Assembly: GCA_947165945.1 (NCBI GenBank)
Contig: CAMVCF010000003.1
Span: 1-56,195 of the forward strand
DNA: 56,195 nucleotides
From: an uncultured Clostridia bacterium
GTDB lineage: Bacteria > Bacillota_I > Bacilli_A > RF39 > UBA660
Reading direction: 5' to 3'
Made by a program: the position numbers and the translations under genes
The notes under the pieces: model-generated
Seen by the model: only the letters and a program-made list of their open reading frames with translations
Databases searched by the model: none
Told to the model about the DNA's origin: nothing
Shown here: positions 1 through 56,195 of the stretch, piece by piece
Position numbering within the stretch: the stretch's first letter is position 1
Layout: each line of letters opens with the position of its first letter

Positions 1-439
1 AATATAAAAAATTATAAATTAATTTATATTTATTTTTTAAATGATTTCTCATGTATTCAATATTATCTATTTTTTTAATCCAAAGAAAGTACCAATTAGT
101 TCTATTTAATATATTAATAGATACTCCCCTATTAAATTCTATTATATTTCTTATATTTATCTTTTCCTTAGAATTTATTTCTAATAAAATTAAACAGTAA
201 TAATTATTATCTTTTTTAGTTAAAATACTTCCCTCTTTATTTAAAATAATTTTATTTATTTTTTTATTATTAAAAATCATATAATTATTTAAACTTAAAA
301 TAGAATTTATATCTTCTAAATTACCTTTATACTTATAAAAGGCAAAAAAATAATTTTTAAAGCTAAAATAATAATCATTATTACACTTTTCTATTCGATC
401 TGGTAATAAAAAATAATAGTAATTTAATAAATCTTTCAT
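1..439 (-). CDS. YutH/CotS-like spore coat kinase-fold protein, N-terminal part (runs off the window edge; absent from the ORF track)
   Basis: Read manually: SD AGGTGA at 443-448, ATG at 439, open to position 1 (MKDLLNYYYFLLPDRIEK...NRTNWYFLWIKKIDNIEY). WxxLWxKKID resembles the YutH WxxLWxKRID motif, and a NifU gene (yutI-like) is nearby as in Bacillus. Confidence 0.65.
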   Translation of the reverse strand, partial: MKDLLNYYYFLLPDRIEKCNNDYYFSFKNYFFAFYKYKGNLEDINSILSLNNYMIFNNKKINKIILNKEGSILTKKDNNYYCLILLEINSKEKINIRNIIEFNRGVSINILNRTNWYFLWIKKIDNIEYMRNHLKNKYKLIYNFLY

Positions 440-471
440 AAATCACCTATTTAATTTTATGTCAAATAAAC

Positions 472-500
472 TTGACAAATGATTAAATATAAATTATCAT
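472..500 (+). promoter_or_regulatory. sigma-A promoter
   Basis: TTGACA (472-477), 17-nt spacer, TATCAT (495-500), upstream of SD GGAG and ATG 523. Confidence 0.7.
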
Positions 501-522
501 ACAAACTAAGGGAGAAGTAGTA

Positions 523-942
523 ATGGATAAAAAATATTATTTAGGATACTTAAGAGATCCTTTAAAAATAGTTGAAAATGGTTTTCAAGAAATAGAAGAA
601 ATAGAAGTTATTTTAATAAAAGAAAATGATTCTTTTAAAGAATTTACAACTGAATCAAATGTTTTTATTTTAAATAAAAATGAAACTGTAGATGGACATA
701 AATTATTTAACTTAAATTCCACTTTAATTGGAAGATATGGTCAAGAATTAACATTTGATGATGTAAGAGTTTATTTTAAAAAATTAGGAGTTGAAGGAAT
801 TGTAACTTATACTAATAACATTGTAACTTATACAACTAATTATTTAAAGCAACTAATAAAAAATACAAGAAAAAAAGCAATTCTTGGAGAAAAAGAATAC
901 CAAGAAGAAGTTAAAAAGTTTGAAAAAACTTATAATAAATAA
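523..942 (+). CDS. hypothetical protein
   Basis: 139-aa ORF with SD and promoter; no family recognised. Confidence 0.75.
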   Translation: MDKKYYLGYLRDPLKIVENGFQEIEEIEVILIKENDSFKEFTTESNVFILNKNETVDGHKLFNLNSTLIGRYGQELTFDDVRVYFKKLGVEGIVTYTNNIVTYTTNYLKQLIKNTRKKAILGEKEYQEEVKKFEKTYNK

Positions 943-951
943 GGAGAATTT

Positions 952-1236
952 ATGAAAGAAAAAATAGAAAATGTTTTAGATAAACTAAGACCTTATTTGA
1001 TCAATGATGGTGGAAACGTTGAATTTGTTGATTATCGTGATGGAATTTGTTATTTAAAATTTCTTGGTCATTGTGCAAACTGCTCTTTAATGTCTGTAAC
1101 TTTAGATGAAGGAATTAAAGAAGCTTTAATTAATGAAATACCTGAAGTTATAGATGTTAAATTAGTAGGAAATGATATTTTGGATGACGATGAAATTAAT
1201 TTTTTTGATGTAAACTTAGATGATGATTTTGAATAA
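952..1236 (+). CDS. NifU/NfuA-family Fe-S cluster protein (YutI-like)
   Basis: LRPYLINDGGNVEFV...GHCANCSLM, NifU CxxC motif; SD AGGAG. Confidence 0.9.
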   Translation: MKEKIENVLDKLRPYLINDGGNVEFVDYRDGICYLKFLGHCANCSLMSVTLDEGIKEALINEIPEVIDVKLVGNDILDDDEINFFDVNLDDDFE

Positions 1237-1284
1237 TTGATCATCTTTTTTTTAAATATGTGATACAATAAAAGAGGTGATTTT

Positions 1285-1980
1285 ATGAAAATTAAAAAAA
1301 TATTTTTATTTATAGGACTTTTTCTTTTATTTTTATTTAATGATTTATTTTATTTAATACCTTTATCTATTTTAAAAATAGATTATAATTCATTAAGTTA
1401 TAATACAGAGTCTATTTTATCGCTTGTTGGATCAATTTGTACAGCCTTAATTATCTTTATCATTTATCGAAAGTATTTAAAAAGTAAAATAATTGATTAT
1501 AAGGCTAATTTTAAAAAATATATGGATATAGGATTTAAATACTGGATGATTGGTCTTGTTTCAATGTTTGTGAGTAATATTTTAATTTCCTTATTTAGTC
1601 CCGTTCATGAAGCTAATAATGAGGCTTTAGTTCAAGAAATGTTAAAACAAGCTCCATTTATAACTTTTATTAGTGCAGCACTAGTTGCACCATTTCTTGA
1701 AGAAATGTTATTTAGAAAAAGTTTTGGAGATATTTTTAAAAACAAAAAAATTATGGTTATAGCAAGTGGTATATTATTTGGACTTTTACATGTAGTGTTT
1801 TCTATGGAAACTCTTTGGGATTTACTTTATGTTATACCTTATGGAATGCTTGGATATGGATTTGCATGTAGTTTAGAAAAAACTGATAATGTATATGTTC
1901 CAATGACATTTCATATAATCCATAATACAATCTTAACTCTAGCATCTATTATAATGACCTTTTTAACGGAGATTCTATGA
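1285..1980 (+). CDS. CPBP (Abi/CAAX) family intramembrane glutamic endopeptidase
   Basis: APFLEEMLFRK, FGLLH and HIIHN motifs; multi-pass hydrophobic. Confidence 0.9.
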   Translation: MKIKKIFLFIGLFLLFLFNDLFYLIPLSILKIDYNSLSYNTESILSLVGSICTALIIFIIYRKYLKSKIIDYKANFKKYMDIGFKYWMIGLVSMFVSNILISLFSPVHEANNEALVQEMLKQAPFITFISAALVAPFLEEMLFRKSFGDIFKNKKIMVIASGILFGLLHVVFSMETLWDLLYVIPYGMLGYGFACSLEKTDNVYVPMTFHIIHNTILTLASIIMTFLTEIL

Positions 1981-2831
1981 TTACTCGAAGTGAAAAAAAT
2001 AAAAAAATTCAAAAAAAAATTTTTCATGAAGAAAATCAAAAAAAACTTAGAAAATTTTCTAAAATAATTGGTAGTATTTTAGGACTTATTATACTAATTT
2101 TATTATATGGAATGTTTATCGGATCAAAAGTAGTTATTGTAAAAGAATATAAAGTAACATCAAATGAATTACCAAATAGTTTTCATGGAGTAAAAGTTGT
2201 ACATATAAGTGATATTTTATATAATAGTTTAAATGAAAAAGATCTAAATACTATTCAAAAAAAAATAAATGAATTAAAACCTGATATTATTGTTTTTACA
2301 GGAAACTTAAAAAAAGTAGAATTAGAACTTTCCAAAAAAGAAATAGAAATACTCGAAAATTTCTTTAAAGATTTAAATGCTAGTTTAGAAAAATATGCTA
2401 TTATAGGAAATAAAGATGATGATAGCTTTTATGTTATAATGGAAAATAGTAATTTTAAGGTTATGAATAATAAACAAGAAAATTTATATCGAAAAGATTC
2501 TAATCCTATTGAAATAATTGGATTTGATACTAATAATTTAAATTTTGAAAATTTAAAAAAGGAAAACTATTCTATTTGTCTTTTTTCAAATCCCGATAAA
2601 ATTAATGACATTTTAAAAAATATTTCTTGTAATCTAGCCCTTGCAGGAGAAACTCTTGGTGGTGAAATAAAACTTTTTAATAAACCATTACTTGATAATC
2701 ATAAATATAATTCAGAATACTCTAAAATTGAAAATGGTGAATTTTATATTTCAAATGGTCTTGGTAATGAAATCAATGTAAGATATTTTAATCATCCAGC
2801 AATTAATTTTTATAGACTTACTAAATATTAA
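1977..2831 (+). CDS. membrane-anchored calcineurin-like metallophosphoesterase (YkuE-like, partly degenerate motifs)
   Basis: VVHISDI, PDIIVFTGN, AIIGNKD, SNGLG; N-terminal TM helix; ATGA overlap with the upstream gene. Confidence 0.8.
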   Translation: MITRSEKNKKIQKKIFHEENQKKLRKFSKIIGSILGLIILILLYGMFIGSKVVIVKEYKVTSNELPNSFHGVKVVHISDILYNSLNEKDLNTIQKKINELKPDIIVFTGNLKKVELELSKKEIEILENFFKDLNASLEKYAIIGNKDDDSFYVIMENSNFKVMNNKQENLYRKDSNPIEIIGFDTNNLNFENLKKENYSICLFSNPDKINDILKNISCNLALAGETLGGEIKLFNKPLLDNHKYNSEYSKIENGEFYISNGLGNEINVRYFNHPAINFYRLTKY

Positions 2832-2854
2832 TACAACTTTTGTTGTATTTTTTT
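2830..2854. terminator. intrinsic terminator between convergent genes
   Basis: AATACAAC-TTTT-GTTGTATT hairpin plus T tract. Confidence 0.75.
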
Positions 2855-2873
2855 ATAAAAAAGATTTATATTT

Positions 2874-3971
2874 CTATAAATCTTCATCTATTAATTTATT
2901 ATCTTTTATATCAACAGAACTAATACTATCAAATTTTTTCTTAATCTTGTCTGTTGTATTTGAAAATGCTTCTATATCTTTATTTACTGTTATAACACTA
3001 CGAGAAAGTTTATCAAATCTTTCTTTAAATCTTGTAAATTCTACTCCTAATTTATTTAACTCTTCATGAATTATACTTGTATATTTATCTCTTTCAATGT
3101 TTTGAATAATCATTAAGATCATTGTTAAAGTAGATATTAAAGTTGTAGGACTTGTCATCCAAACTCGTTTTTTATAGGCATATTCAATTAAATCAGTATG
3201 ATATGCATTAATCTCGGCAAATATGGCTTCTGCTGGAATAAACATCATAGCTTGATCACTTGTTTCACCATCAATTATATATTTATAACTAATATCATCA
3301 ATATGCTTTTTTACATCTCCCTTAAATTTTTTATATGCAATTGTTCTTTCTTCATCACTTCTTTTTTTATCTACCATTATACGATAGTTTTCTAAAGGAA
3401 ACTTAGAATCAATTGCTATAGTTCCTAAAGGTTTAGGGGCAAAAATAACTGAATCAGCTATATATCCATTGGACATTTTTACTTGTTTTTGATATATAGA
3501 ATCATTTTTCTCTCCAAATATATTTTTTAAAATTAAATATAAATTTACTTCTCCAAATATTCCTCTTGTTTTTTTATCAGTTAAAATATTCTCAAGGGAA
3601 AGAATATCCATTGATAAATTATCTATTTTCTTTTGAGCCTCATCTATTTTTGAAAGTCTTTCTAATACATTTACAAATGTTTTATTAGTTTTTTCAAAGT
3701 TTTCATCAATTCGAGAATTTACTTTTTCATTAATTTCACTAAGTTTAACATCTAATTTATCGTTTACTTTATCAAAATTTAAAGTCATATCTTTATTTAA
3801 GTTGTCTTTCATACTATTAATTTCATTATTAATATTTATTTCAAATCTTGAAAGTCTTTCCAAAAAATCCATTGTATTTTCTTTGGGTCTTTTTAATTTT
3901 AGAAAAATAATAACATTAAAAATAATTAACAAAACTAAAAGTACGAGAATTATAATATTAAATAAATCCAT
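2874..3971 (-). CDS. rmuC: DNA recombination protein RmuC
   Basis: KTRGIFGEVNL, IDSKFPL, AMMFIPAEAIFAEI; start taken at ATG 3971 (SD GGAG; TAATG coupling with rnjB). Confidence 0.9.
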   Translation of the reverse strand: MDLFNIIILVLLVLLIIFNVIIFLKLKRPKENTMDFLERLSRFEININNEINSMKDNLNKDMTLNFDKVNDKLDVKLSEINEKVNSRIDENFEKTNKTFVNVLERLSKIDEAQKKIDNLSMDILSLENILTDKKTRGIFGEVNLYLILKNIFGEKNDSIYQKQVKMSNGYIADSVIFAPKPLGTIAIDSKFPLENYRIMVDKKRSDEERTIAYKKFKGDVKKHIDDISYKYIIDGETSDQAMMFIPAEAIFAEINAYHTDLIEYAYKKRVWMTSPTTLISTLTMILMIIQNIERDKYTSIIHEELNKLGVEFTRFKERFDKLSRSVITVNKDIEAFSNTTDKIKKKFDSISSVDIKDNKLIDEDL

Positions 3972-5617
3972 TAAATTTCTCCAACAACAGTAATAATCAT
4001 AGGACGACATTCTGTTGTTTCATAAAAATACTTTCCAAGTGTTGTTCGAATTTCTTGTTTAATATTATTATAATCAACAAAGTTTTTAGATATATTATTT
4101 TTTATAATTCTTTCAGAAATAACACTACTTTCTTTTAAAATATCTAAATTATCTTTTACATAAATGAATCCTCTTGTAAGAATTTCTGGACCAGCAATAA
4201 TTTCCTTTGTTTTCTTATCAAGAGTTGCGGTAATTATTACAATACCAGCTTCAGCTAACATTTCTCGATCTTTTAAAACAAGTTCACCAATATCATTTTG
4301 ACTCTTTCCATCAATTAAAATTTCATCTACTTTTACTTTTTTTTGATCATCAACTAATTTTCCATTTACAAAAGTAATTACATCTCCATTTTGTTTTAAT
4401 AAAATATTTTCCTTTTTAATTCCCAATTCTAAAGCAAGATTTCCATTTTCAACTTGATCTTTATAATTTCCTTTAACTGGAAAATAATACTTAGGATTCA
4501 TAAGACCTATCATTAACATAAGATCTTCTTTAGATGGATGAAATAAAAGATGATCTTTATTTGATAATGCAACAACATTAATTTTCTTTTTAGCAAATTC
4601 ATCCATGATAAGAACCATTCTTTTTTCAACTCCCATATACATAGGTTCTGTAATAAAAATGGTATCATCCGGTTTTAATTTAATATAACGATCATTATCT
4701 TTTAAGATTCGTTCTAAATTCGCATAAGGTTTTTCCTTAAGATCACTAACAAGAACAACTACTCCTCTTTCATTCAAGCTACTTAAATCTCCAATTTTGT
4801 TTTTATTAATAGTTAAATAACCTAAATCAAGAGAACGACTTATAATATCATTTAAAAGTTTTCCCATAATAACTATTTTGCGATTTGTTTTAGAAACACA
4901 ATCAAATATTTCTTGAATACGATAGATATGAGCTGGTAAGACACTCATAATAATCCTTTCTTCATTTTCATGTAGTACTTTTCGAATAAAACTATCTACT
5001 CGATGCTCTGGGGTTGTAAAGCCTGGCTTTTCAGCATACATTGATTCAGTCATTAAACACAAAACATTTTGTTTTCCAACATAAGCAAGACGTCCAATAT
5101 CACAAGAAAAATGATTTTTCATCGTTGGATCAAAAATAAAATCACCAGCATAGACAATGCTTCCATCATTTGTATTTAATACATAAAGAGTACTATCTGG
5201 AATTGAATGAGTTACTTGAAGGGGAAAAATACTATTATTACCAAAATTAATTTTTGAATTAAACTTAATTTCTCTTAGATTTTTTCCTTTAACACCATCT
5301 GTTTCAAGAGTTAATTTTAACATTTCCATAGTATACTTTGCTGCATATATAGGAATATCTGGTAAATCTATTAAAATATCAGAAATAGCTCCTATATTAG
5401 ATTCATGTCCATGAGACAAAAAGATTCCCTTTATTCTTTTTATGTTTTCTTTTAAATATTCAAAACTTGGAATGATATAATCAATTCCTAAATATCTGTC
5501 CTTCGGATATTTAAGTCCGGCATCAAATATAAAAATATCATCATCAACAGATACAACATACATATTCTTGCCATCTTCATTAAGTCCTCCAAGGGCAAAT
5601 AAATTTATTTTACTCAT
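3971..5617 (-). CDS. rnjB: ribonuclease J, J2-like paralog with a degenerate metal-binding motif
   Basis: ALGGLNEDGKNM, DAG, HGHESNIGA (J1 has HGHEDHIGA), GPEILTRGF; SD AAGGAG before ATG 5617. Confidence 0.85.
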   Translation of the reverse strand: MSKINLFALGGLNEDGKNMYVVSVDDDIFIFDAGLKYPKDRYLGIDYIIPSFEYLKENIKRIKGIFLSHGHESNIGAISDILIDLPDIPIYAAKYTMEMLKLTLETDGVKGKNLREIKFNSKINFGNNSIFPLQVTHSIPDSTLYVLNTNDGSIVYAGDFIFDPTMKNHFSCDIGRLAYVGKQNVLCLMTESMYAEKPGFTTPEHRVDSFIRKVLHENEERIIMSVLPAHIYRIQEIFDCVSKTNRKIVIMGKLLNDIISRSLDLGYLTINKNKIGDLSSLNERGVVVLVSDLKEKPYANLERILKDNDRYIKLKPDDTIFITEPMYMGVEKRMVLIMDEFAKKKINVVALSNKDHLLFHPSKEDLMLMIGLMNPKYYFPVKGNYKDQVENGNLALELGIKKENILLKQNGDVITFVNGKLVDDQKKVKVDEILIDGKSQNDIGELVLKDREMLAEAGIVIITATLDKKTKEIIAGPEILTRGFIYVKDNLDILKESSVISERIIKNNISKNFVDYNNIKQEIRTTLGKYFYETTECRPMIITVVGEI

Positions 5618-5650
5618 AAATTCTCCTTTCATAGTAGTCATTTTAAATTA

Positions 5651-6163
5651 CTACTTTTTCATATAATTAATTAGTTTATAGTTTTTAAATAAGGTATTAG
5701 CTTCTAAGTCAAATAATTCTATATTAGTTTTAGCTAAACTACAAAAAAGTTCTTTATTATTACTAGATAAAGTTGCTGTCGAAAATTCTTTTTCACATAC
5801 AAAATTTCCATCACTATAACTTCCTTTAAATAATACATTTAAGGAATCTTTATACCCAATTCTGTAAGAATAAATAAGTGATTCATCTGTAAAATCATAA
5901 GTTGCATTTAAAGAACTTGTTAATTCTTCTTGGTTTTCTTCTAATTCCATCATAAATGTATAAGTTGCTGTACTAAAAGAATATTTTTTGGTACTTGATT
6001 CTTGTTTTTCTAATAATTTTTCTATATTAGTTTTAGAATACCCTTTTTTTATTAAATAATTTTCTATTTGAGTATCCATACTAGGTGTTAATAAATAATT
6101 TATTCCAAAAATTACTCCTATAATTATTAAAGTAATAATTAAATATTTTATATACTTATTCAT
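5651..6163 (-). CDS. hypothetical protein with N-terminal membrane anchor
   Basis: 170-aa ORF, hydrophobic N-terminus, SD GGAG. Confidence 0.75.
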   Translation of the reverse strand: MNKYIKYLIITLIIIGVIFGINYLLTPSMDTQIENYLIKKGYSKTNIEKLLEKQESSTKKYSFSTATYTFMMELEENQEELTSSLNATYDFTDESLIYSYRIGYKDSLNVLFKGSYSDGNFVCEKEFSTATLSSNNKELFCSLAKTNIELFDLEANTLFKNYKLINYMKK

Positions 6164-6170
6164 AAATCTC

Positions 6171-7280
6171 CTATCTTCCTAAACTATTAATTCTATTATA
6201 TGCATCTTCCGTATAACCAAATGGATCTCCTACTTTTACAATATTTCCATTAGAATCTTTTACTAAATTTCCATTTTCATCATATTTATTTGCAAATTTT
6301 AAAAATACCCAATATTTTACTGAATCATTCATCTTATAAACTGTGTATATTTTAGTTACATTAGGAATAAAATATTCATCTGATCTGCTAACTAGATCAT
6401 CCATCTTTGTAATATCCTTAACTCCATTATTTACGAAGCAAATATCTCCTATATTTCCTGTATTATTATAACATCTCTTATTATAATTACAATTAAAACA
6501 ATCATGTTCATTTCCATATAAAGGAAGAGTTCTATTTCCATTCACTAAAACATCTCTTACAGCTTGTAATCTCTCATCTGTGCAAGAACCATTTTGTCCT
6601 TCTTCTATATGTTTTGATGCATTTGCAAACCAACCACTATTTTTTACATAATTAAATAGTCCTTTTCCATAATGCTTACTGTTAGTACCTAAAAGTTCAT
6701 ACCTATTTGCCATTAATGATGCTTCTAATTTAGATCCTTCAATTGTACCTTGTTCAGATTTTGCAACACCACAAAGTCCCTTTAACTCTTCTTCCGTTAA
6801 ATTATACTTTTGGCCAATAAAAATTGCACTTGGATCAGCCAGTCCTTGTTTTGCTAAAGCTATAGCTTGTTTATTTCTTTCATCGATATTCTCATTATAT
6901 TTCATTGTATTTGAAACATTTATTAATTCTTCATTTTTTTGATTTTCTTTATCTTGTTTTTCAATTATTCCTTTAATATTTTCTCTAGTTGCATTAGCAC
7001 TACATTCAGAATAATTAAAACTCATTCCTGATATTCCTTCCATAAAAGTAAGAAGGATATTTACAAACACTGGAACTAAAAAAACAATTATAGCAGCGGT
7101 TGATCTTTTAATTATTCTATCTCTTCCTTCTTTTTCATTTACATCAATTATTTGATGATATATATCTAAAGATAATTTTAAAATTAAAATAATTGGTACT
7201 AAAAATCTCATAATTGTAACAGCTATATTAAAAAAACTTAATATTTCTAAAAACAATACATTTTCACATAAATTAGTCAT
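6171..7280 (-). CDS. membrane-anchored protein: pilin/TrbC-like TM hairpin plus a possible SleB-like cell-wall hydrolase domain
   Basis: Two N-terminal hydrophobic helices (RFLVPIILIL; KRSTAAIIVFLVPVFVNILL); LTEEELKGLCGVAKSEQGTIEGSKLEASLMANR resembles the SleB/CwlJ N-terminal motif; SD GAGG before ATG 7280. Confidence 0.55.
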   Translation of the reverse strand: MTNLCENVLFLEILSFFNIAVTIMRFLVPIILILKLSLDIYHQIIDVNEKEGRDRIIKRSTAAIIVFLVPVFVNILLTFMEGISGMSFNYSECSANATRENIKGIIEKQDKENQKNEELINVSNTMKYNENIDERNKQAIALAKQGLADPSAIFIGQKYNLTEEELKGLCGVAKSEQGTIEGSKLEASLMANRYELLGTNSKHYGKGLFNYVKNSGWFANASKHIEEGQNGSCTDERLQAVRDVLVNGNRTLPLYGNEHDCFNCNYNKRCYNNTGNIGDICFVNNGVKDITKMDDLVSRSDEYFIPNVTKIYTVYKMNDSVKYWVFLKFANKYDENGNLVKDSNGNIVKVGDPFGYTEDAYNRINSLGR

Positions 7281-7321
7281 AACAACCTCACTCAAATACA
7301 TAAAGATTATATCATATTATC

Positions 7322-7352
7322 AAAAAAAAAGTTAGTGTTTCTAACTTTTTTT
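7322..7352 (-). terminator. intrinsic terminator
   Basis: AAAAAAAGTTAG-TGTTT-CTAACTTTTTTT. Confidence 0.75.
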
Positions 7353-7909
7353 TAATAATTATACATTCCATGAATTTTACTAATTTCTGTATCTGTTAAA
7401 TCATCAAGTATCCATTTATCATCTACTTTAGTTGCTGTTAAATTTAATGTGTAAGTAACTTTATCTTTGACATTTTTTAACTGTCCTATTTTATAATCAT
7501 TAAACTTTTCTACATCAATATTGTTATTTGAATCTAGAAATTCATTTTGATTACTTTGTAAATAAGCATTTGCATCATCAATTACTTTTTTCAAATTATA
7601 AGTTTCTATTTCTACTTCAACAACAGCTGTATCACCATCAGTTGTTTCATCTTTAATTTCATAAGATAAGTTTTGATAAAGTTTTTTTATTATATTTCGA
7701 TAATCCTCTTTTTGAGATAAAGTCATAGTTGTATCACTTAACATAGTCTCATCTAAATCATCTAAAACCTTTTTATCTAAAGTTATATAATTATTAAGTA
7801 AAGTTTCTACCCTTTTAGTTGGAGTATTCATTAAATTTGTTTCACATCCAGTAACTACTAATATTGATCCTATGATCATTAAAAAGAAAGCTAAATACCT
7901 ATATTTCAT
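7352..7909 (-). CDS. lipoprotein of unknown function
   Basis: Signal peptide with lipobox VVTGC; ATG 7909 after GGGTGA. Confidence 0.75.
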   Translation of the reverse strand: MKYRYLAFFLMIIGSILVVTGCETNLMNTPTKRVETLLNNYITLDKKVLDDLDETMLSDTTMTLSQKEDYRNIIKKLYQNLSYEIKDETTDGDTAVVEVEIETYNLKKVIDDANAYLQSNQNEFLDSNNNIDVEKFNDYKIGQLKNVKDKVTYTLNLTATKVDDKWILDDLTDTEISKIHGMYNY

Positions 7910-7953
7910 TTTATCACCCATTACTAATATGATACTTTTATAAATTTTTATAC

Positions 7954-7978
7954 AAAAAAATAGTTCAAAAGAACTATT
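7954..7978 (-). terminator. intrinsic terminator
   Basis: AATAGTTC-AAAA-GAACTATT with A tract (U tract on minus). Confidence 0.7.
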
Positions 7979-8663
7979 AATTTATGGCTTCCATAATAAC
8001 TTTATTAATAATATTATCTAAATTATCTGTTTTAGATACATTAAAATCTTTTTTTATTAAGTCAATATTATTTTCAATTAAGGATACTAATTTTTCCATT
8101 CTTGGTAATAATCTTTTATTTTCCAAATTATCAAGAATTACTTCCAAATTAGAAAGTTTTGAATACTTTCCATAATTATTACTTTTTATATATGTCTCAT
8201 ATAAATGTTTAAATGAATAAATATCTATCATATTAAATCTTTTATTTTCAAGAATTTTCATACTTGTATATAAATAATTATTTGTAATTGATTTATCAAG
8301 AATTGTTTCTCCTGAATTATTTTTTAGATTTAAATATAACTTACTATTATTTAAAACATATTCTATAATTTCTTTTACACTTACATAGTTAATACCTGCA
8401 AGCATATGCATTATTGTATCTCCAAATTTATTTTGATGATTTATATCAACCTTATCAATATACTTTAAAACTAAATCATAATATTTTTGTTTTAATAAAG
8501 CCATTACAATATTGTTGCCATCTTGATCCACTATATTAAAATCAATCTGATTTTTATCAAGTATACCCTCAATTATTTCTAACTCTCCTTCTTTTATTAA
8601 AGAGAAAATCAGGGATGGGTCCTCCGTAACTGAATTCTCTGTTTGTATAACTGAATAAAACAT
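7977..8663 (-). CDS. ankyrin-repeat protein
   Basis: Repeats DFNIVDQDGNNIVMALL, DINHQNKFGDTIMHML, NLKNNSGETILD. Confidence 0.8.
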   Translation of the reverse strand: MFYSVIQTENSVTEDPSLIFSLIKEGELEIIEGILDKNQIDFNIVDQDGNNIVMALLKQKYYDLVLKYIDKVDINHQNKFGDTIMHMLAGINYVSVKEIIEYVLNNSKLYLNLKNNSGETILDKSITNNYLYTSMKILENKRFNMIDIYSFKHLYETYIKSNNYGKYSKLSNLEVILDNLENKRLLPRMEKLVSLIENNIDLIKKDFNVSKTDNLDNIINKVIMEAIN

Positions 8664-8705
8664 AAACCCTCCTTCGTTACGAGCTAATATTTTACCAAAG
8701 TATAT

Positions 8706-9368
8706 TTAATTTGTCAAATTACTAATACTTTTTTTACCATTACATAAACTAAGAAGTTCATATAATTTGAAATGTTTATTAGTTACTTGATCTTTTAAAG
8801 AATATATTAGATCCTGATACATTTTTTCTATATCATTTTCTAATTTATTAAAATATTCAAAATATAAATACTTAAGTTTTAAATTATCTTTTTCTTTATA
8901 AATTTTTTTTAGTTCATTTTCTATTTCTTTTTTAATAGTTATTTCTTTTCTTGTAAAAAACAAATTAATTACTTTACTTTCTATTATATTATATTCAATT
9001 TCTAAAAAATGACACCTTGAAGAAATATTAATAGTATCTTCTTCTTCATCTAGTAATAAGTCACTTATTTTAGATAAAGTATAGTCATCATTTATAAAAA
9101 CTCCTACTACCTGATAAGTATCCGTAAATAAACAAGTATATTTTAAAACTTTAATTTTCCTATCAAATACTTCTGTTTTATTTTCTATTAATTTACAAAA
9201 ATTTTCTTTAAAAGAAATTTTATTGGACAATAAATCTTCCATCATACTTGTTTTAATTTTAAAAACAGGAATTCTTTTTATGTGAAGAATATTATCTTGT
9301 TTTTCCCATTCATAAAATTCGTAGAAAGATTCATTAAAATTCAACAAAATATCATATATGTATATCAT
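8706..9368 (-). CDS. DUF3603 (YjbA-like) family protein
   Basis: MIYIYDILLNF...FYEWEKQDNILHIKRIPVFKI N-terminal signature. Confidence 0.7.
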   Translation of the reverse strand: MIYIYDILLNFNESFYEFYEWEKQDNILHIKRIPVFKIKTSMMEDLLSNKISFKENFCKLIENKTEVFDRKIKVLKYTCLFTDTYQVVGVFINDDYTLSKISDLLLDEEEDTINISSRCHFLEIEYNIIESKVINLFFTRKEITIKKEIENELKKIYKEKDNLKLKYLYFEYFNKLENDIEKMYQDLIYSLKDQVTNKHFKLYELLSLCNGKKSISNLTN

Positions 9369-9567
9369 TTCTTCTCCTCCAAAAAATAGATAAAATTATA
9401 AAAATAAAACCTAATACCAAAAGTAAACACTCAATTCTTGTTGATACAAATTTTAAATATTCCAAAAAACTATATCCAATTGTTAAATAATTTAAATATA
9501 ATATTAAATACATTGATCCTATTATACTAAAACCAAATCCAATTAAAAAGAGAAAAAAACGTATCAC
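9352..9567 (-). CDS. small conserved Bacilli membrane protein
   Basis: FLIGFGFSIIG...LYLNYLTIGYSFLEYL, two TM segments; overlaps the next gene. Confidence 0.7.
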   Translation of the reverse strand: MIRFFLFLIGFGFSIIGSMYLILYLNYLTIGYSFLEYLKFVSTRIECLLLVLGFIFIILSIFWRRRNDIHI

Positions 9568-9630
9568 ATTTCACCAATACATTTTATTTTTCTATCATTA
9601 ATATTATGACTTAAAATAGATATTTTATTC

Positions 9631-9663
9631 AAAAAAAATTATAAAACAAATTGTTTTATAATT
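9631..9663 (-). terminator. intrinsic terminator
   Basis: AATTATAAAACA-AAT-TGTTTTATAATT with A8 tract. Confidence 0.75.
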
Positions 9664-9668
9664 CTATA

Positions 9669-10568
9669 TTACATAGTTTTTCTTTCAAGAGAATTTTCAT
9701 CTAATCCTGGATTATTTCTTTCACTTAATTCTTTCATTTGAATTAATTGAGCTCTTAAATCTTTATATTCTGCTGTTTTATCTAACAACATATTTGATAT
9801 TTTAGCCTTTTCTTCCTGAAGTTTTCTTCTTTGAGTTGCAAGTATTTCATTAAAGTCAACTATTTCTCCACGAACTTCTTCAACATTTTTATCCATTTCT
9901 CTTAGATCGGCTTTAGCTCTTTCCAAATCCTCTAATTCTCTTTTGTAAGCATCAAGATCAATAACATTTGAAAGATTTCCATTAAAGTAATCATTTAACT
10001 TTTCTTCATTTTGAAAACGATTAGTATTAAATGCAGGAGTACTAGTTTCTACTTTATCTAAAGTTTTGTTTTCAACACCTGATAAAGATGTTGAAAAATC
10101 AAATGGTTGATTAATTTCGTTAACATGTACTTCTTCTTTTGGAGCATCATGTACTATATTTTCTGGCTCTACTCCATTTACATTTCTAAAAGCATTAACA
10201 CTAGTTGGAACAATAGATGCAACTCTTAATTTTTTAGCTCCTTTAAGTATTAAATTACCTTTAATTGATGTATACCCAGTAATTGCAACTTTATCTTTTT
10301 TAGATTTCATTATATCAACTGTTGGAAACTCTTGAACTTTAACTTCTTCTTGTTGATTATCAACATTAGGCATAGGACTTGATACTTCTTGTTTTATTTC
10401 AGTAGGCTCTACTTTAACCTCTTCTTTTACTCTAACTTGAGACATTAAAGAATTTGCTTTTTCAGAAACATTTTTAAAAGTACTAAGTTTTGCAACCTTT
10501 CCACCATTTCTTGTTATACTATTTTCATAAAATTTAGAATCATCTAAAACGGTTATGTTATTTTGCAT
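9669..10568 (-). CDS. hypothetical protein with C-terminal coiled coil
   Basis: 299-aa ORF, SD GGAGG, heptad-like C-terminal third. Confidence 0.75.
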   Translation of the reverse strand: MQNNITVLDDSKFYENSITRNGGKVAKLSTFKNVSEKANSLMSQVRVKEEVKVEPTEIKQEVSSPMPNVDNQQEEVKVQEFPTVDIMKSKKDKVAITGYTSIKGNLILKGAKKLRVASIVPTSVNAFRNVNGVEPENIVHDAPKEEVHVNEINQPFDFSTSLSGVENKTLDKVETSTPAFNTNRFQNEEKLNDYFNGNLSNVIDLDAYKRELEDLERAKADLREMDKNVEEVRGEIVDFNEILATQRRKLQEEKAKISNMLLDKTAEYKDLRAQLIQMKELSERNNPGLDENSLERKTM

Positions 10569-10583
10569 GGTTATACCTCCTTG

Positions 10584-10847
10584 TTATTCATTTTTAGAAA
10601 GTTCTCTTAATAGATCTTTAATTCTTGACCATTCAGAGTCATCTGTAATAGTTCCAAGAGTTACATCATCATTAACGCGAGTAACACTAGAAACATAAAT
10701 AGTTACATTTCCATTCTCATCTGTTTCATTTTTTGTATATATAACATATTCCTTATTATTATCATTAAATTTAAAAGATAATAAAAGTTCTACCTCTTCT
10801 TTAGTTCCATTTTCAAGTGTTAAAGTCATCATTTTTTTATCGTCCAT
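10584..10847 (-). CDS. DUF1292 family protein
   Basis: LLSFKFNDNNKEYVIYT...ITDDSEWSRI. Confidence 0.8.
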   Translation of the reverse strand: MDDKKMMTLTLENGTKEEVELLLSFKFNDNNKEYVIYTKNETDENGNVTIYVSSVTRVNDDVTLGTITDDSEWSRIKDLLRELSKNE

Positions 10848-10968
10848 AATTATCCTCCCTATCTTCTAATATAATTTTATCATATTTATTTATTATTTCA
10901 AGTATTTTTGACTTATTTTTGTTATTTTTTTTGGCTTTTAAAAAAAATAAAGTCTTTTAAACCTTATT

Positions 10969-11241
10969 TTATACTTTTTTAATTAAAAAATAGTTACATT
11001 CATAAGCACATAATTCTTTTATATACTTATCTTTTTCTCTAATATCATTTATCTTATTACACCTTTTATTCTTTGGATCACAAAATCCTTTTAAACGGAG
11101 TTTATTATAAGCATAATCTCCTAAAATATAATCAAAGTCATAAAAATAATCAGTATACTTTTCTTTTAGTTCATCTAAATTAAAACAATTATTTTTATTA
11201 TCTATAATCTGATATTTAATATTATCTAAAATAATTTCCAT
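10969..11241 (-). CDS. yutD: YutD (DUF1027) family protein
   Basis: FDYILGDYAYNKLRLKGF...YIKELCAYECNYF; start at ATG 11241 after GAGG. Confidence 0.8.
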   Translation of the reverse strand: MEIILDNIKYQIIDNKNNCFNLDELKEKYTDYFYDFDYILGDYAYNKLRLKGFCDPKNKRCNKINDIREKDKYIKELCAYECNYFLIKKV

Positions 11242-11257
11242 CACTATATTCCTCTCA

Positions 11258-12988
11258 CTAATTACCATTATAAATCTTATTAAAAGCCGATACTTGAGTT
11301 TTATATTTAGCTAAACTACTTGCAGAATTCCAAGTCATATATCCACCTGTTAGCCCAGCATCATATAAACCTTGTATTTGTTTAGAAAGCATTTCTCCAT
11401 TATAAGTAACTGTTGGATTCCAATAAGGAGTATCATAAGCCGTTATCCAAGTACGAGCAATTGCAGGAGTTGAAATTTCCTTTTGACGAATAGCTGCCGT
11501 TTTTCCCCAATTAAGCATTGTTTGGTAAGGATTCTTCCAATATGATTCGCTACGTTCAAAATGATCTGTATAAGGCATTGCACTAATTGCATCAACTACA
11601 TTAGAAATGGCTGGAAAATATTGGCCATAACCAGTAACATATCCCCAACTAGATTCACCAAATACATCGGCACTAACATAAACATTTAATTTATGAAGTT
11701 CATCACATGCATACATCAAAAACTTTTGAATTGCTTCAGCTTTTTCTTCCAAATATTTATTTCCATAATCAATAGTTCCTGCTTTCTCATATGTATTTAA
11801 CCTATCCGGAAACCTGCAATAATCAAATTGAATTTCATTAAAGCCAAATAAATTAACGGCTTCTTTAGCTAAATCAACATTAAATTTCCATACATCACGG
11901 TTATATGCACTAGGCCAATAAGAACCATTATGTTTAAGTAAACTTCCATCACTCTTTTTAATAACATTATCTTTATTATCAAGTGCATAATAATCATCTT
12001 TAAACGTTGTTATTCTACCTATTACATAAAAACCTTCTTCTTTAATTCTTTCAATTGCATATTTATAATCATCAACACTATTATAAGCATGATCATAATT
12101 AGTTTTAGAAAATTCCTCATATATTTTACTTTTATAAGCCGGAACTGTATTATCTTTAATATCAACAACAAAAGCATTTATTTTGGTTGTTTTAGCAAAT
12201 TCTATATAATTATCAATTGTATTTTTAATTCCTTTTGAACCATTTATATATAAGGCATATACATATTCAGGCATCTTATTATCTTCAAATTCAGGTTTTT
12301 CTACTGGATAATAGTCAAGTGTTCCAGCATTTCCTCCACCATATTTATCAACTCTTTCCAAGTGTATTTTATAAAGTCCGTCAGGATCATAATTTGCTTT
12401 TGCATCACTTTCAGTTAAAACTAAATATTTACTATATAAATACCCTTCTTCTTCATCTTTTTTTATTTTATAAATATCAACCGTTCCATCATCTAATAAA
12501 TTTTCATAGCCAATTACTTGAACCTTATCTCCCTTTTTAAGTAAAGTGGAAAGATTCCCATTCAAATCTTTTAATAAATTATAACTAGTTCGAACAAATA
12601 ATTCTTTTTCTTGAACAACATCCGAAATATTCTCCACAATATTTGTTGATAAAACATAATAACTATCATCATCAATATCTACTTCATAATAATCTTTATC
12701 ATCAAATTCCTTTTTACTTGACTCTAAATATTTAATCTTTAATCCTCGAGCAATTTCATCAACTTTTTCTAAAGTTTCTTTAACTCCATCATCACTTTCT
12801 TCATTTTTAAGTTCAAATACATCTACTTTACTATTAATACTTGCAAGATACCCATTTTTTTTGGTTTCAAATATACTCTTAGGACTTCCATTTTTAAAAA
12901 TATAAATACATGATCCTATAAATATAAGAATAACAACAAGAAATAAAAACGAATTTTTCTTTTTTAACTTTACTTTTTTCTTTCTCAT
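11258..12988 (-). CDS. membrane-anchored putative glycoside hydrolase (DUF4015-like) with an SH3-like region
   Basis: NAFVVDIKD, YVIGRITTFKD, FNEIQFDYCRFP, VSADVFG, ARTWITAY; N-terminal TM. Confidence 0.8.
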   Translation of the reverse strand: MRKKKVKLKKKNSFLFLVVILIFIGSCIYIFKNGSPKSIFETKKNGYLASINSKVDVFELKNEESDDGVKETLEKVDEIARGLKIKYLESSKKEFDDKDYYEVDIDDDSYYVLSTNIVENISDVVQEKELFVRTSYNLLKDLNGNLSTLLKKGDKVQVIGYENLLDDGTVDIYKIKKDEEEGYLYSKYLVLTESDAKANYDPDGLYKIHLERVDKYGGGNAGTLDYYPVEKPEFEDNKMPEYVYALYINGSKGIKNTIDNYIEFAKTTKINAFVVDIKDNTVPAYKSKIYEEFSKTNYDHAYNSVDDYKYAIERIKEEGFYVIGRITTFKDDYYALDNKDNVIKKSDGSLLKHNGSYWPSAYNRDVWKFNVDLAKEAVNLFGFNEIQFDYCRFPDRLNTYEKAGTIDYGNKYLEEKAEAIQKFLMYACDELHKLNVYVSADVFGESSWGYVTGYGQYFPAISNVVDAISAMPYTDHFERSESYWKNPYQTMLNWGKTAAIRQKEISTPAIARTWITAYDTPYWNPTVTYNGEMLSKQIQGLYDAGLTGGYMTWNSASSLAKYKTQVSAFNKIYNGN

Positions 12989-13091
12989 AAAAACTCCTAT
13001 ATTATTATCATAACACAAATTTATTCTTTTAAAAATATTTTTTAAAGAATCAATATTTTCATATCACTTTCTTATATCCACTTGTCACTTT

Positions 13092-15590
13092 TTATAAGAA
13101 ATCATCTATAGTTAATAATCTTTCATCTATTTCTTTTAAAGATATTTTAGGTTTTTCTACTACTTCTTCTATTTTAGAAGAAATTTCTTCTTTTTTGATT
13201 AATGAAACTGCAACATTAACATCTTTTAATGTTTTTTTAGAAATTAAGCTTCCAGTTGAATATCTATCTAAAATAGGAAGTTCTGTTAATTTTATTTCAT
13301 TTATTTCATCACTTCTTAATATTAAATGACTATTATTTGGAATAGTAAATGTTTTTAAGACATGATATGGATTACTCTTAACTTCTTTTAAGATCATTAG
13401 TCCTCGTCTTGCACGAGTTGATTTTTCAAATTCTGATAGTTTCATTCTTTTTCCAGTTTTCTTGTCTGTAATTAAAGAAATATAATCAATATTATCAAAA
13501 TTATTAACAGATACTACTTGATCATCTTTTAAGTTAATTGACTTTACTCCACTTGTTCTAAGTCCAACAACTGGAATATCTAAAATATCATACCAAAGAC
13601 CATATCCATTTTTAGTTGCAACAAAGATATTATTATAAATTGATAAAAAGGCATTTACTAACTTATCATTATCTTTTAATTTCATACAGTTAACACTTTT
13701 ATTGTATCTTGAAAGTTCAAATTCAGATAATTTTGTTCTTTTGATCATTCCATTACGGGATGCTAAAGTTATATCAATATCATCTTTAAAACTAGAAACT
13801 CTAATACAAGAAATGATTTCTTCTCCATCTGATAATGGAACTAAATTACTTACATGTTTTCCTAAATCCTTCCATTTACAATCAAATATTGTATAAACTG
13901 GTATAAATAAGAAATTACCAAGATTTGTAAATATTAGAATTGTATCCATTGTACTTGCTTCAAAGAATCCAATTGGATAATCATTATCTTTTAAAACTGG
14001 TTCAGAATCAGTTGATGAAAATGATCTTATACTTGATCTTTTGATATATCCATCACGTGTTACTAAAACGATTACATCTTCCTTAGAAATCATTGCTTTC
14101 TCATCAATCGTGATATCTAGTACTTCATCTTTTATTTCAGTTTTTCGAGGAGTTGCATATTCACGTTTTATATTTTTAAGTTCACCTTTCATAACTCCTT
14201 TTAATTTTTCAGGATCTGCTAAAATTGCTAAAAGTCCTTCAATTATTTTCTTTAAATTATTATATTCTTCTATAAAATCATTTATATCAGAGTTTGTTAA
14301 TCTATAAAGTTGTAGTGTAACAATATAAGTAGCTTGCTTTTCAGAAAAATTATATTCTTTTTGTAAATTAAGAATAGCATCACTCTTATTTTTACTAGCT
14401 CTAATTGTTTTAATTACTTGATCAAGAATTTCAATTGCTTTAATCATACCTTCTACAACATGCATTCTATCTTTAGCAGTTAATAAATCAAACTCAGTTC
14501 TTTTTTTTATAACTTCTTCAAAGTGTTTAATATAAGCATCAAGTATTCCAATTACTCCAAGTGTCATCGGACATCTATCAACAATTGCAACCATATTATA
14601 ATTATAATTTATCTGAAGTTCACTATTTTTATAAAAATAATTTAAAATCATTTCTTTGTTAGCATCTTTTTTTAGATCAATTACAATTCTAACTGGTGAA
14701 TGTCTATCGGATTCATCACGAATTTCAACTACTCCTTCAACTTTTTTATCAAGAACTAATTCACTCATTCTCTTTACAAGGGATGCTTTATTAACATCAT
14801 ATGGTATTTCATGAATAACTATTTGTTCTTTCCCTTTGTCCTTTATAAATTCATGTTTACTTCGAACAACAACTTTTCCTCGACCTGTTCTTAAGGCTTC
14901 TCGTATTCCTTCTTTTCCTTCAACTATTCCACCTGTTGGAAAATCAGGCCCTTTAATAATATCAAATATTGTTTCTTCATGGCAATTTGGACTTTCAATT
15001 CTTTTGATAGTAGCATCTATAACTTCTCCTAAATTATGAGGTGGAATATTAGTTGCATATCCTGCTGAAATTCCTGTTGAGCCATTTACAAGTAAATTTG
15101 GAAATTTAGCTGGTAAAACAGTTGGTTCCATTAAGGTATCATCAAAGTTTGGTGCCCATGTTACTGTATCTTTTTCAATATCTTTTAATAATTCATTACT
15201 AATTTTTGAAAGACGAGCTTCCGTATAACGCATTGCAGCAGCAGAGTCGCCATCCATTGAACCATTATTTCCTTGCATTTCAATATATGGAGTATTTTGT
15301 TTCCACCACTGACTCATACGAACCATTGCATCATAAATTGAAGAATCACCATGTGGATGAAAATTACCCATGATAGAACCTACTGTTTTAGCACTTTTAC
15401 GAGTAGGTTTATCATACGTATTCTTATCATTATACATTCCATATAGTATTCTTCTTTGAACTGGTTTTAATCCATCCCTTACATCAGGAATTGCCCTATC
15501 TTGAATAATAGCTTTTGCATATCTTGAAAATCTATCTTCCATGATTTCTTCTAATGTTGTATCATATATTTTTTTTATTAATTCATTCAT
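13092..15590 (-). CDS. parC: DNA topoisomerase IV subunit A
   Basis: DGLKPVQRRILY, FHPHGDSSIYDAMVRMSQ, AAAMRYTEARL; follows parE. Confidence 0.93.
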   Translation of the reverse strand: MNELIKKIYDTTLEEIMEDRFSRYAKAIIQDRAIPDVRDGLKPVQRRILYGMYNDKNTYDKPTRKSAKTVGSIMGNFHPHGDSSIYDAMVRMSQWWKQNTPYIEMQGNNGSMDGDSAAAMRYTEARLSKISNELLKDIEKDTVTWAPNFDDTLMEPTVLPAKFPNLLVNGSTGISAGYATNIPPHNLGEVIDATIKRIESPNCHEETIFDIIKGPDFPTGGIVEGKEGIREALRTGRGKVVVRSKHEFIKDKGKEQIVIHEIPYDVNKASLVKRMSELVLDKKVEGVVEIRDESDRHSPVRIVIDLKKDANKEMILNYFYKNSELQINYNYNMVAIVDRCPMTLGVIGILDAYIKHFEEVIKKRTEFDLLTAKDRMHVVEGMIKAIEILDQVIKTIRASKNKSDAILNLQKEYNFSEKQATYIVTLQLYRLTNSDINDFIEEYNNLKKIIEGLLAILADPEKLKGVMKGELKNIKREYATPRKTEIKDEVLDITIDEKAMISKEDVIVLVTRDGYIKRSSIRSFSSTDSEPVLKDNDYPIGFFEASTMDTILIFTNLGNFLFIPVYTIFDCKWKDLGKHVSNLVPLSDGEEIISCIRVSSFKDDIDITLASRNGMIKRTKLSEFELSRYNKSVNCMKLKDNDKLVNAFLSIYNNIFVATKNGYGLWYDILDIPVVGLRTSGVKSINLKDDQVVSVNNFDNIDYISLITDKKTGKRMKLSEFEKSTRARRGLMILKEVKSNPYHVLKTFTIPNNSHLILRSDEINEIKLTELPILDRYSTGSLISKKTLKDVNVAVSLIKKEEISSKIEEVVEKPKISLKEIDERLLTIDDFL

Positions 15591-15651
15591 TTTGTCACTT
15601 CCTTAATTATTTTTTTAGTTTGTTATGTGACTAAGGTAATATTTATTAATA

Positions 15652-17565
15652 TTATTTACCTATTACATAATTATCTTCAAGAGAAAATTCAATATTTTCT
15701 TCGATCCATTCTTTTCTTGGTTCTACTTTATCTCCCATTAAAACACTTACGCGTTTTTCAGCTAGTAATGCATCAGTTATTGTTACTTTAATTAAACTTC
15801 TTGTATCAGGATTCATTGTCGTTTCCCAAAGTTGAGTTGCATTCATTTCACCAAGTCCTTTATATCTTTGAACATTTGTTGCTTTAGATTTTTCTTTATC
15901 CATTATAACTTGTTTTTCATCATCATCCCATGCATAAAATGTTTTTTTAGTTCCATAATCTATTTTATATAGAGGAGGAAGTGCTATAAAAAGTCTTCCT
16001 GTTTCAATTAAACCTCGCATATAACGATAAAAAAATGTAAGTAAAAGTATTTGAATATGAGCTCCATCATCATCAGCATCGGTCATAATAATGATTTTAT
16101 CATAGTTTGAATCATCAGCAACAAAATCTGATCCTACTCCAGCCCCAATTGTATGAATAATTGTATTAATTTCTTCATTTTTGAATAATTCTTCCATTCT
16201 AGTTTTTTCAGTATTTAAAACTTTTCCCCTTAAAGGTAATATTGCTTGAAAAGTTCTATCCCTTCCACTTTTAGCAGATCCTCCTGCCGAATCTCCCTCA
16301 ACTAAATATAATTCATTTTTTTTAGGATTCTTGTATCCTGCTGGAGCAAGTTTTCCACTTAAAAGTTTTTCTTTTTTATCACGATTTTTACCATTTCTTG
16401 CTTCATCTCTTGCTCTACGGGCTGCTTCTCTTGCAATTTTACTTTTTACCATTTTATCTAAAATACTTACTGCAACTGCCTTATTTTCTTCTAAAAAGAA
16501 TTGGAGTTTTTCAGTAACCATTGATTCAACTGCAGGACGAGCTTCTGGTGTTCCTAATTTCCCTTTGGTTTGTCCTTCAAATTGTAATAAACTTTCTGGC
16601 ACTTGCAAACTAATGATAGCCGTAATTCCTTCTCTTGTATCACTTCCCTCAAGATTTTTATCCTTTGCCTTTAAAAAGCCATTATTTTTAGCATAATCAT
16701 TAAATACTTTGGTTAAAGCTGTTTTAAATCCTACTTCATGGGTTCCACCATCACCTGTTTTTACATTATTAACAAAAGATTCGATTGTTTCATTATATGA
16801 ATCAGTATATTGAAAAGCAATTTGCATATGCATCTTATCTTTATCACCCTCAAAATAAACAACATTATGAAGAGGATTTTTATCAACATTCAAATAAGCG
16901 ACAAATTCTTTAATTCCTTCAAGGTAACAAAAATGATTTTCACGATTATCTTCTAAATCAATAACGTCAATTGTTAAGCCTTTTAAAAGAAAAGCTGATT
17001 CTTGCATTCTTTCACAAATTGTTGTAAAAGAAAAATTTGTTGCTTTAAATATGGTTGGATCTGGCATAAAACGAACTTTAGTACCACATCTATTAGTTGT
17101 TCCTATTTTTTTTAATGGAACATCTACTTTTCCTCCATCTTTAAATCTTATGAAATATTCACCTTTATCTTTTTTAATAGTTACTTCCATCCAACTTGAT
17201 AAAGCATTAACAACTGATGCTCCAACTCCATGAAGTCCCCCAGATACTTTATAACCAGACTGCTCAAATTTACCTCCTGCATGAAGAACTGTATAGATAA
17301 CTTCTGGAGTTGATTTTCCACTTGAATGCATTCCAACTGGGATACCTCTACCAAAATCTTCTATTTCAATACTTTTATCTTTATGAATAGTAATTATTAT
17401 TCGATCACCATATCCATTAATAACTTCATCAATTGAATTATCAACAATTTCCCATACTAGATGATGAAGACCTCTTTTATCAGTTGATCCTATATACATT
17501 CCTGGTCTTTTACGAACCGCTTCTAAACCTTCTAATATTTTAATTGAATTTTCATCATATGTCAT
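15652..17565 (-). CDS. parE: DNA topoisomerase IV subunit B
   Basis: LEAVRKRPGMYIG, EIVDNSIDE, GGLHGVGASVVNALS, EGDSAGGSAK, MTDADDDG; KVEPRKEWIE C-terminus typical of ParE. Confidence 0.93.
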   Translation of the reverse strand: MTYDENSIKILEGLEAVRKRPGMYIGSTDKRGLHHLVWEIVDNSIDEVINGYGDRIIITIHKDKSIEIEDFGRGIPVGMHSSGKSTPEVIYTVLHAGGKFEQSGYKVSGGLHGVGASVVNALSSWMEVTIKKDKGEYFIRFKDGGKVDVPLKKIGTTNRCGTKVRFMPDPTIFKATNFSFTTICERMQESAFLLKGLTIDVIDLEDNRENHFCYLEGIKEFVAYLNVDKNPLHNVVYFEGDKDKMHMQIAFQYTDSYNETIESFVNNVKTGDGGTHEVGFKTALTKVFNDYAKNNGFLKAKDKNLEGSDTREGITAIISLQVPESLLQFEGQTKGKLGTPEARPAVESMVTEKLQFFLEENKAVAVSILDKMVKSKIAREAARRARDEARNGKNRDKKEKLLSGKLAPAGYKNPKKNELYLVEGDSAGGSAKSGRDRTFQAILPLRGKVLNTEKTRMEELFKNEEINTIIHTIGAGVGSDFVADDSNYDKIIIMTDADDDGAHIQILLLTFFYRYMRGLIETGRLFIALPPLYKIDYGTKKTFYAWDDDEKQVIMDKEKSKATNVQRYKGLGEMNATQLWETTMNPDTRSLIKVTITDALLAEKRVSVLMGDKVEPRKEWIEENIEFSLEDNYVIGK

Positions 17566-17616
17566 ATTTATCACTCCTAAATTATTTTAATTATTATCTA
17601 TCTTTAATTCATTAAT

Positions 17617-17645
17617 ATTATAGCTAAGTTTTATTAAACTATCAA
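17617..17645 (-). promoter_or_regulatory. sigma-A promoter of parEC
   Basis: TTGATA, 17-nt spacer, TATAAT on minus. Confidence 0.7.
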
Positions 17646-17832
17646 GTTAAAATTACGTTTATTTGACACATATAGTCTTTAAACATACTTTTAAATTTAA
17701 CAAATTTTAAAAAAAAAAGCAAACTAATTTTAATAAAAAAAGTTATTTACTTTGTTCTTTTATAATTTTTTTATTATTTTTTCGTTTAATAATACTGTTT
17801 TTTTCTTGTAAATATCATAATTATTATATTTA

Positions 17833-17859
17833 ACATTTTTATTATTAATTACATATAAT
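17833..17859 (+). promoter_or_regulatory. sigma-K-type sporulation promoter
   Basis: ACA, 16-nt spacer, CATATAAT directly upstream of the SD of the yqfQ-like gene. Confidence 0.5.
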
Positions 17860-17877
17860 GTTTTAGAGGTGAAAACT

Positions 17878-18249
17878 ATGTACAATAATCCATATAACTA
17901 TTATCCATATATGAATATGCCAAGAGGAATGACAGTGAATCCTTATCTACAAGGATCATCTATTAACGGAATTCAAAATATTGTAAGACCACGTGCAGGA
18001 CTTTTTAAAGGATTATCAGGTATTAAATGGGGAACAATTTTAAATAATACTCAAAAAACATTAAATGTAATTAATCAAGCTATTCCTGTTTATTACCAAA
18101 TCAAACCTATTTTTACTAATGTTAGAAGTTTAGGAAAATTAATATCAGCTTTTAATACAGAAGATTCATCTAAAGACTTTTCTAATAATATCAATGAAAT
18201 GAATGTAAAAAAAGAAAATAAGAATTCTCCTACTTTCTTTATTAATTAA
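17878..18249 (+). CDS. YqfQ/VrrA family (spore-associated) protein
   Basis: Tyr/Pro-rich N-terminus; ILNNTQKTLNVINQAIPVYYQIKPIFTNV; SD GAGGTG before ATG 17878. Confidence 0.7.
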   Translation: MYNNPYNYYPYMNMPRGMTVNPYLQGSSINGIQNIVRPRAGLFKGLSGIKWGTILNNTQKTLNVINQAIPVYYQIKPIFTNVRSLGKLISAFNTEDSSKDFSNNINEMNVKKENKNSPTFFIN

Positions 18250-19235
18250 TTATTCTTTGCAAAGTTATAGCTATCCAGGCACATATCTTCAAGTGTATAT
18301 TTAGGATTAAATCCAAGTTCACGTCTTGCAAGTTCATTAGAAGCATAACAAGCATCTATATCTCCTTCTCTTCTTCCAACTATTTGATAATTAACTTTAA
18401 CATTATTAACTTTTTCAAACATATTTACTAGTTCTAAAACACTAGTACCATGTCCAGTTCCTAAATTATAAATTTTAAGCCCAGTTTTTTTATTTTTTAA
18501 AGCTAAAACATGTCCATACGATAAATCTGATACATGAACATAATCTCTTACTCCAGTTCCATCACTTGTATTGTAATCATCACCAAAAATATTTAAAACC
18601 GGAAGACGTCCATTTGCAACTTTTACAATATATGGCATTAAGTTATTTGGTATTCCATTAGGATCTTCCCCTAAGAGTCCAGATTTATGTGCACCTATTG
18701 GATTAAAATAACGAAGAATTGTAATATCAAAACTTGGATCAGACTTATACAAATCTTTTAATATATTTTCAATCATTAATTTTGTTGTTCCATATGGATT
18801 AGTTGTTGATAAAGGAAAATCTTCATAAATTGGTAAACTTTTAGGATTACCATAAACTGTTGCACTAGAAGAAAATACTATTTTTTTGACATTATATTCA
18901 GCCATAAGATCAAGTAAATTTAAAGTAGAAATTATGTTATTTCTATAATAAAGAAGTGGCTTTTCAACACTTTCACCAACCGCTTTAAGTCCAGCAAAGT
19001 GAATTACTGAATCAATACTCTCTTTTTCAAAAATATTTCTTAACTTTTCTTTATCACACATATCTACTTTATAAAAAGAAACATTTTTTCCTGTTATTTT
19101 TTTTATTTTATCAAGAACATCTTCTTTAGAATTTACAAGATTATCAACAATTACTACATCATATCCTGACTCTAATAAATCAACTGTTGTATGTGATCCT
19201 ATAAAACCACATCCACCACTTACTAATACTTTCAT
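18246..19235 (-). CDS. galE: UDP-glucose 4-epimerase
   Basis: GGCGFIGSH, HFAGLKAVGES, SSSATVYG, PYGTTK, LRYFNPIGAH. Confidence 0.95.
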   Translation of the reverse strand: MKVLVSGGCGFIGSHTTVDLLESGYDVVIVDNLVNSKEDVLDKIKKITGKNVSFYKVDMCDKEKLRNIFEKESIDSVIHFAGLKAVGESVEKPLLYYRNNIISTLNLLDLMAEYNVKKIVFSSSATVYGNPKSLPIYEDFPLSTTNPYGTTKLMIENILKDLYKSDPSFDITILRYFNPIGAHKSGLLGEDPNGIPNNLMPYIVKVANGRLPVLNIFGDDYNTSDGTGVRDYVHVSDLSYGHVLALKNKKTGLKIYNLGTGHGTSVLELVNMFEKVNNVKVNYQIVGRREGDIDACYASNELARRELGFNPKYTLEDMCLDSYNFAKNN

Positions 19236-19239
19236 TTTA

Positions 19240-20496
19240 TCACTCCTCATATGTAACTATTTTTTTATCTGTTTCTATTAACTTATTTTCTGAACTTTTT
19301 GGTATTACTATTATATCTTTATTTCCATCAGATATATATCTTGTTTTTTCTAATAATTTAAAAGTCATTTCTAAATCAAATTCACGTCCATTATTATCAT
19401 AAGCTCTTACCCTTTTTAAGAATGTTTTATCAAAACTAGTATCAAATGGACTAACTTCAGGTTCCCATCCTACTCGAAGAGCTGCCTCAGTATTGTATTT
19501 AAATCCATCATACTCTCCATTTAAAATAAATTCATAATTTTTGTGACCTTTTGAATAAGGTGAACCAAATGGAAGTGCAATAATATTTACATATTTTCCA
19601 GGAATCAAATTTTCTAGTTTTTTATACATATTTCCGACTTCTTCTTTGGTTTTATCTATTGATATCTTAGTAAAATCGACATGAGATATAGTATGATTTC
19701 CAATATCATAACCATTTTCTAACAAAAATTTAATAATATCTTCATTATATTCAGGTTGATTACATAATCCACCATTTAGAAAGAAAGTTGCTGTAACATT
19801 AAAATCTGGATATTTTTTCTTAATTTTTTCAAGTACTCCTATTGCCGAATTAGGATCAAATTCTAAAGATCCATCCTCATTTTTCTTTATTACACGAAAA
19901 TTATTTGCATTTCCATCATCAAATGTTAAAATGATAGGACTATATCCAAGTGAAACATCAATATTTCCATCAATATAGTCTTTTAATCTTATCATTCTAT
20001 ATCCTTTTCCATAATACATTTCTAAATCTTCTAAAAAAGCATTACTTGTTCTATTATACCCATCTTTATCAACATTTCCACCTGTATATTGATTAGTTGT
20101 AGTATCAACAATTCCGTGATACATCATAATAGGTACACGCCCTAATTCATTAACTTTATTTTTTTTAAATTCATCAATCGGTAAACTTCCTAAAGAAACA
20201 ACTAAAGTTAATTTATTACCTTCAACATGTCCTTCTATAATTTTATTTTTAGAGATAGAATCATTATAATCATAGAAAACATCAAGCTCTAATTTTTTTT
20301 CTTTTGCATATTCAGAAGCTCTTAGATAACTAATATTTTCAAAATCAGTTATTTCTTCATCAATTGTTTTAGTAATTCCTTTTAATAAATTAATATCCTT
20401 ATCTTGTTTCAAAGAATATAGAAAAATAGCAAGAATAACAATTAATCCAACAAAAACAAATAACCCCTGTTTTTTTAATTTTCTTCTCTTTCTCAT
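19240..20496 (-). CDS. membrane-anchored polysaccharide deacetylase (NodB family)
   Basis: PIMMYHG, LTFDDG, GNHTISH; N-terminal TM. Confidence 0.85.
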   Translation of the reverse strand: MRKRRKLKKQGLFVFVGLIVILAIFLYSLKQDKDINLLKGITKTIDEEITDFENISYLRASEYAKEKKLELDVFYDYNDSISKNKIIEGHVEGNKLTLVVSLGSLPIDEFKKNKVNELGRVPIMMYHGIVDTTTNQYTGGNVDKDGYNRTSNAFLEDLEMYYGKGYRMIRLKDYIDGNIDVSLGYSPIILTFDDGNANNFRVIKKNEDGSLEFDPNSAIGVLEKIKKKYPDFNVTATFFLNGGLCNQPEYNEDIIKFLLENGYDIGNHTISHVDFTKISIDKTKEEVGNMYKKLENLIPGKYVNIIALPFGSPYSKGHKNYEFILNGEYDGFKYNTEAALRVGWEPEVSPFDTSFDKTFLKRVRAYDNNGREFDLEMTFKLLEKTRYISDGNKDIIVIPKSSENKLIETDKKIVTYEE

Positions 20497-20685
20497 ACCT
20501 ATCACATCCTAATTGTACCAAATTACTAATGCAAAGTCCATTATTTAATTAAAAAAAATATATTATTTACTATTTACTTAACAAAGTAACCATAAATAAT
20601 TATTTATATAATAAATTTATATATTTTTAGTTTATTATAATTATTAAATTTATTTATATAAAATAAAATAATATTGGAGGTAAAA

Positions 20686-21189
<504 letters not shown>

Positions 21190-21206
21190 AAATCATTTTA
21201 AAACAT

Positions 21207-21242
21207 AAAAGATCTAAGACTTATACAGTCATTAGATCTTTT
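21207..21242. terminator. bidirectional terminator overlapping the frr stop
   Basis: AAAAGATCTAA-GAC...GTC-A-TTAGATCTTTT. Confidence 0.7.
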
Positions 21243-21766
21243 GTTTTTTCTTCTAATTTTTCATCTACTATTTTATTATATTGATTAACAAATTCTTGAA
21301 CTCGATCTTCACATCTTTTGAAAGTATCTTCAGAAAGATTTGCATCTTTTAATAAATCAACAGCATCATGTCTATTATTTCTAATAGATACTTTAGCATC
21401 TTCACAAATTCCTTTTGCTTGCTTAACAAGTTCACGTCTTCTATCTTCTGTTAAAGCTGGAATAATAATTCTAATACATTCTCCATCATTATTAGGAGTA
21501 TAACCTAAATTTGCTTCAAATATTGCTTTTTCAATATTTGATAAACTTGACTTATCAAATGGCTTTAACATAAGTTGTCTTGCTTCTGGAATAGAAATTG
21601 TAACTAAACTTTTAAGAGGAGTAGGACTTCCATAATAATCAACCATTACTGAATCAAGAATAGCTGGATTAGCACGTCCAGCACTTATCTTTTTAAGTCT
21701 ATTTTCAAGTGATGTAATCGAATTTTTTAAATTTGCTTCTAAATCATTTAATATTTCTGTTTCCAT
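21221..21766 (-). CDS. frr: ribosome recycling factor
   Basis: ISAGRANPAILDSVMVDYYGSPTPL, IPALTEDRRRELVK. Confidence 0.96.
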   Translation of the reverse strand: METEILNDLEANLKNSITSLENRLKKISAGRANPAILDSVMVDYYGSPTPLKSLVTISIPEARQLMLKPFDKSSLSNIEKAIFEANLGYTPNNDGECIRIIIPALTEDRRRELVKQAKGICEDAKVSIRNNRHDAVDLLKDANLSEDTFKRCEDRVQEFVNQYNKIVDEKLEEKTKDLMTV

Positions 21767-21832
21767 ATATTCCCTTTCTTTATTTTTATTTTATCTTTTT
21801 TTCTTTTAAATATCAAGTTTTTTTATTAACTT

Positions 21833-22546
21833 TTAAATACTATAGCCTCTTTTAATCATTAGATCATCTAAATACATTAAATAATTTTGGATATAATTAT
21901 ATGTATAGGGACAATATTCCAATAAGTCTAATGGATATACAAAAAAACAAGCAAATGCTGAAACAAAATATTCTACTTCATTTGAAATATTAGCTTCTAC
22001 TCCTAAATTATCAATATAAAATAACTTTGTTTTATAAAAATGTTTTTTCTCTTTTGCATACGTTTCTTCAAATTCACTACACTTACTTAAAAGAAAACGA
22101 TTATATCCATCCACTAAATGTCCTATCTCATGCACTAAAATATTTCTTACAATGCATTTATTAAATTCATCACATGATAAACCATATTCTTTAGCATTAT
22201 ATTTTTCATAATAATTTTCATGCAAACATGCTTCCACATAAGAATTTAATTCAGATGAATCAGTAAACCCAAAAATAGATGTATGAACTTTATGTCCAAA
22301 AATCTTCTTATACTCAAATTCCGCTGAATTATCATCTTCTAATAATATTACATGCTCATTTTTATTATTTAAAATTCGTAAAATTGATAATGGTAATTGA
22401 CTTACTATATTTATTGCATAATTTTTATATTCTGGATCGCCATCAATTTCAACGATATATGGTATAAAATTTTCTACTTCTGAACTACTTGTAATACATG
22501 AATTAGTAATAGCAAATAAAGTTAAAATTTCAGATATTTGCTTCAT
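21833..22546 (-). CDS. zinc metallopeptidase of the anthrax lethal factor/Pro-Pro endopeptidase type; 5' end possibly frameshifted
   Basis: VHEIGHLVD, then NEVEYFVSAF...LLEYCPYTYNYI; the best SD/ATG (22572) is one base out of frame. Confidence 0.6.
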   Translation of the reverse strand: MKQISEILTLFAITNSCITSSSEVENFIPYIVEIDGDPEYKNYAINIVSQLPLSILRILNNKNEHVILLEDDNSAEFEYKKIFGHKVHTSIFGFTDSSELNSYVEACLHENYYEKYNAKEYGLSCDEFNKCIVRNILVHEIGHLVDGYNRFLLSKCSEFEETYAKEKKHFYKTKLFYIDNLGVEANISNEVEYFVSAFACFFVYPLDLLEYCPYTYNYIQNYLMYLDDLMIKRGYSI

Positions 22547-22615
22547 TTTTTTTAATAATTTTTTTTATCCATAAAACCACCCAAATAAGTATAGCAAATA
22601 TTATTAATCATACTA

Positions 22616-23608
22616 CTATATTATATTTTTTCTTAAAAAAGTTTTTATATCCTTATTTATATATATGCCTATTTTTCCATTTAAGACTATTTTTATAAAT
22701 CCAAGACCATATATAACTAAATCTTCATGAAATAACAAGTCATACTCTTTATAAGCCAAATTTTTTAAAGTATCATGTCTTGAATTTATTTTTTTTACCT
22801 TAATCCCATTTGGGATATATAACGTAAAACTATTTCGATCTCCTTCTAAATAATCTATTCTTAAAAAATCACCTATCAATAAACTTTGACCAGAACTAAT
22901 TTGATAAGTTTTAGGTTTTATTTCCTTTTTAGTATTTAATATTTTATAATATTTTTTATCTAAATAATGAATTATATTTCCAAGTTCTACAATTCCTGGT
23001 GTATCTATAATTGTTAAATTTTCATTTAATTTTATTTTTATTTTTTGAAGTGTTGTTTCAGGCATACTAGATATTGTCAAGTTAGATTCTTTATTAGAAT
23101 AATTTCCACTTATTTTATTTATTAAACTACTTTTTCCTGCATTAGTTTCTCCAACAAAGTAAACTTCCCTACTTTTTTTATATTTATATATTTTTTTTAT
23201 TAATAAATCTAAATTATAATTATTTAAACTACTTACAATAATAATATCTAAAAAACTAGTTTTTTCTCTTAAATAAGCAATTATTTTTTCGTCTTTTACA
23301 CTTTTTGGTAAAACATCCTTTTTATTTAAAACCAAAATAATATCATTATTTAAATACTTTTTAATACCTTCTATATCTTCATTTATATTTAAAATATCAA
23401 CTATATATAAAACTAAATCCTTTGTTAAAGAAATATTTTTTAAAATTTTCTCATAATCTTCTTTATCTGTTTCTATACTTACAACTTCTCCATAGTTTTT
23501 TACTTTAAAACATCGAGTACATAGATCGTTTTCTAAATTTGGAGTATATCCTGGATTTAAAATATTTTCATTTTGAAGTTCTACTCCACATCCTATACAT
23601 TTTTTCAT
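22616..23608 (-). CDS. yqeH: ribosome biogenesis GTPase YqeH
   Basis: CIGCG...CTRCF zinc finger; NKKD, GETNAGKSS, PETT, DTPG. Confidence 0.92.
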   Translation of the reverse strand: MKKCIGCGVELQNENILNPGYTPNLENDLCTRCFKVKNYGEVVSIETDKEDYEKILKNISLTKDLVLYIVDILNINEDIEGIKKYLNNDIILVLNKKDVLPKSVKDEKIIAYLREKTSFLDIIIVSSLNNYNLDLLIKKIYKYKKSREVYFVGETNAGKSSLINKISGNYSNKESNLTISSMPETTLQKIKIKLNENLTIIDTPGIVELGNIIHYLDKKYYKILNTKKEIKPKTYQISSGQSLLIGDFLRIDYLEGDRNSFTLYIPNGIKVKKINSRHDTLKNLAYKEYDLLFHEDLVIYGLGFIKIVLNGKIGIYINKDIKTFLRKNII

Positions 23609-24111
23609 CTATAATATTCTCCTTTTTTTATTTTATATTTTCTTTTAATTAGGTTTTCAATTTTTCGATTAATTCTTGTTTTTTTAAGATCATAAGGATC
23701 CATTTGATCTACTAAAATAGTTAATAAGCTTTTTCTATTTCCACCTAATATATCAGTTAAGATCTGATCTCCTACTATAACCATTTTCGAATAATTAATA
23801 TTATATTTTCTTTTAATTTTTCTAATTGATTTTAAACTAGGTTTTAAACTAAAAGAAAAAGTATCACATTTTAAATTTTTACAAAAAGAATTAACTCTTT
23901 TTTTACGACTATTGCTTGCTATTACAACTTTAAATTCTTGATTTAATTCATTTAAAAATTTTTCTACTTCACTACTACAAATATTTTCTTTTACTTTTCC
24001 AATTGTATTATCAAGATCAAAGATAATTACTTTATAACCATCCATTTTTAATTTTTTATAATTAATACTAAATATATCTTTTTCGTACATTTTAGGAATA
24101 AATAAATTCAT
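23605..24111 (-). CDS. yqeG: YqeG HAD IIIA phosphatase
   Basis: IFDLDNTI, VGDQILTDILGGNR; ATGA-coupled to yqeH. Confidence 0.9.
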   Translation of the reverse strand: MNLFIPKMYEKDIFSINYKKLKMDGYKVIIFDLDNTIGKVKENICSSEVEKFLNELNQEFKVVIASNSRKKRVNSFCKNLKCDTFSFSLKPSLKSIRKIKRKYNINYSKMVIVGDQILTDILGGNRKSLLTILVDQMDPYDLKKTRINRKIENLIKRKYKIKKGEYYR

Positions 24112-24121
24112 GATATCCTCC

Positions 24122-24328
24122 TTAATCTTTAAGAGCTAAAAATCTATAATCATAATAATAACTACTATTAATAATTAATATTTTATTTTGTATACATTCT
24201 CTAAGTATTTTTTTCTTTAATTCGTATTCTTTTATATTATACCATTCAAAAGGAAATAAACCATCTTTATTTTTTAATATATTTTTATACATTACCTCAA
24301 GTACTAAATATTCTTTATCTATATTCAT
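24122..24328 (-). CDS. small hypothetical protein
   Basis: 68 aa, SD GAGGG, overlaps the upstream ORF end by 14 nt. Confidence 0.65.
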   Translation of the reverse strand: MNIDKEYLVLEVMYKNILKNKDGLFPFEWYNIKEYELKKKILRECIQNKILIINSSYYYDYRFLALKD

Positions 24329-25709
24329 AACTACCCTCTCTATTCTTTTTAATATAATTATCTAAAAATAAAATTAATTCATCTCCGATCAATTCTTTTA
24401 AAACTATAATAATTTCTTTATTATTTGACTTTTTAATAGCATCATAGTTTGCTAAACATTCATCAAATGAGCGAGTTTTTAAACTATCAAAATAAATAGA
24501 TCCATGTCCTGATATACATTTAAAATCTATATCATCAAAAAACTTTCCCTTAAAAATAGAATCTAATAAATTTTCAAGCATTCTATATTCGCTAAAATAT
24601 TTTTTTTGATTAAAATAAATAAACTCATTTTTTTCATTTTCTAAATATTCTAATACAACATCTTTAAAATTAAACTCCATAACAAATGGGTAATTTACAG
24701 TTTTCTTTTCACTATTAAAGATCTCAATTAATAAAGGCATATCAGTTTTTAATTCACGATAAACATGTTCAACATAATTATCAAAACTTTTATACATTTT
24801 TAAAACTTTTTTAATATATAAAGTCTTAAATCTATCTTTAGATTTTTCATATTCCGTGTGAAATTCTTTTAAATATTTTTTAATTTTTTGATAATTTTCT
24901 TCATTATCTATTCTGCATCTAATTTCTTCATATTCAGCTAATACATCATCTTGATTTTCAAAAGAAGAGTATAAAAAATGACTAAATTCATGATTATACA
25001 TTAAAGATTCTCGAGTATTTGATATAAATTCTAAAGATTTAGGATCATAGCTTTCTAAAGATTTATTTTTAGAATCAATAAACTTAAAATCTTTATGATT
25101 CTTTTTAAATTCAATTAGTTTTTTTATATCAATAATTGCTCTTTCATGATTTTCATTTAAATTTCTTTTTAATTCATTAGTAACAAAATCTAGTATTTTT
25201 ATATCACAATCTTTAAATAAATTTACAAACTCTTCAATTAAAACTTGATCAGATTCATTAAGTAAATTTAAATCTTTTGTCTCATCTGATATAAACAATT
25301 TAGGCAATACTATACCATGTTTTAAAAATATATATCTTATCTCTTTTTCATAATAATAAAAGTCATTAAAACTTATTTTTCTAATATTATTATATAAAAT
25401 TATTTTTTCTTGATCTGAAATTTTATCAAGAATAATATCAAGTATTAATTTATCATTTCTTTTTTCTAATAATACTTTCAAAGAACAAGAAAGAATAGGT
25501 TTTATAATATTATATTTTAAATAATAATCTAAAAAATCTATATGTTGCATTAAATAATTATCCATTTTATCACTATGAATTCCTTGTTCTAATAGATATT
25601 CAATTAAATATTTATCTTTATATTTATATTCAACTAATTCATTTATAAAAGAAATATTGGAAAAAGCAATAAAATCATTATTTTCTAAAAGTTTTATATA
25701 TTTATCCAT
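24315..25709 (-). CDS. hypothetical protein with a zincin HExxH motif
   Basis: YNHEFSHFLY plus downstream SFDECLANY (candidate third ligand); SD GGAGG before ATG 25709. Confidence 0.6.
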   Translation of the reverse strand: MDKYIKLLENNDFIAFSNISFINELVEYKYKDKYLIEYLLEQGIHSDKMDNYLMQHIDFLDYYLKYNIIKPILSCSLKVLLEKRNDKLILDIILDKISDQEKIILYNNIRKISFNDFYYYEKEIRYIFLKHGIVLPKLFISDETKDLNLLNESDQVLIEEFVNLFKDCDIKILDFVTNELKRNLNENHERAIIDIKKLIEFKKNHKDFKFIDSKNKSLESYDPKSLEFISNTRESLMYNHEFSHFLYSSFENQDDVLAEYEEIRCRIDNEENYQKIKKYLKEFHTEYEKSKDRFKTLYIKKVLKMYKSFDNYVEHVYRELKTDMPLLIEIFNSEKKTVNYPFVMEFNFKDVVLEYLENEKNEFIYFNQKKYFSEYRMLENLLDSIFKGKFFDDIDFKCISGHGSIYFDSLKTRSFDECLANYDAIKKSNNKEIIIVLKELIGDELILFLDNYIKKNREGSYEYR

Positions 25710-25795
25710 TTCTTCCTCCAAGCTTTTTTATTATTATTCAAAAATATTATAACATATCTTTTATATATAATAAAATACCACTAAATAATGGTATT

Positions 25796-27559
25796 CTATA
25801 AATTGTTTACATCACTTAAATATTTTTTTAATTCTTTAGCAACATCAATTGGTATTACAGTGCTAAGTTCTTCAACACTAGCATCTTTTATTTTCTTTAA
25901 AGATGAAAACTTCTTTAATAATTCTTGACGACGTTTTGCACCTATTCCTGGAATCATTTCTAAAATACTTGCTAAATTTCCTTTATTTTTAATTTGTCTA
26001 TGATAAGTAATTGCAAATCGATGAACTTCGTCTTGAATTTTTGTTAAAAAATGAAATAAATGACCATGAGTATCTAATTCTATTTCAGTTAAATCACTAT
26101 TAACAATTACACTTGTCCTATGATGTGAATCTTTTTTTAAACCTATTAAAGTAATATTTAAATTTAAATCATTTAATATTTTATGAGCAGCCATAACTTG
26201 AGTTTCTCCACCATCAACAATTATTAAATCAGGCATTTTACCTTGTTCCATTAATAAACGATAATATCTTCGATAAATAACTTCTTCCATAGCTTTTAAA
26301 TCGTCTTTGACATTTGCATCAATTTTAAATTTTCGATATTCATGTCTAAGTGGTAGAAAATTTTCAAATACAACCATTCCGGCAACATAATAAGTACCAA
26401 ATAAATGAGAATTATCAAATGTTTCTATTCTTTCAACTTTCTTTTTTCCAAGAATTCCCGATAATTCTCGAACCGATTCAAGTCTAATTTTTTCATCTTG
26501 AGTAATAGTTTTTAACTCTTCATCAAGAATTATTTGAGCATTTTCTTCTGCTAACTGCATTAATTGCTTTAAATCACCTCTATATGGAGTTCTTACATTA
26601 GTATTTAAATATCGACTTAATATTTCTGAGTCAATTCCTTCAGGAACAAGTATTTCATGGGGAATAACTTCTCTTTCATAAAATCTAATTATATATTCTA
26701 AAAATGCTTCCTCTTTTGTATCCAATATATTTATAATTTTTTTACTTCTTCCAAAAAGAGTACCAGATCTAATAAAAAATACTTGAATTGACAAATAATT
26801 TTCATCACTATAATAATTAAATAAATCTAAATTAATTTCTTTATTTAAAACAATCTTTTGATTTTTTAAAGTAATATTAATATCATCAATCATTTGTTTA
26901 TATTCTAAAGCTTTTTCAAAATTCATTTTATTACTTGCATCATTCATTTTCTCTTTTAATTCTTTTAAAACATGACTAGAATCTCCATTTAAAAAAGCTG
27001 TTATTTCCTTTTTCATTTTTTCAAGTTTATCTAAATCCACATGATTTTTACAATATCCAAGACACTCTCCTAGATGATAATATAAACAATAATCTTTTTT
27101 TAGCTTTTCACATTTTCTTAATGGATAAATTCTATTTAGCATATAAGTAACTCGTCTTGCTGCACCAACATTTGGATATGGCCCATATAAATTGCTTTTA
27201 TTCTTTTTAGTTTTCGTATTTCTTACAACTTTTAATACAGGATATAATTCTTTAGTAAACTCTATATAAGGATAACTTTTATCATCCTTAAGTAAAATAT
27301 TATATTTGGGATTGTATTTTTTTATTAGAGTAATTTCTAAAATTAAACTTTCAAGTTCAGATGAAGTTACAATATATTCAAAATCCTTAATATCTGATAC
27401 TAACTTTTTAGTTTTACCAGTTACACGTCCTGTAAAATAACTCTTAAGTCTTCTCTTTAAATTTTTAGCTTTTCCAACATAAATTATATTACCATCTTGA
27501 TCCTTCATTTGATAACTACCAGGAAGTTCCGGAACAAGTGCTAACTTTTCTTTAAACAT
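25796..27559 (-). CDS. uvrC: excinuclease ABC subunit C
   Basis: IIYVGKAKNLKRRLKSYF, LKDDKSYPY, RIETFDNSH, PDLIIVDGG, QDEVHRFAI, HhH. Confidence 0.96.
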   Translation of the reverse strand: MFKEKLALVPELPGSYQMKDQDGNIIYVGKAKNLKRRLKSYFTGRVTGKTKKLVSDIKDFEYIVTSSELESLILEITLIKKYNPKYNILLKDDKSYPYIEFTKELYPVLKVVRNTKTKKNKSNLYGPYPNVGAARRVTYMLNRIYPLRKCEKLKKDYCLYYHLGECLGYCKNHVDLDKLEKMKKEITAFLNGDSSHVLKELKEKMNDASNKMNFEKALEYKQMIDDINITLKNQKIVLNKEINLDLFNYYSDENYLSIQVFFIRSGTLFGRSKKIINILDTKEEAFLEYIIRFYEREVIPHEILVPEGIDSEILSRYLNTNVRTPYRGDLKQLMQLAEENAQIILDEELKTITQDEKIRLESVRELSGILGKKKVERIETFDNSHLFGTYYVAGMVVFENFLPLRHEYRKFKIDANVKDDLKAMEEVIYRRYYRLLMEQGKMPDLIIVDGGETQVMAAHKILNDLNLNITLIGLKKDSHHRTSVIVNSDLTEIELDTHGHLFHFLTKIQDEVHRFAITYHRQIKNKGNLASILEMIPGIGAKRRQELLKKFSSLKKIKDASVEELSTVIPIDVAKELKKYLSDVNNL

Positions 27560-27592
27560 AATCCCACCTCTTTTCTTATATCAATTATACAG

Positions 27593-27619
27593 AAAAAAAC
27601 TAGTTTTTACTAGTTTTTT
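27593..27619 (-). terminator. intrinsic terminator after the mgtC-like gene
   Basis: AAAAAACTAGT-TTTT-ACTAGTTTTTT. Confidence 0.7.
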
Positions 27620-27644
27620 AATTCAAAATTCATTTTTATTAAAA

Positions 27645-28340
27645 TTAATCTTCAAATTCATCTATTTTAATTTCAGATATCTTTTTTAAACTAAATTTTT
27701 TGATTTTATTTTCTAACATAATACTTTCTAATTTATCTAGTTTAATAAGATATTCTTTTTTTATTAAAAAATTATAACTAATAGTAGAATCCATCAAGTC
27801 TTTATGTAACGAAAAATTAATTATTTCAAAATTATTTTCTTTAAAATATTTATCTATTTCTAATTTTACATTTTCAAATACCTTGTTATTTATATTTAAA
27901 TCTAAATTATATTCATATTCTATTTCACGACTTCCACTGATATTATTTACAAGTTTATTGATATATCTAAGAATAATATTGGAAAATAAAATAACAATTG
28001 TACCAATTATTGCTTCAAATATAGCTCCACCAGCAACAAGTACTCCTATTGCTGCATCACACCATAAAGTTGCTGCAGTAGTAAGTCCTCTTACTTTTTT
28101 TCCATCTTTAAGAATTACACCTGCTCCAAGAAACCCCATACCAGTTACTACCTGACTTGCAATCCTTGAAATATCATTTGATCCAACATTAATGGAAAAA
28201 GTTACAAACAAAAAACTTCCAATAGATACGAGTATACTTGTCCTAAGACCTATTATTCTTCTTCTGTATTGTCTTTCTATTCCAATTAAAAAACTTAATA
28301 AAAAACAAACACTTATTCTAAATAAAAATTCATAATTCAT
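27645..28340 (-). CDS. MgtC/SapB family protein
   Basis: IGIERQ...GLRT, SRIASQVVTGMGFLGAGVI, GLTTAATLW. Confidence 0.9.
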   Translation of the reverse strand: MNYEFLFRISVCFLLSFLIGIERQYRRRIIGLRTSILVSIGSFLFVTFSINVGSNDISRIASQVVTGMGFLGAGVILKDGKKVRGLTTAATLWCDAAIGVLVAGGAIFEAIIGTIVILFSNIILRYINKLVNNISGSREIEYEYNLDLNINNKVFENVKLEIDKYFKENNFEIINFSLHKDLMDSTISYNFLIKKEYLIKLDKLESIMLENKIKKFSLKKISEIKIDEFED

Positions 28341-28363
28341 ATTCCTACCACCTATTAAATTAA

Positions 28364-28392
28364 AATTACTAATCTACTTTAGATCAGTAATT
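28364..28392 (-). terminator. 13-bp hairpin downstream of the surface-protein gene
   Basis: AATTACTGATCTA-AAG-TAGATTAGTAATT on minus. Confidence 0.6.
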
Positions 28393-28406
28393 CTATTTCT
28401 ATTATT

Positions 28407-30425
28407 TTATTCATTAAGCCATGGCATTTCACGATTAATGGTAAGAACCGGACGTGTTGTATCTAAATCACGAGAGGCACCATTACGGTTTGAAAAATTA
28501 ACTGTTCCAGCCATAGTTTTATTTGAAGCATAGCCACCACGAATCATCCATTCAGTATTAGACAAAAACATGCTACTAGTATCATTATACCAACCACCGA
28601 CAACGGATGACAAATTTTTAACTATTTCTCTTGTTGCATCGCCTAACTTTCCTATAGAAATGACACTACTATTTTGAAATGAATATCTATCATAATATTT
28701 ACTTAATGGAAAAACCGATGTTGTCCACGTTTCTGCACTTGAAACACTAAATTCTAACAAATTAGTTCTTCCTGCCACATTTGCCATTACATATTCAAAA
28801 GACCCACCACTCATATCATAAATTCCATAAATATTACCTGTTGTTGAAGCACCTGCTCCAAGATATCCTTGACCATTTCCTTGATCTGTTAAATTATTAT
28901 ATAAGTATGTAGTTGTTGTCGAAGAGTTACTATCATATGATCCTCCTGAATACCCAGTCTTATAATCACTATTATTATTTATATAAACTTCTTTATATTC
29001 ACCTGTATATAAAGTATTTCCAAGTTTTCCATATTTAGACTGTGAGAGATATGCAACCGCTCCCCATTCCATATTCTTAATCATATGAGTATCAAAATTA
29101 TTTGAATCAAAAGCTATTTCACCAGTTAAATTGCTATTTGCATCTAAATAAGTTACTGCACTTGTACTTTGATTAAATCCGTGTATATTATCATTTGATT
29201 CCATTCTTCTTATATTAGCAAACATATTTGAAACACTAATATTATTTAAACTACTCTGATCTGGTTTTACTAGTATATTTAATCCTGTTTTATTACAATT
29301 AGTAGCATTTGGAGTTTCATTACAAGTTTGATCATCTGTTGACATTTCAAACTTAGCCATCCAAAAACCTGTTAATTCTTCTCCATCACAACTTCCGTCA
29401 AGATTTTTAGTTCCAAAACAAAAAGCTGGATGTGTATATGTGCTCTTATGATTTACAATTGTACTATTTGTTGTATCCGTACAAATCTCAGAATGGGTAC
29501 CTAATAATAATATATCATCATGACATTTAACAGTTCCTGTTGTATCTATTCCATGTTCAAACATTACTTTTATTTCTTGTTCTTCAGCTGTTTCATTATT
29601 TCCATTAAAAATTACATATTTATATCTTGGAATCCATACCCACATTGTTGTTATATCAGCCATATTTATTTCTGTACCACTACTTGCATTTAAGTAATAA
29701 TCTCTTGTATTGGTTCCAGTTTCTTTAACAGTTACAGCATTGGCCCACATTTGTTCGTCATAATCAAACCATTTATATGTACTATTTAAATTTTTGCTAT
29801 CTGCTTTTCTCCATACTCCTGTTGTATCACTTGTTTTATCATAATAAACAGGAATCATGTTATCTGTAAGCTCTGGAAAGTTTGCACCACTTTTATCTAG
29901 GTTAGAACTTTGCATTCCTTCTACTAATATTGCTTTTTTAAAAGTTGCACCATTTGCAGTACTATTATAATCTACCCAACAAATAAGTTCATATGTAATT
30001 GTTGTATCTTTATCTATACTTCCAGAATCAATCAAACCTGTTGACTCTAAATTTGTTATTTCAAATGTTTCTGATTGATTACTTCCAATAGTTCTTGTTA
30101 ATTGATATCTTACATCACTATTTTTTAATGTACTTACATTTGTATCATCAACTAAACTAACTTTATAATTTGCAACTATATCTCCATTATTTTTTATAGC
30201 AAAAGTTACTTTATTCTCTGTTTTATCAAGACCTTCTGCATCACTCATCGGATAGGTATTATTCATTGTTATATTTGTTATATCAGTTATTAAATCTACA
30301 TGAAAATCCGCAATTGTTAAATTATTATTACTTCCTTCGGTGTTTGTTCTTAAATATGCTAAACTATATCCTATATATAACATAAGTACTAAACTTGCTA
30401 TTATAACTAACATTTTCTTTTTCAT
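28407..30425 (-). CDS. surface protein: SipW/TasA-type signal peptide and domain plus C-terminal FGE-sulfatase/C-type-lectin fold
   Basis: GYSLAYL after the hydrophobic stretch; WANAV, MWVWIPRYKY, GFWMAKFEMS, EWGAVAYL, GNIYGIYDMSGG, RGG...RPVL; SD AGGTGA before ATG 30425. Confidence 0.75.
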   Translation of the reverse strand: MKKKMLVIIASLVLMLYIGYSLAYLRTNTEGSNNNLTIADFHVDLITDITNITMNNTYPMSDAEGLDKTENKVTFAIKNNGDIVANYKVSLVDDTNVSTLKNSDVRYQLTRTIGSNQSETFEITNLESTGLIDSGSIDKDTTITYELICWVDYNSTANGATFKKAILVEGMQSSNLDKSGANFPELTDNMIPVYYDKTSDTTGVWRKADSKNLNSTYKWFDYDEQMWANAVTVKETGTNTRDYYLNASSGTEINMADITTMWVWIPRYKYVIFNGNNETAEEQEIKVMFEHGIDTTGTVKCHDDILLLGTHSEICTDTTNSTIVNHKSTYTHPAFCFGTKNLDGSCDGEELTGFWMAKFEMSTDDQTCNETPNATNCNKTGLNILVKPDQSSLNNISVSNMFANIRRMESNDNIHGFNQSTSAVTYLDANSNLTGEIAFDSNNFDTHMIKNMEWGAVAYLSQSKYGKLGNTLYTGEYKEVYINNNSDYKTGYSGGSYDSNSSTTTTYLYNNLTDQGNGQGYLGAGASTTGNIYGIYDMSGGSFEYVMANVAGRTNLLEFSVSSAETWTTSVFPLSKYYDRYSFQNSSVISIGKLGDATREIVKNLSSVVGGWYNDTSSMFLSNTEWMIRGGYASNKTMAGTVNFSNRNGASRDLDTTRPVLTINREMPWLNE

Positions 30426-30477
30426 TCTCGTCACCTATTCTTCTTAAATTATATCATACATTTAGAAAAAAACAATA

Positions 30478-31128
30478 TTAGAAGTGAATTATTTTTTTCC
30501 AAATAAGTAAACCTACTATAATTACAAGTAATAATAATATACTAATTATTATAAAAATTACTTTTTTATTAGTTTTAGTTTCATTTTTAAAACTTTCATC
30601 CATTTCTTCTTCAAAATCTTCTTTAGTAACTTCTAAATCTTTAACCATATCTTGACTCATATCATCCTTATGAATAATACTTGTATCAATTAATGATGTA
30701 TCAAGAATAGGTTCTTCAAGTGGAGCCATAATCGTTGTATCATGATCAGGCATTAAGTCAGAAAGTAGTGTATCATCTTTTTCTTTTTCGCGATTTTCTT
30801 CATTGATACTTTCTATAATACTATTTAAATCATTTTCTTCAATAAAATTTCTTTTTAAATTATCATCTACCCTATTTTTAATTGCTTCATTGATTAAATC
30901 ATTAATATCATAATTTTTTTCTTCATAAAAATATGGAGTAATAACTTCTTTATTTATTTTAATATCATCTTGTTTATCATTCTCTATTTCTTCAGTAAAT
31001 TCTTTTATATCATTAATATCCACATAAGCATTATTCAAATAAACATCGGTATATAACTCTTGATTTTTATTTATTCTAGTTTGTTTAGAACTATCTGTAT
31101 TTTCGTCTTCATAACGATCCATTCTCAC
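30478..31128 (-). CDS. acidic hypothetical protein with C-terminal TM anchor
   Basis: 216 aa, D/E-rich, terminal hydrophobic helix. Confidence 0.75.
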   Translation of the reverse strand: MRMDRYEDENTDSSKQTRINKNQELYTDVYLNNAYVDINDIKEFTEEIENDKQDDIKINKEVITPYFYEEKNYDINDLINEAIKNRVDDNLKRNFIEENDLNSIIESINEENREKEKDDTLLSDLMPDHDTTIMAPLEEPILDTSLIDTSIIHKDDMSQDMVKDLEVTKEDFEEEMDESFKNETKTNKKVIFIIISILLLLVIIVGLLIWKKIIHF

Positions 31129-31203
31129 TATACCACCTACTTTATTTATATATTATCATAAAAATTCAAAAAAAAAAAGAGAATAATTACTCTTTTCTAA
31201 AAT

Positions 31204-32472
31204 TTATTTTTCTTCATTTAATTCAGTAAGTCTTTCAAATGCAAGACGTGCTTCAAGATCGTATTTTAACATATCTTTTCCACCAAATTCTTTTTCAATT
31301 TCCTCTTTAGATGTTTTGTACTCATTTGCTAACTTTTCAAGTTCTTTTTCAATATCTTCTTCTGTTACTTCAATTTTTTCTAATTTAATAATTTCTTCTA
31401 GAATTAAACGATATAAAACATTTTTATAGGCTTCAGGTTCTAGATTATTTCGCATATCTTCTTCTTTTGTTTTAGTAAATTGATAGTAAAGATCTAAAGA
31501 AATTCCTTGATATTTTAAATTTTCTTCAGCACGATGCATTAATCTATCTATTTCTTCATTTACCATTTCTTCTGGAATATCAACATCTGTATTCTTAGAA
31601 ATAGCATCCATCAATTCTTCAATAAATTTATTTTCAATATCAGACTTTTTATGTATTTCTAAATGTTCTTTAATACTTGCTTTTAATGTCTCTTCTGAAT
31701 TAACTCCTTCCATTCCTAAATCTTCAAAGAATTCTTCATCAAGTTCTCTTTCTTCTTTAGTTTTAATTTCATGAACTGTTACTTTAAAGATAGCATCGCG
31801 TCCCTTTAAGTTATCAGCATGATAATCACTTGGGAATGTCACTTTAATATCTTTTGTTTCTTCTTTATCCATTCCAATTAATTGTTCTTCAAATCCTGGA
31901 ATAAAAGTATTAGATCCAATTACTAAGCTATAGTTTTCAGAAGATCCTCCATCAAACTCAACTCCATCAACCATTCCTACGTAATCAATTATTACAGTAT
32001 CTCCATTTTCTACTTTTCCATCTTTTATAACAAGCTCTGCATAATGTTCTTTTAAATGATTAATTTCATCATTAATCTCTTCATCTGTAACAACTAGTTT
32101 ATCTTTCTTAATTTTTAAATCTTTATAATTTTTTATTGTAAGAGAAGGTTTTGTAATAATTGTAAATATAAATTCTATTTTTTCTTCACTAATATTTTTA
32201 ATATTTACAGTTGGTTCAACAACAGGAACTACTTTTGCTTCTTCAATTGCTTTTAAATATGCATTATTAACAACTAAATCTGCTGCATCTAAAAATAAAC
32301 TTTCGATTCCATTTTTCTTAACATATATATCATATGGAACTTTACCTGGACGAAATCCATCCATTTTTATATTTTTTTGATTTTTTAAAAATGCATCTTT
32401 TATAGCCTTTTTCCATTCTTCGCCTTCAATTATTTTTGTTAACTCTAATCGATTTTTTTTATTTTTTTCCAT
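31204..32472 (-). CDS. tig: trigger factor
   Basis: MDGFRPGKVP, FKBP domain FDGGSSENYSLVIGSNTFIPGFEEQLIG. Confidence 0.96.
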   Translation of the reverse strand: MEKNKKNRLELTKIIEGEEWKKAIKDAFLKNQKNIKMDGFRPGKVPYDIYVKKNGIESLFLDAADLVVNNAYLKAIEEAKVVPVVEPTVNIKNISEEKIEFIFTIITKPSLTIKNYKDLKIKKDKLVVTDEEINDEINHLKEHYAELVIKDGKVENGDTVIIDYVGMVDGVEFDGGSSENYSLVIGSNTFIPGFEEQLIGMDKEETKDIKVTFPSDYHADNLKGRDAIFKVTVHEIKTKEERELDEEFFEDLGMEGVNSEETLKASIKEHLEIHKKSDIENKFIEELMDAISKNTDVDIPEEMVNEEIDRLMHRAEENLKYQGISLDLYYQFTKTKEEDMRNNLEPEAYKNVLYRLILEEIIKLEKIEVTEEDIEKELEKLANEYKTSKEEIEKEFGGKDMLKYDLEARLAFERLTELNEEK

Positions 32473-32492
32473 AATCCACCTCACAAGTCGAT

Positions 32493-32521
32493 ATTATACA
32501 AGATTTTTCTTAAGTTTTCAA
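32493..32521 (-). promoter_or_regulatory. sigma-A promoter of tig
   Basis: TTGAAA, 17-nt spacer, TATAAT. Confidence 0.7.
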
Positions 32522-32724
32522 GGAATTTATGATCTTTTTTCTATTTTAAATATGGTAATAGTTTAAAAAAATTAAACGTTTAAAAATATTTTATTTCTTT
32601 TCTTCTTTATAATTATATGTTAGCATATATGAAAAAATGTCAAATAGGAATTATTTTTGGAAAAAATCCTTATTTAGTAGAAAAATTTATAAATTAGTAG
32701 TATAATTTAGTATAGGTGGTGTTA

Positions 32725-33300
32725 GTGAATTATCCAGGTGGTATAACAAAAAAAACAACAATCATCAAAAATGATGTAAATTATAAAAATAGAGGTATGA
32801 ATTTAGAAAACGATTTAAATATTACCAATAACTATTATATAGAAAAAAATATTGCATATATTTATAAAAAACCTACTCCAATTAAAGTAGTAAAAGCTGA
32901 ATATAACAAGAATAAAAATCGAATAATTACAGAAGCTTATTATAGCGAACCATCAACAACAGACTATAATGGAATATATAAAGGAAATTATATTGATTTT
33001 GAAGCCAAAGAAACAAAGAATAAAACAGGCTTTCCATTAAATAACATTCATGCTCATCAAATTAAACACATAAGAAATATAGTAAGCGAAGACGGGATAT
33101 GTTTTTTAATAATTAGATTTACAAGTTTAAATAAAACATATTTATTAAAAGCAATAGATTTTTTAAATTACATCGATTCTAATAAAAAAAGCTTAATTTC
33201 AATTGATTATATTAAAGAAAAAGGAAAAGAAATTAAAGAAAAATATTTAAAAAGATTAGATTATTTAGAAATAGTAGATGAATTATGGAGGAAAAAATGA
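32725..33300 (+). CDS. recU: Holliday junction resolvase RecU
   Basis: NRGMNLE, KKPTP, STTDYNGIYKG, DFEAKET, HQIKH; GTG 32725 after AGGTGG; upstream of ponA. Confidence 0.93.
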   Translation: MNYPGGITKKTTIIKNDVNYKNRGMNLENDLNITNNYYIEKNIAYIYKKPTPIKVVKAEYNKNKNRIITEAYYSEPSTTDYNGIYKGNYIDFEAKETKNKTGFPLNNIHAHQIKHIRNIVSEDGICFLIIRFTSLNKTYLLKAIDFLNYIDSNKKSLISIDYIKEKGKEIKEKYLKRLDYLEIVDELWRKK

Positions 33301-36116
33301 GTAAAAGTATTAAAAGAAAGAAAAAAGGAAAATTAAACATTGGATTAATTATAATGCTTATAGTTGTACTTGCTTTTATAATAGCATTTTATTTTGTGTT
33401 TGGAAGTGATGCAGCACTTATAACAACAATTGGTGTAATTATTATTTTATTTGTTGCAAAGTTATTTGATTTAACAAAGAAAAAGAAAAAACAAAGAAAA
33501 ATTCTAAAATGTTTTTTAATTATCTTTTTAGTAATGGGAATTTTAGGAATTATTGGAATAGGTGCATTCATGGTCTATGTTGTATCAAGTGCTCCTGAAT
33601 TTAAAACTAGCTTATTAACTGAAAAACAATCAACCATTCTTTATGATAGTAATGGTGAAGAATTTGCAAAAATGGGAAGTCAAAAAAGAGAAAATATTGA
33701 ATATAGTGATTTACCAGAAATATTTATTGATGCATTAATTGCAACTGAAGATTCAAGATATTTTCAACACAATGGACTTGATCTTGCAAGATTTTCTAAA
33801 GCTGTTGTACAACAATTAATGGGAAAAAGTGATGCTGGAGGTGGTTCAACTATTTCCATGCAGGTTATTAAAAATAGTTTTACAGATACAGTAAGTACCG
33901 GAATTAAAGGTCTTATTCGTAAATTTACAGATATATATCTTGCTGTTTTTAAACTAGAAAAACTTTACACCAAAGAACAAATTATTGAATTTTATGTAAA
34001 TAACCATAATTTAGGAGACGCATACGGTGTTGAAGAAGCAAGTAAATATTACTTTGGTAAATCTGCATGTGATATGAATCTTTCAGAAGCTGCTATTCTG
34101 GCTGGAATGTATCAAGCACCCGGTACATATAATCCACGAATAAATCCTGATAAAGCAGAAGCAAGAAGAAAAACCGTTTTAAATCTAATGGTAAGACATG
34201 GATATATTTCCAAAGAAGAAGCAAATTTAGCAAATAGCATTCCTGTTTCATCATTACTAAATATTAGAGCATCAAACCAAAGTGCTTATCAAGGATATAT
34301 TGATACTTTAAGAGATGAAATTAGTGATAAATATGGACTTGATCCAAATACCACTTCAATGTTAATTTATACCAATATGAATCGAGCAAAACAAGATGGA
34401 TTAAATGATATTGCAAATGGTAAAACTTATAATTGGATTGATGATTATGTTCAAGCTGGAATTGTTATTTTAGACTCATCTACTGGTAAAGTTGAAGCAC
34501 TACTTGCTGCAAGAAATTATAATGGCCAAATGCTTTATAATTATACAACTGATATTAATAATCAAATAGGATCAACTGCAAAACCATTATTTGACTATGC
34601 ACCAGGTATTGAATACAATAACTGGTCAACATATACTTTATTTAATGATAGTGAATATACATACTCAAGTGGACAAGCAATTCATAACTATGATGGAGGA
34701 TATCGTGGATGGATTACTTTAAGATATGCCCTATCCGATTCTAGAAATATCCCTGCTTTAAAAGCATTTCAACAAGTTGATAAAAAGAAAATTATAGAAC
34801 TTGTAACAAGTGTTGGTATTACACCAGAAATTAGTAATGGAACAATTCATGAAGCTCATGCAATAGGTGCATTTAATGGTTCTAATCCAATGGAAATGGC
34901 TGGAGCTTATCAAATATTTTCTAATGGAGGAAAATATACTGAACCTTATTTAGTATCTAAAATTGTTTTAAGAGCAACTGGTGAAGTAATAGAACCAAAA
35001 ATAGAAACTAAACAAATAATAAGTGATTCAACTTCTTATATGATTGCAGATGTATTAAAAGGTGTTGTCAACAATCGTATGCGAAATTATCGCTACCATA
35101 TATCAGATAACTTCTCAGCTAAAACGGGAACAACAAATTATCCATCAAATATGTGGAAAAGTTATCCAGGTCTTCCAAGTGATGCTATTAGTGATTGTTG
35201 GGTAATGGGATTTACCAATAAAACTGTTATTTCTCTTTGGTATGGATATAATAGAATTGATCCTGAACATTTAGATAGAGTATTACACTGGGTCCCAGCA
35301 ACTAACGAAAGAGCTAATCTATTTAATGCCATCGCTAATATTGGATTTAACCATGATGGATCTGATTTTGAAATGCCAAGTTCTGTTGTTAAAGTTGGAG
35401 TTGAAGCTGGTACAAATCCACCACTACTTCCAAGTGAAAATACACCATCATCATCAATTGTTTATGAATTATTTAAAAAAGGAACTGAACCTACAGAAGT
35501 ATCAAATGCTTATTCAAAACTCTCGGCACCATCAAATCTAAGCGTAAATTACAAAAATGACAAAGTAGAACTTTCTTGGAGCAAAGTAAATGATCCAGGT
35601 TATGTAAATGATTCTGCATTTGGTTACTATGTTTACTACAATGATACCCTTCTAACATTTACAACCAAAACAAATTTCACAGTTGATAAAAGTGATGGAA
35701 AAGTTAGTAACTATATAGGTACATATTCAGTTGAAGCTGGCTATAAAGACGTTTCAACTAGTAGATCAGAAAAAATAACAAAAAGCTTAACTTCTACTAA
35801 AACCTATAATCTATCAATTAGTAAAAACACAACTTATTTAAATATTGGAGATAAAATCTCCGATGACTTATTTAATGGTAATTTAGTAATTTTAAAAGAA
35901 AATGATACAGTTATAACTTTAAATAAATCTAATATAAAAGTAACTGTTAAAAATAGCAGTGGTGATATAGTATCATCTATAACAAGTGAAAGTGCAGAAA
36001 CTTATACAGTAACTTATACAATAACATACAATGGTTATACTGGAACAACAAGCAATAAAATTGTTATTAGAGGAAATGGTTCAGAAACATCTACAAATGA
36101 TGAAAAGAATAATTAA
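33297..36116 (+). CDS. ponA: class A penicillin-binding protein 1A with C-terminal FN3-like domain
   Basis: EDSRYFQH, GGSTISMQ, STAK (SxxK), SRN, KTGT; ATGA overlap with recU. Confidence 0.92.
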   Translation: MSKSIKRKKKGKLNIGLIIMLIVVLAFIIAFYFVFGSDAALITTIGVIIILFVAKLFDLTKKKKKQRKILKCFLIIFLVMGILGIIGIGAFMVYVVSSAPEFKTSLLTEKQSTILYDSNGEEFAKMGSQKRENIEYSDLPEIFIDALIATEDSRYFQHNGLDLARFSKAVVQQLMGKSDAGGGSTISMQVIKNSFTDTVSTGIKGLIRKFTDIYLAVFKLEKLYTKEQIIEFYVNNHNLGDAYGVEEASKYYFGKSACDMNLSEAAILAGMYQAPGTYNPRINPDKAEARRKTVLNLMVRHGYISKEEANLANSIPVSSLLNIRASNQSAYQGYIDTLRDEISDKYGLDPNTTSMLIYTNMNRAKQDGLNDIANGKTYNWIDDYVQAGIVILDSSTGKVEALLAARNYNGQMLYNYTTDINNQIGSTAKPLFDYAPGIEYNNWSTYTLFNDSEYTYSSGQAIHNYDGGYRGWITLRYALSDSRNIPALKAFQQVDKKKIIELVTSVGITPEISNGTIHEAHAIGAFNGSNPMEMAGAYQIFSNGGKYTEPYLVSKIVLRATGEVIEPKIETKQIISDSTSYMIADVLKGVVNNRMRNYRYHISDNFSAKTGTTNYPSNMWKSYPGLPSDAISDCWVMGFTNKTVISLWYGYNRIDPEHLDRVLHWVPATNERANLFNAIANIGFNHDGSDFEMPSSVVKVGVEAGTNPPLLPSENTPSSSIVYELFKKGTEPTEVSNAYSKLSAPSNLSVNYKNDKVELSWSKVNDPGYVNDSAFGYYVYYNDTLLTFTTKTNFTVDKSDGKVSNYIGTYSVEAGYKDVSTSRSEKITKSLTSTKTYNLSISKNTTYLNIGDKISDDLFNGNLVILKENDTVITLNKSNIKVTVKNSSGDIVSSITSESAETYTVTYTITYNGYTGTTSNKIVIRGNGSETSTNDEKNN

Positions 36117-36145
36117 AAGAAAGTCATAAGACTTTCTTTTTTTTT
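36116..36145. terminator. bidirectional terminator between ponA and rbgA
   Basis: AAAGAAAGTC-ATAA-GACTTTCTTT plus T tract. Confidence 0.8.
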
Positions 36146-37022
36146 AATCAAACGTAATACCTTTAATTCTTCCTTCTTTTAAATCATTGATAATAATTGT
36201 ATAAACTTTATCATAATCAATCAAATTACCTTGCTTTATTGAACTAGTGTTTTCAGCAATACATTTAAATATTTTTTCTAAATCAAATTCAATATTTTCA
36301 TCTAATTTATATCTATTTATTAAAATATTTTTATAATTATTATATAAATATGTAATAATATAGGAAGCAATTTCTTCTTTATCTAAAATATCTTCATTAA
36401 TTGATGCAAAACTTGCTAAATTAAGGCCTACTTCTTTTGCTTCAATCTTAGGGTATAAAATACCGGGTGTATCCATAAGTTCTATTGTATTTCCTACTCT
36501 AATCCAACTAATTCCTTTAGTAACACCAGCTCGATTTCCTGTTTTTAAACCATTCTTTCCACTTATTCTATTTATCAAAGTACTCTTTCCAACATTTGGT
36601 GCTCCAATAACTATTGCTCGATAAGTTCTTGGTTTAAGCCCCTTCTTTATTCTAGAATCATTAATATCTTTTAATAAATTATTAGTTTTATTAACAAGAT
36701 CATTTATTTCTTTTTTAGAAATATCTTTTAAGTTTAATATTACAACTATATATTTATTTTTTAAATCTTCTAATATTTTATTAGTTTTTTCTTTATCACA
36801 AAGATCATACTTTGTAACTATTATTATTCTTTTTTTATCTTTCACTAATAAATCCAAATCAATTATTTTAGAAGATATTGGCATTCTTGCATCTAATACT
36901 TCATAGACAATATCAATTAAAGATAATTTTTCTTTTATTTCTCTTTTTGTTTTAGCCATGTGTCCAGGATACCAGCTGATATTGGTTTTGTCTAGCCCAG
37001 CATTTCCATTTGTATTACTCAT
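36144..37022 (-). CDS. rbgA: ribosome biogenesis GTPase RbgA (YlqF)
   Basis: ISWYPGHMAKT, EVLDARMP, GAPNVGKSTLIN, GVTK, DTPGILYP; SD AAGGAG before ATG 37022. Confidence 0.95.
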   Translation of the reverse strand: MSNTNGNAGLDKTNISWYPGHMAKTKREIKEKLSLIDIVYEVLDARMPISSKIIDLDLLVKDKKRIIIVTKYDLCDKEKTNKILEDLKNKYIVVILNLKDISKKEINDLVNKTNNLLKDINDSRIKKGLKPRTYRAIVIGAPNVGKSTLINRISGKNGLKTGNRAGVTKGISWIRVGNTIELMDTPGILYPKIEAKEVGLNLASFASINEDILDKEEIASYIITYLYNNYKNILINRYKLDENIEFDLEKIFKCIAENTSSIKQGNLIDYDKVYTIIINDLKEGRIKGITFD

Positions 37023-37156
37023 AAGAATCACTCCTTTTTGTAAGAAACTTTACTTATCAATTATATCACAAAATTTCAATTATTTAGATACCTTAATGCA
37101 TCTTCAAGAATATTTTAATATTTAAATATTATTCAACATAAACATAAATAATTTAC

Positions 37157-37192
37157 AAAAAAACAGCTGTTTTTTTATTTAACAAGCTGTTT
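37157..37192 (-). terminator. terminator after cassette D gene
   Basis: AAACAGCT...AGCTGTTT inverted repeat with A tract. Confidence 0.65.
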
Positions 37193-37723
37193 TACTTTTC
37201 CTTTATTCGAATCAAATTCTGATTCAAACATGATATGGGTTATTTCGAAAATAGACTTAATATAATTATCAAATATTCCTTTTTCTCTTAATTCAAAAAT
37301 AAATTTTTTAACTTTTTCCTCATCACATATATAACAATTACTAAAATCAAAAGCATATGGAGAACCAACTTGTTTACCACTTAATTCATAGTTACTATTA
37401 TAAGCAATAAATAATTCTGTACCCGAAATAAATTCTCTTGCTTTAAATCTATTAAACTTATGTGCTGCTGGACACAAATTAATGCTATGTGCTATCATTC
37501 TTTGGAATGCCATACTTAAATTATTATTAACAATCATAAACATTTTTTGATATTCTTTTGGAACACCATTTTTTTCGAATATTTCTGTAGCATTTCCATC
37601 AGTAAAAGAAATCATACTTGGCTGTGAATATATTATGCTTCTATCATCTTTATCAGCATTTAAAATATGCATAATCAAATATATATTCTTTGCATCCACT
37701 CCAATATATTTTTTAGCTGACAT
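37175..37723 (-). CDS. hypothetical protein (cassette D cargo)
   Basis: 182 aa, SD GGAGG; no family recognised. Confidence 0.75.
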   Translation of the reverse strand: MSAKKYIGVDAKNIYLIMHILNADKDDRSIIYSQPSMISFTDGNATEIFEKNGVPKEYQKMFMIVNNNLSMAFQRMIAHSINLCPAAHKFNRFKAREFISGTELFIAYNSNYELSGKQVGSPYAFDFSNCYICDEEKVKKFIFELREKGIFDNYIKSIFEITHIMFESEFDSNKGKVKQLVK

Positions 37724-37790
37724 AACTCCTCCTCACCAGGTATTATAAAACTTTCTTTTTATTAATTAAATCAATTATACAAAAATATAC

Positions 37791-37815
37791 AAAAAATCAG
37801 ATAGCAACTATCTGA
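37791..37815 (-). terminator. intrinsic terminator inside the cassette D arm
   Basis: TCAGATAG-TTG-CTATCTGA-TTTTTT on minus. Confidence 0.75.
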
Positions 37816-38009
37816 CAAATTTATATAAAAACACTCTTTTTTCTAAAAGTTAGACCGTCAATACCACCCTTTTTAAATATCGCTATTTTTGGATGATTTT
37901 TACCGAATTTTATCAAATTTTAGTTTTTTTTTACTTTTTTTAATAAAAAAATGTAATAAGTAAACATTCATTTTCCCTTGATTTTATAAGGTTTTATAAA
38001 AATGTTTGA

Positions 38010-38069
38010 CTAAATCCATACCAAACAGTTTATATGAGTTTTATTTTCATTCATTTGAATTACCTCCTC
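38010..38069 (-). pseudogene. orphan rbgA 5' stub (MNENKTHINCLVWI*) / att-like junction between cassettes C and D
   Basis: AGGAGG-TAATTCAA-ATG AAT GAA AAT AAA ACT CAT ATA AAC TGT TTG, versus rbgA AAA ACC AAT ATC AGC TGG TAT. Confidence 0.75.
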
Positions 38070-38590
38070 TTAGTTAATAATTTTTCCTTTGTTTTACTTA
38101 AATATTCTTTTCTTTTTTCTAATTTATCTGGATGATGTGCAAGTGCATCACATCTTTGTATTTCATAAAGTTTCAAACATAATTCATAATTATTCTCAAT
38201 TTGTTCACTACTAATTGGTGTATCATGGTTTTCAATTAAATAACATATTAAATTAATATATTCTTCATTATAACCTAACCTATGTAATATTTCCTCCGAC
38301 ATTTTTGCTGATACCATAGGATGATTTTTAAAATGTCTAATTTCTTCATCTTGATATGAAAAAGGTTTACCAATATCATGAAGTAATAAACACAATCTTA
38401 TATCAAAATCTTTTTCTGATAAGGTAAGAGCTAATAACGTATGATTCCATACATCTAAATGATGATGAGGATGTCTGTGTTCAAATCCAATCATATTTTC
38501 TATTTCTGGAATTAGTTTCAATAAATAATCTATATTTTCATTAATAGATTCTACAATATTCTCTGATAATAAAATTGATTGCAAATCCAT
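38060..38590 (-). CDS. HD-domain phosphohydrolase (resembles the HD domain of CCA-adding enzymes; cassette C cargo)
   Basis: HHHLDVWNHT, LLLHDIGKP, HPMVSA, IENHD, CDALAH; SD GAGG before ATG 38590. Confidence 0.8.
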   Translation of the reverse strand: MDLQSILLSENIVESINENIDYLLKLIPEIENMIGFEHRHPHHHLDVWNHTLLALTLSEKDFDIRLCLLLHDIGKPFSYQDEEIRHFKNHPMVSAKMSEEILHRLGYNEEYINLICYLIENHDTPISSEQIENNYELCLKLYEIQRCDALAHHPDKLEKRKEYLSKTKEKLLTKRR

Positions 38591-38769
38591 GTCTATTACC
38601 TCGACTTTCTTATTATTAGGTGGCGTAATCACCTTACTAATTCCTCCACTATTTTGCATTAAAAATAGTCATTTAATTTTTGTCTGTTTTATCATATTTT
38701 TATGTTAAACATGCTAGATGTTCACTCTCACAATCCCTTATTTTCCCTAGGGTTTCTCCTATTCTTGGA

Positions 38770-38827
38770 TAAATCGTAATCAACCAGTTTATATTAGTTT
38801 TATTTTCATTCATTTGGATTACCTCCC
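38770..38827 (-). pseudogene. orphan rbgA 5' stub (MNENKTNINWLITIY...) / junction between cassettes B and C
   Basis: GGGAGG-TAATCCAA-ATG AAT GAA AAT AAA ACT AAT ATA AAC TGG TTG; ATG at 38813. Confidence 0.8.
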
Positions 38828-39814
38828 TATCTTTATTTCATTATCATCTTGTTTAGTTTTATTAACCACTAATTGTTCCAATGAAAAATAATTTAAATCT
38901 TTTGTATCAATTGATTCATTAACGCAAAAATTATTATAAAGCAATGACTTACCAGATACAATAATATCAAATATGTAATCATGCGGATTATTATATATAC
39001 AATTTAACATTGCCTTTTGCATTGTCATTTCATCAAACAATCTTTTAGTTGGAATTGCTATAACCATAGGTTTTGTATCTTTGAATTTATTCCAATATTT
39101 ATTAAAGAAAGATAATACTTCATTACCTTCATTTTTAGATAAATCATAATATTTTATTAATGAATTCACACATTCAAGTGCATCATTATAATTCTTAGTG
39201 GAATAACCCTTTTCTTTATGATAGTTAACTAATTGATGATATACAGAGGCTTCACCACAGAACAATCTAAACCATTCAGGTCCATTACTATAATTCATAA
39301 TTTGTAATGGATCAGAGTTGCAAAATATACCAGTATAATCATGATTAAAATCATTAATTACAAATTGAAATGGATTTACTTTATCATACTTGCTAAACAA
39401 TTGATTCATAACTAAAATATCATTTTTTTCTTCATTATCTTCTTTCTTCACAAAACCATTTTTAATTAGTTCATCGCCATATAAACTATTAGTAGAATGA
39501 AAAATATAACCATTAATATAAAAATTTAAATAAGCATACTTCTCTATTTCACCAATTCTTGATTGTATATTCCCTTTGCTAATATTCATAATTGAGGCAA
39601 TTCTATTTATTATGAATTCTTTTTTGTTATCAGAGTGAATATATTCAATTATTCCATCATTGTTTTTAAATAATATGCAGTAATTAATTATTTGAGCAAT
39701 CAAAACAGATTTCTCATGACGCTCATCAAAAGATGCATCATAATCAAATTGACACATTTCTTGAATCTCACTACTACTTAAAGTATTCTCAACTAAATTA
39801 CCAAATTCATTCAT
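38819..39814 (-). CDS. hypothetical protein (cassette B cargo), possible ADP-ribosyltransferase-like fold
   Basis: SD GAGGTG before ATG 39814; YIFHSTNSLYGDELIKNG resembles the ART/PARP first strand (xHGT...I..nG); weak. Confidence 0.6.
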   Translation of the reverse strand: MNEFGNLVENTLSSSEIQEMCQFDYDASFDERHEKSVLIAQIINYCILFKNNDGIIEYIHSDNKKEFIINRIASIMNISKGNIQSRIGEIEKYAYLNFYINGYIFHSTNSLYGDELIKNGFVKKEDNEEKNDILVMNQLFSKYDKVNPFQFVINDFNHDYTGIFCNSDPLQIMNYSNGPEWFRLFCGEASVYHQLVNYHKEKGYSTKNYNDALECVNSLIKYYDLSKNEGNEVLSFFNKYWNKFKDTKPMVIAIPTKRLFDEMTMQKAMLNCIYNNPHDYIFDIIVSGKSLLYNNFCVNESIDTKDLNYFSLEQLVVNKTKQDDNEIKIGR

Positions 39815-39989
39815 ACATTTCACCTCGTTTTATTAAAAGTTAGACTCCTGTCACCACTCCCTAAATACTATGGTATTTTTGGAGTTCTTTTATCTATTTT
39901 TTATACTTTTTAGTAATTATTTATTAAAAAATGTAATTACTATATATTAACTTTTTTCTTATTTTATAAGAGTTTCATGAATAGTTAGA

Positions 39990-40049
39990 CTAAATTGTCA
40001 TCAACCAATTGATATTAGTTTTATTTTCATTTATTTGGATCAACTCCTT
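39990..40049 (-). pseudogene. orphan rbgA 5' stub with start codon decayed to ATA / junction between cassettes A and B
   Basis: AAGGAG-TTGATCCAA-ATA AAT GAA AAT AAA ACT AAT ATC AAT TGG TTG ATG ACA ATT TAG. Confidence 0.75.
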
Positions 40050-40056
40050 TTATTTA

Positions 40057-40620
40057 TTAAAATTTTAATATATTTTTTGCTGATTCATATTGTACTTTAA
40101 CAAGCACTTTACCCTTATCAGACATCTTATTATAACTTCTATCTAATTTATCCATAACAAATTTACTTCCATCATCTATAGATAGGCCTTTTTCTTTATA
40201 AACCATACTTAAAAGCGATGGAATACTATAAAAATGTGCCATAGCATCAGAATCAGCTACACATATTTCTTCAGGTGATGTTTTATCAGCTAACCTGCTT
40301 CCACGATGGTTTAAAATACATTTTTTAATTAATTCTATTTTATCAGTTGGATAACATTCAGCAAGTAAAAGTTGTTCTGCTATATCTGCACCTATAATAT
40401 GATGCTCTTCAGTAAAACTTACATCTGTTACACTAGCAATGTCATGAAGAAGAGCTGCTATTGCAACTATTTCTAAATCTGCACCATATTCACTAGCATA
40501 TTTTTTTGCTAGTTCATAAACTATTTTTATGTGATGGTCCCATGCTCCTATCCCATATGCATTTGTAGGTTGTTCACATCTATTTTTAACTTCATTATAC
40601 ATTTTATCTTCAATTGTCAT
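40057..40620 (-). CDS. HD-domain phosphohydrolase (cassette A cargo)
   Basis: HHIKIV, ALLHDIA, EHHIIGA, ILNHRG, VADSDAMAH; SD AGGAG. Confidence 0.85.
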   Translation of the reverse strand: MTIEDKMYNEVKNRCEQPTNAYGIGAWDHHIKIVYELAKKYASEYGADLEIVAIAALLHDIASVTDVSFTEEHHIIGADIAEQLLLAECYPTDKIELIKKCILNHRGSRLADKTSPEEICVADSDAMAHFYSIPSLLSMVYKEKGLSIDDGSKFVMDKLDRSYNKMSDKGKVLVKVQYESAKNILKF

Positions 40621-40843
40621 ATTATTTCTCCTGCTCTAATTGTTTAACCATCAATACCAAGTATCAAATATAATTTATTTTTATATAAAGTATGCCTCAA
40701 AACAATTGTCGGCATATTACAAGCCAGTACCCTAATTCCTCTCAAAAATGAGTATATTTTAACCTATTTTTTCAAATTTTTCCTTCTTTTTTATTAAAAC
40801 TTGCAAGATCTAATTTGCTAAAAAGTCCAATTTTACAAGAGTT

Positions 40844-40912
40844 TTATTGATATACGGCATAAATACAAGCCAACCAATTAATTATTTTATCATCATTCAT
40901 TTTTTCACCTCA
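40844..40912 (-). pseudogene. orphan rbgA 5' stub right after lepB (MNDDKIINWLACIYAVYQ*), probably the ancestral start
   Basis: GAGGTG-AAAAA-ATG AAT GAT GAT AAA ATA ATT AAT TGG TTG; ATG at 40900. Confidence 0.7.
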
Positions 40913-40983
40913 TACAATATAGTTAAATTTATTTAAACGATTAAACATCCCACTTTTAAATTTATAAATTTTAAACTATATTT

Positions 40984-41478
40984 TTATTTTTTTAGTCCAA
41001 ATCTATTAAAAGGAAATAAGACAAGAGATGTTTTTCCAAGTATTTCATCTTTACTAATTAAACCAATATATCTAGAATCAAGGCTATCTAATCGATTATC
41101 TCCAACAACAAAATAATAATTGTCAGGGATTTTTTCTTCTAAAATATAATCTAATGTCTCTTTATGAAGAAAATTTTCTTCAACTAATTCTTGATTAATA
41201 TATAGTTTATTATCCTTATACTCCAAAGTATCCCCTGGAAGTCCAATTACTCTTTTAATTAAATATTCTCTATTTTTTTTAATAACTACTCTATCAAATC
41301 TTTTAATAGAATTAAATCGATAACTAATTTTATCTAAAATCATAATATCTTTATCATATAAAGTATTATTCATACTATTTCCGTTTACCCTTATTGGAGT
41401 AATAACAAATTGTTTAATAAGTAATACTATTACTATAACAACTATATATCCAAGATATTCTTTTAATTTTTCATTCAT
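40984..41478 (-). CDS. lepB: signal peptidase I
   Basis: VNGNSMNNTL (catalytic Ser), LIKRVIGLPGD (catalytic Lys), VGDNRLDSLDSR. Confidence 0.93.
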   Translation of the reverse strand: MNEKLKEYLGYIVVIVIVLLIKQFVITPIRVNGNSMNNTLYDKDIMILDKISYRFNSIKRFDRVVIKKNREYLIKRVIGLPGDTLEYKDNKLYINQELVEENFLHKETLDYILEEKIPDNYYFVVGDNRLDSLDSRYIGLISKDEILGKTSLVLFPFNRFGLKK

Positions 41479-41507
41479 GATATGAAAAAAGATAAGCAAA
41501 GCTTACC

Positions 41508-41846
41508 TTATCCCCTTTCCTTAATTTTGTATTGTCCAGCTAATCCTCTTAAGAAGTTAAGTTTAGCTCTTCTAACTTTTCCTTTTTTAATTACTGTTAA
41601 ATTAGCAATTTTTGGTGAATGAATTGGAAATGTTCTTTCTACTCCAACACCAGCTGACATTTTTCTAACTGTAAATGTTTCACTTATACCTGAACCATGT
41701 CTTTTAGTAACAATTCCTTCATAAGCTTGAACTCTTTCTTTATTTCCTTCGATGATCTTAACATCAACTCTAACAGTATCACCAACACGAAATTCTGGAA
41801 TGTTCGGATTTAACTGTGACGCAGTAATCTTATCAATTACGTTCAT
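41508..41846 (-). CDS. rplS: 50S ribosomal protein L19
   Basis: [42 protein letters not shown]. Confidence 0.98.
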
Positions 41847-41866
41847 AACACACTTTCCTTTCTAAT

Positions 41867-41902
41867 TGTAATTATACTAAAATGATATAGCAGCGAATTA
41901 CA
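41867..41902 (-). promoter_or_regulatory. candidate L19 leader hairpin
   Basis: UGUAAUU...AAUUACA stem enclosing CGCUG, between the promoter and the rplS SD. Confidence 0.4.
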
Positions 41903-41908
41903 TGTAAT

Positions 41909-41937
41909 AATATAACACAACTTTATTAGTTTTGCAA
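41909..41937 (-). promoter_or_regulatory. sigma-A promoter of rplS
   Basis: TTGCAA, 17-nt spacer, TATATT with extended -10 TG. Confidence 0.65.
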
Positions 41938-41962
41938 CGATTTTTTAAATTTTAAGATACTT

Positions 41963-42676
41963 TTATATTTTTTTAATATTATATGGTGTCTTTATAATAT
42001 TCTCAATGTTTTTAAGTAATACTTTATCGATCTTAGTAAAATATAATGTTAAAGAATAATTCTTATTATTTGAAATATTTAAACCATCTACTAATACTTT
42101 TCCCATATCAATAATTAATGTATTTTTATTTAAATATTTTTTAAATTCTTTAACTAATATTGGATAATGAGTACAACCAAGTACTAAAGCATTTATATTT
42201 GAATATTTTTTTAAATAGTTTTCTATTACTTTAATATCTATTTTATTAGACTCTATCATAGGAACAAATTCAGTCGTTGCAACTTCTATTATATTATTAA
42301 TACTATTTTTAAAAATATGACTTTCTACTGTTTTTTTTGTTCCAAAAAGTAATATACTTTTTAAGTTTAATTTTTTTAAATAAAAAATAGTTGGAGTAAT
42401 AATATCAATAATTGGAATTGATGTTTTCATTTTTAATTCAGAATAACAATTTGAACTAACGGTTCCACATGCAATCACTATTAAATCAACTTTTATTTCT
42501 TCAAAGAAATGAATAATATTAGTTGATAAGTTTAATAGAGTTTCTTTATCTTTTTCTCCATAAGGAACATTTAAAGTATCCCCATAATAAATATATTCAT
42601 TATTAGGATATTTTTTTATAAATTCTTTTAATACATTAAGGCCACCTATACCAGAATCAAATAATCCTATTTTCAT
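41963..42676 (-). CDS. murI: glutamate racemase
   Basis: IGLFDSGIGG, YGDT..VPYG, VIACGT, LGCTHYP. Confidence 0.93.
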   Translation of the reverse strand: MKIGLFDSGIGGLNVLKEFIKKYPNNEYIYYGDTLNVPYGEKDKETLLNLSTNIIHFFEEIKVDLIVIACGTVSSNCYSELKMKTSIPIIDIITPTIFYLKKLNLKSILLFGTKKTVESHIFKNSINNIIEVATTEFVPMIESNKIDIKVIENYLKKYSNINALVLGCTHYPILVKEFKKYLNKNTLIIDMGKVLVDGLNISNNKNYSLTLYFTKIDKVLLKNIENIIKTPYNIKKI

Positions 42677-42850
42677 ACATTACCTCCTGTTAAATTCTAT
42701 TTTTAATTTTTATTATTAGCATTTTTTATTGGAAATATAATAAATAATATTTCTATCCAAGATTAGCACATTCATTAAAGATTAACAATACTAAATATAA
42801 TATTTTTATAAAAATTAAAAAGATAGAATCATTAGACTCCATCTAATTAA

Positions 42851-44128
42851 TTATTTTATAACTTCTATTCCACCCATATAAGGTCTTAAAGCAACTGGCA
42901 CTTTAATAGATCCATCCTCTTGATAATTATTTTCTAAAAATGCAATTAAAGCACGTGGAGTTGCAAGTACAGTATTATTTAAAGTATGAACAAAGTAAGT
43001 TCCATTTTCTCCTTTTGTTCTAATTCCAAGACGACGTGCTTGAGCATCTCCTAAAGTAGAACAAGACCCTACTTCAAAGTATTTTTGTTGTCTTGGACTC
43101 CATGCTTCTACATCACAAGATTTGACTTTTAAATCAGCTAAATCTCCAGAACAGCATTCAAGTGTTCTAACTGGAATATCTAAACTTCTAAAGAATTCAA
43201 CTGTGAATTCATACATTTTTTTATACCATTTCATAGAATCAGATGGTTTACAAAGAACTACCATTTCTTGTTTTTCAAATTGATGTACACGATATACTCC
43301 TCTTTCCTCTATTCCGTGAGCACCAACCTCTTTTCTAAAACATGGTGAATAACTTGTTAAAGTAATTGGAAGACTTTCTTCATTTACAATTTGATCTTTA
43401 AATCTACCAATCATTGAATGCTCTGAAGTACCAATTAAATATAAGTCTTCTCCTTCTATTTTATACATCATATTTTCCATTTCAGAAAATGACATTACTC
43501 CATTTACAACATCAGATCTAATCATAAATGGTGGTATACAATAAGTAAATCCTTTATTAATCATAAAATCTCTAGCATAAGAAAGCATTGCGCTATGTAA
43601 TCTTGCCATATCTCCCATTAAGAAATAAAATCCATTACCACTTGTTCTTCCACTTGCATCTTTGTCAATTCCTGAAAACTTTTCTAAAATATCAGCATGA
43701 TATGGAATTTCATAATTTGGAACAACAGGATCGCCAAAGCGCTCCATTTCAACATTTTCAGAATCATCTCGACCGATTGGTACACTTTCATCAATTATAT
43801 TAGGAATAGTTAACATAATTTTTCTAATCTCTTTGTTTATTTCTTCTTCCTCTTTTTCCATTGTTTCAAGTTTATTATTTATTTCTATAACTTTTTCTTT
43901 ATTCTGATTGGCTTCAGTCACTTTTTTTTCTTTAAATAGTTTGCCAATATCATCACTTAATTTTTTTCTTTCACTCCTTAGAGTATCACCATTTGCTTTT
44001 AATTCTCTTGATTTTTTATCTAAATCAATTACCTTATCAACTAGTTCAAGTTTTTCCTCTTGAAATTTCTTTTTAATATTTTCTTTTACAACCTCTGGGT
44101 TTTCTCTTAAAAATTTAATATCTATCAT
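42851..44128 (-). CDS. serS: seryl-tRNA synthetase
   Basis: N-terminal coiled coil; LIGTSEH, PCFRKE, RVHQFEKQE, TLNNT..ATPR. Confidence 0.96.
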   Translation of the reverse strand: MIDIKFLRENPEVVKENIKKKFQEEKLELVDKVIDLDKKSRELKANGDTLRSERKKLSDDIGKLFKEKKVTEANQNKEKVIEINNKLETMEKEEEEINKEIRKIMLTIPNIIDESVPIGRDDSENVEMERFGDPVVPNYEIPYHADILEKFSGIDKDASGRTSGNGFYFLMGDMARLHSAMLSYARDFMINKGFTYCIPPFMIRSDVVNGVMSFSEMENMMYKIEGEDLYLIGTSEHSMIGRFKDQIVNEESLPITLTSYSPCFRKEVGAHGIEERGVYRVHQFEKQEMVVLCKPSDSMKWYKKMYEFTVEFFRSLDIPVRTLECCSGDLADLKVKSCDVEAWSPRQQKYFEVGSCSTLGDAQARRLGIRTKGENGTYFVHTLNNTVLATPRALIAFLENNYQEDGSIKVPVALRPYMGGIEVIK

Positions 44129-44633
44129 TTTCTTCCTCCATTATTTCATCTAATTTATTTTTTATTTTTGTATATGCAACTTCATATCTTTTACTAATTC
44201 TCTCATAATCATTTATAGTTGGATTTTTAATTCTAGTAATATCCATATTATGCTTTAGATCAGATAATTTTACATTTAATACATGAATATTTTCACTACT
44301 AATTATTCTATCAATATAATCAGGATAATATTCACCTTTTTTCTTAGTTAAATAAGTTAACATCGAAATTATTTCATCATCATATCCAAATTCTTTTAAA
44401 TCCGAATAACTTATATTAGTATCTTCCACTATGTCATGTAAAAGTGCAACTATTTTTTCTTGATACAACGAGACACCTGAATACACCTTAAATAAGTGGT
44501 TAAAATAAGGAAGTCCACCTTTATCTACTTTATCATCAAAAACTCTTAATACTAGTTCTAATGTTTTATAAAGTAAATCTTTATTTTCTTTTAATGCTTG
44601 ATACTCATTCTCTTCAAAATAACTTTTTAACAT
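44115..44633 (-). CDS. small alarmone hydrolase (stand-alone RelA/SpoT HD domain)
   Basis: VDKGGLPYFNH, ALLHDIVEDT, LTKKK, VKLSDLKHNMD: His/His-Asp/Asp metal ligands and the ED pair are present. Confidence 0.85.
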   Translation of the reverse strand: MLKSYFEENEYQALKENKDLLYKTLELVLRVFDDKVDKGGLPYFNHLFKVYSGVSLYQEKIVALLHDIVEDTNISYSDLKEFGYDDEIISMLTYLTKKKGEYYPDYIDRIISSENIHVLNVKLSDLKHNMDITRIKNPTINDYERISKRYEVAYTKIKNKLDEIMEEENDRY

Positions 44634-44650
44634 ATTTTCTCCTTTTAAAT

Positions 44651-44836
44651 AAAAAAGAATGGCTAATTAAAGACGTCCTTAGACTGTACCATTCTTTCTT
44701 TCACTTTTTTTGATAACGATAATAATAATTACCGGAACTGATTAGGTTCTCTAAAGAGTAGATAAATAGTTTTTATTGTTAATTTTCACCAACCCATTAA
44801 CTCTCTGAAAATAAAAATTCTATTATTGTCTCTTTT
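44651..44836 (-). promoter_or_regulatory. T-box riboswitch, Ser specifier (UCU)
   Basis: Stem I with AGAGAG and GGUGAAA motifs; specifier UCU-A at 44760-44762; antiterminator AAAGA/UGGUACA/GUC-UAAG-GAC/UCUUU; terminator AAGAAUGG...CCAUUCUU-UUUU. Confidence 0.8.
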
Positions 44837-44841
44837 TCAAT

Positions 44842-45051
44842 TTACATATATTTTTGCATTTGTTTCATCATTTGTTTTACTTGTTTTTCATTAGGTGTTC
44901 TTCCCATACCACTCATAAGTGTTTTAATCATATCTTCATTTATCGGTGGATTTTTCTTTAAATACTTAGTCATTAATTTTCGAGATACAAAAAATCCTAT
45001 AACTGCACCAACAATTAATCCAATAACTATCATTAATATGTCATGTAACAT
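44842..45051 (-). CDS. yneF: YneF (UPF0154) family protein
   Basis: KYLKKNPPINEDMIKTLMSGMGRTPNEKQVKQMM. Confidence 0.9.
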   Translation of the reverse strand: MLHDILMIVIGLIVGAVIGFFVSRKLMTKYLKKNPPINEDMIKTLMSGMGRTPNEKQVKQMMKQMQKYM

Positions 45052-45105
45052 TATAATATCAACTCCCTAAAAATAATATACTATATCTTTAAATTTTATT
45101 CAAGA

Positions 45106-45690
45106 TTATTTTTTTACTTTTTTCCAAATATTAATGTATTCTATCATAGATACAATAGACATAATAACTGCAAAGTAAATTAAAAAATCTGCAACTTTTA
45201 AATTTATAAGTTCGAATGGTAAATTATAAAAAAACATTAATGCAAGTCCAATCATCATTGATGCAGTCTTTATTTTTCCAGATTTAATTGCTGCTGTTAC
45301 ATAACCTTTTTTTAATAAATCCATTTTAATTGCATTAACTACTTCATCTCTAAAAATGTATATTACTGGAACAATTGAAGGTATAAAACCACGACAAGCA
45401 AATATAACTAAGCATGAATTTACTAATACTTTATCTGCAATTGCATCTAAAAGTTTTCCTGTATCAGTTACAAGATTATTTTTTCTAGCAATATTACCAT
45501 CTAAATAATCGGTAAATGCTGCAATAATATAAATAAGACCAGAAATAAAATAAACTGAATCAACAACAAGCCCAGCTATATTAAATTTTGGAAAATTAAT
45601 TCCTACCATATAAAAAGGAAATAAACATAAAATAACTATAACAATTGTTAATATAATTCTTGTAACAGTTAATCTATTAGGTAAGTTCAT
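45106..45690 (-). CDS. pgsA: CDP-diacylglycerol--glycerol-3-phosphate 3-phosphatidyltransferase
   Basis: MNLPNRLTVTRI, TDYLDGNIARKNNLVTDTGKLLDAIADK. Confidence 0.93.
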   Translation of the reverse strand: MNLPNRLTVTRIILTIVIVILCLFPFYMVGINFPKFNIAGLVVDSVYFISGLIYIIAAFTDYLDGNIARKNNLVTDTGKLLDAIADKVLVNSCLVIFACRGFIPSIVPVIYIFRDEVVNAIKMDLLKKGYVTAAIKSGKIKTASMMIGLALMFFYNLPFELINLKVADFLIYFAVIMSIVSMIEYINIWKKVKK

Positions 45691-46171
45691 AATAATCTCC
45701 TTTCATATTACTAAGTTCTTTTGATATTTTAGGTTCTTCGGTTGCAATTTTAAGTACTAAATACACAATTAAGGATATCAAAAGTAAAACTGTAATTAAA
45801 AGTACAATTGGAGCAAAATCATACCTTGTATGCTTAATCTTAGTATAAGGAGATGATATATGATTTTTTTCTTCAACTACTTTATTATTAGCTTTTTTTA
45901 TATCATCAAGTGAGATTTTTGAGGTTTTTTCAAAGACAAAATCATTGAACTCATCAAGCATTTTTTCAACATCTAAGCCCAAATATTTAGCATATACTCT
46001 GACAACATCTTTTAATTCAAATATATCCTTAAAAGCCTTATGATTACCATCTTCTATCGCTTCTAAAAGAGAAGGATTAATTTTTAAATCTTCACTAGCT
46101 TCTCCAATACTTACTCCATTTTTTTTTCTTTCGCTTTTTAAATATTCCCCTATTTCTTTCAAACTAATCAC
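45677..46171 (-). CDS. RodZ/YmfM-like HTH membrane protein
   Basis: IGEYLKSERKKNGVSI...LEAIEDG...YAKYLGLD, then a TM helix; upstream of pgsA. Confidence 0.8.
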   Translation of the reverse strand: MISLKEIGEYLKSERKKNGVSIGEASEDLKINPSLLEAIEDGNHKAFKDIFELKDVVRVYAKYLGLDVEKMLDEFNDFVFEKTSKISLDDIKKANNKVVEEKNHISSPYTKIKHTRYDFAPIVLLITVLLLISLIVYLVLKIATEEPKISKELSNMKGDYYELT

Positions 46172-46204
46172 CTCAAAAGGAAAATAATATTTTTATTTTA
46201 TTTT

Positions 46205-46556
46205 AAAATACTTTATAAGCCATGTTCTGTCCCTTTAAAAGGTGGCAAACATTTATCTATTATATTTCAAATCCTAGGTTTGATTCAGTTTCTCTCTCCT
46301 AAGCTCCCCTACCAATATTTGGGTTTCTCACTCGTGGGGTTTACTATGTTCCACTTCCTCCGTTTCCAGATTCTTCATCACTATAGCACTTTTATAATTA
46401 CTCTAACCATAGAAAACTTTAGGTTATTTCATAGCCGTTAGTAAAAACTACTTAAGGTTATTTTTTCCCTTAACACGAACACTACTATCATCTCAGATAG
46501 TGTGAGCATGGACTTTCCTCTATATTACAAGAATACAGCGTTTGCCAAAGTATTTT
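46205..46556 (-). ncRNA. rnpB: RNase P RNA (type B)
   Basis: GAGGAAAGUCC near the 5' end, ACAGAACAUGGCUUAU near the 3' end, P1 pairing AAAAUACUUU/AAAGUAUUUU; directly after gpsB as in Bacillus. Ends are approximate. Confidence 0.93.
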
Positions 46557-46896
46557 ATTCTTCTTCTTTGTCTTTTCCGTATACAACTTTTTCTAAACGA
46601 GACAATCTCTTTAAAACATCTAAATTAGATGATGATCCTGAATTTATAGGAGATGCTTTCACAATCTCAACGTTTGTTTTTAAATTTCTAATTTCTTGTT
46701 TTAATTCAATTATTTGCTCTAGATTATCTTCTTTTTCTTTTTCAAGATTTCTAATAATTGTATAAAAATGTTCGTAGTCTGCAATTACTAAATCTAAAAA
46801 TTGGTCTACTTCTTTTAAACGATATCCTCTTGTATCAATTTTAAAATTTTTTTCAAGTATCATATCGCTAGTAAGATTAAACTCATCTTTATACAT
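46555..46896 (-). CDS. gpsB: GpsB/DivIVA-domain cell division protein
   Basis: ILEKNFKIDTRGYRLKEVDQFLDLVIADY; C-terminal NLDVLKRLSRLEKVVYG. Confidence 0.92.
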   Translation of the reverse strand: MYKDEFNLTSDMILEKNFKIDTRGYRLKEVDQFLDLVIADYEHFYTIIRNLEKEKEDNLEQIIELKQEIRNLKTNVEIVKASPINSGSSSNLDVLKRLSRLEKVVYGKDKEEE

Positions 46897-46935
46897 AATC
46901 CACATCCTTTCTATCCTTTAAATATCTATACTAAT

Positions 46936-46964
46936 ATTTTAGAACAGTAGTCAAAAGTTGTCAA
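46936..46964 (-). promoter_or_regulatory. sigma-A promoter of gpsB-rnpB
   Basis: TTGACA, 17-nt spacer, TAAAAT. Confidence 0.7.
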
Positions 46965-47014
46965 GTAAATAATTTTTATCATAAAGGTGTATTTTATTTT
47001 TATATTAATTATAT

Positions 47015-47039
47015 AAATAAAACCCTTCTACGAAGGGTT
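47015..47039 (-). terminator. terminator of the tRNA operon
   Basis: AACCCTTC-3nt-GAAGGGTT followed by a U-rich tract on minus. Confidence 0.75.
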
Positions 47040-47049
47040 AAATACTACC

Positions 47050-47126
47050 TGGTGATCAGTACGGGATTCGGACCCGTGAATGCTGCCGTGAAAGGGCAGT
47101 GTGTTAAGCCACTTCACCAACTGACC
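47050..47126 (-). tRNA. tRNA-Glu (UUC)
   Basis: GGTCAGTTGGTGAAG...CTGCC-CT TTC AC-GGCAG...CCA; T-loop reads TCCGAAT. Confidence 0.93.
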
Positions 47127-47135
47127 AAAAAAAAA

Positions 47136-47212
47136 TGGCGCCTCAACTGGGACTTGAACCTAGGACCCCTTGATTAACAGTCAAGTGCTCTAACCAACTG
47201 AGCTATTGAGGC
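47136..47212 (-). tRNA. tRNA-Asn (GUU)
   Basis: GCCTCAATAGCTCAG...CTTGA-CT GTT AA-TCAAG...GGTTCAAGTCC...CCA. Confidence 0.96.
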
Positions 47213-47225
47213 AAAACAATATAAA

Positions 47226-47302
<77 letters not shown>

Positions 47303-47319
47303 ATTTACATATCACTCTT

Positions 47320-47395
47320 TGGTGTCCAGCTAGGGATTCGAACCCTAGACCCACTGATTAAGAGTCAGTTGCTCTACCAACTGAGCTAGCCAGAC
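47320..47395 (-). tRNA. tRNA-Lys (CUU)
   Basis: GTCTGGCTAGCTCAG...ACTGA-CT CTT AA-TCAGT...GGTTCGAATCC...CCA. Confidence 0.96.
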
Positions 47396-47415
47396 ATTCC
47401 GCAAGAACAAATAAT

Positions 47416-47444
47416 ATTTTATATTATGTTCTTGCTATTGTCAA
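47416..47444 (-). promoter_or_regulatory. sigma-A promoter of the tRNA operon
   Basis: TTGACA, 17-nt spacer, TAAAAT. Confidence 0.8.
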
Positions 47445-47471
47445 TAAATTTTTGTAATTTTTTTCTTTTTT

Positions 47472-47939
47472 TTATGCAATTGATGTAATTTCAACTTGAT
47501 AAACACCATTTGGACTTTCTACGTCAACTATTTCTCCAACTTTTCTTCCTAATAAAGCTTTTGCAATTGGACTTTCATTTGAAATTTTACTTTCAAATGG
47601 ATTTGCTTCTTGACTTCCAACAATTTGATATTCATCTTCCTCTTGATCATCAATATATTTAATTTTTACAGTATTTCCAATACTAACTTTATCATTATCA
47701 ACTTGCTCAATAATAGAAACATTTTCCATTATCTGCTCTAATTTTTGAATTCTTCCCTCAAGTTCAGCTTGTTCATTTCGAGCAGCATCATATTCTGCAT
47801 TTTCAGATAAATCTCCTAAAGCCCTAGCTTCTTTAATTGCTTTTATATTAAGTGGACGTTTAACATTAATTAAATCATCCAATTCTTTTCTCAATTCTTC
47901 ATACCCCTCTTGAGTTAAATAAACTGTCTTCTTTTCCAT
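47472..47939 (-). CDS. greA: transcription elongation factor GreA
   Basis: ARALGDLSENAEYDAARNEQ, ISNESPIAKALLG. Confidence 0.97.
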   Translation of the reverse strand: MEKKTVYLTQEGYEELRKELDDLINVKRPLNIKAIKEARALGDLSENAEYDAARNEQAELEGRIQKLEQIMENVSIIEQVDNDKVSIGNTVKIKYIDDQEEDEYQIVGSQEANPFESKISNESPIAKALLGRKVGEIVDVESPNGVYQVEITSIA

Positions 47940-48066
47940 CTCGACACCTCCTAAATAAAAAACTCCTTATCAGTATATTATAAACTATTCAAAAAGTCAA
48001 GGTAAATTTTTTCTGTATTTTTCTAAGTTTTTTATCAACACTTTATGATATGCAATACTTTAAATA

Positions 48067-49257
48067 TTATTCTTCTAAATATGGAATTCTTAACATCGAA
48101 TACATTGGAATATCTTTATTAAATCTTATTTTTAAAATACTATCTGCTTGATTGGCAACTAAAATTGGCTCCATTTTCTCATTATATAAATTATCAATAA
48201 TTAATTCAATTATATCCATATTCGGAGTTATAATTTCAATTTTATCACCTAATTTAAAATAGTTTCTTTGACGAACTGTGTAAATTTCTTCATTTTTATC
48301 AATAATAATTCCTAAATAGTCTTGATTACTTGACTCGCCTCTTCCAATATAATATTGATCAGTCACATCAGCTTCCTTATTATAAAAGTGTGTACTATTT
48401 TCTCGATTTGATACTTTACTTAAAATATGAATTTCTTTTTTTAATAAATCATCTGTTAATTGATTGTTGTAAACTGCTTCTATAATTCTTCTATATGATG
48501 ATAATACAACAGCTAAATAAAAAGGCGAACGCATTCTTCCTTCTATTTTAAAACTTTTTATACCAATCATTATCATATCCTTAATATACCCCGACATATT
48601 AAGATCTTTAACTGCCATAGAAAAATCTTTTTCGTCATTAATATCAAAACAAAAACGACAAATTTGAGCACATCCACCACGATTAGAATCACGATTAGTA
48701 AAATAGTTTGATAAAACACATCTTCCACTTACAAATGTACACATTGCACCATGAATAAATACTTCTATATCCATTTTAGTATCTTCAATAATTTCTTTAA
48801 TATCATCTCTATTAGTCTCTCTTGCTAAAACAACTCTATCAATACCAAGTTTTTTTAAATAAGAAACACTTTCTTTATTAGAAATACTTAATTGAGTACT
48901 TAAATGAACTTCTACCGAAAAATTTTCTTTAATATATTTTACTAAAAATAAGTCACTTACAATAAAAGCATCAATTCCAGCTTCTACTACATTCTTAATA
49001 TAATCATATACTCCAGCAATATCAGAGTTATGAAAAACAATATTCAATGTTAAATAAACTTTTTTCCCGTATTTATGAGCAAAACTGCATCCTTCTTTAA
49101 TCTCACTTAAACTAAAATTATTAGCATTTGCTCTTAAACTATAGTCACGTCCTCCAATATAAATAGCATCTGCTCCATATATACAAGCAATTTTTAATCT
49201 TTCTAAATCACCAGCAGGACTTAATAGTTCAACTTTATTATTTAATAATTCTTTCAT
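48067..49257 (-). CDS. U32-family tRNA hydroxylation protein (TrhP2/YrrO-like)
   Basis: ELLSPAG, HGAMCTFVSGRC, NRGGCAQICR, KIEGRMRS. Confidence 0.88.
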   Translation of the reverse strand: MKELLNNKVELLSPAGDLERLKIACIYGADAIYIGGRDYSLRANANNFSLSEIKEGCSFAHKYGKKVYLTLNIVFHNSDIAGVYDYIKNVVEAGIDAFIVSDLFLVKYIKENFSVEVHLSTQLSISNKESVSYLKKLGIDRVVLARETNRDDIKEIIEDTKMDIEVFIHGAMCTFVSGRCVLSNYFTNRDSNRGGCAQICRFCFDINDEKDFSMAVKDLNMSGYIKDMIMIGIKSFKIEGRMRSPFYLAVVLSSYRRIIEAVYNNQLTDDLLKKEIHILSKVSNRENSTHFYNKEADVTDQYYIGRGESSNQDYLGIIIDKNEEIYTVRQRNYFKLGDKIEIITPNMDIIELIIDNLYNEKMEPILVANQADSILKIRFNKDIPMYSMLRIPYLEE

Positions 49258-49259
49258 CG

Positions 49260-50117
49260 CTATTTTACCTTATAAATTGTCTTAGTATAAAAAAATCCAT
49301 CATAATTACCAATTAATTTTTCCATATCTTTTAAAAACAATTCCCCATCTATTTTTTCTTCTAAACTTTTTTTATATAATTCTAATATTTGTAAAAATAT
49401 ATTATCGTCTATATAATTATTATCAATAATACCATATTCAATTTTATCTTTTAGATCTAAAAATGCTCTTGATCCATTTAAAATATCTCCAGTTAAAATA
49501 TTAGTACCAATTTTATTTTCAACAACTAAATACTCTCTATCTTTATTTTTTTCTTTTATTGTATTTATTTTATTATGATTAGATCTTTCTATATGTTGAT
49601 AATAGTTTGTAACTAATTTTCTTTTTGAATGTGAAATAATAACATGACCGATGAAATAAGAAATTAAAGAAATGTTCGTTTTAAGGCTTATGTCTTCCAT
49701 TTCTTCTTTAGTTATTTCCGTACTTAAATATGCATAACTGCAACCAAGATCTTTATAAAAGTTACAAATATTATAATTAGTAACCATATGAGTTTGATGA
49801 AAACAAAGATTAATTTTCAAATTTAGTCTTTGAGTAATTGATAAAATGCTAAGATCATAAAATAAAACTCCTTTAATGTTTAATTTAGAAAGTTCTATCA
49901 ATTTTTTTTCTAAATCCTTTAGATCATCATTAAAAATATTTTTATTAATAGAAACAAATAACTCAATATTTGGATATGTATTTAACATTTCTTTTATTTC
50001 ATCAAGTGATAATTCATAGTAATTAACAGAATAATTCTTTAACCCTATAAGAAAAGAATTAGCGAAAGGTAAGTATTCGCGTAATTCTTTTTTATTTATT
50101 TGAATAAGTAATTTCAA
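49260..50117 (-). CDS. U32-family paralog (TrhP1/YrrN-like)
   Basis: Divergent U32 fold, between the methyltransferase and the full U32 gene as in B. subtilis yrrM-yrrN-yrrO. Confidence 0.75.
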   Translation of the reverse strand: MKLLIQINKKELREYLPFANSFLIGLKNYSVNYYELSLDEIKEMLNTYPNIELFVSINKNIFNDDLKDLEKKLIELSKLNIKGVLFYDLSILSITQRLNLKINLCFHQTHMVTNYNICNFYKDLGCSYAYLSTEITKEEMEDISLKTNISLISYFIGHVIISHSKRKLVTNYYQHIERSNHNKINTIKEKNKDREYLVVENKIGTNILTGDILNGSRAFLDLKDKIEYGIIDNNYIDDNIFLQILELYKKSLEEKIDGELFLKDMEKLIGNYDGFFYTKTIYKVK

Positions 50118-50118
50118 C

Positions 50119-50715
50119 TTAACCCCTTCTTTCCGTTACAGCAACCCCATCACCTATTTTATAAATTGTGGTTTTATATAGCATATGATTTTCTAAAAAA
50201 TAGGTATAATCTTTTATTTTTCGTACTATTCCTAAAATATTTTTAGATGGAATATCTTCTTCATTCATTTCTACGTATCCATGAAAATACATGTTATCTG
50301 TAATAATATATCCATCAACTGCTAAATTGGATTCAAAATGTTCAAAGAAATCTCTATTTTTTCCTTTAGCAGCATCTATAAATATTAAGTCATATTCATC
50401 TTCCAATTTTACATTCAATGCATCATTAAAAATTAAAGTAATCCTATCTTCCAAATTAAACTTTTTAATATTTTTTAAAGCTTCCATATATCTTGCTTCA
50501 TCGCGTTCAATAGTAGTTACATGAATATCTTTATCAAGAAGTGCCATCATAATTGCAGAATAACCAATTGCTGTTCCTATTTCTAAGATATTTTTTAGTT
50601 GTTTTTTCATTATAAAACTTGTGAGAAACTCAATTCCTTCATCCTGCATAATAGGAATATTTTCTCTTTCAGCATAATCTTTCAATTCTTTTATTTCATT
50701 TAATTTGTTATCCAT
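50119..50715 (-). CDS. O-methyltransferase (TrmR/YrrM-like)
   Basis: ILEIGTAIGYS, TTIER, DLIFIDAAKG, DNM, IGDG; SD GGAGG before ATG 50715. Confidence 0.88.
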   Translation of the reverse strand: MDNKLNEIKELKDYAERENIPIMQDEGIEFLTSFIMKKQLKNILEIGTAIGYSAIMMALLDKDIHVTTIERDEARYMEALKNIKKFNLEDRITLIFNDALNVKLEDEYDLIFIDAAKGKNRDFFEHFESNLAVDGYIITDNMYFHGYVEMNEEDIPSKNILGIVRKIKDYTYFLENHMLYKTTIYKIGDGVAVTERRG

Positions 50716-50716
50716 T

Positions 50717-51796
50717 TTAGTATCCTCCATTTACTTTTGATAATTCTTGCTTTTTAGCTTCAAATGCTTTGGATGTTTCAAAAAAGAATGTCTCATTTGT
50801 ATTAATATTGGAAATAAAATATAAATAATTTGTATTAGTTCTATTTATTGCTGCATCAATACTTTCTTTTGATACCATACAAATTGGTGATGGTGGTAAT
50901 CCAACCATGTTTACATTTCTTGTATTATAAGCATTTTGACTTTGATATTCTGACTTTGTTAATGCTCTCTTATCATCAAGTTTTAAACCATATCTTGTTG
51001 TAATATCACTTCCTAAAGACATCTTTTTATTTAATCTATTAACAAATACACTTATAACATTACGTCTATTATCTGGATTTTCACCTGTATTTGTTACTTC
51101 TTTTTCAGCAATACTTGCAAGAGTCAATAATTCATGTATGGAATAGGTATCTAAATTAATTTGATTTTTATATGGTGACAAGATAAGATCCATTTGATCA
51201 AGAAGTTTTTTTATAATTTCATAAACAGTAACATCTTGATTTTTAAACTCATATGTATCTGGAAACAAGTATCCTTCTAAAGCATAATAAATATTTTCAT
51301 TCAAAATGTCATTATTTATAAACCAATAATCTTCTATTAAACTATTTAAGTATTCTTTATTATTAAGAATATCCATTACATCTTGATAAGAGTTACTTGT
51401 ATTTTTTTCGATTACTCTTGCAAATTCTCGATAGTTTATTCCCTCTTTAAAAGTAATTTTTATAGTATCATCGCGATAAACTTTTCCTTCTTTTAACATT
51501 TCAACAATTTCTTTTAAAGAATTATTTGAATTTAGTTTATATATACCAGCTTGTAATGAATTAATTCTATTTACTTTTAAATAAATAAGAAAAAAATTAT
51601 CACTTTTAATTAATCCTTTTTCTTTTAGTATTTTAGCTATTAATCTATTTGTTGTATTAGATTCTATTGTAACAATTTGACTATTTGAATTCTTACTTAC
51701 TGGTTTTATATAATAACTATATAAAGAAACGGTTGTTACAAATAAAAATAACATTACTAAAACTATTATTAGTAAACACTTTCTAACTTTTAACAT
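50717..51796 (-). CDS. mltG: endolytic transglycosylase MltG
   Basis: LQAGIY, ITFKEG, LEGYLFPDTY, LASIAEKE, VFVNRL, YNTR...GLPPSPI. Confidence 0.93.
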   Translation of the reverse strand: MLKVRKCLLIIVLVMLFLFVTTVSLYSYYIKPVSKNSNSQIVTIESNTTNRLIAKILKEKGLIKSDNFFLIYLKVNRINSLQAGIYKLNSNNSLKEIVEMLKEGKVYRDDTIKITFKEGINYREFARVIEKNTSNSYQDVMDILNNKEYLNSLIEDYWFINNDILNENIYYALEGYLFPDTYEFKNQDVTVYEIIKKLLDQMDLILSPYKNQINLDTYSIHELLTLASIAEKEVTNTGENPDNRRNVISVFVNRLNKKMSLGSDITTRYGLKLDDKRALTKSEYQSQNAYNTRNVNMVGLPPSPICMVSKESIDAAINRTNTNYLYFISNINTNETFFFETSKAFEAKKQELSKVNGGY

Positions 51797-51823
51797 AACT
51801 ACTCCATCATATTTTTTAGAAAA

Positions 51824-52111
51824 CTAATTATTAGAAGCTTGATTTTTTATTTCTTCTTGAATAGATTCTAAAAGTTTTTCAATAACTTTCCACTCTTTTT
51901 CGGTTTCAATTGGTAAAAGTTCCATTTCGTCTTGACTATTTGGATCATAAATAGATGCATATACTTGAATATTTCCGTTTTTATCCTTTGTATTGTCTGT
52001 ATATACTATATAACTTTTCTTAGTTTCATCACTATCAAATGTAAAAAGCACATCACAAGTAATTTCACGTCCTTCATCATTTATAACTGTAAATGTATTT
52101 TTTTCTTCCAT
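51824..52111 (-). CDS. DUF1292 family protein (YrzB-like)
   Basis: DVLFTFDSDETKKSYIVY...PIETEKEWKVIE; follows ruvX. Confidence 0.85.
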   Translation of the reverse strand: MEEKNTFTVINDEGREITCDVLFTFDSDETKKSYIVYTDNTKDKNGNIQVYASIYDPNSQDEMELLPIETEKEWKVIEKLLESIQEEIKNQASNN

Positions 52112-52113
52112 AA

Positions 52114-52518
52114 TTATCTCCTATCTAGGTAGCTTTGTAGTATCACAACACTTGCAACACCATCTACCACTTTTTTTCTTTTTTTTCTACTTAAATCTCC
52201 TTGAATTAAAACACTATTGCTTATTTTTGATGTTAATCTTTCATCTTCAAGTATTACCTCAATTTTTAGTTTATTTGTAAGTTTTTCTTTAAATTTTAAA
52301 ACAGTTTTGGTCATGTAACTTTCAGTATTATTCATATTTTTTGGATATCCGAGAATAATCTTATCAACATGTTCAATTTTAACTATTTTAGAAAGTTCAT
52401 CTATTAAATAATCATAATTTTCTTCATGTCTTAAAGTTTTATAAAAACTTGCAACTACACCATTTGATTTACTAATTCCAAGTGTCCTGGTTCCAAGATC
52501 AAGTCCAAGATATGTCAT
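52114..52518 (-). CDS. ruvX: RuvX/YqgF family protein
   Basis: LGLDLGTRTLG, GYPKNM, EDERLTS, VDGVASVVILQSYLD. Confidence 0.92.
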   Translation of the reverse strand: MTYLGLDLGTRTLGISKSNGVVASFYKTLRHEENYDYLIDELSKIVKIEHVDKIILGYPKNMNNTESYMTKTVLKFKEKLTNKLKIEVILEDERLTSKISNSVLIQGDLSRKKRKKVVDGVASVVILQSYLDRR

Positions 52519-52561
52519 AATTAACACTTCCTATCATATCATATTTTTACTTTTATAACAA

Positions 52562-53800
52562 CTATATTTCTAAATATTCTTTAACCATCTTTTCAATTGC
52601 TTCAATATATTTTTCTTTCTCAGTTAATAATATATTTAAATTTACATTACTACTGACATAACCTAGTTCTACTAAATAACTTTCGCATCCATGATTAGAA
52701 TTGTAATAAGGATTACCTTCTTTTTTAGGATTACGTCCATCAACATATGCTCCCGTTATAATACCTCCTGTTTCTCTTATCATATAATAATAAGTTGAAT
52801 CAGTATTTGCTCTTTCATAAGGTTTATATCCATCTTTTTTAGCATCATCTTCCATTGTTTGCAAATCACTTTTAGTAAGTGTCCTAAGATATACTCCTTT
52901 GTCTACTTTATTTGAAACATTTGAAGAAAACTTAGTACTTGTGTTTTCAACAATATTAGATGCTAATTTCTTGGCAAATACTAGGTTAGCATGGTTAGGA
53001 ACATATACTTCTACTCCTCCACTTCCAACATTTAAGGTAGCCGAGTTTTGATGAATTGACAAAAGTAATTTAGCTTTTGTCTGATAAGGAATACTGACTC
53101 TTCCATTTTTACCATAATTTTCAATTCCTACATCACTTTCTCTTGTTAATTTTACCTTTAATCCATCTTCCTCTAATTTTTCTTTTAATAACAGAGAATA
53201 AGAAAGATTAATATCACTTTCATGATATTTACCATTTATGGCTCCAACATCAATTCCACCGTGACCAGGATCAATTACTAGATCATAAATATTACTTGGT
53301 AGTTTTTCTTCTTTTGTTTCAATTGATAAATATTCGTCTTCATCTAATTTATTAAATTTAATATTAATTTGATAATTTTTTTGATTTCTTGTAACTGTAT
53401 AATACTCTAAATCATCCTGTTTAGTATCTTTTTTTAATTTATAATATGTTTCTCCACTTTTTAAAAATAATAGATAATTATCTGTTACATGCTCTAAATC
53501 TATTCCTTCATTTATATATTCATTTGTTTTAAACTTAGTTTTTCCATTTTTTAAATTAGTTATTAATTTAACTTCATTTTCTATTTCTTTATTTTTAAAT
53601 ATTAAAACTAAATCATCAACTTCCTTATTGACATATCCTTCTAAATTAAAAAAACGACCATATATTGTATAAGAGTCTATAAAAGCAGATTCTTCTATAT
53701 TTTCCATAAAATCAAATACAGGATCATCTTCTAAAGCATTAGAAACACCACATCCAATAGTTGTAAACATTATACATATTAAAATAAATATTTTTTTCAT
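52562..53800 (-). CDS. N-acetylmuramoyl-L-alanine amidase (Amidase_3) lipoprotein
   Basis: Lipobox TIGC; IDPGHGG, ESDIN, LSIHQN, LVELGY. Confidence 0.85.
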   Translation of the reverse strand: MKKIFILICIMFTTIGCGVSNALEDDPVFDFMENIEESAFIDSYTIYGRFFNLEGYVNKEVDDLVLIFKNKEIENEVKLITNLKNGKTKFKTNEYINEGIDLEHVTDNYLLFLKSGETYYKLKKDTKQDDLEYYTVTRNQKNYQINIKFNKLDEDEYLSIETKEEKLPSNIYDLVIDPGHGGIDVGAINGKYHESDINLSYSLLLKEKLEEDGLKVKLTRESDVGIENYGKNGRVSIPYQTKAKLLLSIHQNSATLNVGSGGVEVYVPNHANLVFAKKLASNIVENTSTKFSSNVSNKVDKGVYLRTLTKSDLQTMEDDAKKDGYKPYERANTDSTYYYMIRETGGIITGAYVDGRNPKKEGNPYYNSNHGCESYLVELGYVSSNVNLNILLTEKEKYIEAIEKMVKEYLEI

Positions 53801-53835
53801 AAATCTCCTATTTCTTCTTAAAGAATGTTATAAAA

Positions 53836-54729
53836 TTATTCAGAATCAACAATTTTTTCTAAAATATTTTGAAATTCATTAGGTACTTCTTTGGAAAATT
53901 CCAAAATTTCTCCACTTCTTGGATCTGGAAACTTTATTTTATAAGAATGTAATAATTGTCCAAAATCTTTATAATCATTTAATACTTTTCCATATAACGG
54001 ATCATTTACAATTGGATGATTAATATATTTCATATGAACTCTTATTTGATGAGTTCTTCCAGTATCTAATTTACATTCTATTAAAGTATACTTTTTAAAT
54101 CTTTTTAAAACCTTAAAATGTGTAATAGCTTTTTTACTATTTATACTTGTAACAGTCATTTTCTCACGATATTTTGGATCTCTTCCGATAGGTGCATCAA
54201 TGGTTCCTGTTAGAGATGGAAAAGTTCCTTCAACAAGAGCTAAATAATATCTTTCAACAACCCGCTCTTCAATCATTTTACTTAATTTTTCATGAGCAAA
54301 GTCATTCTTGGCAACTAACATAAGACCACTCGTATCTTTGTCAAGTCTATGAACAATTCCAGGTCTATATGAATTATTACTTAATTTATATTTTCCAAGT
54401 AAAGCATTAACTAGCGTATCTTCATAGTTTCCAGGTGCTGGATGAACAACCATTCCTGATGATTTATTAATAACTAAAAAATCATCATTTTCATATACTA
54501 CATCAACTTTTATATTACTAGGTTTTAAATTTAAAAGTGGATCTTTTATAGTATCCAAAACTTTTATTTTATCACCAGTTATAACTTTATAATTATTAGA
54601 AGTAAGAGAATCGTTGACTAGGATATTACCAGATTTAATTAAACTTTGAATTTTACTCCTAGATAAATTTACCTTATCAGTCAAATATTTATCTAATCTA
54701 ATATTATCTTCTTCGACTAAAAATTCCAT
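53836..54729 (-). CDS. RluA-family 23S rRNA pseudouridine synthase (RluD-like)
   Basis: S4 domain; VVHPAPG, RPGIVHRLDKDTSGL, TGRTHQIRVH. Confidence 0.93.
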   Translation of the reverse strand: MEFLVEEDNIRLDKYLTDKVNLSRSKIQSLIKSGNILVNDSLTSNNYKVITGDKIKVLDTIKDPLLNLKPSNIKVDVVYENDDFLVINKSSGMVVHPAPGNYEDTLVNALLGKYKLSNNSYRPGIVHRLDKDTSGLMLVAKNDFAHEKLSKMIEERVVERYYLALVEGTFPSLTGTIDAPIGRDPKYREKMTVTSINSKKAITHFKVLKRFKKYTLIECKLDTGRTHQIRVHMKYINHPIVNDPLYGKVLNDYKDFGQLLHSYKIKFPDPRSGEILEFSKEVPNEFQNILEKIVDSE

Positions 54730-55177
54730 TTTCCCCTCCTATTATATTTTCTATTATAATTAAAACTACTCCTATAAAAATAAAAGTATCAGCTAAATTA
54801 AAAACGGGTGCATCATATACAAATATTTTAAAATCTAAAAAATCTTTAACTCCATTAAATAAAATTCGATCAAAAAGATTTCCTAATATTCCTCCAATTA
54901 ATAAACTGTAATAAATTATTTTTAAAGTTGTCAATTTTTCTTTTTGAATAGAATATATTAAAAAAAGTAAAACACCTATACCAAGAATAATTAAAAATAT
55001 TTGTTTTCCGCTTAAAATACTAAAAGCTGCACCATCATTAACAACATATGTTATATTAAAAAAATTTGGAATTATTTTAATACTTTCATATAATTTCATT
55101 GTATTTTCTATTATTCTTTTAGAAACAAAATCAATTAAAAAGAATAATATACTTAAAAAAAATAATTTTTGTTTCAT
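54704..55177 (-). CDS. lspA: lipoprotein signal peptidase II
   Basis: NDGAAFSIL, GGILGNLFDR, VKDFL, VFNLAD. Confidence 0.94.
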   Translation of the reverse strand: MKQKLFFLSILFFLIDFVSKRIIENTMKLYESIKIIPNFFNITYVVNDGAAFSILSGKQIFLIILGIGVLLFLIYSIQKEKLTTLKIIYYSLLIGGILGNLFDRILFNGVKDFLDFKIFVYDAPVFNLADTFIFIGVVLIIIENIIGGENGIFSRRR

Positions 55178-55267
55178 AAAATCACAATGTTATTATATCA
55201 CTTTTAAGAAAAAAGAAAAACTACTATTAGTAGTTATTATAAGATTTTTATAAAATTATTAGTACAG

Positions 55268-55855
55268 TTAATCTTTAGAAATATATTTTAGATAAAGCAT
55301 AATAGCAATAATAAAAGTTAAAATCATTAAAATTATAAAACTAATAAATAATTCATTCATACTAATAATATTTATTTTATGTAAATAAAACGTTATAGAG
55401 CTTAGTATTAACATTATTAAAAATGATATAATTATTTTTAGAATAATTTTTCTATGTTCATTATAAACACGATTAATTTTATTATCATTTCTTTTATAAT
55501 TATCAACATAGACTTTATCATTATAAATAAATACATCAACACTATTATTAACTAGATATTCAGGATAAAAATTCAAACTTGGAGTTTTTGTTTTATATTC
55601 TATACCTTTATATTTATATTTTATAATTGCAAAATAATATAATGAAATTTTCTTTGATCCAAGAGGTGGAAATTTTCTAATATATGTTGCTCTTTTAAAA
55701 ATTGAATTATTATAGTCATTACTATAGGAAGTCGGCGTTGCAATAATTTCTCCTGGTATTTTTATTCCTTTATCAATAATTTCTTTAACAACTTTTCTAT
55801 TCCTTAATGCATTTATTATATTAGATAAACTCATAAATAAAACTACAAATAACAT
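55268..55855 (-). CDS. hypothetical membrane protein, probably 5'-truncated
   Basis: The frame stays open upstream of 55855 (...KKGVFKIDILLIISSLLI-M) to a stop near 55935, with no alternative start or SD. Confidence 0.6.
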   Translation of the reverse strand: MLFVVLFMSLSNIINALRNRKVVKEIIDKGIKIPGEIIATPTSYSNDYNNSIFKRATYIRKFPPLGSKKISLYYFAIIKYKYKGIEYKTKTPSLNFYPEYLVNNSVDVFIYNDKVYVDNYKRNDNKINRVYNEHRKIILKIIISFLIMLILSSITFYLHKINIISMNELFISFIILMILTFIIAIMLYLKYISKD

Positions 55856-55878
55856 TATTAATAATAAACTACTTATAA

Positions 55879-56169
55879 TTAATAAAATATCAATTTTAAA
55901 AACACCTTTTTTATATTCATTAAAGCATTCTCTTTAATAGATACTTCACTTGAAATATTTTCTATTTGATTATTTTTATCTTCATATAGATTTATTATAT
56001 CACATAGTAATTTACCATCGCTAATTAATTGAGGCAAATTAATTATATTAGTTTGTGAACCATCAATAAGATTTAAATTATATAGCCAAAGAAATATTTT
56101 TTCTTTATTGATTTCTCTATTTCTATGCTTTAATTTAACATTAATATTATTAAGATGAATTTTTATCAT
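55879..56169 (-). other. eukaryote-type calponin-homology domain fragment (likely foreign or chimeric sequence)
   Basis: KIFLWL...LPQLISDGKLLCDIIN...NALMNIKK matches the CH pattern W...DGxxLCxLIN...N; no SD; overlaps the bacterial gene's frame. Confidence 0.6.
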
Positions 56170-56195
56170 GACCGTATTGATAAAATCTTATATTT

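Follow-up and report, generated by a model that had tools for sequence, protein, structure and literature searches.

Why should the ribosome-binding site and first codons of rbgA, an essential gene, occur four more times upstream of the gene itself, each copy stranded in front of another gene? This question is raised by the interval between lepB and rbgA in a 56,195-nucleotide stretch of DNA (the window) from an uncultured bacterium of the UBA660 lineage. A sequence-only reading of the window had proposed that circles, each supplying a replacement rbgA start, integrated here repeatedly and site-specifically. Our comparison with related genomes supports this proposal by the variation of the interval, by the occurrence of the same arms elsewhere and by the type of the first stranded start. 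We put at about 0.8 the probability that the four units are mobile gene cassettes, stacked by repeated site-specific integration of circles at the TG of the rbgA tryptophan codon. In a wider sense, relatives show the locus to be an example of a widespread integron-like gene-capture site at the start of rbgA, most likely run by a compact serine recombinase.

Layout of the array between lepB and rbgA

The four stranded copies of the ribosome-binding site and first rbgA codons lie on the minus strand as first described, and each of these stubs is followed by a conserved arm and then by one cargo gene (Table 1). The Trp-to-Trp lengths of the units were reproduced exactly, and the shared arm that had been reported was seen 3' of the Trp codon of every stub, reading TTG-N6-ATTTA and, about 30 nt further on, AAAC(T/C)CT...AAAAT. 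All four units retain both conserved ends and an intact gene. A profile of stub and arm matches the whole 898-kb assembly in these four places only (E = 2e-12 to 5e-22), and the exact 23-mer junction pattern, read backwards, has no match in 301 genomes; the pattern is therefore not a product of chance.

Table 1. Features of the lepB-rbgA interval, in window coordinates
Feature	Position	Strand	Description
lepB (signal peptidase I)	40984..41475	-	Pfam Peptidase_S26, E = 1.5e-44; upstream border of the array
Stub 1	40874..40914	-	Ribosome-binding site GAGGTG; ATG 40900; MNDDKIINW; TGG 40876-40874
Cassette 1	40008..40876	-	869 bp; left arm with recombinase half-site (40876 to ~40852), small hairpin and promoter-like module; half-site copy no. 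2 at 40727-40708; HD-domain phosphohydrolase cargo 40620-40057; right end is stub 2
Stub 2	40034 (start codon, decayed to ATA)	-	INENKTNINW; TGG at 40007
Cassette 2	38787..40007	-	1221 bp; left arm; half-site copy no. 2 at 39857-39839; cargo of 331-334 aa (39823/39814-38819); right end is stub 3
Stub 3	38813 (ATG)	-	MNENKTNINW; TGG at 38786
Cassette 3	38028..38786	-	759 bp; left arm; half-site copy no. 2 at 38633-38616; cargo 38659 or 38591 to 38060; right end is stub 4
Stub 4	38054 (ATG)	-	MNENKTHINC; TGT at 38027
Cassette 4	36975..38027	-	1053 bp; left arm begins TG-TTTGGTATGG; half-site copy no. 2 at 37867-37849; terminator-like hairpin 37816-37796; cargo of 182 aa (37723-37175); 3' of cargo, hairpin ~37178-37155, extended -10 TGATATAAT at 37068-37060 and ribosome-binding site
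rbgA (ribosome biogenesis GTPase A), intact	36144..37022	-	Pfam MMR_HSR1; present start carried by cassette 4, ATG 37022, MSNTNGNAGLDKTNIS; ...DKTNISW-YPGHM, TGG starts 36974

The identification of the stubs as rbgA N-termini is borne out by stub 1, which is of the same type as the real rbgA starts of two same-genus relatives (MNDKIINW in G013 and MNDTIINW in G010). Judged by its sequence, stub 1 is probably the original chromosomal rbgA start and the left half of the attachment site. At the other end of the array, similarity to the rbgA regions of relatives sets in only 0-15 nt before the TGG, and the RbgA protein is 62-78% identical to those of the same genus from about residue 11 on. The arm of cassette 1 shares 80-87% identity over about 170 nt with arms from other genomes that belong to unrelated cassettes. 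Family searches gave no match for the cargoes of cassettes 2 and 4, while the HD-domain cargo of cassette 3 is similar to the HD portion of CCA-adding enzymes. Translation of this cargo likely begins at ATG 38591, the codon that matches the gene start of the cassette 3 homologues found with a short arm in two other genomes (L080 and L133; 79% nucleotide identity).

The interval contains no tyrosine integrase and no conjugation module, and a search for serine-type recombinases of any kind found none in this assembly, which is 67% complete. The description of the array as integrase-less thus stands for the window and for this incomplete assembly but fails for the system overall, as some cassettes of relatives carry a recombinase.

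Cassettes as probably exchangeable units in related genomes

The stub and arm profile detects 376 copies at about 140 loci in uncultured gut and rumen Bacilli, so that the same arms occur elsewhere by the hundreds, also adjoining recombinases. The arrays are co-oriented, comprise up to 18 units (12+6 arms on one contig in the largest, all in the same orientation) and terminate in rbgA, the start of which is matched by the profile at positions 1-46 only; lepB is a conserved neighbour and lies upstream where visible. Comparison of the lepB-rbgA interval, as the earlier reading had suggested, reveals a range from an empty site in one relative (G027), with about 40 bp from the lepB stop to the rbgA start, to more than 5.6 kb, with a different gene content each time. 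The cassettes (n=228) have a median length of 880 bp and range from 0.3 to 3.7 kb. Most hold a single gene (173/223), the longest ORF is co-oriented with rbgA in 222 of 225, and the cargo is diverse, 295 proteins falling into 170 clusters.

Between different species-representative genomes, 24 pairs of cassettes reach at least 90% identity over their full length; their neighbours, where comparable, are unrelated in 20 and common to both in 2. Single cassettes of 600-1600 bp share 94-99% identity between species with both neighbours different. In four pairs compared base by base, the identical stretch opens with the left-hand TGG and stops no more than 8 nt from the right-hand one, and in one of these pairs the same cassette leads to another arm in one genome and to rbgA itself in the other. 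At the crossover, 234 of 276 distinct arms have the codon TGG, 26 have TGC and 16 have TGT, but in rbgA the codon is invariably TGG; the third base is therefore part of the incoming arm. Stub 4, which reads TGT, departs from rbgA after TG. This revises the claim that every copy leaves rbgA after TGG-T; the crossover would instead coincide with the TG of the Trp codon (36974-36972 in the window) or lie to its left. Both the pairs and the codon counts are compatible with a 2-bp TG crossover.

Could such exchanges proceed without a dedicated enzyme? Ordinary homologous recombination, for example after DNA uptake, might shuffle cassettes through the conserved stubs and arms, the recombinase-bearing elements having merely seeded the repeats. 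Stubs and arms of 45-200 nt that are 80-95% alike suffice for some homologous exchange, no recombinase is in view in most arrays, that of the window included, and three differences bunched in the last 8 nt before the TGG of one near-identical pair could be a conversion patch. However, the borders of identity fall at the same few bases of the Trp codon, although homology extends well beyond them on both sides, and the third base of this codon behaves as a base of the incoming arm. Moreover, the half-site beside the crossover is the most conserved portion of the arm, and units with and without a recombinase have the same two ends. We consider homologous recombination an improbable explanation of the arrays.

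Slightly less probable still is that the array is a fossil, in which one or a few larger elements entered rbgA long ago and deletion and decay left one-gene units, with no movement of single cassettes. The lost start codon of stub 2, the substitutions in stub 4, the window being without a recombinase, and the finding of no near-identical copies of its four cargo genes among the array loci compared would all fit such a history. Against it stand the single cassettes that are nearly identical across species between different neighbours, the homologue of the third cargo that forms a bounded cassette in two other genomes, and the conserved ends and intact genes of all four window units. The fossil explanation can be compatible with the present state of the window, which would leave the account of how the array was built untouched.

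The candidate enzyme and the proposed growth of the stack

The earlier reading had named both tyrosine and serine recombinases as possible neighbours of the arms; those found are of the serine type, unlike the tyrosine enzyme of Tn5253. In relatives we find a compact large serine recombinase of 404-421 aa, exemplified by a 411-aa protein (L178) with Resolvase (PF00239), Recombinase (PF07508) and zinc ribbon (PF13408) domains. In the catalytic domain S19, R17 and other residues are invariant in 17 sequences, and the fold resembles that of serine integrases (Foldseek E = 1e-18). The compact forms have no coiled-coil; they lack about 110 residues that are found in rbgA-adjacent relatives of 522-535 aa, and only short helices follow the ribbon in the predicted structure. 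Scores far below the cut-offs of the CcrB (98.8 bits against 900) and CcrA (47.2 bits against 700) models rule out assignment to the Ccr family. Among the best matches in 301 genomes of the order, rbgA lies 0.1-1.8 kb downstream on the same strand for 12 of 15 compact and all five long recombinases, and two compact recombinases are located inside an array, between arms. The sequences suggest that the array enzyme is most likely a large serine recombinase of this rbgA-adjoining clade, compact forms included, and we name it with fair confidence. The anatomy of the array, its variability among relatives, the sharp-bordered identity of cassettes across species and the proximity of this recombinase clade to rbgA are direct observations; the role of the enzyme, the precise dinucleotide of the crossover, the passage through circles and catalysis in trans are inferred. 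Arrays are commoner than the compact recombinase (about 15 of the 301 sampled genomes), and action in trans on the window cassettes is assumed because no serine recombinase was found in this incomplete assembly.

In the mechanism that we propose, a circle would integrate within the conserved ...N-W-Y/F-P-G-H-M start of rbgA, at the TG of its Trp codon. Its attachment site would consist of a ribosome-binding site with a surrogate rbgA start (typically MNENKTNINW) on one side and a half-site of about 25 bp, GTTGRTnnnnATTTAR..., on the other; in most cassettes a small hairpin and a promoter-like module come next to this half-site. Integration would hand rbgA the incoming start and fuse the old start to the incoming arm, giving a stub that usually stops at an in-frame TAG or TAA four codons past the Trp. 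Since the start brought in is almost a copy of that in the chromosome, each insertion would rebuild a usable target beside rbgA, and the stack would grow at its rbgA end. Growth at this end is suggested by a two-cassette block that is terminal in one locus (L138) and internal in another (L179), where recombinase-bearing units lie between the block and rbgA, and by two genomes (G061 and G064) in which the array is set apart from rbgA or the contig end by 30-40 kb that include tandem recombinase genes. Under this model stub 1 would be the oldest and cassette 4 the newest part of the window array. The window cassettes would either be mobilised in trans, the enzyme being encoded elsewhere or arriving on an incoming element, or be immobile at present. 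The model needs the recombinase clade to target an attR-type site, which canonical serine integrases are not known to do. Contrary to the model, arrays accompanied by two compact recombinases occur in a MAG of the same genus (G001 = G071) on contigs that do not contain rbgA, and between lepB and rbgA this MAG has four genes but no arms; either it has a second site or several strains were binned together.

A more tentative reading, to which we would give somewhat less than even odds, is that these arrays are a serine-recombinase counterpart of the integron, a last-in-first-out stack of one-gene cassettes. The left half-site borne by the cassette would copy the chromosomal one, so that every stub would be attP-like and the rbgA junction attB-like. 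Integration and excision would then be the same pairing of site types and need no directionality factor, the compact enzymes having lost the direction-enforcing coiled-coil of phage integrases. The essentiality of rbgA would anchor the stack, which would be common to many uncultured gut and rumen Bacilli, and larger elements on the same site could ferry cassettes between cells.

A true integron or CALIN, in which an IntI-type tyrosine recombinase would act on the arms as single-stranded, folded attC sites, is very improbable, and so is a Tn5253-type tyrosine-integrase system. Both readings could appeal to the cassettes, which are co-oriented, carry mostly one gene each and vary widely in cargo, and to the tyrosine-integrase ICEs known at the 5' end of rbgA (PMC4701971). 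However, DNA folds of the four window arms on both strands give no attC hairpins and are no better than shuffled sequence (z -0.84 to +0.13), no IntI-type gene adjoins an array in this genome or in about 150 array loci, the tyrosine recombinases of this genome are two Xer-sized proteins on other contigs (C16 and C8) and fragments, tyrosine-recombinase similarity in those loci amounts to one weak match outside the array of its locus, neither the tyrosine integrase nor the conjugation module of a Tn5253-type element was found in array loci, and the recombinases at the site are of the serine type. Identity with integrons was rejected for the lack of attC-like hairpins and of tyrosine recombinases at the arrays.

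Relation to known systems

We know of essentially only integrons as gene-capture platforms of short exchangeable cassettes, and these employ a tyrosine recombinase and folded single-stranded sites. The rbgA arrays would reach a similar outcome from another enzyme family and another site logic, and loss of the site is precluded, since an essential gene lends its first codons as the platform. Their hosts are uncultivable small-genome bacteria of gut and rumen, in which the routes of gene exchange are poorly known. Compact recombinases without the coiled-coil are of practical interest as well, being small and perhaps freely reversible, with sites of a defined 50-bp class. For annotation, the stubs explain the frequent assembly breaks just upstream of rbgA and the mosaic-looking RbgA N-termini among close relatives in these MAGs. 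The earlier reading did not recognise the system as described, and our literature search found no paper on gene-cassette arrays at the rbgA start.

With integrons and CALIN the arrays share one insertion point, short, co-oriented and mostly single-gene cassettes of diverse cargo, a recombination site for each cassette, a newest cassette that adjoins the platform, and the existence of integrase-less arrays. A short ORF at the joint may help the following gene to be translated, as ORF-11 does at the integron attI1 site. In contrast to integrons, the sites read as double-stranded half-sites beside a 2-bp crossover, an essential gene's start takes the place of attI plus Pc as the platform, and most cassettes bring a promoter-like module of their own. 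To our knowledge, integrons are not known from Bacilli, including the small-genome hosts of these arrays.

The recombinase shares the Resolvase-Recombinase-zinc ribbon order and the fold of phage-type serine integrases (A118/LI, Bxb1, phiC31), and the half-site agrees with theirs in its length of about 25 bp and in having both inner and outer motifs (PMC3783163). It differs from them in the compact clade, which lacks the coiled-coil of about 110 residues that governs site pairing and direction, and in a target site whose left half is derived from the element.

SCC, SCCmec and pseudo-SCC elements at rlmH/orfX likewise use a large serine recombinase to insert circles at one end of a conserved housekeeping gene, and the element restores that end. 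Their tandem stacking leaves a copy of the site at every joint, and many units without a recombinase of their own are thought to move in trans. Such tandem accretion, recombinase-less units included, is also found in the rbgA arrays. However, SCC elements occupy the 3' end of rlmH and measure tens of kb, whereas the arrays target the first codons at the 5' end of rbgA with units of mostly one gene. In the arrays an essential gene receives its ribosome-binding site, its start codon and in some cases its promoter from the element, and the recombinase is no CcrA/B equivalog.

Streptococcal ICEs of the Tn5253/Tn5252 and Tn1549 types insert at the 5' end of rbgA with the RbgA N-terminus kept, and some of them replace the upstream region, promoter included (PMC4701971). 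They share with the arrays the target gene and gene end but are large and conjugative, use tyrosine integrases, and are flanked by direct repeats of 12-54 bp; no arrays of one-gene units are reported for them. Of the known systems, the SCC composite islands and these streptococcal ICEs at the 5' end of rbgA come closest.

The cassette array of the window

Read on the minus strand, the lepB-rbgA interval carries four additional short reading frames, each with its own ribosome-binding site and each resembling the start of RbgA as far as its conserved tryptophan. A sequence-only reading had reported these stranded starts (stubs 1 to 4), and our analysis recovers all four on the minus strand, together with the same Trp-to-Trp unit lengths of 869, 1221, 759 and 1053 bp (cassettes 1 to 4), one gene in each unit, and the conserved arm TTG-N6-ATTTA, which follows the Trp-position codon in 4 of 4 stubs and is itself followed by a small hairpin. 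The further claim that every copy leaves the rbgA sequence after TGG-T stands except for stub 4, which departs after TG. Within its own genome, a metagenome-assembled genome (MAG) that is 67% complete with about 25% G+C, the junction profile matches the 898-kb assembly at these four places only, and no arms besides the four of the window were found.

Features of the window array (window positions) and loci of relatives
Feature	Position or locus	Strand	Detail
Stub 1	ATG 40900	minus	MNDDKIINW; TGG 40876; frame 40900-40844
Stub 2	ATA 40034 (decayed start)	minus	INENKTNINW; TGG 40007; frame 40043-39990
Stub 3	ATG 38813	minus	MNENKTNINW; TGG 38786; frame 38813-38700
Stub 4	ATG 38054	minus	MNENKTHINC; TGT 38027; frame 38054-38010
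rbgA itself	ATG 37022	minus	...DKTNISW-YPGHM; TGG 36974
Half-site and second copy, cassette 1	40876-40852 with 40727-40708	minus	
Half-site and second copy, cassette 2	40007-39984 with 39857-39839	minus	
Half-site and second copy, cassette 3	38786-38765 with 38633-38616	minus	
Half-site and second copy, cassette 4	38027-38004 with 37867-37849	minus	
G071 arrays without rbgA	L176/L200 on contig C54; L201 on contig C45		
Tandem recombinase sets	L196, L198, L199 (G343, G281, G163); L197 (G108); G061:C4:106-109 kb		

The four genes carried by the cassettes (cargo) are co-oriented. Two of their products are HD-domain proteins, and neither Pfam nor NCBIfam gave a family match for cargo 2 (about 331 aa) or cargo 4 (182 aa). 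For the second HD-domain gene, the ORF from 38659 probably overcalls the start by 23 codons, because the homologues begin at the codon matching ATG 38591, where a GAGGT ribosome-binding site is present. A known defence system among the four proteins was considered and rejected, PADLOC giving only weak HD-domain similarity to the HD parts of Cas3 and Cas10. The possibility that the arms belong to a known RNA family was likewise rejected, an Rfam scan of the interval giving nothing at E values up to 1.

Cassettes among the relatives

At one extreme of the 60 relatives compared nothing lies between lepB and rbgA, and at the other the interval exceeds 5.6 kb; its gene content is different in each genome, so that both the empty site and the differing genes that the sequence-only reading would look for were found; the empty site belongs to a genome (G027) whose rbgA start reads MNINWYPGHM. 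The RbgA N-termini are mosaic among close relatives. Several begin exactly MNENKTNINW or MNNENKTNINW, the stub type of the window, and those of two genomes of the same genus start MNDKIINW and MNDTIINW, resembling stub 1. An exact 23-base pattern, made of the stub end and the first arm bases, has at least 119 matching stretches of species-representative genomes; the records are mostly from uncultured bacteria of gut or rumen under the labels Bacilli, Erysipelotrichaceae or Tenericutes, and a few are labelled otherwise. In an even sample of the order the pattern occurs in 18 of 301 genomes (14 genera), and a reversed control pattern gave zero matches in the same 301 genomes. When the same arms were searched for elsewhere with a nucleotide profile of stub plus arm, 376 copies were found in the relatives' loci examined. 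The arrays are co-oriented, the largest comprising 12 arms in one piece and 6 in another piece of a single contig; lepB lies upstream of them wherever the ends are visible, and the rbgA that ends an array matches the profile at its own start just to the Trp codon.

Judged by these sequences, the cassettes are discrete, mobile units. The 228 cassettes delimited by successive crossover points have a median length of 880 bp (range 261-3714); of 225 distinct cassettes, 222 have their longest ORF in the orientation of rbgA, and 173 of 223 are one-gene units. Their 295 cargo proteins form 170 clusters, 109 of them singletons, with RhuM, Bro-N, KilA-N, YhcG nuclease, GNAT, UDG, NADAR, Nudix, methyltransferase and HD as recurring families. 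Cargo 3 of the window has a homologue that is a bounded cassette in two other genomes, and no homologues of cargo 1, 2 and 4 were found in the relatives' loci examined. Between different species-representative genomes, 24 cassette pairs share at least 90% identity across the whole cassette, some of them 94-99%, and where neighbours could be compared these were unrelated in 20 cases and shared in 2. Aligned with their flanks, the near-identical pairs become alike at the left TGG and cease to be so no more than 8 nt past the next TGG. The cassette of one pair has another arm after it in one genome and rbgA's own G-TAT-CCG-GGC-CAT-ATG in the other, as would be expected if it is internal in the first and terminal in the second.

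Many MAG contigs of the relatives end 0-500 bp upstream of rbgA (for example G064:C99:1, G031:C12:51, G026:C60:119, G028:C101 and G016:C64), and one ends exactly at the crossover. Such breaks would be expected if the terminal cassette varies between populations or if assembly graphs are interrupted at the repeated arms. In another genome of the same genus, G071 (also G001), contigs that lack rbgA carry arrays longer than 20 kb in which two compact recombinases, described below, are encoded. One of these arrays follows gpmI, an XRE-type gene and a broken LigT-like gene; the lepB-rbgA locus of this MAG (contig C61) has four genes but is devoid of arms. This would mean either a second site or a bin of mixed strains, as MAG assemblies may be.

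The probable recombinase and the proposed exchange

The units of the window had been described as lacking a recombinase, and this is true of the whole assembly as regards serine recombinases, since none was found in the window or its own genome by Pfam Resolvase, by tblastn with fragments or with a 411-aa query. The tyrosine recombinases of the assembly are only Xer-sized and lie outside the window, and a tyrosine recombinase as the enzyme was rejected after searches of the own genome and of the relatives' array loci. Serine recombinases do occur at array-bearing rbgA loci of relatives. One genome (G024) has a fragmented Resolvase/Recombinase gene upstream of a RhuM gene that abuts rbgA, several array-bearing genomes have intact genes for compact enzymes of 404-421 aa directly upstream of rbgA, and two compact genes lie inside an array with arms on both sides. 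The 411-aa protein contains Resolvase, Recombinase and zinc-ribbon domains, and its structure model matches solved serine integrases. We used it as a query against 301 genomes of the order and took the 20 best places, among which rbgA lies 0.1-1.8 kb downstream on the same strand for 12 of 15 compact genes and for all five long relatives of 522-535 aa, four of the latter heading tandem sets of two or three recombinase genes. This adjacency marks the rbgA start as the site at which an entire clade of large serine recombinases would act, the elements that bear them ranging from one-gene size to tens of kb.

Such tandem sets, in which two or three genes encode large serine recombinases of 520-575 aa, lie about 0.5 kb upstream of rbgA, and they look like the ends of much larger elements using the same site. 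In G061 the cassette array lies about 40 kb away from rbgA. In our alignments with the long relatives, the compact enzymes show a gap of about 110 residues after the zinc ribbon and before the last strands. The missing segment is the coiled-coil, which in phage integrases determines which sites may pair. A comparison of the variable half-site "barcode" with recombinase clade in 13 recombinase-bearing units gave no clear pattern.

The Trp-position codon in 276 distinct arms is TGG in 234, TGC in 26 and TGT in 16, and in rbgA it is always TGG. Because the arms vary at the third base and rbgA is invariable, this base would travel with the incoming arm, which places the exchange at TG or to its left. 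For a serine recombinase this would most naturally be a 2-bp crossover at TG, in which case stub 4 may have its TGT from the arm of cassette 4 and not through decay. We propose that the left half of a cassette circle would mimic the rbgA start (strongly conserved ...ATGAATGAAAATAAAACTAATATAAAY-TG) and that the right half would read G-TTGRTnnnnATTTAR..., the conserved left half being long enough for a recombinase half-site of about 25 bp. Integration at TG would give rbgA the incoming start and strand the old one, with action in trans assumed for the cassettes of the window. Since both substrates share the same kind of left half, the anatomy suggests that the products would be of the same two kinds, a stub-type and an rbgA-junction-type site. 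Such like-for-like products would explain why arrays can continue to grow at the rbgA end, how a terminal cassette or block could leave without a directionality factor, and why an enzyme without the coiled-coil would be sufficient. Growth at the rbgA end is most likely because the native-type stub 1 is farthest from rbgA, because a two-cassette block that is terminal in one genome is internal in another, before recombinase-bearing units, and because 30-40 kb with tandem recombinase genes parts the array from rbgA or the contig end in G061 and G064.

Expression features and relation to known systems

A conserved in-frame stop codon, TAG or TAA, closes the stub frame four codons past the Trp codon and inside ATTTAR in 136 of 276 arms. 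Cargo starts 30-60 nt past the crossover in short arms (24 of 223 cassettes), and long arms, to which a promoter-like module is added, have a mode of 180-210 nt (102 of 223). In short-arm cassettes of relatives the cargo ATG comes a few bases past the stub stop (L133), a short gap which suggests that the stranded rbgA start serves translation of the next gene. Translational coupling along the array is also suggested, and many cargo frames enter the conserved right end and stop within the stub's first codons, with C-termini like ...KGVDPNE. The right end of cassette 4 differs from the others in that its RbgA start is longer (MSNTNGNAGLDKTNISW) and is accompanied by a hairpin and an extended -10, and it therefore also gives rbgA a predicted promoter. 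A consensus promoter scan was uninformative in the AT-rich sequence, giving 32 sites versus 37 expected.

The two-part half-site, at the conserved start of the arm, is repeated about 150-170 nt downstream in the same orientation and in slightly more compact form, immediately ahead of the ribosome-binding site of the cargo. The two copies vary in step between cassettes and share a word of at least 9 nt in 26% of 223 cassettes versus 6% of mismatched pairs, and short-arm cassettes have neither the intervening module nor the second copy, which could be an accessory recombinase site or a trace of promoter-module insertion. The nucleotide sequence of a 33-codon ORF (MRGIRVLACNMPT..., window 40644-40745, minus strand) is conserved in an arm belonging to an unrelated cassette (L152; also L069), and the ORF is probably arm sequence and not a gene, because the second half-site copy falls inside it.

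We found no description of serine-recombinase cassette arrays at rbgA in full text outside subscription journals, and the rbgA/ylqF literature on such systems yielded only general papers on serine integrases and work on streptococcal ICEs. These ICEs have tyrosine integrases and insert into rbgA at its 5' end, where the promoter is in some cases replaced by the element (PMC4701971). Integrons are the closest system in outcome, but their two defining features both fail in the rbgA arrays; attC-like folding of the arms was rejected. The closest in mechanism are the SCC elements, in which a large serine recombinase acts at the end of a housekeeping gene and units, some of them lacking a recombinase, accumulate in tandem.

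Follow-up and report, generated by a model that had tools for sequence, protein, structure and literature searches.

Why should a gene cassette carry the block at its left end a second time, about 150 nt further in? The question is raised by four cassettes, A to D, stacked at the start of rbgA in an uncultured Clostridia bacterium (GTDB lineage Bacteria; Bacillota_I; Bacilli_A; RF39; UBA660; assembly GCA_947165945.1). The window, i.e., the whole stretch of DNA that was analysed, comprises 56,195 nt of contig CAMVCF010000003.1. The array consists of its anchor gene, of stubs that repeat the start of that gene, and of the cargo genes:

36144–37031, minus strand: rbgA (50S ribosome-binding GTPase), the array anchor, recognised by Pfam MMR_HSR1, its translation and an alignment of rbgA starts.
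40871–40900, minus strand: first rbgA-type stub after lepB (ATG AAT GAT GAT AAA ATA ATT AAT TGG TTG).
40057–40620, minus strand: cargo A, an HD-domain protein (Pfam PF01966, E 6.8e-13).
39983–40050, minus strand: stub B (RBS AAAGGAGTTGATCC.., decayed ATG) and junction block B.
38819–39814, minus strand: cargo B, about 331 aa, without a family match (from the sequence).
38760–38828, minus strand: stub C (RBS and ATGAATGAAAATAAAACTAATATAAACTGGTTG) and junction block C.
38060–38590, minus strand: cargo C, an HD-domain protein (Pfam PF01966).
38004–38069, minus strand: stub D and junction block D.
37723–37175, minus strand: cargo D, with a promoter-like TTGTAT..TATAAT of its own.

The first stub is similar to the genuine rbgA start, ..DKTNISWYPGHMAK, and its crossover lies after TGGT. 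In the window and in 18 relatives, stub and real rbgA are the same up to TGGT and then read TG.. and AT.., respectively; the attachment point in the window rbgA is TGGT|ATCC (36974), and the rbgA of relatives has the identical stub up to TGGT. Each cassette holds a single, unrelated cargo gene. The probable start of cargo B is the ATG at 39814 (the ORF list begins at a GTG inside the RBS), and that of cargo C is likely the ATG at 38590 after GAGGT, as the longer listed ORF from 38659 crosses the distal block; the corresponding Met is also the first residue of cargo C homologues from other arrays. Arrays of integron-like cassettes at the rbgA start are widespread among uncultured Bacilli of the gut and rumen, and we found no published description of them. 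The hosts of these cassettes, which number in the hundreds, are uncultured gut and rumen bacteria.

In each of the four cassettes, the TG-hexamer-spacer-block2 sequence of the left end (the junction copy) is found again 146–157 nt downstream on the minus strand (the distal copy), with the intervening arm interior given here for cassette A:

40853–40872, minus strand: junction block A, TG-GCTTGT-ATTTA-TGCCGTA (TG-GCTTGT-ATTTA-TGCCG occupying 40872–40855).
40727–40852, minus strand: arm interior of cassette A, with conserved motifs CTCTTGTAAAA.., GATCTTGCAAGTTTTAAT and GGTTAAAATATACT, homologous to 216 arms.
40708–40726, minus strand: distal block A, TG-GCTTGT-AATA-TGCCGAC (13/15).
40642–40659, minus strand: relic distal-type block in cassette A, TG-GTATTG-ATG-GTTAAAC, preceded by ATTTGATACT.
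40003–39983, minus strand: junction block B, TG-ATGACA-ATTTA-GTCTAACT.
39838–39856, minus strand: distal block B, TG-GTGACA-GGA-GTCTAACT (14/15).
38782–38760, minus strand: junction block C, TG-ATTACG-ATTTA-TCCAAGAATA.
38611–38631, minus strand: distal block C, TG-ATTACG-CCA-CCTAATAATA (12/15).
38023–38004, minus strand: junction block D, TG-GTATGG-ATTTA-GTCAAAC.
37849–37866, minus strand: distal block D, TG-GTATTG-ACG-GTCTAAC (13/15).
37796–37816, minus strand: terminator-like hairpin and T-run, 33 nt after distal block D.

For A to D, the offsets are 146, 147, 151 and 157 nt, the hexamers agree at 6/6, 5/6, 6/6 and 5/6 positions, and the distal spacers measure 4, 3, 3 and 3 nt vs. 5 nt at the junction. 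Direct reading of the minus strand bore out every coordinate, sequence and offset of the initial annotation, including its observation that the distal spacer is 1–2 nt shorter. The match is also far better than chance: with 5000 shuffles per arm, scored out of 15 in a window of only 25% G+C, shuffled arms reached the cassettes' own scores 0, 0, 43 and 1 times (A to D), and the junction/distal pair of cassette C was seen again in other genomes. In the 4 × 4 cross matrix, each cassette's own pair scored highest, with a single tie (D query in arm A, cross score 13), which arises because arm A contains the second, type-D-like relic block at 40659–40642. This relic fits the GTATTG/GTTAAAC distal consensus and is the 3′ end of another arm type, so that in cassette A its own distal block is followed by the 3′ remnant of a second arm.

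More than 100 MAGs yielded 216 full arms with the same architecture, collected as nhmmer homologues of the arm. Among 265 unique junction-plus-arm sequences from relatives, the own score was ≥12 in 147 (6 in shuffled arms) and ≥13 in 111 (2 in shuffled arms); offsets clustered at 145–147 and 155–158, and the distal spacer was 3 nt (80) or 4 nt (60) long. When the distal site was placed without using the blocks, own pairs matched at 10.5/13 and cross pairs at 7.0/13 (0/2000 permutations), and with one representative for each of the 21 arm-interior clusters the values were 10.57/13 and 7.53/13 (0/5000 permutations). Independent metagenome contigs gave scores ≥12 in 51/109 vs. 2/109. Altogether, at least 15 block types co-vary between the two copies, as the check in a larger alignment proposed in the initial annotation had anticipated, and some coupling between the copies therefore exists. 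The low G+C content and the close relationship of many arms, owing to which raw counts overstate independence, might suggest an artefact of chance or phylogeny, but the probability of this is negligible, given the shuffles, cross-pairing and permutations (also with one representative per arm lineage), the recurrence in independent contigs, and the fact that the strongest long-range mutual-information signal in the arms is exactly the junction-to-distal one, at a separation of ~155 nt.

What is repeated is TG, the hexamer and about 10 nt of block2; positions b8–b10 of block2, which were not used in locating the site, match at 0.58–0.63 vs. 0.35, and the left flanks of the two copies are unrelated. 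An nhmmer comparison of the distal left flank as a possible decayed rbgA stub gave no similarity, equal to the reversed control. The hexamer had been interpreted as a cassette-specific barcode, and of this the covariation between copies stands, but the hexamer is not free: RTWACR variants make up the majority, beside a GCTTGT-like and an ATATTG-like group, and one widespread arm type has unrelated hexamers. In one common arm type the match is confined to block2, and the type with junction hexamer AGCATG, which has close relatives in many loci, carries ATGTTT in its distal copy instead.

The two copies also differ by fixed mismatches, e.g., TGACGAC vs. TGCCGAC and AGAACA vs. AGAACG. No distal copy has an ATTTA spacer, the longest exact repeat between copies is 13 nt, and no fresh perfect duplication of the end block was found among the arms searched. 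The first two of these observations, together with the unpaired insert ends, led us to reject the insertion of a MITE or transposon that duplicated its target site. Compared with ATTTA, the distal spacer is consistently 1–2 nt shorter and more G+C-rich, suggesting that it is under a constraint of its own. Poorly matched arms are no less common in relatives than matched ones, and hence nothing points to selection on the match in either direction; the idea that mismatched arms are evolutionary dead ends was ruled out on the same comparison.

A second line of evidence comes from cassettes in which the arm is missing. ORF-start offsets are bimodal, at about 20–60 nt and about 180–200 nt, and 52 of 302 cassettes (17%), spread over many arrays, are arm-less. 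Where one cargo was found in both states, nucleotide identities between its armed and arm-less copies were 99.3% (locus L119 vs. L215), 98.9% (L221 vs. L055), 98.1% (L197 vs. L034) and 97.6% (L158 vs. L063). In four arm types, the arm-less form follows the junction copy as far as the longest stretch that both copies have in common, i.e., TAGTCAAGACCA (type 10), TTTAACCCCTT (type 1), TTAAGAACA (type 3) or TGGCTTGTA (type 9), and the distal copy from there on. Every arm-less form has the appearance of a deletion across this stretch. With the hybrid formed at TGGCTTGTA, arm-less type 9 keeps the distal spacer AATA, and five arm-less cassettes with the spacer AATAT are consistent with that form. 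The distal block, which lies 10–30 nt before the cargo RBS (12 nt before GAGGTG in cassette B), is at the same distance from the RBS in armed cassettes as the junction block is in arm-less ones.

Thus, the repeats demonstrably bracket an optional promoter-like insert of ~130 nt (about 125–135 nt). Its promoter-like character is read from conserved TTGCA.. and TGnTAAAAT-type motifs; a simple promoter scan showed no enrichment. Arm interiors are homologous across types although both end copies differ in parallel. One arm type occurs with many cargos and one cargo with several arm types, and several arm types coexist within single arrays.

The best explanation, to which we give slightly less than even weight, is that the duplicated left end of the cassette makes the arm a removable module. 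The left-terminal block X, ~25 bp directly to the right of the crossover TGGT|TG, is present twice, with an outer copy J at the joint beside the rbgA stub and an inner copy D heading the cargo leader. An armed cassette then consists of J, the insert and D, followed by leader, cargo and stub, and recombination between the same-sense J and D would remove the insert and leave a single hybrid X at the joint. The resulting arm-less cassette would presumably depend on read-through from upstream, and armed and arm-less forms would interconvert over short evolutionary time. J and D would resemble each other as paralogues of one functional end usable in either position, and arm exchange would work only between copies of the same type. 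We infer that arms were lost by deletion and not gained by insertion. The two copies behave like recombination handles, not like a barcode for a matching enzyme or guide RNA. However, common descent with deletion does not by itself account for the parallel differences of at least 15 types in the two copies around homologous interiors; for this, the copies must be either selected to stay similar or copied from one another.

The crossover position coincides with the known Tn5253 attachment site in rbgA. Tn5253-type elements recombine there immediately behind ..TGGTT of the Trp-Phe/Tyr codons, and a duplication makes the gene whole again (PMC8571831, PMC4701971); the attB end is the first 17–20 nt of the CDS (PMC8571831). 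Since the cassettes use this same crossover, X sits where a cassette-side half-site is expected, and X is probably the cassette-side half of the attachment site. Tn5253/Tn5252-type ICEs of streptococci and enterococci, which have a tyrosine integrase, share the target gene and the crossover with the cassettes, and both restore rbgA by bringing along a duplicate of its upstream region and initial codons. Unlike these ICEs, the cassettes are 0.3–4 kb long, mostly single-gene, integrase-less and stacked, and PMC8571831 and PMC4701971 describe neither a repeated left-end block nor a removable arm for Tn5253/Tn5252-type elements.

Alternatively, X may be a cis-acting element of the mRNA leader (stability, processing or translation) required just upstream of the RBS, which we consider unlikely though worth weighing. 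On this reading, D would be the working copy of such an element in armed cassettes and J the same element at the joint, used there by arm-less cassettes, so that the likeness would reflect shared RNA function and not recombination. The constant distance from X to the RBS in armed and arm-less cassettes fits this proposal, as do the conservation of D, which within arm lineages is at least that of J (J being more variable in the GCTTGT type), the G+C-enriched distal spacer, a hairpin of distal block and flank in 4/16 types (z −1.9 to −3.0), and local covariation of alignment columns 173/188. However, folding of the distal region in 16 types gave no structure common to all, most types folding no better than shuffles, and D is not complementary to the leader downstream of it in any type-specific way. 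Moreover, the similarity of the outer copy in armed cassettes, ~150 nt from any RBS, is left unaccounted for.

Terminal and subterminal direct copies of one motif ~150 bp apart are the classic layout of multi-site transposon ends and att arms, and the present layout matches it. In Mu (L1–L3), Tn7 (TnsB sites) and TnpI (DR1/DR2), an end motif is repeated directly tens to 150 bp inside the element, is read by the element's own enzyme and is uniform within the element family; unlike these, many block types occur together here without cognate enzymes. J and D could accordingly be paired sites, core-proximal and accessory, of a type-specific recombinase or directionality factor whose lineage is supplied in trans, a proposal that we regard as rather improbable. 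Half-sites of large serine recombinases are 20–25 bp long, with an inner motif, an outer zinc-ribbon motif and a central dinucleotide, and attP and attB carry the same motifs at different spacing (PMC3783163). X has this size and bipartite form, as a ~25-bp block beside the crossover with an outer 7–10-bp motif at about position 15–24, the zinc-ribbon position. On the other hand, the junction block shows no clear dyad symmetry with the stub, the copies differ in spacing by 1–2 bp vs. 5 for attP and attB, the distal copy has neither a stub-like partner half-site nor a crossover context, and the blocks vary far more between types than the sites of one serine recombinase usually do.

Large serine recombinases occur in 166/201 genomes of the bacterial family, with up to 20 per genome, and short serine recombinases are cargo in 13/169 array loci; the domain PF07508 does not discriminate, because it is near-ubiquitous in the family. 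However, serine recombinases are absent from the array-bearing genomes G043, G113 and G021 and from the window's own, and the only tyrosine recombinases of G113 and G162 are two Xer-like ones, with which arrays persist. A tblastn search of the 169 array loci, using 28 ORFs from loci around tyrosine-recombinase matches in relatives, found no tyrosine recombinase near the arrays, apart from a single chance Xer-like match, and no recombinase gene is consistently linked to the arrays. A Dif-like (Xer) joint was rejected on the lack of inner dyad symmetry by eye. At least 15–19 types, several of them side by side in single arrays, would demand as many enzyme specificities, all acting with one invariant stub half-site, and a widespread type tolerates mismatched hexamers. 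The suggestion that each arm has its own recombinase or directionality factor is thus not upheld: the cassettes encode none, and arm types are mixed within arrays and across cargos.

There is only a slim prospect that the distal copy acts as an RNA guide, made from the promoter-like element of the arm as part of the cargo leader or, in arms with a terminator, as a short transcript. By base-pairing to the bottom strand of the junction block, such a guide would bring a recombinase supplied in trans to the outer end of its own cassette, much as the donor guides of IS110 bridge RNAs do in concept. No other direct mechanism predicts that two distant sites should co-vary in the same sequence, and the cassettes have no recombinase of their own. 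The distal block lies downstream of the conserved promoter-like motifs, and in 9/182 arms, including that of cassette D, a terminator follows it, with which a stand-alone transcript would result. An IS110-family gene adjoins one array (G171:C24), and as in IS110/IS1111 bridge (seek) RNAs, a non-coding region beside the element end matches that end. Unlike in those elements, both blocks are same-sense and tandem, no conserved fold is present, and the cassettes contain no DEDD recombinase; PF01548 is absent from 8/14 array-bearing genomes, including the window's own. Further, the lineage-fixed mismatches (2–3 in 13 positions, many not wobble-compatible), the unrelated hexamers of one common type and the presence of arm-less cassettes, about one in six, in many arrays all speak against a guide.

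Structure searches led to the same conclusion. The RNAalifold consensus energy was 0 on 107 arms, no stacked covarying helices were found in 193 arms, and an Rfam search of the array gave no match at E ≤ 1. The bridge-RNA-like guide envisaged in the initial annotation found no support. No third segment complementary to both copies was detected (junction block vs. own interior −7.59 kcal/mol, vs. others −7.59 kcal/mol), which rules out a transcription attenuator with alternative 1:2/2:3 pairing, and the pairing of the distal block with own and other interiors differed only marginally. No pairing of the insert ends that would give a closing stem was supported. There is a faint chance that the inner copy is a loosely structured guide through which a recombinase, of the host or visiting, recognises the outer end of that same cassette; if the guide reading were true, integrase-less cassettes with their own address label would form an RNA-programmed cassette platform at rbgA.

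Returning to the removable arm, we note both likenesses to integrons and differences from them. Here as there, single-gene cassettes are arrayed at one site and carry cassette-specific, paired, covarying sequences in the recombination region. However, the attC pairs of integrons are inverted and hairpin-forming (R″-L″/L′-R′), whereas the present pair is direct, same-sense and about 150 nt apart, and an attC-like inverted partner at the cassette 3′ end was not found, as judged by cassette-specific complementarity. Also unlike integrons, the rbgA arrays have no IntI, and the cassettes restore the start of an essential gene. A further likeness would be that some integron units supply promoters, including ORF-less promoter cassettes (PMC6557892).

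For annotation, the repeat fixes the cassette boundaries. For the biology of these arrays, it would amount to a building rule, by which a left-end block present once marks a promoter-less cassette and one present twice marks a cassette with a promoter-like arm of its own, the two states interconverting. If so, a captured gene could be turned from self-expressed to silent by simple genetic means, which bears on a central question of integron biology, the cost and expression of cassettes.

On the minus strand of the window, the gene order is rplS, lepB, units A to D (cassettes of one gene each) and rbgA, and upstream of each unit lie a ribosome-binding site and a pseudo-start, MN(E/D)(N/D)K..INWL, which is similar to the real RbgA start (..DKTNISWYPGHMAK). 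The functional rbgA of 18 relatives carries this stub exactly as far as TGGT and then reads ATCCAGG, whereas the cassettes read TG-hexamer-ATTTA.. after TGGT; a cassette thus extends from the TG after TGGT through the TGGT of the next stub. The insertion position is the same as that of the conjugative element Tn5253, whose attachment-site end was experimentally defined just after ..TGGTT, within the first 17–20 nt of rbgA, and in both cases rbgA is restored by the insertion (PMC8571831). Streptococcal elements inserting at this rbgA position use tyrosine integrases (PMC4701971). Each cassette opens with a junction block (TG, hexamer, spacer and a second block, block2), which recurs about 150 nt inward as the distal block, the stretch between them being the arm. 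Several local features of the window bear on gene starts:

36974-37175, minus strand: working rbgA of the window genome, with a longer start (MSNTNGNAGLDKTNISW) rather than the common MNENKTNINW stub, preceded by a terminator and a promoter-like region of its own
First stub after lepB: MNDDKIINW, likewise non-standard
38060-38659: cargo C ORF as called mechanically, with its first ATG within the arm and its reading frame crossing the distal block; translation most likely begins instead at the ATG at 38590, which GAGGT precedes
39814: most likely start of cargo B, rather than the GTG within its ribosome-binding site

The initial annotation had described the two blocks as a cassette-specific barcode. 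All eight blocks of cassettes A–D were recovered with the coordinates, sequences, spacer lengths and offsets (146, 147, 151 and 157) that it reported, and the match exceeds AT-rich chance, the scores of 13, 14, 12 and 13 of 15 (A–D) being reached 0, 0, 43 and 1 times in 5000 shuffles per arm; own pairs also outscore cross pairs within the window. Of 201 genomes of the same family, 38 carry the junction motif, often more than once on a contig. It also turned up in 120 metagenome stretches and in at least 119 stretches of species-representative genomes, every one an uncultured MAG from rumen or gut with a label such as Bacilli, Erysipelotrichaceae or Tenericutes. Among 265 unique junction-plus-arm sequences drawn from the genome-set matches, 147 have a distal copy scoring at least 12/15, compared with 6 after shuffling, and metagenome cassettes gave the same result (51/109 vs. 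2/109). Offsets in the 265 are sharply bimodal (145–147 and 155–158), with distal spacers of 3 or 4 nt. Own pairs scored 10.5/13 and cross pairs 7.0/13 (0/2000 permutations) when only the conserved left flank was used to locate the distal site; the proposed covariation also held with one representative for each of 21 arm-interior clusters (10.57 vs. 7.53, 0/5000). Junction and distal columns ~155 nt apart give the strongest long-range mutual-information signal of the arm alignment, and this signal is of the identity type. What is repeated is TG plus the hexamer plus ~10 bases of block2; to the left of it, the flanks of the two copies are unrelated.

Very long arrays occur in MAG SIG197 (L063/L069, SVAH01000001), where a single contig has at least 14 junctions, and in RGIG8845 (L101/L116), which has many contigs packed with junctions. 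Outside arrays, AAAATACATATATTCTGGTTGTTTACAATTTA occurs once per genome (G048:C7:47889, G040:C8:23738, G030:C5:33537, G069:C10:3886, G151:C11:2745 and G196:C1:393127); it fits the junction pattern only when 2 mismatches are allowed and is probably part of a conserved gene that has no relation to the cassettes.

At least 15–19 junction/distal combinations were distinguished.

Table. Block types (hexamer/block2).
Junction ATTACG/TTTAACC; distal ATTACA/TTTAACC
Junction ATTACG/TAGTAAC; distal ATTACG/CAGTAAC
Junction A(T/G)AACA/GTCAAGACC; distal AGAAC(G/A)/GTCAAGACC
Junction GCTTGT/TG(G/A)CGAC; distal GCTTGT/TGCCGAC
Junction ATATTG/GTCTA(A/G)C; distal GTATTG/GTTAAAC
Junction ATGACA/GTCTAAC; distal GTGA(CA/TT)/GTCTAAC
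Further types: ATACCG.., ACATCA.., GTAAC(A/G).. and others

Three features qualify the barcode description: most hexamers are variations on the single theme RTWACR, junction and distal copies differ by substitutions fixed by lineage, and the AGCATG-junction type, whose distal hexamer is ATGTTT, has block2 alone in common. At other loci, an arm of this last type has as many as 8 close relatives.

All arms are homologous, and 216/265 fit one profile end to end. Their shared elements are CCTTATAAAATAAGG, short and hairpin-like; a conserved ATCTTGCATGTTTTA.. with a TGnTAAAAT-like element after it; and a conserved GGAATT(A/G) 7–9 nt ahead of the distal TG, in place of which the GTATTG and GTGACA types have GTATTT. 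In at least 117/182 arms, AAAGAGGTGA and the cargo start follow within 50 nt of the distal block. From its position and conservation, the arm looks like a promoter plus leader; it did not stand out in a simple promoter scan. For 9/182 arms, that of window cassette D among them, there is a terminator downstream of the distal block, and the cargo has promoter-like signals of its own.

The arm is optional. Cargo start offsets are bimodal, 52/302 cassettes are arm-less, and the same cargo with and without an arm shows 97.6–99.3% nucleotide identity. The leader of the arm-less form always follows the junction sequence through the longest stretch common to both blocks (TAGTCAAGACCA, TTTAACCCCTT, TTAAGAACA or TGGCTTGTA) and the distal sequence thereafter; in the TGGCTTGTA case, the distal-type spacer AATA is retained immediately after the stub. 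Judged from these sequences, such a hybrid is the mark left by recombination between short direct repeats or by slippage of replication across them. We tentatively favor, at a little short of an even chance, a duplicated cassette end with a removable arm. The repeated left-end block would have two roles, as the end of the attachment site on the cassette side and as the start of the cargo leader; in size and bipartite form it agrees with a putative recombinase half-site (PMC3783163). An armed cassette would carry this block on both sides of the promoter-like module, which could be removed through recombination between the two copies. Neither a stub remnant left of the distal copy nor a fresh perfect duplication of the block was found.

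The parallel divergence of junction and distal blocks across many lineages is a problem for all DNA-only readings. It is possible, although unlikely, that the distal copy acts at the RNA level in the leader; searches of the arms and distal regions found no conserved RNA structure, no match to a known RNA family and no third complementary sequence enabling alternative pairing of the repeats. Less likely still are protein sites specific to each arm type. No recombinase gene moves with the cassettes, and no tyrosine recombinase lies near the arrays; short serine recombinases (~412 aa, with resolvase, recombinase and zinc-ribbon domains) are inside or beside arrays at 13/169 loci. Loci with such short large-serine-recombinase genes include L034:5779-7017, L132, L130, L093, L025, L171 and L170, and in L025 no other ORF lies between an arm and this gene. 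The serine recombinase domain is absent from array genomes G043, G113 and G021 and from the window's genome (67% complete), and G043, G113, G021 and G000 have arrays of up to 5 junctions despite lacking it, their arrays being either moved by visiting elements or host functions or static there. The only tyrosine recombinases of G113 and G162 are two Xer-like ones.

An RNA guide is the least probable of these readings. IS110-type genes are missing from 8/14 array genomes. Unlike integron attC sites, which have an inverted partner, the cassette repeats have none. The negative RNA, partner-sequence and recombinase searches thus leave both suggestions of the initial annotation, a cognate enzyme for each arm type and a bridge-RNA mechanism, unsupported. 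G171, with five IS110-family matches, has an IS110-family (DEDD) transposase gene of ~405 aa (G171:C24:13954-14424, in L040) ~1 kb past its last detected junction, a situation reminiscent of IS1111 elements targeting integron attC sites.

Arms are also reshuffled. Different arm types occur on the same cargo (92–99% identity), with the break at the ribosome-binding site. In cassette A, a second distal-type block, ATTTGATACT-TG-GTATTG-ATG-GTTAAAC (40642-40670, minus strand), lies between the cassette's own distal block and the cargo ribosome-binding site; these ~30 nt are the 3′ stump of another arm, of the GTATTG type, following a distal block of the GCTTGT type, meaning that arms are stackable or replaceable. 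The same layout is seen in G171 (L040/L097, from about 3659) and L114. Recurrent cargos include RhuM-family, HD-domain, GNAT-like, ASCH and P-loop kinase-like proteins. Cargo ORFs with 92–100% nucleotide identity are found in different genera, and arms are at least 80–95% conserved within type, which points to recent horizontal spread of the cassettes.

Follow-up and report, generated by a model that had tools for sequence, protein, structure and literature searches.

A divergent serine T-box leader precedes an Aph1-family hydrolase gene and serS in an uncultured ruminant-gut bacterium

Introduction

Class I transcriptional T-boxes of Firmicutes synthetase genes (Rfam RF00230), such as those of Bacillus subtilis tyrS, glyQS and serS, are the reference for the leader RNA described here. 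Like them, this leader has a specifier followed by A in Stem I, an AG bulge, a distal loop and a Stem III, and it carries a UGGN bulge within an A1/A2 antiterminator. A terminator with a U-run competes with this antiterminator, and the gene of a synthetase lies further downstream. Unlike in class I T-boxes, the first gene that the leader would regulate encodes an alarmone-type hydrolase.

The closest described relative of this hydrolase is adenosine 3'-pyrophosphohydrolase 1 (Aph1) from Bacteroides caccae (PDB 7SMG), which is itself an immunity protein (Ahmad et al., 2023, PMC10083569). Six signature residues were reported as the mark of (p)ppApp-specific enzymes, and mutant data indicated that D24 and R119 of Aph1 confer ppApp specificity (PMC10083569). 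All 12 purified Aph homologues hydrolysed ppApp, two of them with modest ppGpp activity, and Aph-type (p)ppApp hydrolases are widespread, mostly without toxin linkage (Ahmad et al., 2023, PMC10083569).

The toxSAS antitoxins ATfaRel and PaSpo and the enzyme Mesh1 are, like the present protein, single-domain RelA/SpoT-type hydrolases. Some of these small alarmone hydrolases (SAHs) act on (pp)pApp and on 3'-pyrophosphorylated tRNA.

In this study, we analysed a 56,195-nucleotide stretch of DNA (contig CAMVCF010000003.1, positions 1 to 56,195; the window) from an uncultured ruminant-gut bacterium, in which a T-box, an Aph1-family hydrolase gene and serS follow one another on the minus strand. In the full-text literature that could be searched, we found no paper describing a T-box-controlled SAH, which agrees, within those papers, with an earlier note on this DNA whose author knew of none. 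The locus is a real, conserved variant that is undescribed in the searchable literature.

Results

Organization of the Locus

The T-box, SAH gene and serS reported in the earlier note were all found on the minus strand, and the 14-nt overlap that it gave for the two genes was confirmed, with the serS ATG lying 14 nt before the SAH stop codon (Table 1). The UPF0154 gene ahead of the leader was syntenic at all 22 loci of the genus, and its stop codon was separated from Stem I by only 5–6 nt. Neither a consensus scan nor comparison with congeners revealed a promoter-like site in this gap, and a TTGAA(T/A)-17-TA(A/T)(A/G)AT element was found in 19 congeners at the site equivalent to the likely operon promoter. 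The earlier note is to be corrected on the leader in this respect: unlike class I T-boxes it is without a promoter of its own, the conserved promoter sits upstream of the UPF0154 gene, and the leader appears to be an internal attenuator behind that gene.

Table 1. Coordinates of the features of the locus in the window.
Feature	Position	Strand	Description and basis
Likely operon promoter	45075..45103	-	TTGAAT-17-TATATT, upstream of the UPF0154 gene; consensus scan
UPF0154 small membrane protein gene	44842..45051	-	69 aa; Pfam PF03672, E 1.1e-29
Ser-specific T-box leader, whole element	44634..44841	-	208 nt; partial Rfam RF00230 match, orthologous leaders match the full model
Stem I	44753..44836	-	Base helix AAAAGAG/CTCTTT; AG bulge CAGAGAG 44801-44807; distal loop GGGTTGGTGAA 44785-44795
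Specifier UCU (Ser), then conserved A	44759..44762	-	T80, C81 and T82 invariant in 22 leaders
Stem II-position hairpin (44735-44749) and Stem III (44717-44734)	44717..44749	-	Compensatory GAAC/GTTC to GGAT/ATCC; CGGG/CTCG variants
Antiterminator	44669..44697	-	A1 AAAGA/UCUUU; bulge A-UGGU-ACA (UGGU 44688-44691); A2 GUC-UAAG-GAC
Intrinsic terminator and U-run	44647..44697	-	5' strand AAAGAATGG, the T-box core itself; 3' strand CCATTCTTT 44654-44662
Aph1-family small alarmone hydrolase gene	44115..44633	-	172 aa; PDB 7smg, E 6.6e-19; Shine-Dalgarno AAGGAG 44639-44644
serS Shine-Dalgarno GGAGG	44135..44139	-	Within the final codons of the hydrolase gene; sequence
serS, seryl-tRNA synthetase gene	42851..44128	-	425 aa; TIGR00414, 416 bits; PF02403 and PF00587
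Intrinsic terminator closing the operon	42821..42844	-	Sole terminator-like site from a scan of 42500-45300

In each of the 20 congeners examined, a GGAG-type site precedes the serS ATG by 6–10 nt. From the overlap and the synteny, we infer that the hydrolase gene and serS are probably co-transcribed. The matches obtained in one metatranscriptome and in DNA runs were confined to conserved serS fragments of relatives. Promoter-like sites inside the region occurred at the chance rate in the consensus scan. Synonymous-site conservation was modestly raised over codons 127–156, where 6 of 20 orthologues carry a promoter-like motif, and the same codons also encode the most conserved protein motif. 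An internal serS promoter may exist in such AT-rich DNA.

Features of the T-box Leader

The T-box of the earlier note stood up to the model search in part. A sensitive scan against RF00230 gave the window leader a partial match at 33.7 bits (E 7e-6), over Stem I only, which is the lowest Rfam score among all leaders examined; no T-box was called in it at the Rfam gathering threshold (93 bits), and the whole-genome T-box scan did not report it. Among the 22 orthologous leaders of congeners, some match the whole model at 40–64 bits; in other genera, the leaders of this operon reach 60–113 bits, eight of them at or above 93. Compensatory changes were present in every helix of the 23 aligned leaders, and 17 of the 44 pairs predicted by RNAalifold showed such changes. 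The T-box call was retained because of these orthologues and this covariation, despite the failed Rfam threshold. By its sequence, the leader is a divergent Ser-specific T-box.

In the distal part of Stem I, the platform for the tRNA elbow is represented by CAGAGAG and GGGTTGGTGAA, which align to model positions 27–85 and are flanked by covarying helices. The serine specifier UCU named in the earlier note was confirmed as invariant in the genus leaders, and UCU or UCA occupies this place in 16 further genera. No tRNA-Ser was found in the window's own genome, a metagenome-assembled genome (MAG) that is 67% complete and has 14 tRNAs, and tRNA-Ser(UGA) of a congener (G001) was taken to stand in for it. 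This tRNA fits the UCU specifier and ends in GCCA, so that U or C at position N of the bulge, which reads UGGU in the window and in the aligned leaders, pairs with its G73. Two further departures from class I T-boxes were noted by eye: no K-turn is visible at the base of Stem I in the window leader, where the UPF0154 stop codon and the base helix leave no room for one, and the S-turn letters are altered (AAUA/UUA, against AGUA/GAA in relatives).

Both the antiterminator and the terminator claimed earlier were borne out, the latter with its U-run. All 23 leaders can adopt the A1/bulge/A2 fold, and AAGGA/UCCUU, GGAA/UUCC, GUGC/GCAC and CGUC/GACG are among its compensatory variants; in the window it lies one register off, with a bulge of 8 nt and one extra G. 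For the window leader (-15.7 kcal/mol), as for all genus leaders, the fold of lowest energy is the terminator, and the equivalent fold has -12 to -17 kcal/mol in all congeners. The terminator excludes the antiterminator, as the strand AAAGAAUGG is common to the terminator and to A1 plus the bulge. In topology it mirrors the canonical type: whereas the 5' strand of a class I terminator is the 3' half of the antiterminator, here it is the T-box core, so that A2 ends up inside the terminator and UGG is masked by an NCCA-like strand. The 3' strand shifts register among congeners, yet it always pairs with UGG.

Family and Predicted Specificity of the Hydrolase

The catalytic motifs (H/HD/ED/D) that the earlier note had read as intact were confirmed as H46, H66-D67, E70-D71 and D125; these residues, together with N129, are invariant in the alignments. 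The AlphaFold model of the hydrolase (pLDDT 94.6) found 7smg as its top Foldseek match, with a TM score of 0.92 (by target) and an rmsd of 1.7, whereas Mesh1, PaSAH and RelH gave TM scores of 0.5–0.66 and rmsd values of 5–10. In the same Foldseek comparison, the predicted model showed the compact fold of the Aph family, which has two helices fewer than ppGpp hydrolases. Identity to Aph1 is about 36%, and the two proteins share the catalytic residues. They differ at both ends: the present enzyme is extended by about 17 residues at its N-terminus, and its C-terminal helix is longer.

Signature residues were mapped via a HMMER alignment to 7smg and the residue list in PMC10083569. All six are kept: D37, R109, D131, R134, K148 and Y150 correspond to Aph1 D24, R96, D116, R119, K133 and Y134, and both determinants of ppApp specificity are among them. 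The hydrolase lacks the residues with which ppGpp hydrolases bind guanine, and has D37, K38 and G39 at the positions of TtRel R43, R44 and S45, where Aph1 has D24, K25 and A26. The Pfam HD_4 model is barely matched (E 0.15; 12 bits, where the cut-off is 27). By alignment and predicted fold, the protein is an Aph1-family enzyme, not a generic SAH, and its predicted substrate is of the (p)ppApp type rather than ppGpp.

The genomic setting differs from that of the described relatives. Unlike that of Aph1, the gene is chromosomal with no toxin, Tis1-like or MuF gene adjoining, and it appears to lie under a T-box and to be translationally coupled to serS; its activity is predicted. The neighbours are the UPF0154 gene and serS, with no adjacent small alarmone synthetase gene of the toxSAS kind, and the protein also differs from toxSAS antitoxins and Mesh1 in its specificity residues and in a TM score of about 0.6. 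Elsewhere, the window's genome encodes a 485-aa RSH with intact hydrolase motifs, and PF04607 matches in most genomes of the genus comprise only RSHs of about 700 and about 485 aa.

Conservation, Loss and Selection

The T-box/hydrolase/serS layout was found in all 22 genomes of the genus in which serS is assembled and in 21 of 151 sampled genomes of the family, and it is kept across about twenty genera, between which the hydrolase protein has 35–58% identity. The arrangement is far beyond chance, and its recurrence in both genus and family shows that it is not a recent one-off insertion, the outcome that would have spoken against the earlier note. Of 22 further serS-linked copies, 20 retain the catalytic and specificity residues, and 21 retain D37 and R134. 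The hydrolase gene has a dN/dS of 0.11–0.31, indicating purifying selection, and it evolves 2–3 times faster than serS.

Repeatedly, the hydrolase gene has also disappeared, been inactivated or become a pseudogene while the T-box and serS remained in place; the cases include one dead copy and one pseudogene. A gene that can go in this way is dispensable, and it could be a passenger. In one genome (G099), the hydrolase gene precedes the T-box instead of following it, and the slot holds a dipeptidase-like gene.

Two cases considered as stand-alone units of T-box and hydrolase (the second copy of G009, on contig C40, and G028) were rejected, as serS follows in both. Among 80 diverse Aph-like loci elsewhere, none adjoined serS and none had a T-box core just upstream by a regular-expression search, so a general link of Aph genes to serS or to T-boxes across bacteria was discarded (0/80). 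By phylogenetic profile, the presence of at least two RSH synthetase genes showed no association with the linkage (14/21 vs 65/130, p = 0.17). The number of RSH synthetase genes does not track the hydrolase, and no partner synthetase emerged from the profile.

Discussion

Building on the anatomy, conservation and family assignment observed above, we tentatively favour, at a little under even chances, a reading of the locus as one unit (promoter, UPF0154 gene, Ser T-box attenuator, aph-like hydrolase gene, serS and terminator) for tRNA-Ser-switched clearance of (p)ppApp. In the nascent leader, the UCU specifier in Stem I would read the anticodon of tRNA-Ser(UGA). An uncharged tRNA would pair its GCCA end with the UGGU bulge and lock the weak antiterminator (A1 AAAGA/UCUUU and A2), giving read-through; otherwise, the downstream strand GCCAUUCUUU, which resembles a tRNA end, would pull the T-box core into a terminator of about 13 bp ahead of the U-run. 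Read-through would yield the hydrolase and SerRS, the latter by translational coupling, and basal read-through would keep a constant low level of hydrolase. The predicted substrates of the Aph1-type HD enzyme are adenosine nucleotides ((p)ppApp, pApp), which would lose their 3'-pyrophosphate; ppGpp is not predicted to be one.

As to purpose, any (p)ppApp synthesis would drain ATP and so lower tRNA charging; the T-box would report this low-charging state and raise the clearing enzyme together with the synthetase. We know of no (p)ppApp source in these bacteria; the compound could come from a side reaction of the RSH enzymes in the cell itself, or from a toxin of the Apk/Tas1 type injected into it.

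The alternative that survives best, although we consider it unlikely, is that an Aph-type gene was captured once between T-box and serS as a passenger or orphan immunity gene, and that its T-box control is incidental. The slot would offer safe, steady expression beside an essential gene, and the enzyme would guard against (p)ppApp-making toxins of phages or competitors. The patchy distribution and repeated loss, with the dead copy and the pseudogene, fit this account, as do the faster evolution of the hydrolase relative to serS, the dipeptidase-like gene that can occupy the slot in G099 and the immunity role of Aph1 itself. Defence genes usually move and turn over, whereas this one has held its position over at least 20 genera at 35–58% protein identity. 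Purifying selection on its catalytic and specificity residues, and the apparently tight translational coupling to serS that has been retained, also argue against a mere passenger.

A second alternative, taken up from the earlier note, is that the hydrolase removes a toxSAS-placed 3'-pyrophosphate from the CCA end of tRNA, tRNA-Ser particularly, and thereby restores the substrate of SerRS. This is chemically possible: the SAHs Mesh1, ATfaRel and PaSpo restore the charging of pyrophosphorylated tRNA, and a 3'-pyrophosphorylated A76 resembles pApp. The pairing of the hydrolase gene with a synthetase gene and the existence of toxins that act on particular tRNA species would also suit it. What makes the idea improbable is the want of a toxSAS partner, since most genomes of the genus hold only the two long RSHs and no toxSAS-sized synthetase, together with its weak T-box logic: from the known mechanism, what the pocket of a T-box recognises is a 3' end that is free, and pyrophosphorylated tRNA should therefore not induce the operon.

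It is slightly more improbable still that the T-box of the window leader has decayed and lost its ability to switch, with the operon simply read through from the UPF0154 promoter. Its Rfam score is the lowest among the leaders examined, the K-turn and S-turn letters are lost and the antiterminator is altered by the 8-nt bulge and extra G. However, the same variant is common to three species whose flanking genes have a dS of about 0.7–1.3, its change from AAGGA/UCCUU to AAAGA/UCUUU is compensatory, and neither the specifier nor the UGGU bulge nor a strong terminator has been lost. Without an antiterminator, a constitutive terminator of -15.7 kcal/mol before the essential serS would be harmful.

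Least probable is the suggestion of the earlier note that a (p)ppGpp hydrolase damps the stringent response under serine limitation: the RelA/SpoT-type HD fold with its catalytic residues and the modest ppGpp activity of 2 of 12 Aph homologues (Ahmad et al., 2023) would allow it, but the enzyme is of the Aph type, keeping the signature with both ppApp-specificity residues (D37 and R134), lacking the guanine-binding residues, barely matching HD_4 and having a predicted fold far nearer to Aph1 than to any ppGpp hydrolase, and a 485-aa RSH with intact hydrolase motifs is already encoded in the genome.

Returning to tRNA-Ser-switched (p)ppApp clearance, a broader proposition would be that, in this large family of gut Bacilli that are uncultured, an adenosine 3'-pyrophosphate species (free (p)ppApp or a pyrophosphorylated tRNA end) normally arises when tRNA charging fails, as a by-product or as a signal, and that a riboswitch, rather than ribosome-bound Rel, ties its removal to the charging of tRNA-Ser. 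We regard this as distinctly speculative and rather unlikely; if true, (p)ppApp would gain a housekeeping role and alarmone turnover would join the T-box regulon.

With this locus, the T-box regulon gains a new class of gene. The T-box is in addition a variant that is promoterless and in whose terminator the tRNA-binding bulge is masked by a strand resembling the tRNA end. The role of (p)ppApp in ordinary physiology was left open by Ahmad et al. (2023; PMC10083569). Here, an Aph-type gene appears to be wired to the sensor of a known signal, uncharged tRNA-Ser, and this wiring recurs in about twenty genera. It raises the questions of whether serine starvation or ATP drain increases (p)ppApp, whether the hydrolase is induced through the T-box and whether tRNA ends serve as its substrate. 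A poorly understood enzyme family thus gains a testable physiological setting, in which a vague association with translation can be turned into concrete experiments.

Results

In the window and its relatives, a serine T-box, an Aph-type hydrolase gene and serS form a conserved unit, the features of which are listed in the table. The hydrolase ORF ends 14 nt past the serS ATG, and the overlap between the two genes described in the earlier note is thus present. A gap of 5–6 nt separates the UPF0154 stop codon from the start of Stem I, in which a promoter-like site was looked for and none was found, and a TTGAA(T/A)-17-TA(A/T)(A/G)AT element upstream of UPF0154 is kept in every congener examined. 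Judged from the sequence, the most likely role of the T-box in the window's genus is that of an internal attenuator; in other genera, ordinary promoters lie immediately 5' of the T-box. Also in the window are an RNase P RNA of class B, scored at 260 bits, and four clustered tRNA genes (46211-46553 (-) and 47053-47395 (-)), as well as a distinct 187-aa HDIG-type HD-domain protein (40057-40620 (-)) with no relation to the Aph-like gene. The sequencing runs containing the window sequence were gut metagenomes of cattle (bovine), sheep and goat.

Features of the T-box–hydrolase–serS locus
Feature	Position	Strand	Remarks
UPF0154 gene, 69 aa	44842-45051	-	PF03672, E 1e-29
Non-coding leader, 208 nt	44634-44841	-	between UPF0154 gene and hydrolase ORF
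Specifier UCU, then A	44762-44759	-	triplet invariant in aligned leaders
Terminator 5' strand, AAAGAAUGG	44697-44689	-	the T-box core itself
Hydrolase ORF, 172 aa	44115-44633	-	Shine-Dalgarno AAGGAG
serS Shine-Dalgarno GGAGG	44139-44135	-	within final codons of hydrolase ORF
serS	42851-44128	-	TIGR00414, 416 bits
Terminator-like site 3' of serS	42821-42844	-	sole one in scan of 42500-45300

The hydrolase gave a bare match to Pfam HD_4 (E 0.15) and a weak one to TIGR00691. Its closest solved structure was that of Aph1, a (p)ppApp hydrolase from Bacteroides caccae (PDB 7smg, E 6.6e-19), with RelA/SpoT hydrolase domains at E 1e-5 or worse. The AlphaFold model (pLDDT 94.6) was also nearest to 7smg (TM 0.92, rmsd 1.7 Å), and Mesh1, PaSAH and RelH were far behind. 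Six residues, D24, R96, D116, R119, K133 and Y134, separate Aph enzymes from ppGpp hydrolases, D24 and R119 set the ppApp specificity, and 12 of 12 purified Aph homologues hydrolysed ppApp (Ahmad et al., PMC10083569). In the HMMER alignment, all six are conserved in the window protein (D37, R109, D131, R134, K148 and Y150), and the catalytic H46, H66-D67, E70-D71, D125 and N129 are invariant, which agrees with the intact H/HD/ED/D motifs noticed earlier.

An Rfam scan of the window at the curated threshold reported no T-box, and a sensitive scan gave a partial match at 33.7 bits (gathering 93; E 7e-6), confined to the distal part of Stem I. Because the window leader matched the T-box model only in part, its relatives were examined, and five congener leaders matched the full-length model (40–64 bits, E 1e-5 to 1e-11). 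The RNAalifold consensus of 22 aligned leaders comprised 44 pairs, of which 17 showed compensatory changes. The paired positions lie in Stem I (four helical segments), in a hairpin that takes the place of Stem II, in Stem III and A2, and in the terminator. The canonical antiterminator (A1, a 7–8-nt bulge with UGGN, A2) can form in all 23 leaders examined, with compensatory variants in A1 (AAGGA/UCCUU; AAAGA/UCUUU in the window's clade; GGAA/UUCC) and in A2 (GUC/GAC, GUGC/GCAC, CGUC/GACG). A congener (G001) encodes tRNA-Ser(GCU) and a tRNA-Ser(UGA) with a GCCA end; the anticodon UGA is compatible with a UCU or UCA specifier, and G73 pairs with U or C at bulge position N. In the window leader the K-turn is not visible, and the S-turn letters are AAUA and UUA, compared with AGUA and GAA in relatives. 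On this sequence evidence, we conclude that the leader is a genuine but divergent serine T-box. The serine UCU specifier, antiterminator and terminator proposed earlier are all present; the window copy itself falls below the Rfam threshold.

In all genus leaders, the 3' part folds at minimum energy into a hairpin (-12 to -17 kcal/mol; -15.7 kcal/mol in the window) with a U-run behind it. Since the 5' strand of this terminator is the T-box core, the antiterminator and terminator compete for one 5' strand, a mirror image of the competition in the textbook T-box. The register of the 3' strand varies by species (GCCAUUCUUU in the window, GAUACC opposite GGUAUC in two species, GUACUA in others), with constant pairing to the bulge UGG (window 44647-44697 (-) and leaders in L002-L024). 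In several species this strand resembles the tRNA NCCA end (GCCA, ACCA or CCCA), and it may compete, from within the leader, for the site at which the tRNA binds. The proximal partner UCUUU would pair first, and uncharged tRNA would lock it by way of the UGGU bulge; failing that, the distal strand would displace UCUUU and transcription would terminate. At four loci of other genera (L023, L026, L168, L172), the terminator resembles A1 extended downward, e.g. AAGACCAAAGUAGGA ... UCCUAUUAUUUGGUCUU then a U-run, and the antiterminator is therefore enclosed rather than excluded.

The synteny that the earlier note proposed to check in relatives was found throughout the genus: a hydrolase orthologue is present in 21 of 22 congeners searched, the exception being G007, where serS is also not assembled, and the order UPF0154, ~200-nt leader, hydrolase, serS is constant in every genus locus. 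The dN/dS within the genus was 0.11–0.31 for the hydrolase and 0.03–0.19 for serS. One congener MAG (G009) has, beside its genus-type locus, a second locus with thrS, T-box, Aph-like gene and serS (L084, G009:C40:4000-8710); because its serS clusters with another genus on the tree, contig C40 is probably a binning contaminant.

Among 151 sampled family genomes from 150 genera, 32 have a stand-alone Aph-like ORF, which in 21 lies immediately 5' of serS. A T-box was detected at E <0.001 in 16 of 19 newly fetched loci (seven at or above the Rfam gathering score), the specifiers being all UCU or UCA, and a T-box precedes the hydrolase at three more serS-linked loci (G032, G028 and G009 contig C40). 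In many genera, serS stands directly behind the T-box. Hydrolase-bearing and hydrolase-free lineages are intermixed on the serS tree, which fits an ancient arrangement with repeated hydrolase loss. The layout is not the recent one-off insertion considered in the earlier note. The genomes carry 9–14 T-boxes each, and that of serS was the sole one found with a hydrolase behind it. Outside the family, no linkage to serS or a T-box was found at 80 diverse Aph-like loci. In a distant member of the Bacilli (L082, G050:C1:663500-671500), an Aph-like gene (43% identity) sits 3' of a metallophosphoesterase gene resembling diadenosine-tetraphosphatases and 5' of a large helicase-like gene.

Discussion

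No paper joining a T-box with a small alarmone hydrolase or alarmone hydrolase was found in full-text searches, as the earlier note had supposed, and a further search, on serS operons with a T-box and an HD-domain gene, gave one unrelated paper. The main text of the Aph paper names "translation" among the neighbourhood themes, and serS and T-boxes are not mentioned in it (PMC10083569).

The main rival to a functional link is that the hydrolase gene is a passenger of long standing, or an orphan immunity gene, occupying a slot that happens to suit it. Of 22 further copies linked to serS, 20 retain the catalytic residues and the specificity residues D37 and R134. One copy has three stop codons and is a pseudogene, its position between T-box and serS unchanged (L184, G076:C1:48370-49400), and another is open but degenerate, with catalytic residues replaced, e.g. 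H66 to K and E70 to T (L185, G118:C4:70620-71620). At a further locus (L183, G099:C5:12600-14860), the Aph-like gene lies ahead of the switch, and the slot behind the serine T-box is occupied by a 325-aa dipeptidase-like gene, followed by serS. Repair of tRNA ends by the hydrolase is chemically possible, but a toxSAS-sized synthetase gene is absent from most genus genomes; the number of RSH synthetase genes showed no correlation with hydrolase–serS linkage. Damping of the stringent response by ppGpp hydrolysis, as first suggested, is disfavoured, since the protein has Aph-type residues and fold and the genome already encodes a 485-aa RSH with HD, synthetase and TGS domains and intact hydrolase motifs (G000:C11:21882-23333 (-), outside the window), so that a second ppGpp hydrolase is neither required nor indicated. 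This RSH, which is without the remaining C-terminal regulatory region, occurs genus-wide, and a second RSH in the genus has about 700 aa.

We favour a link between hydrolase and T-box through the energy state. When uncharged tRNA-Ser accumulates, the hydrolase and SerRS would both rise, and the hydrolase, by its predicted activity, would clear adenosine 3'-pyrophosphates. Because ATP is spent in making (p)ppApp, and tRNA charging would fall as a result, a T-box would be a reasonable switch for inducing the enzyme that clears it.
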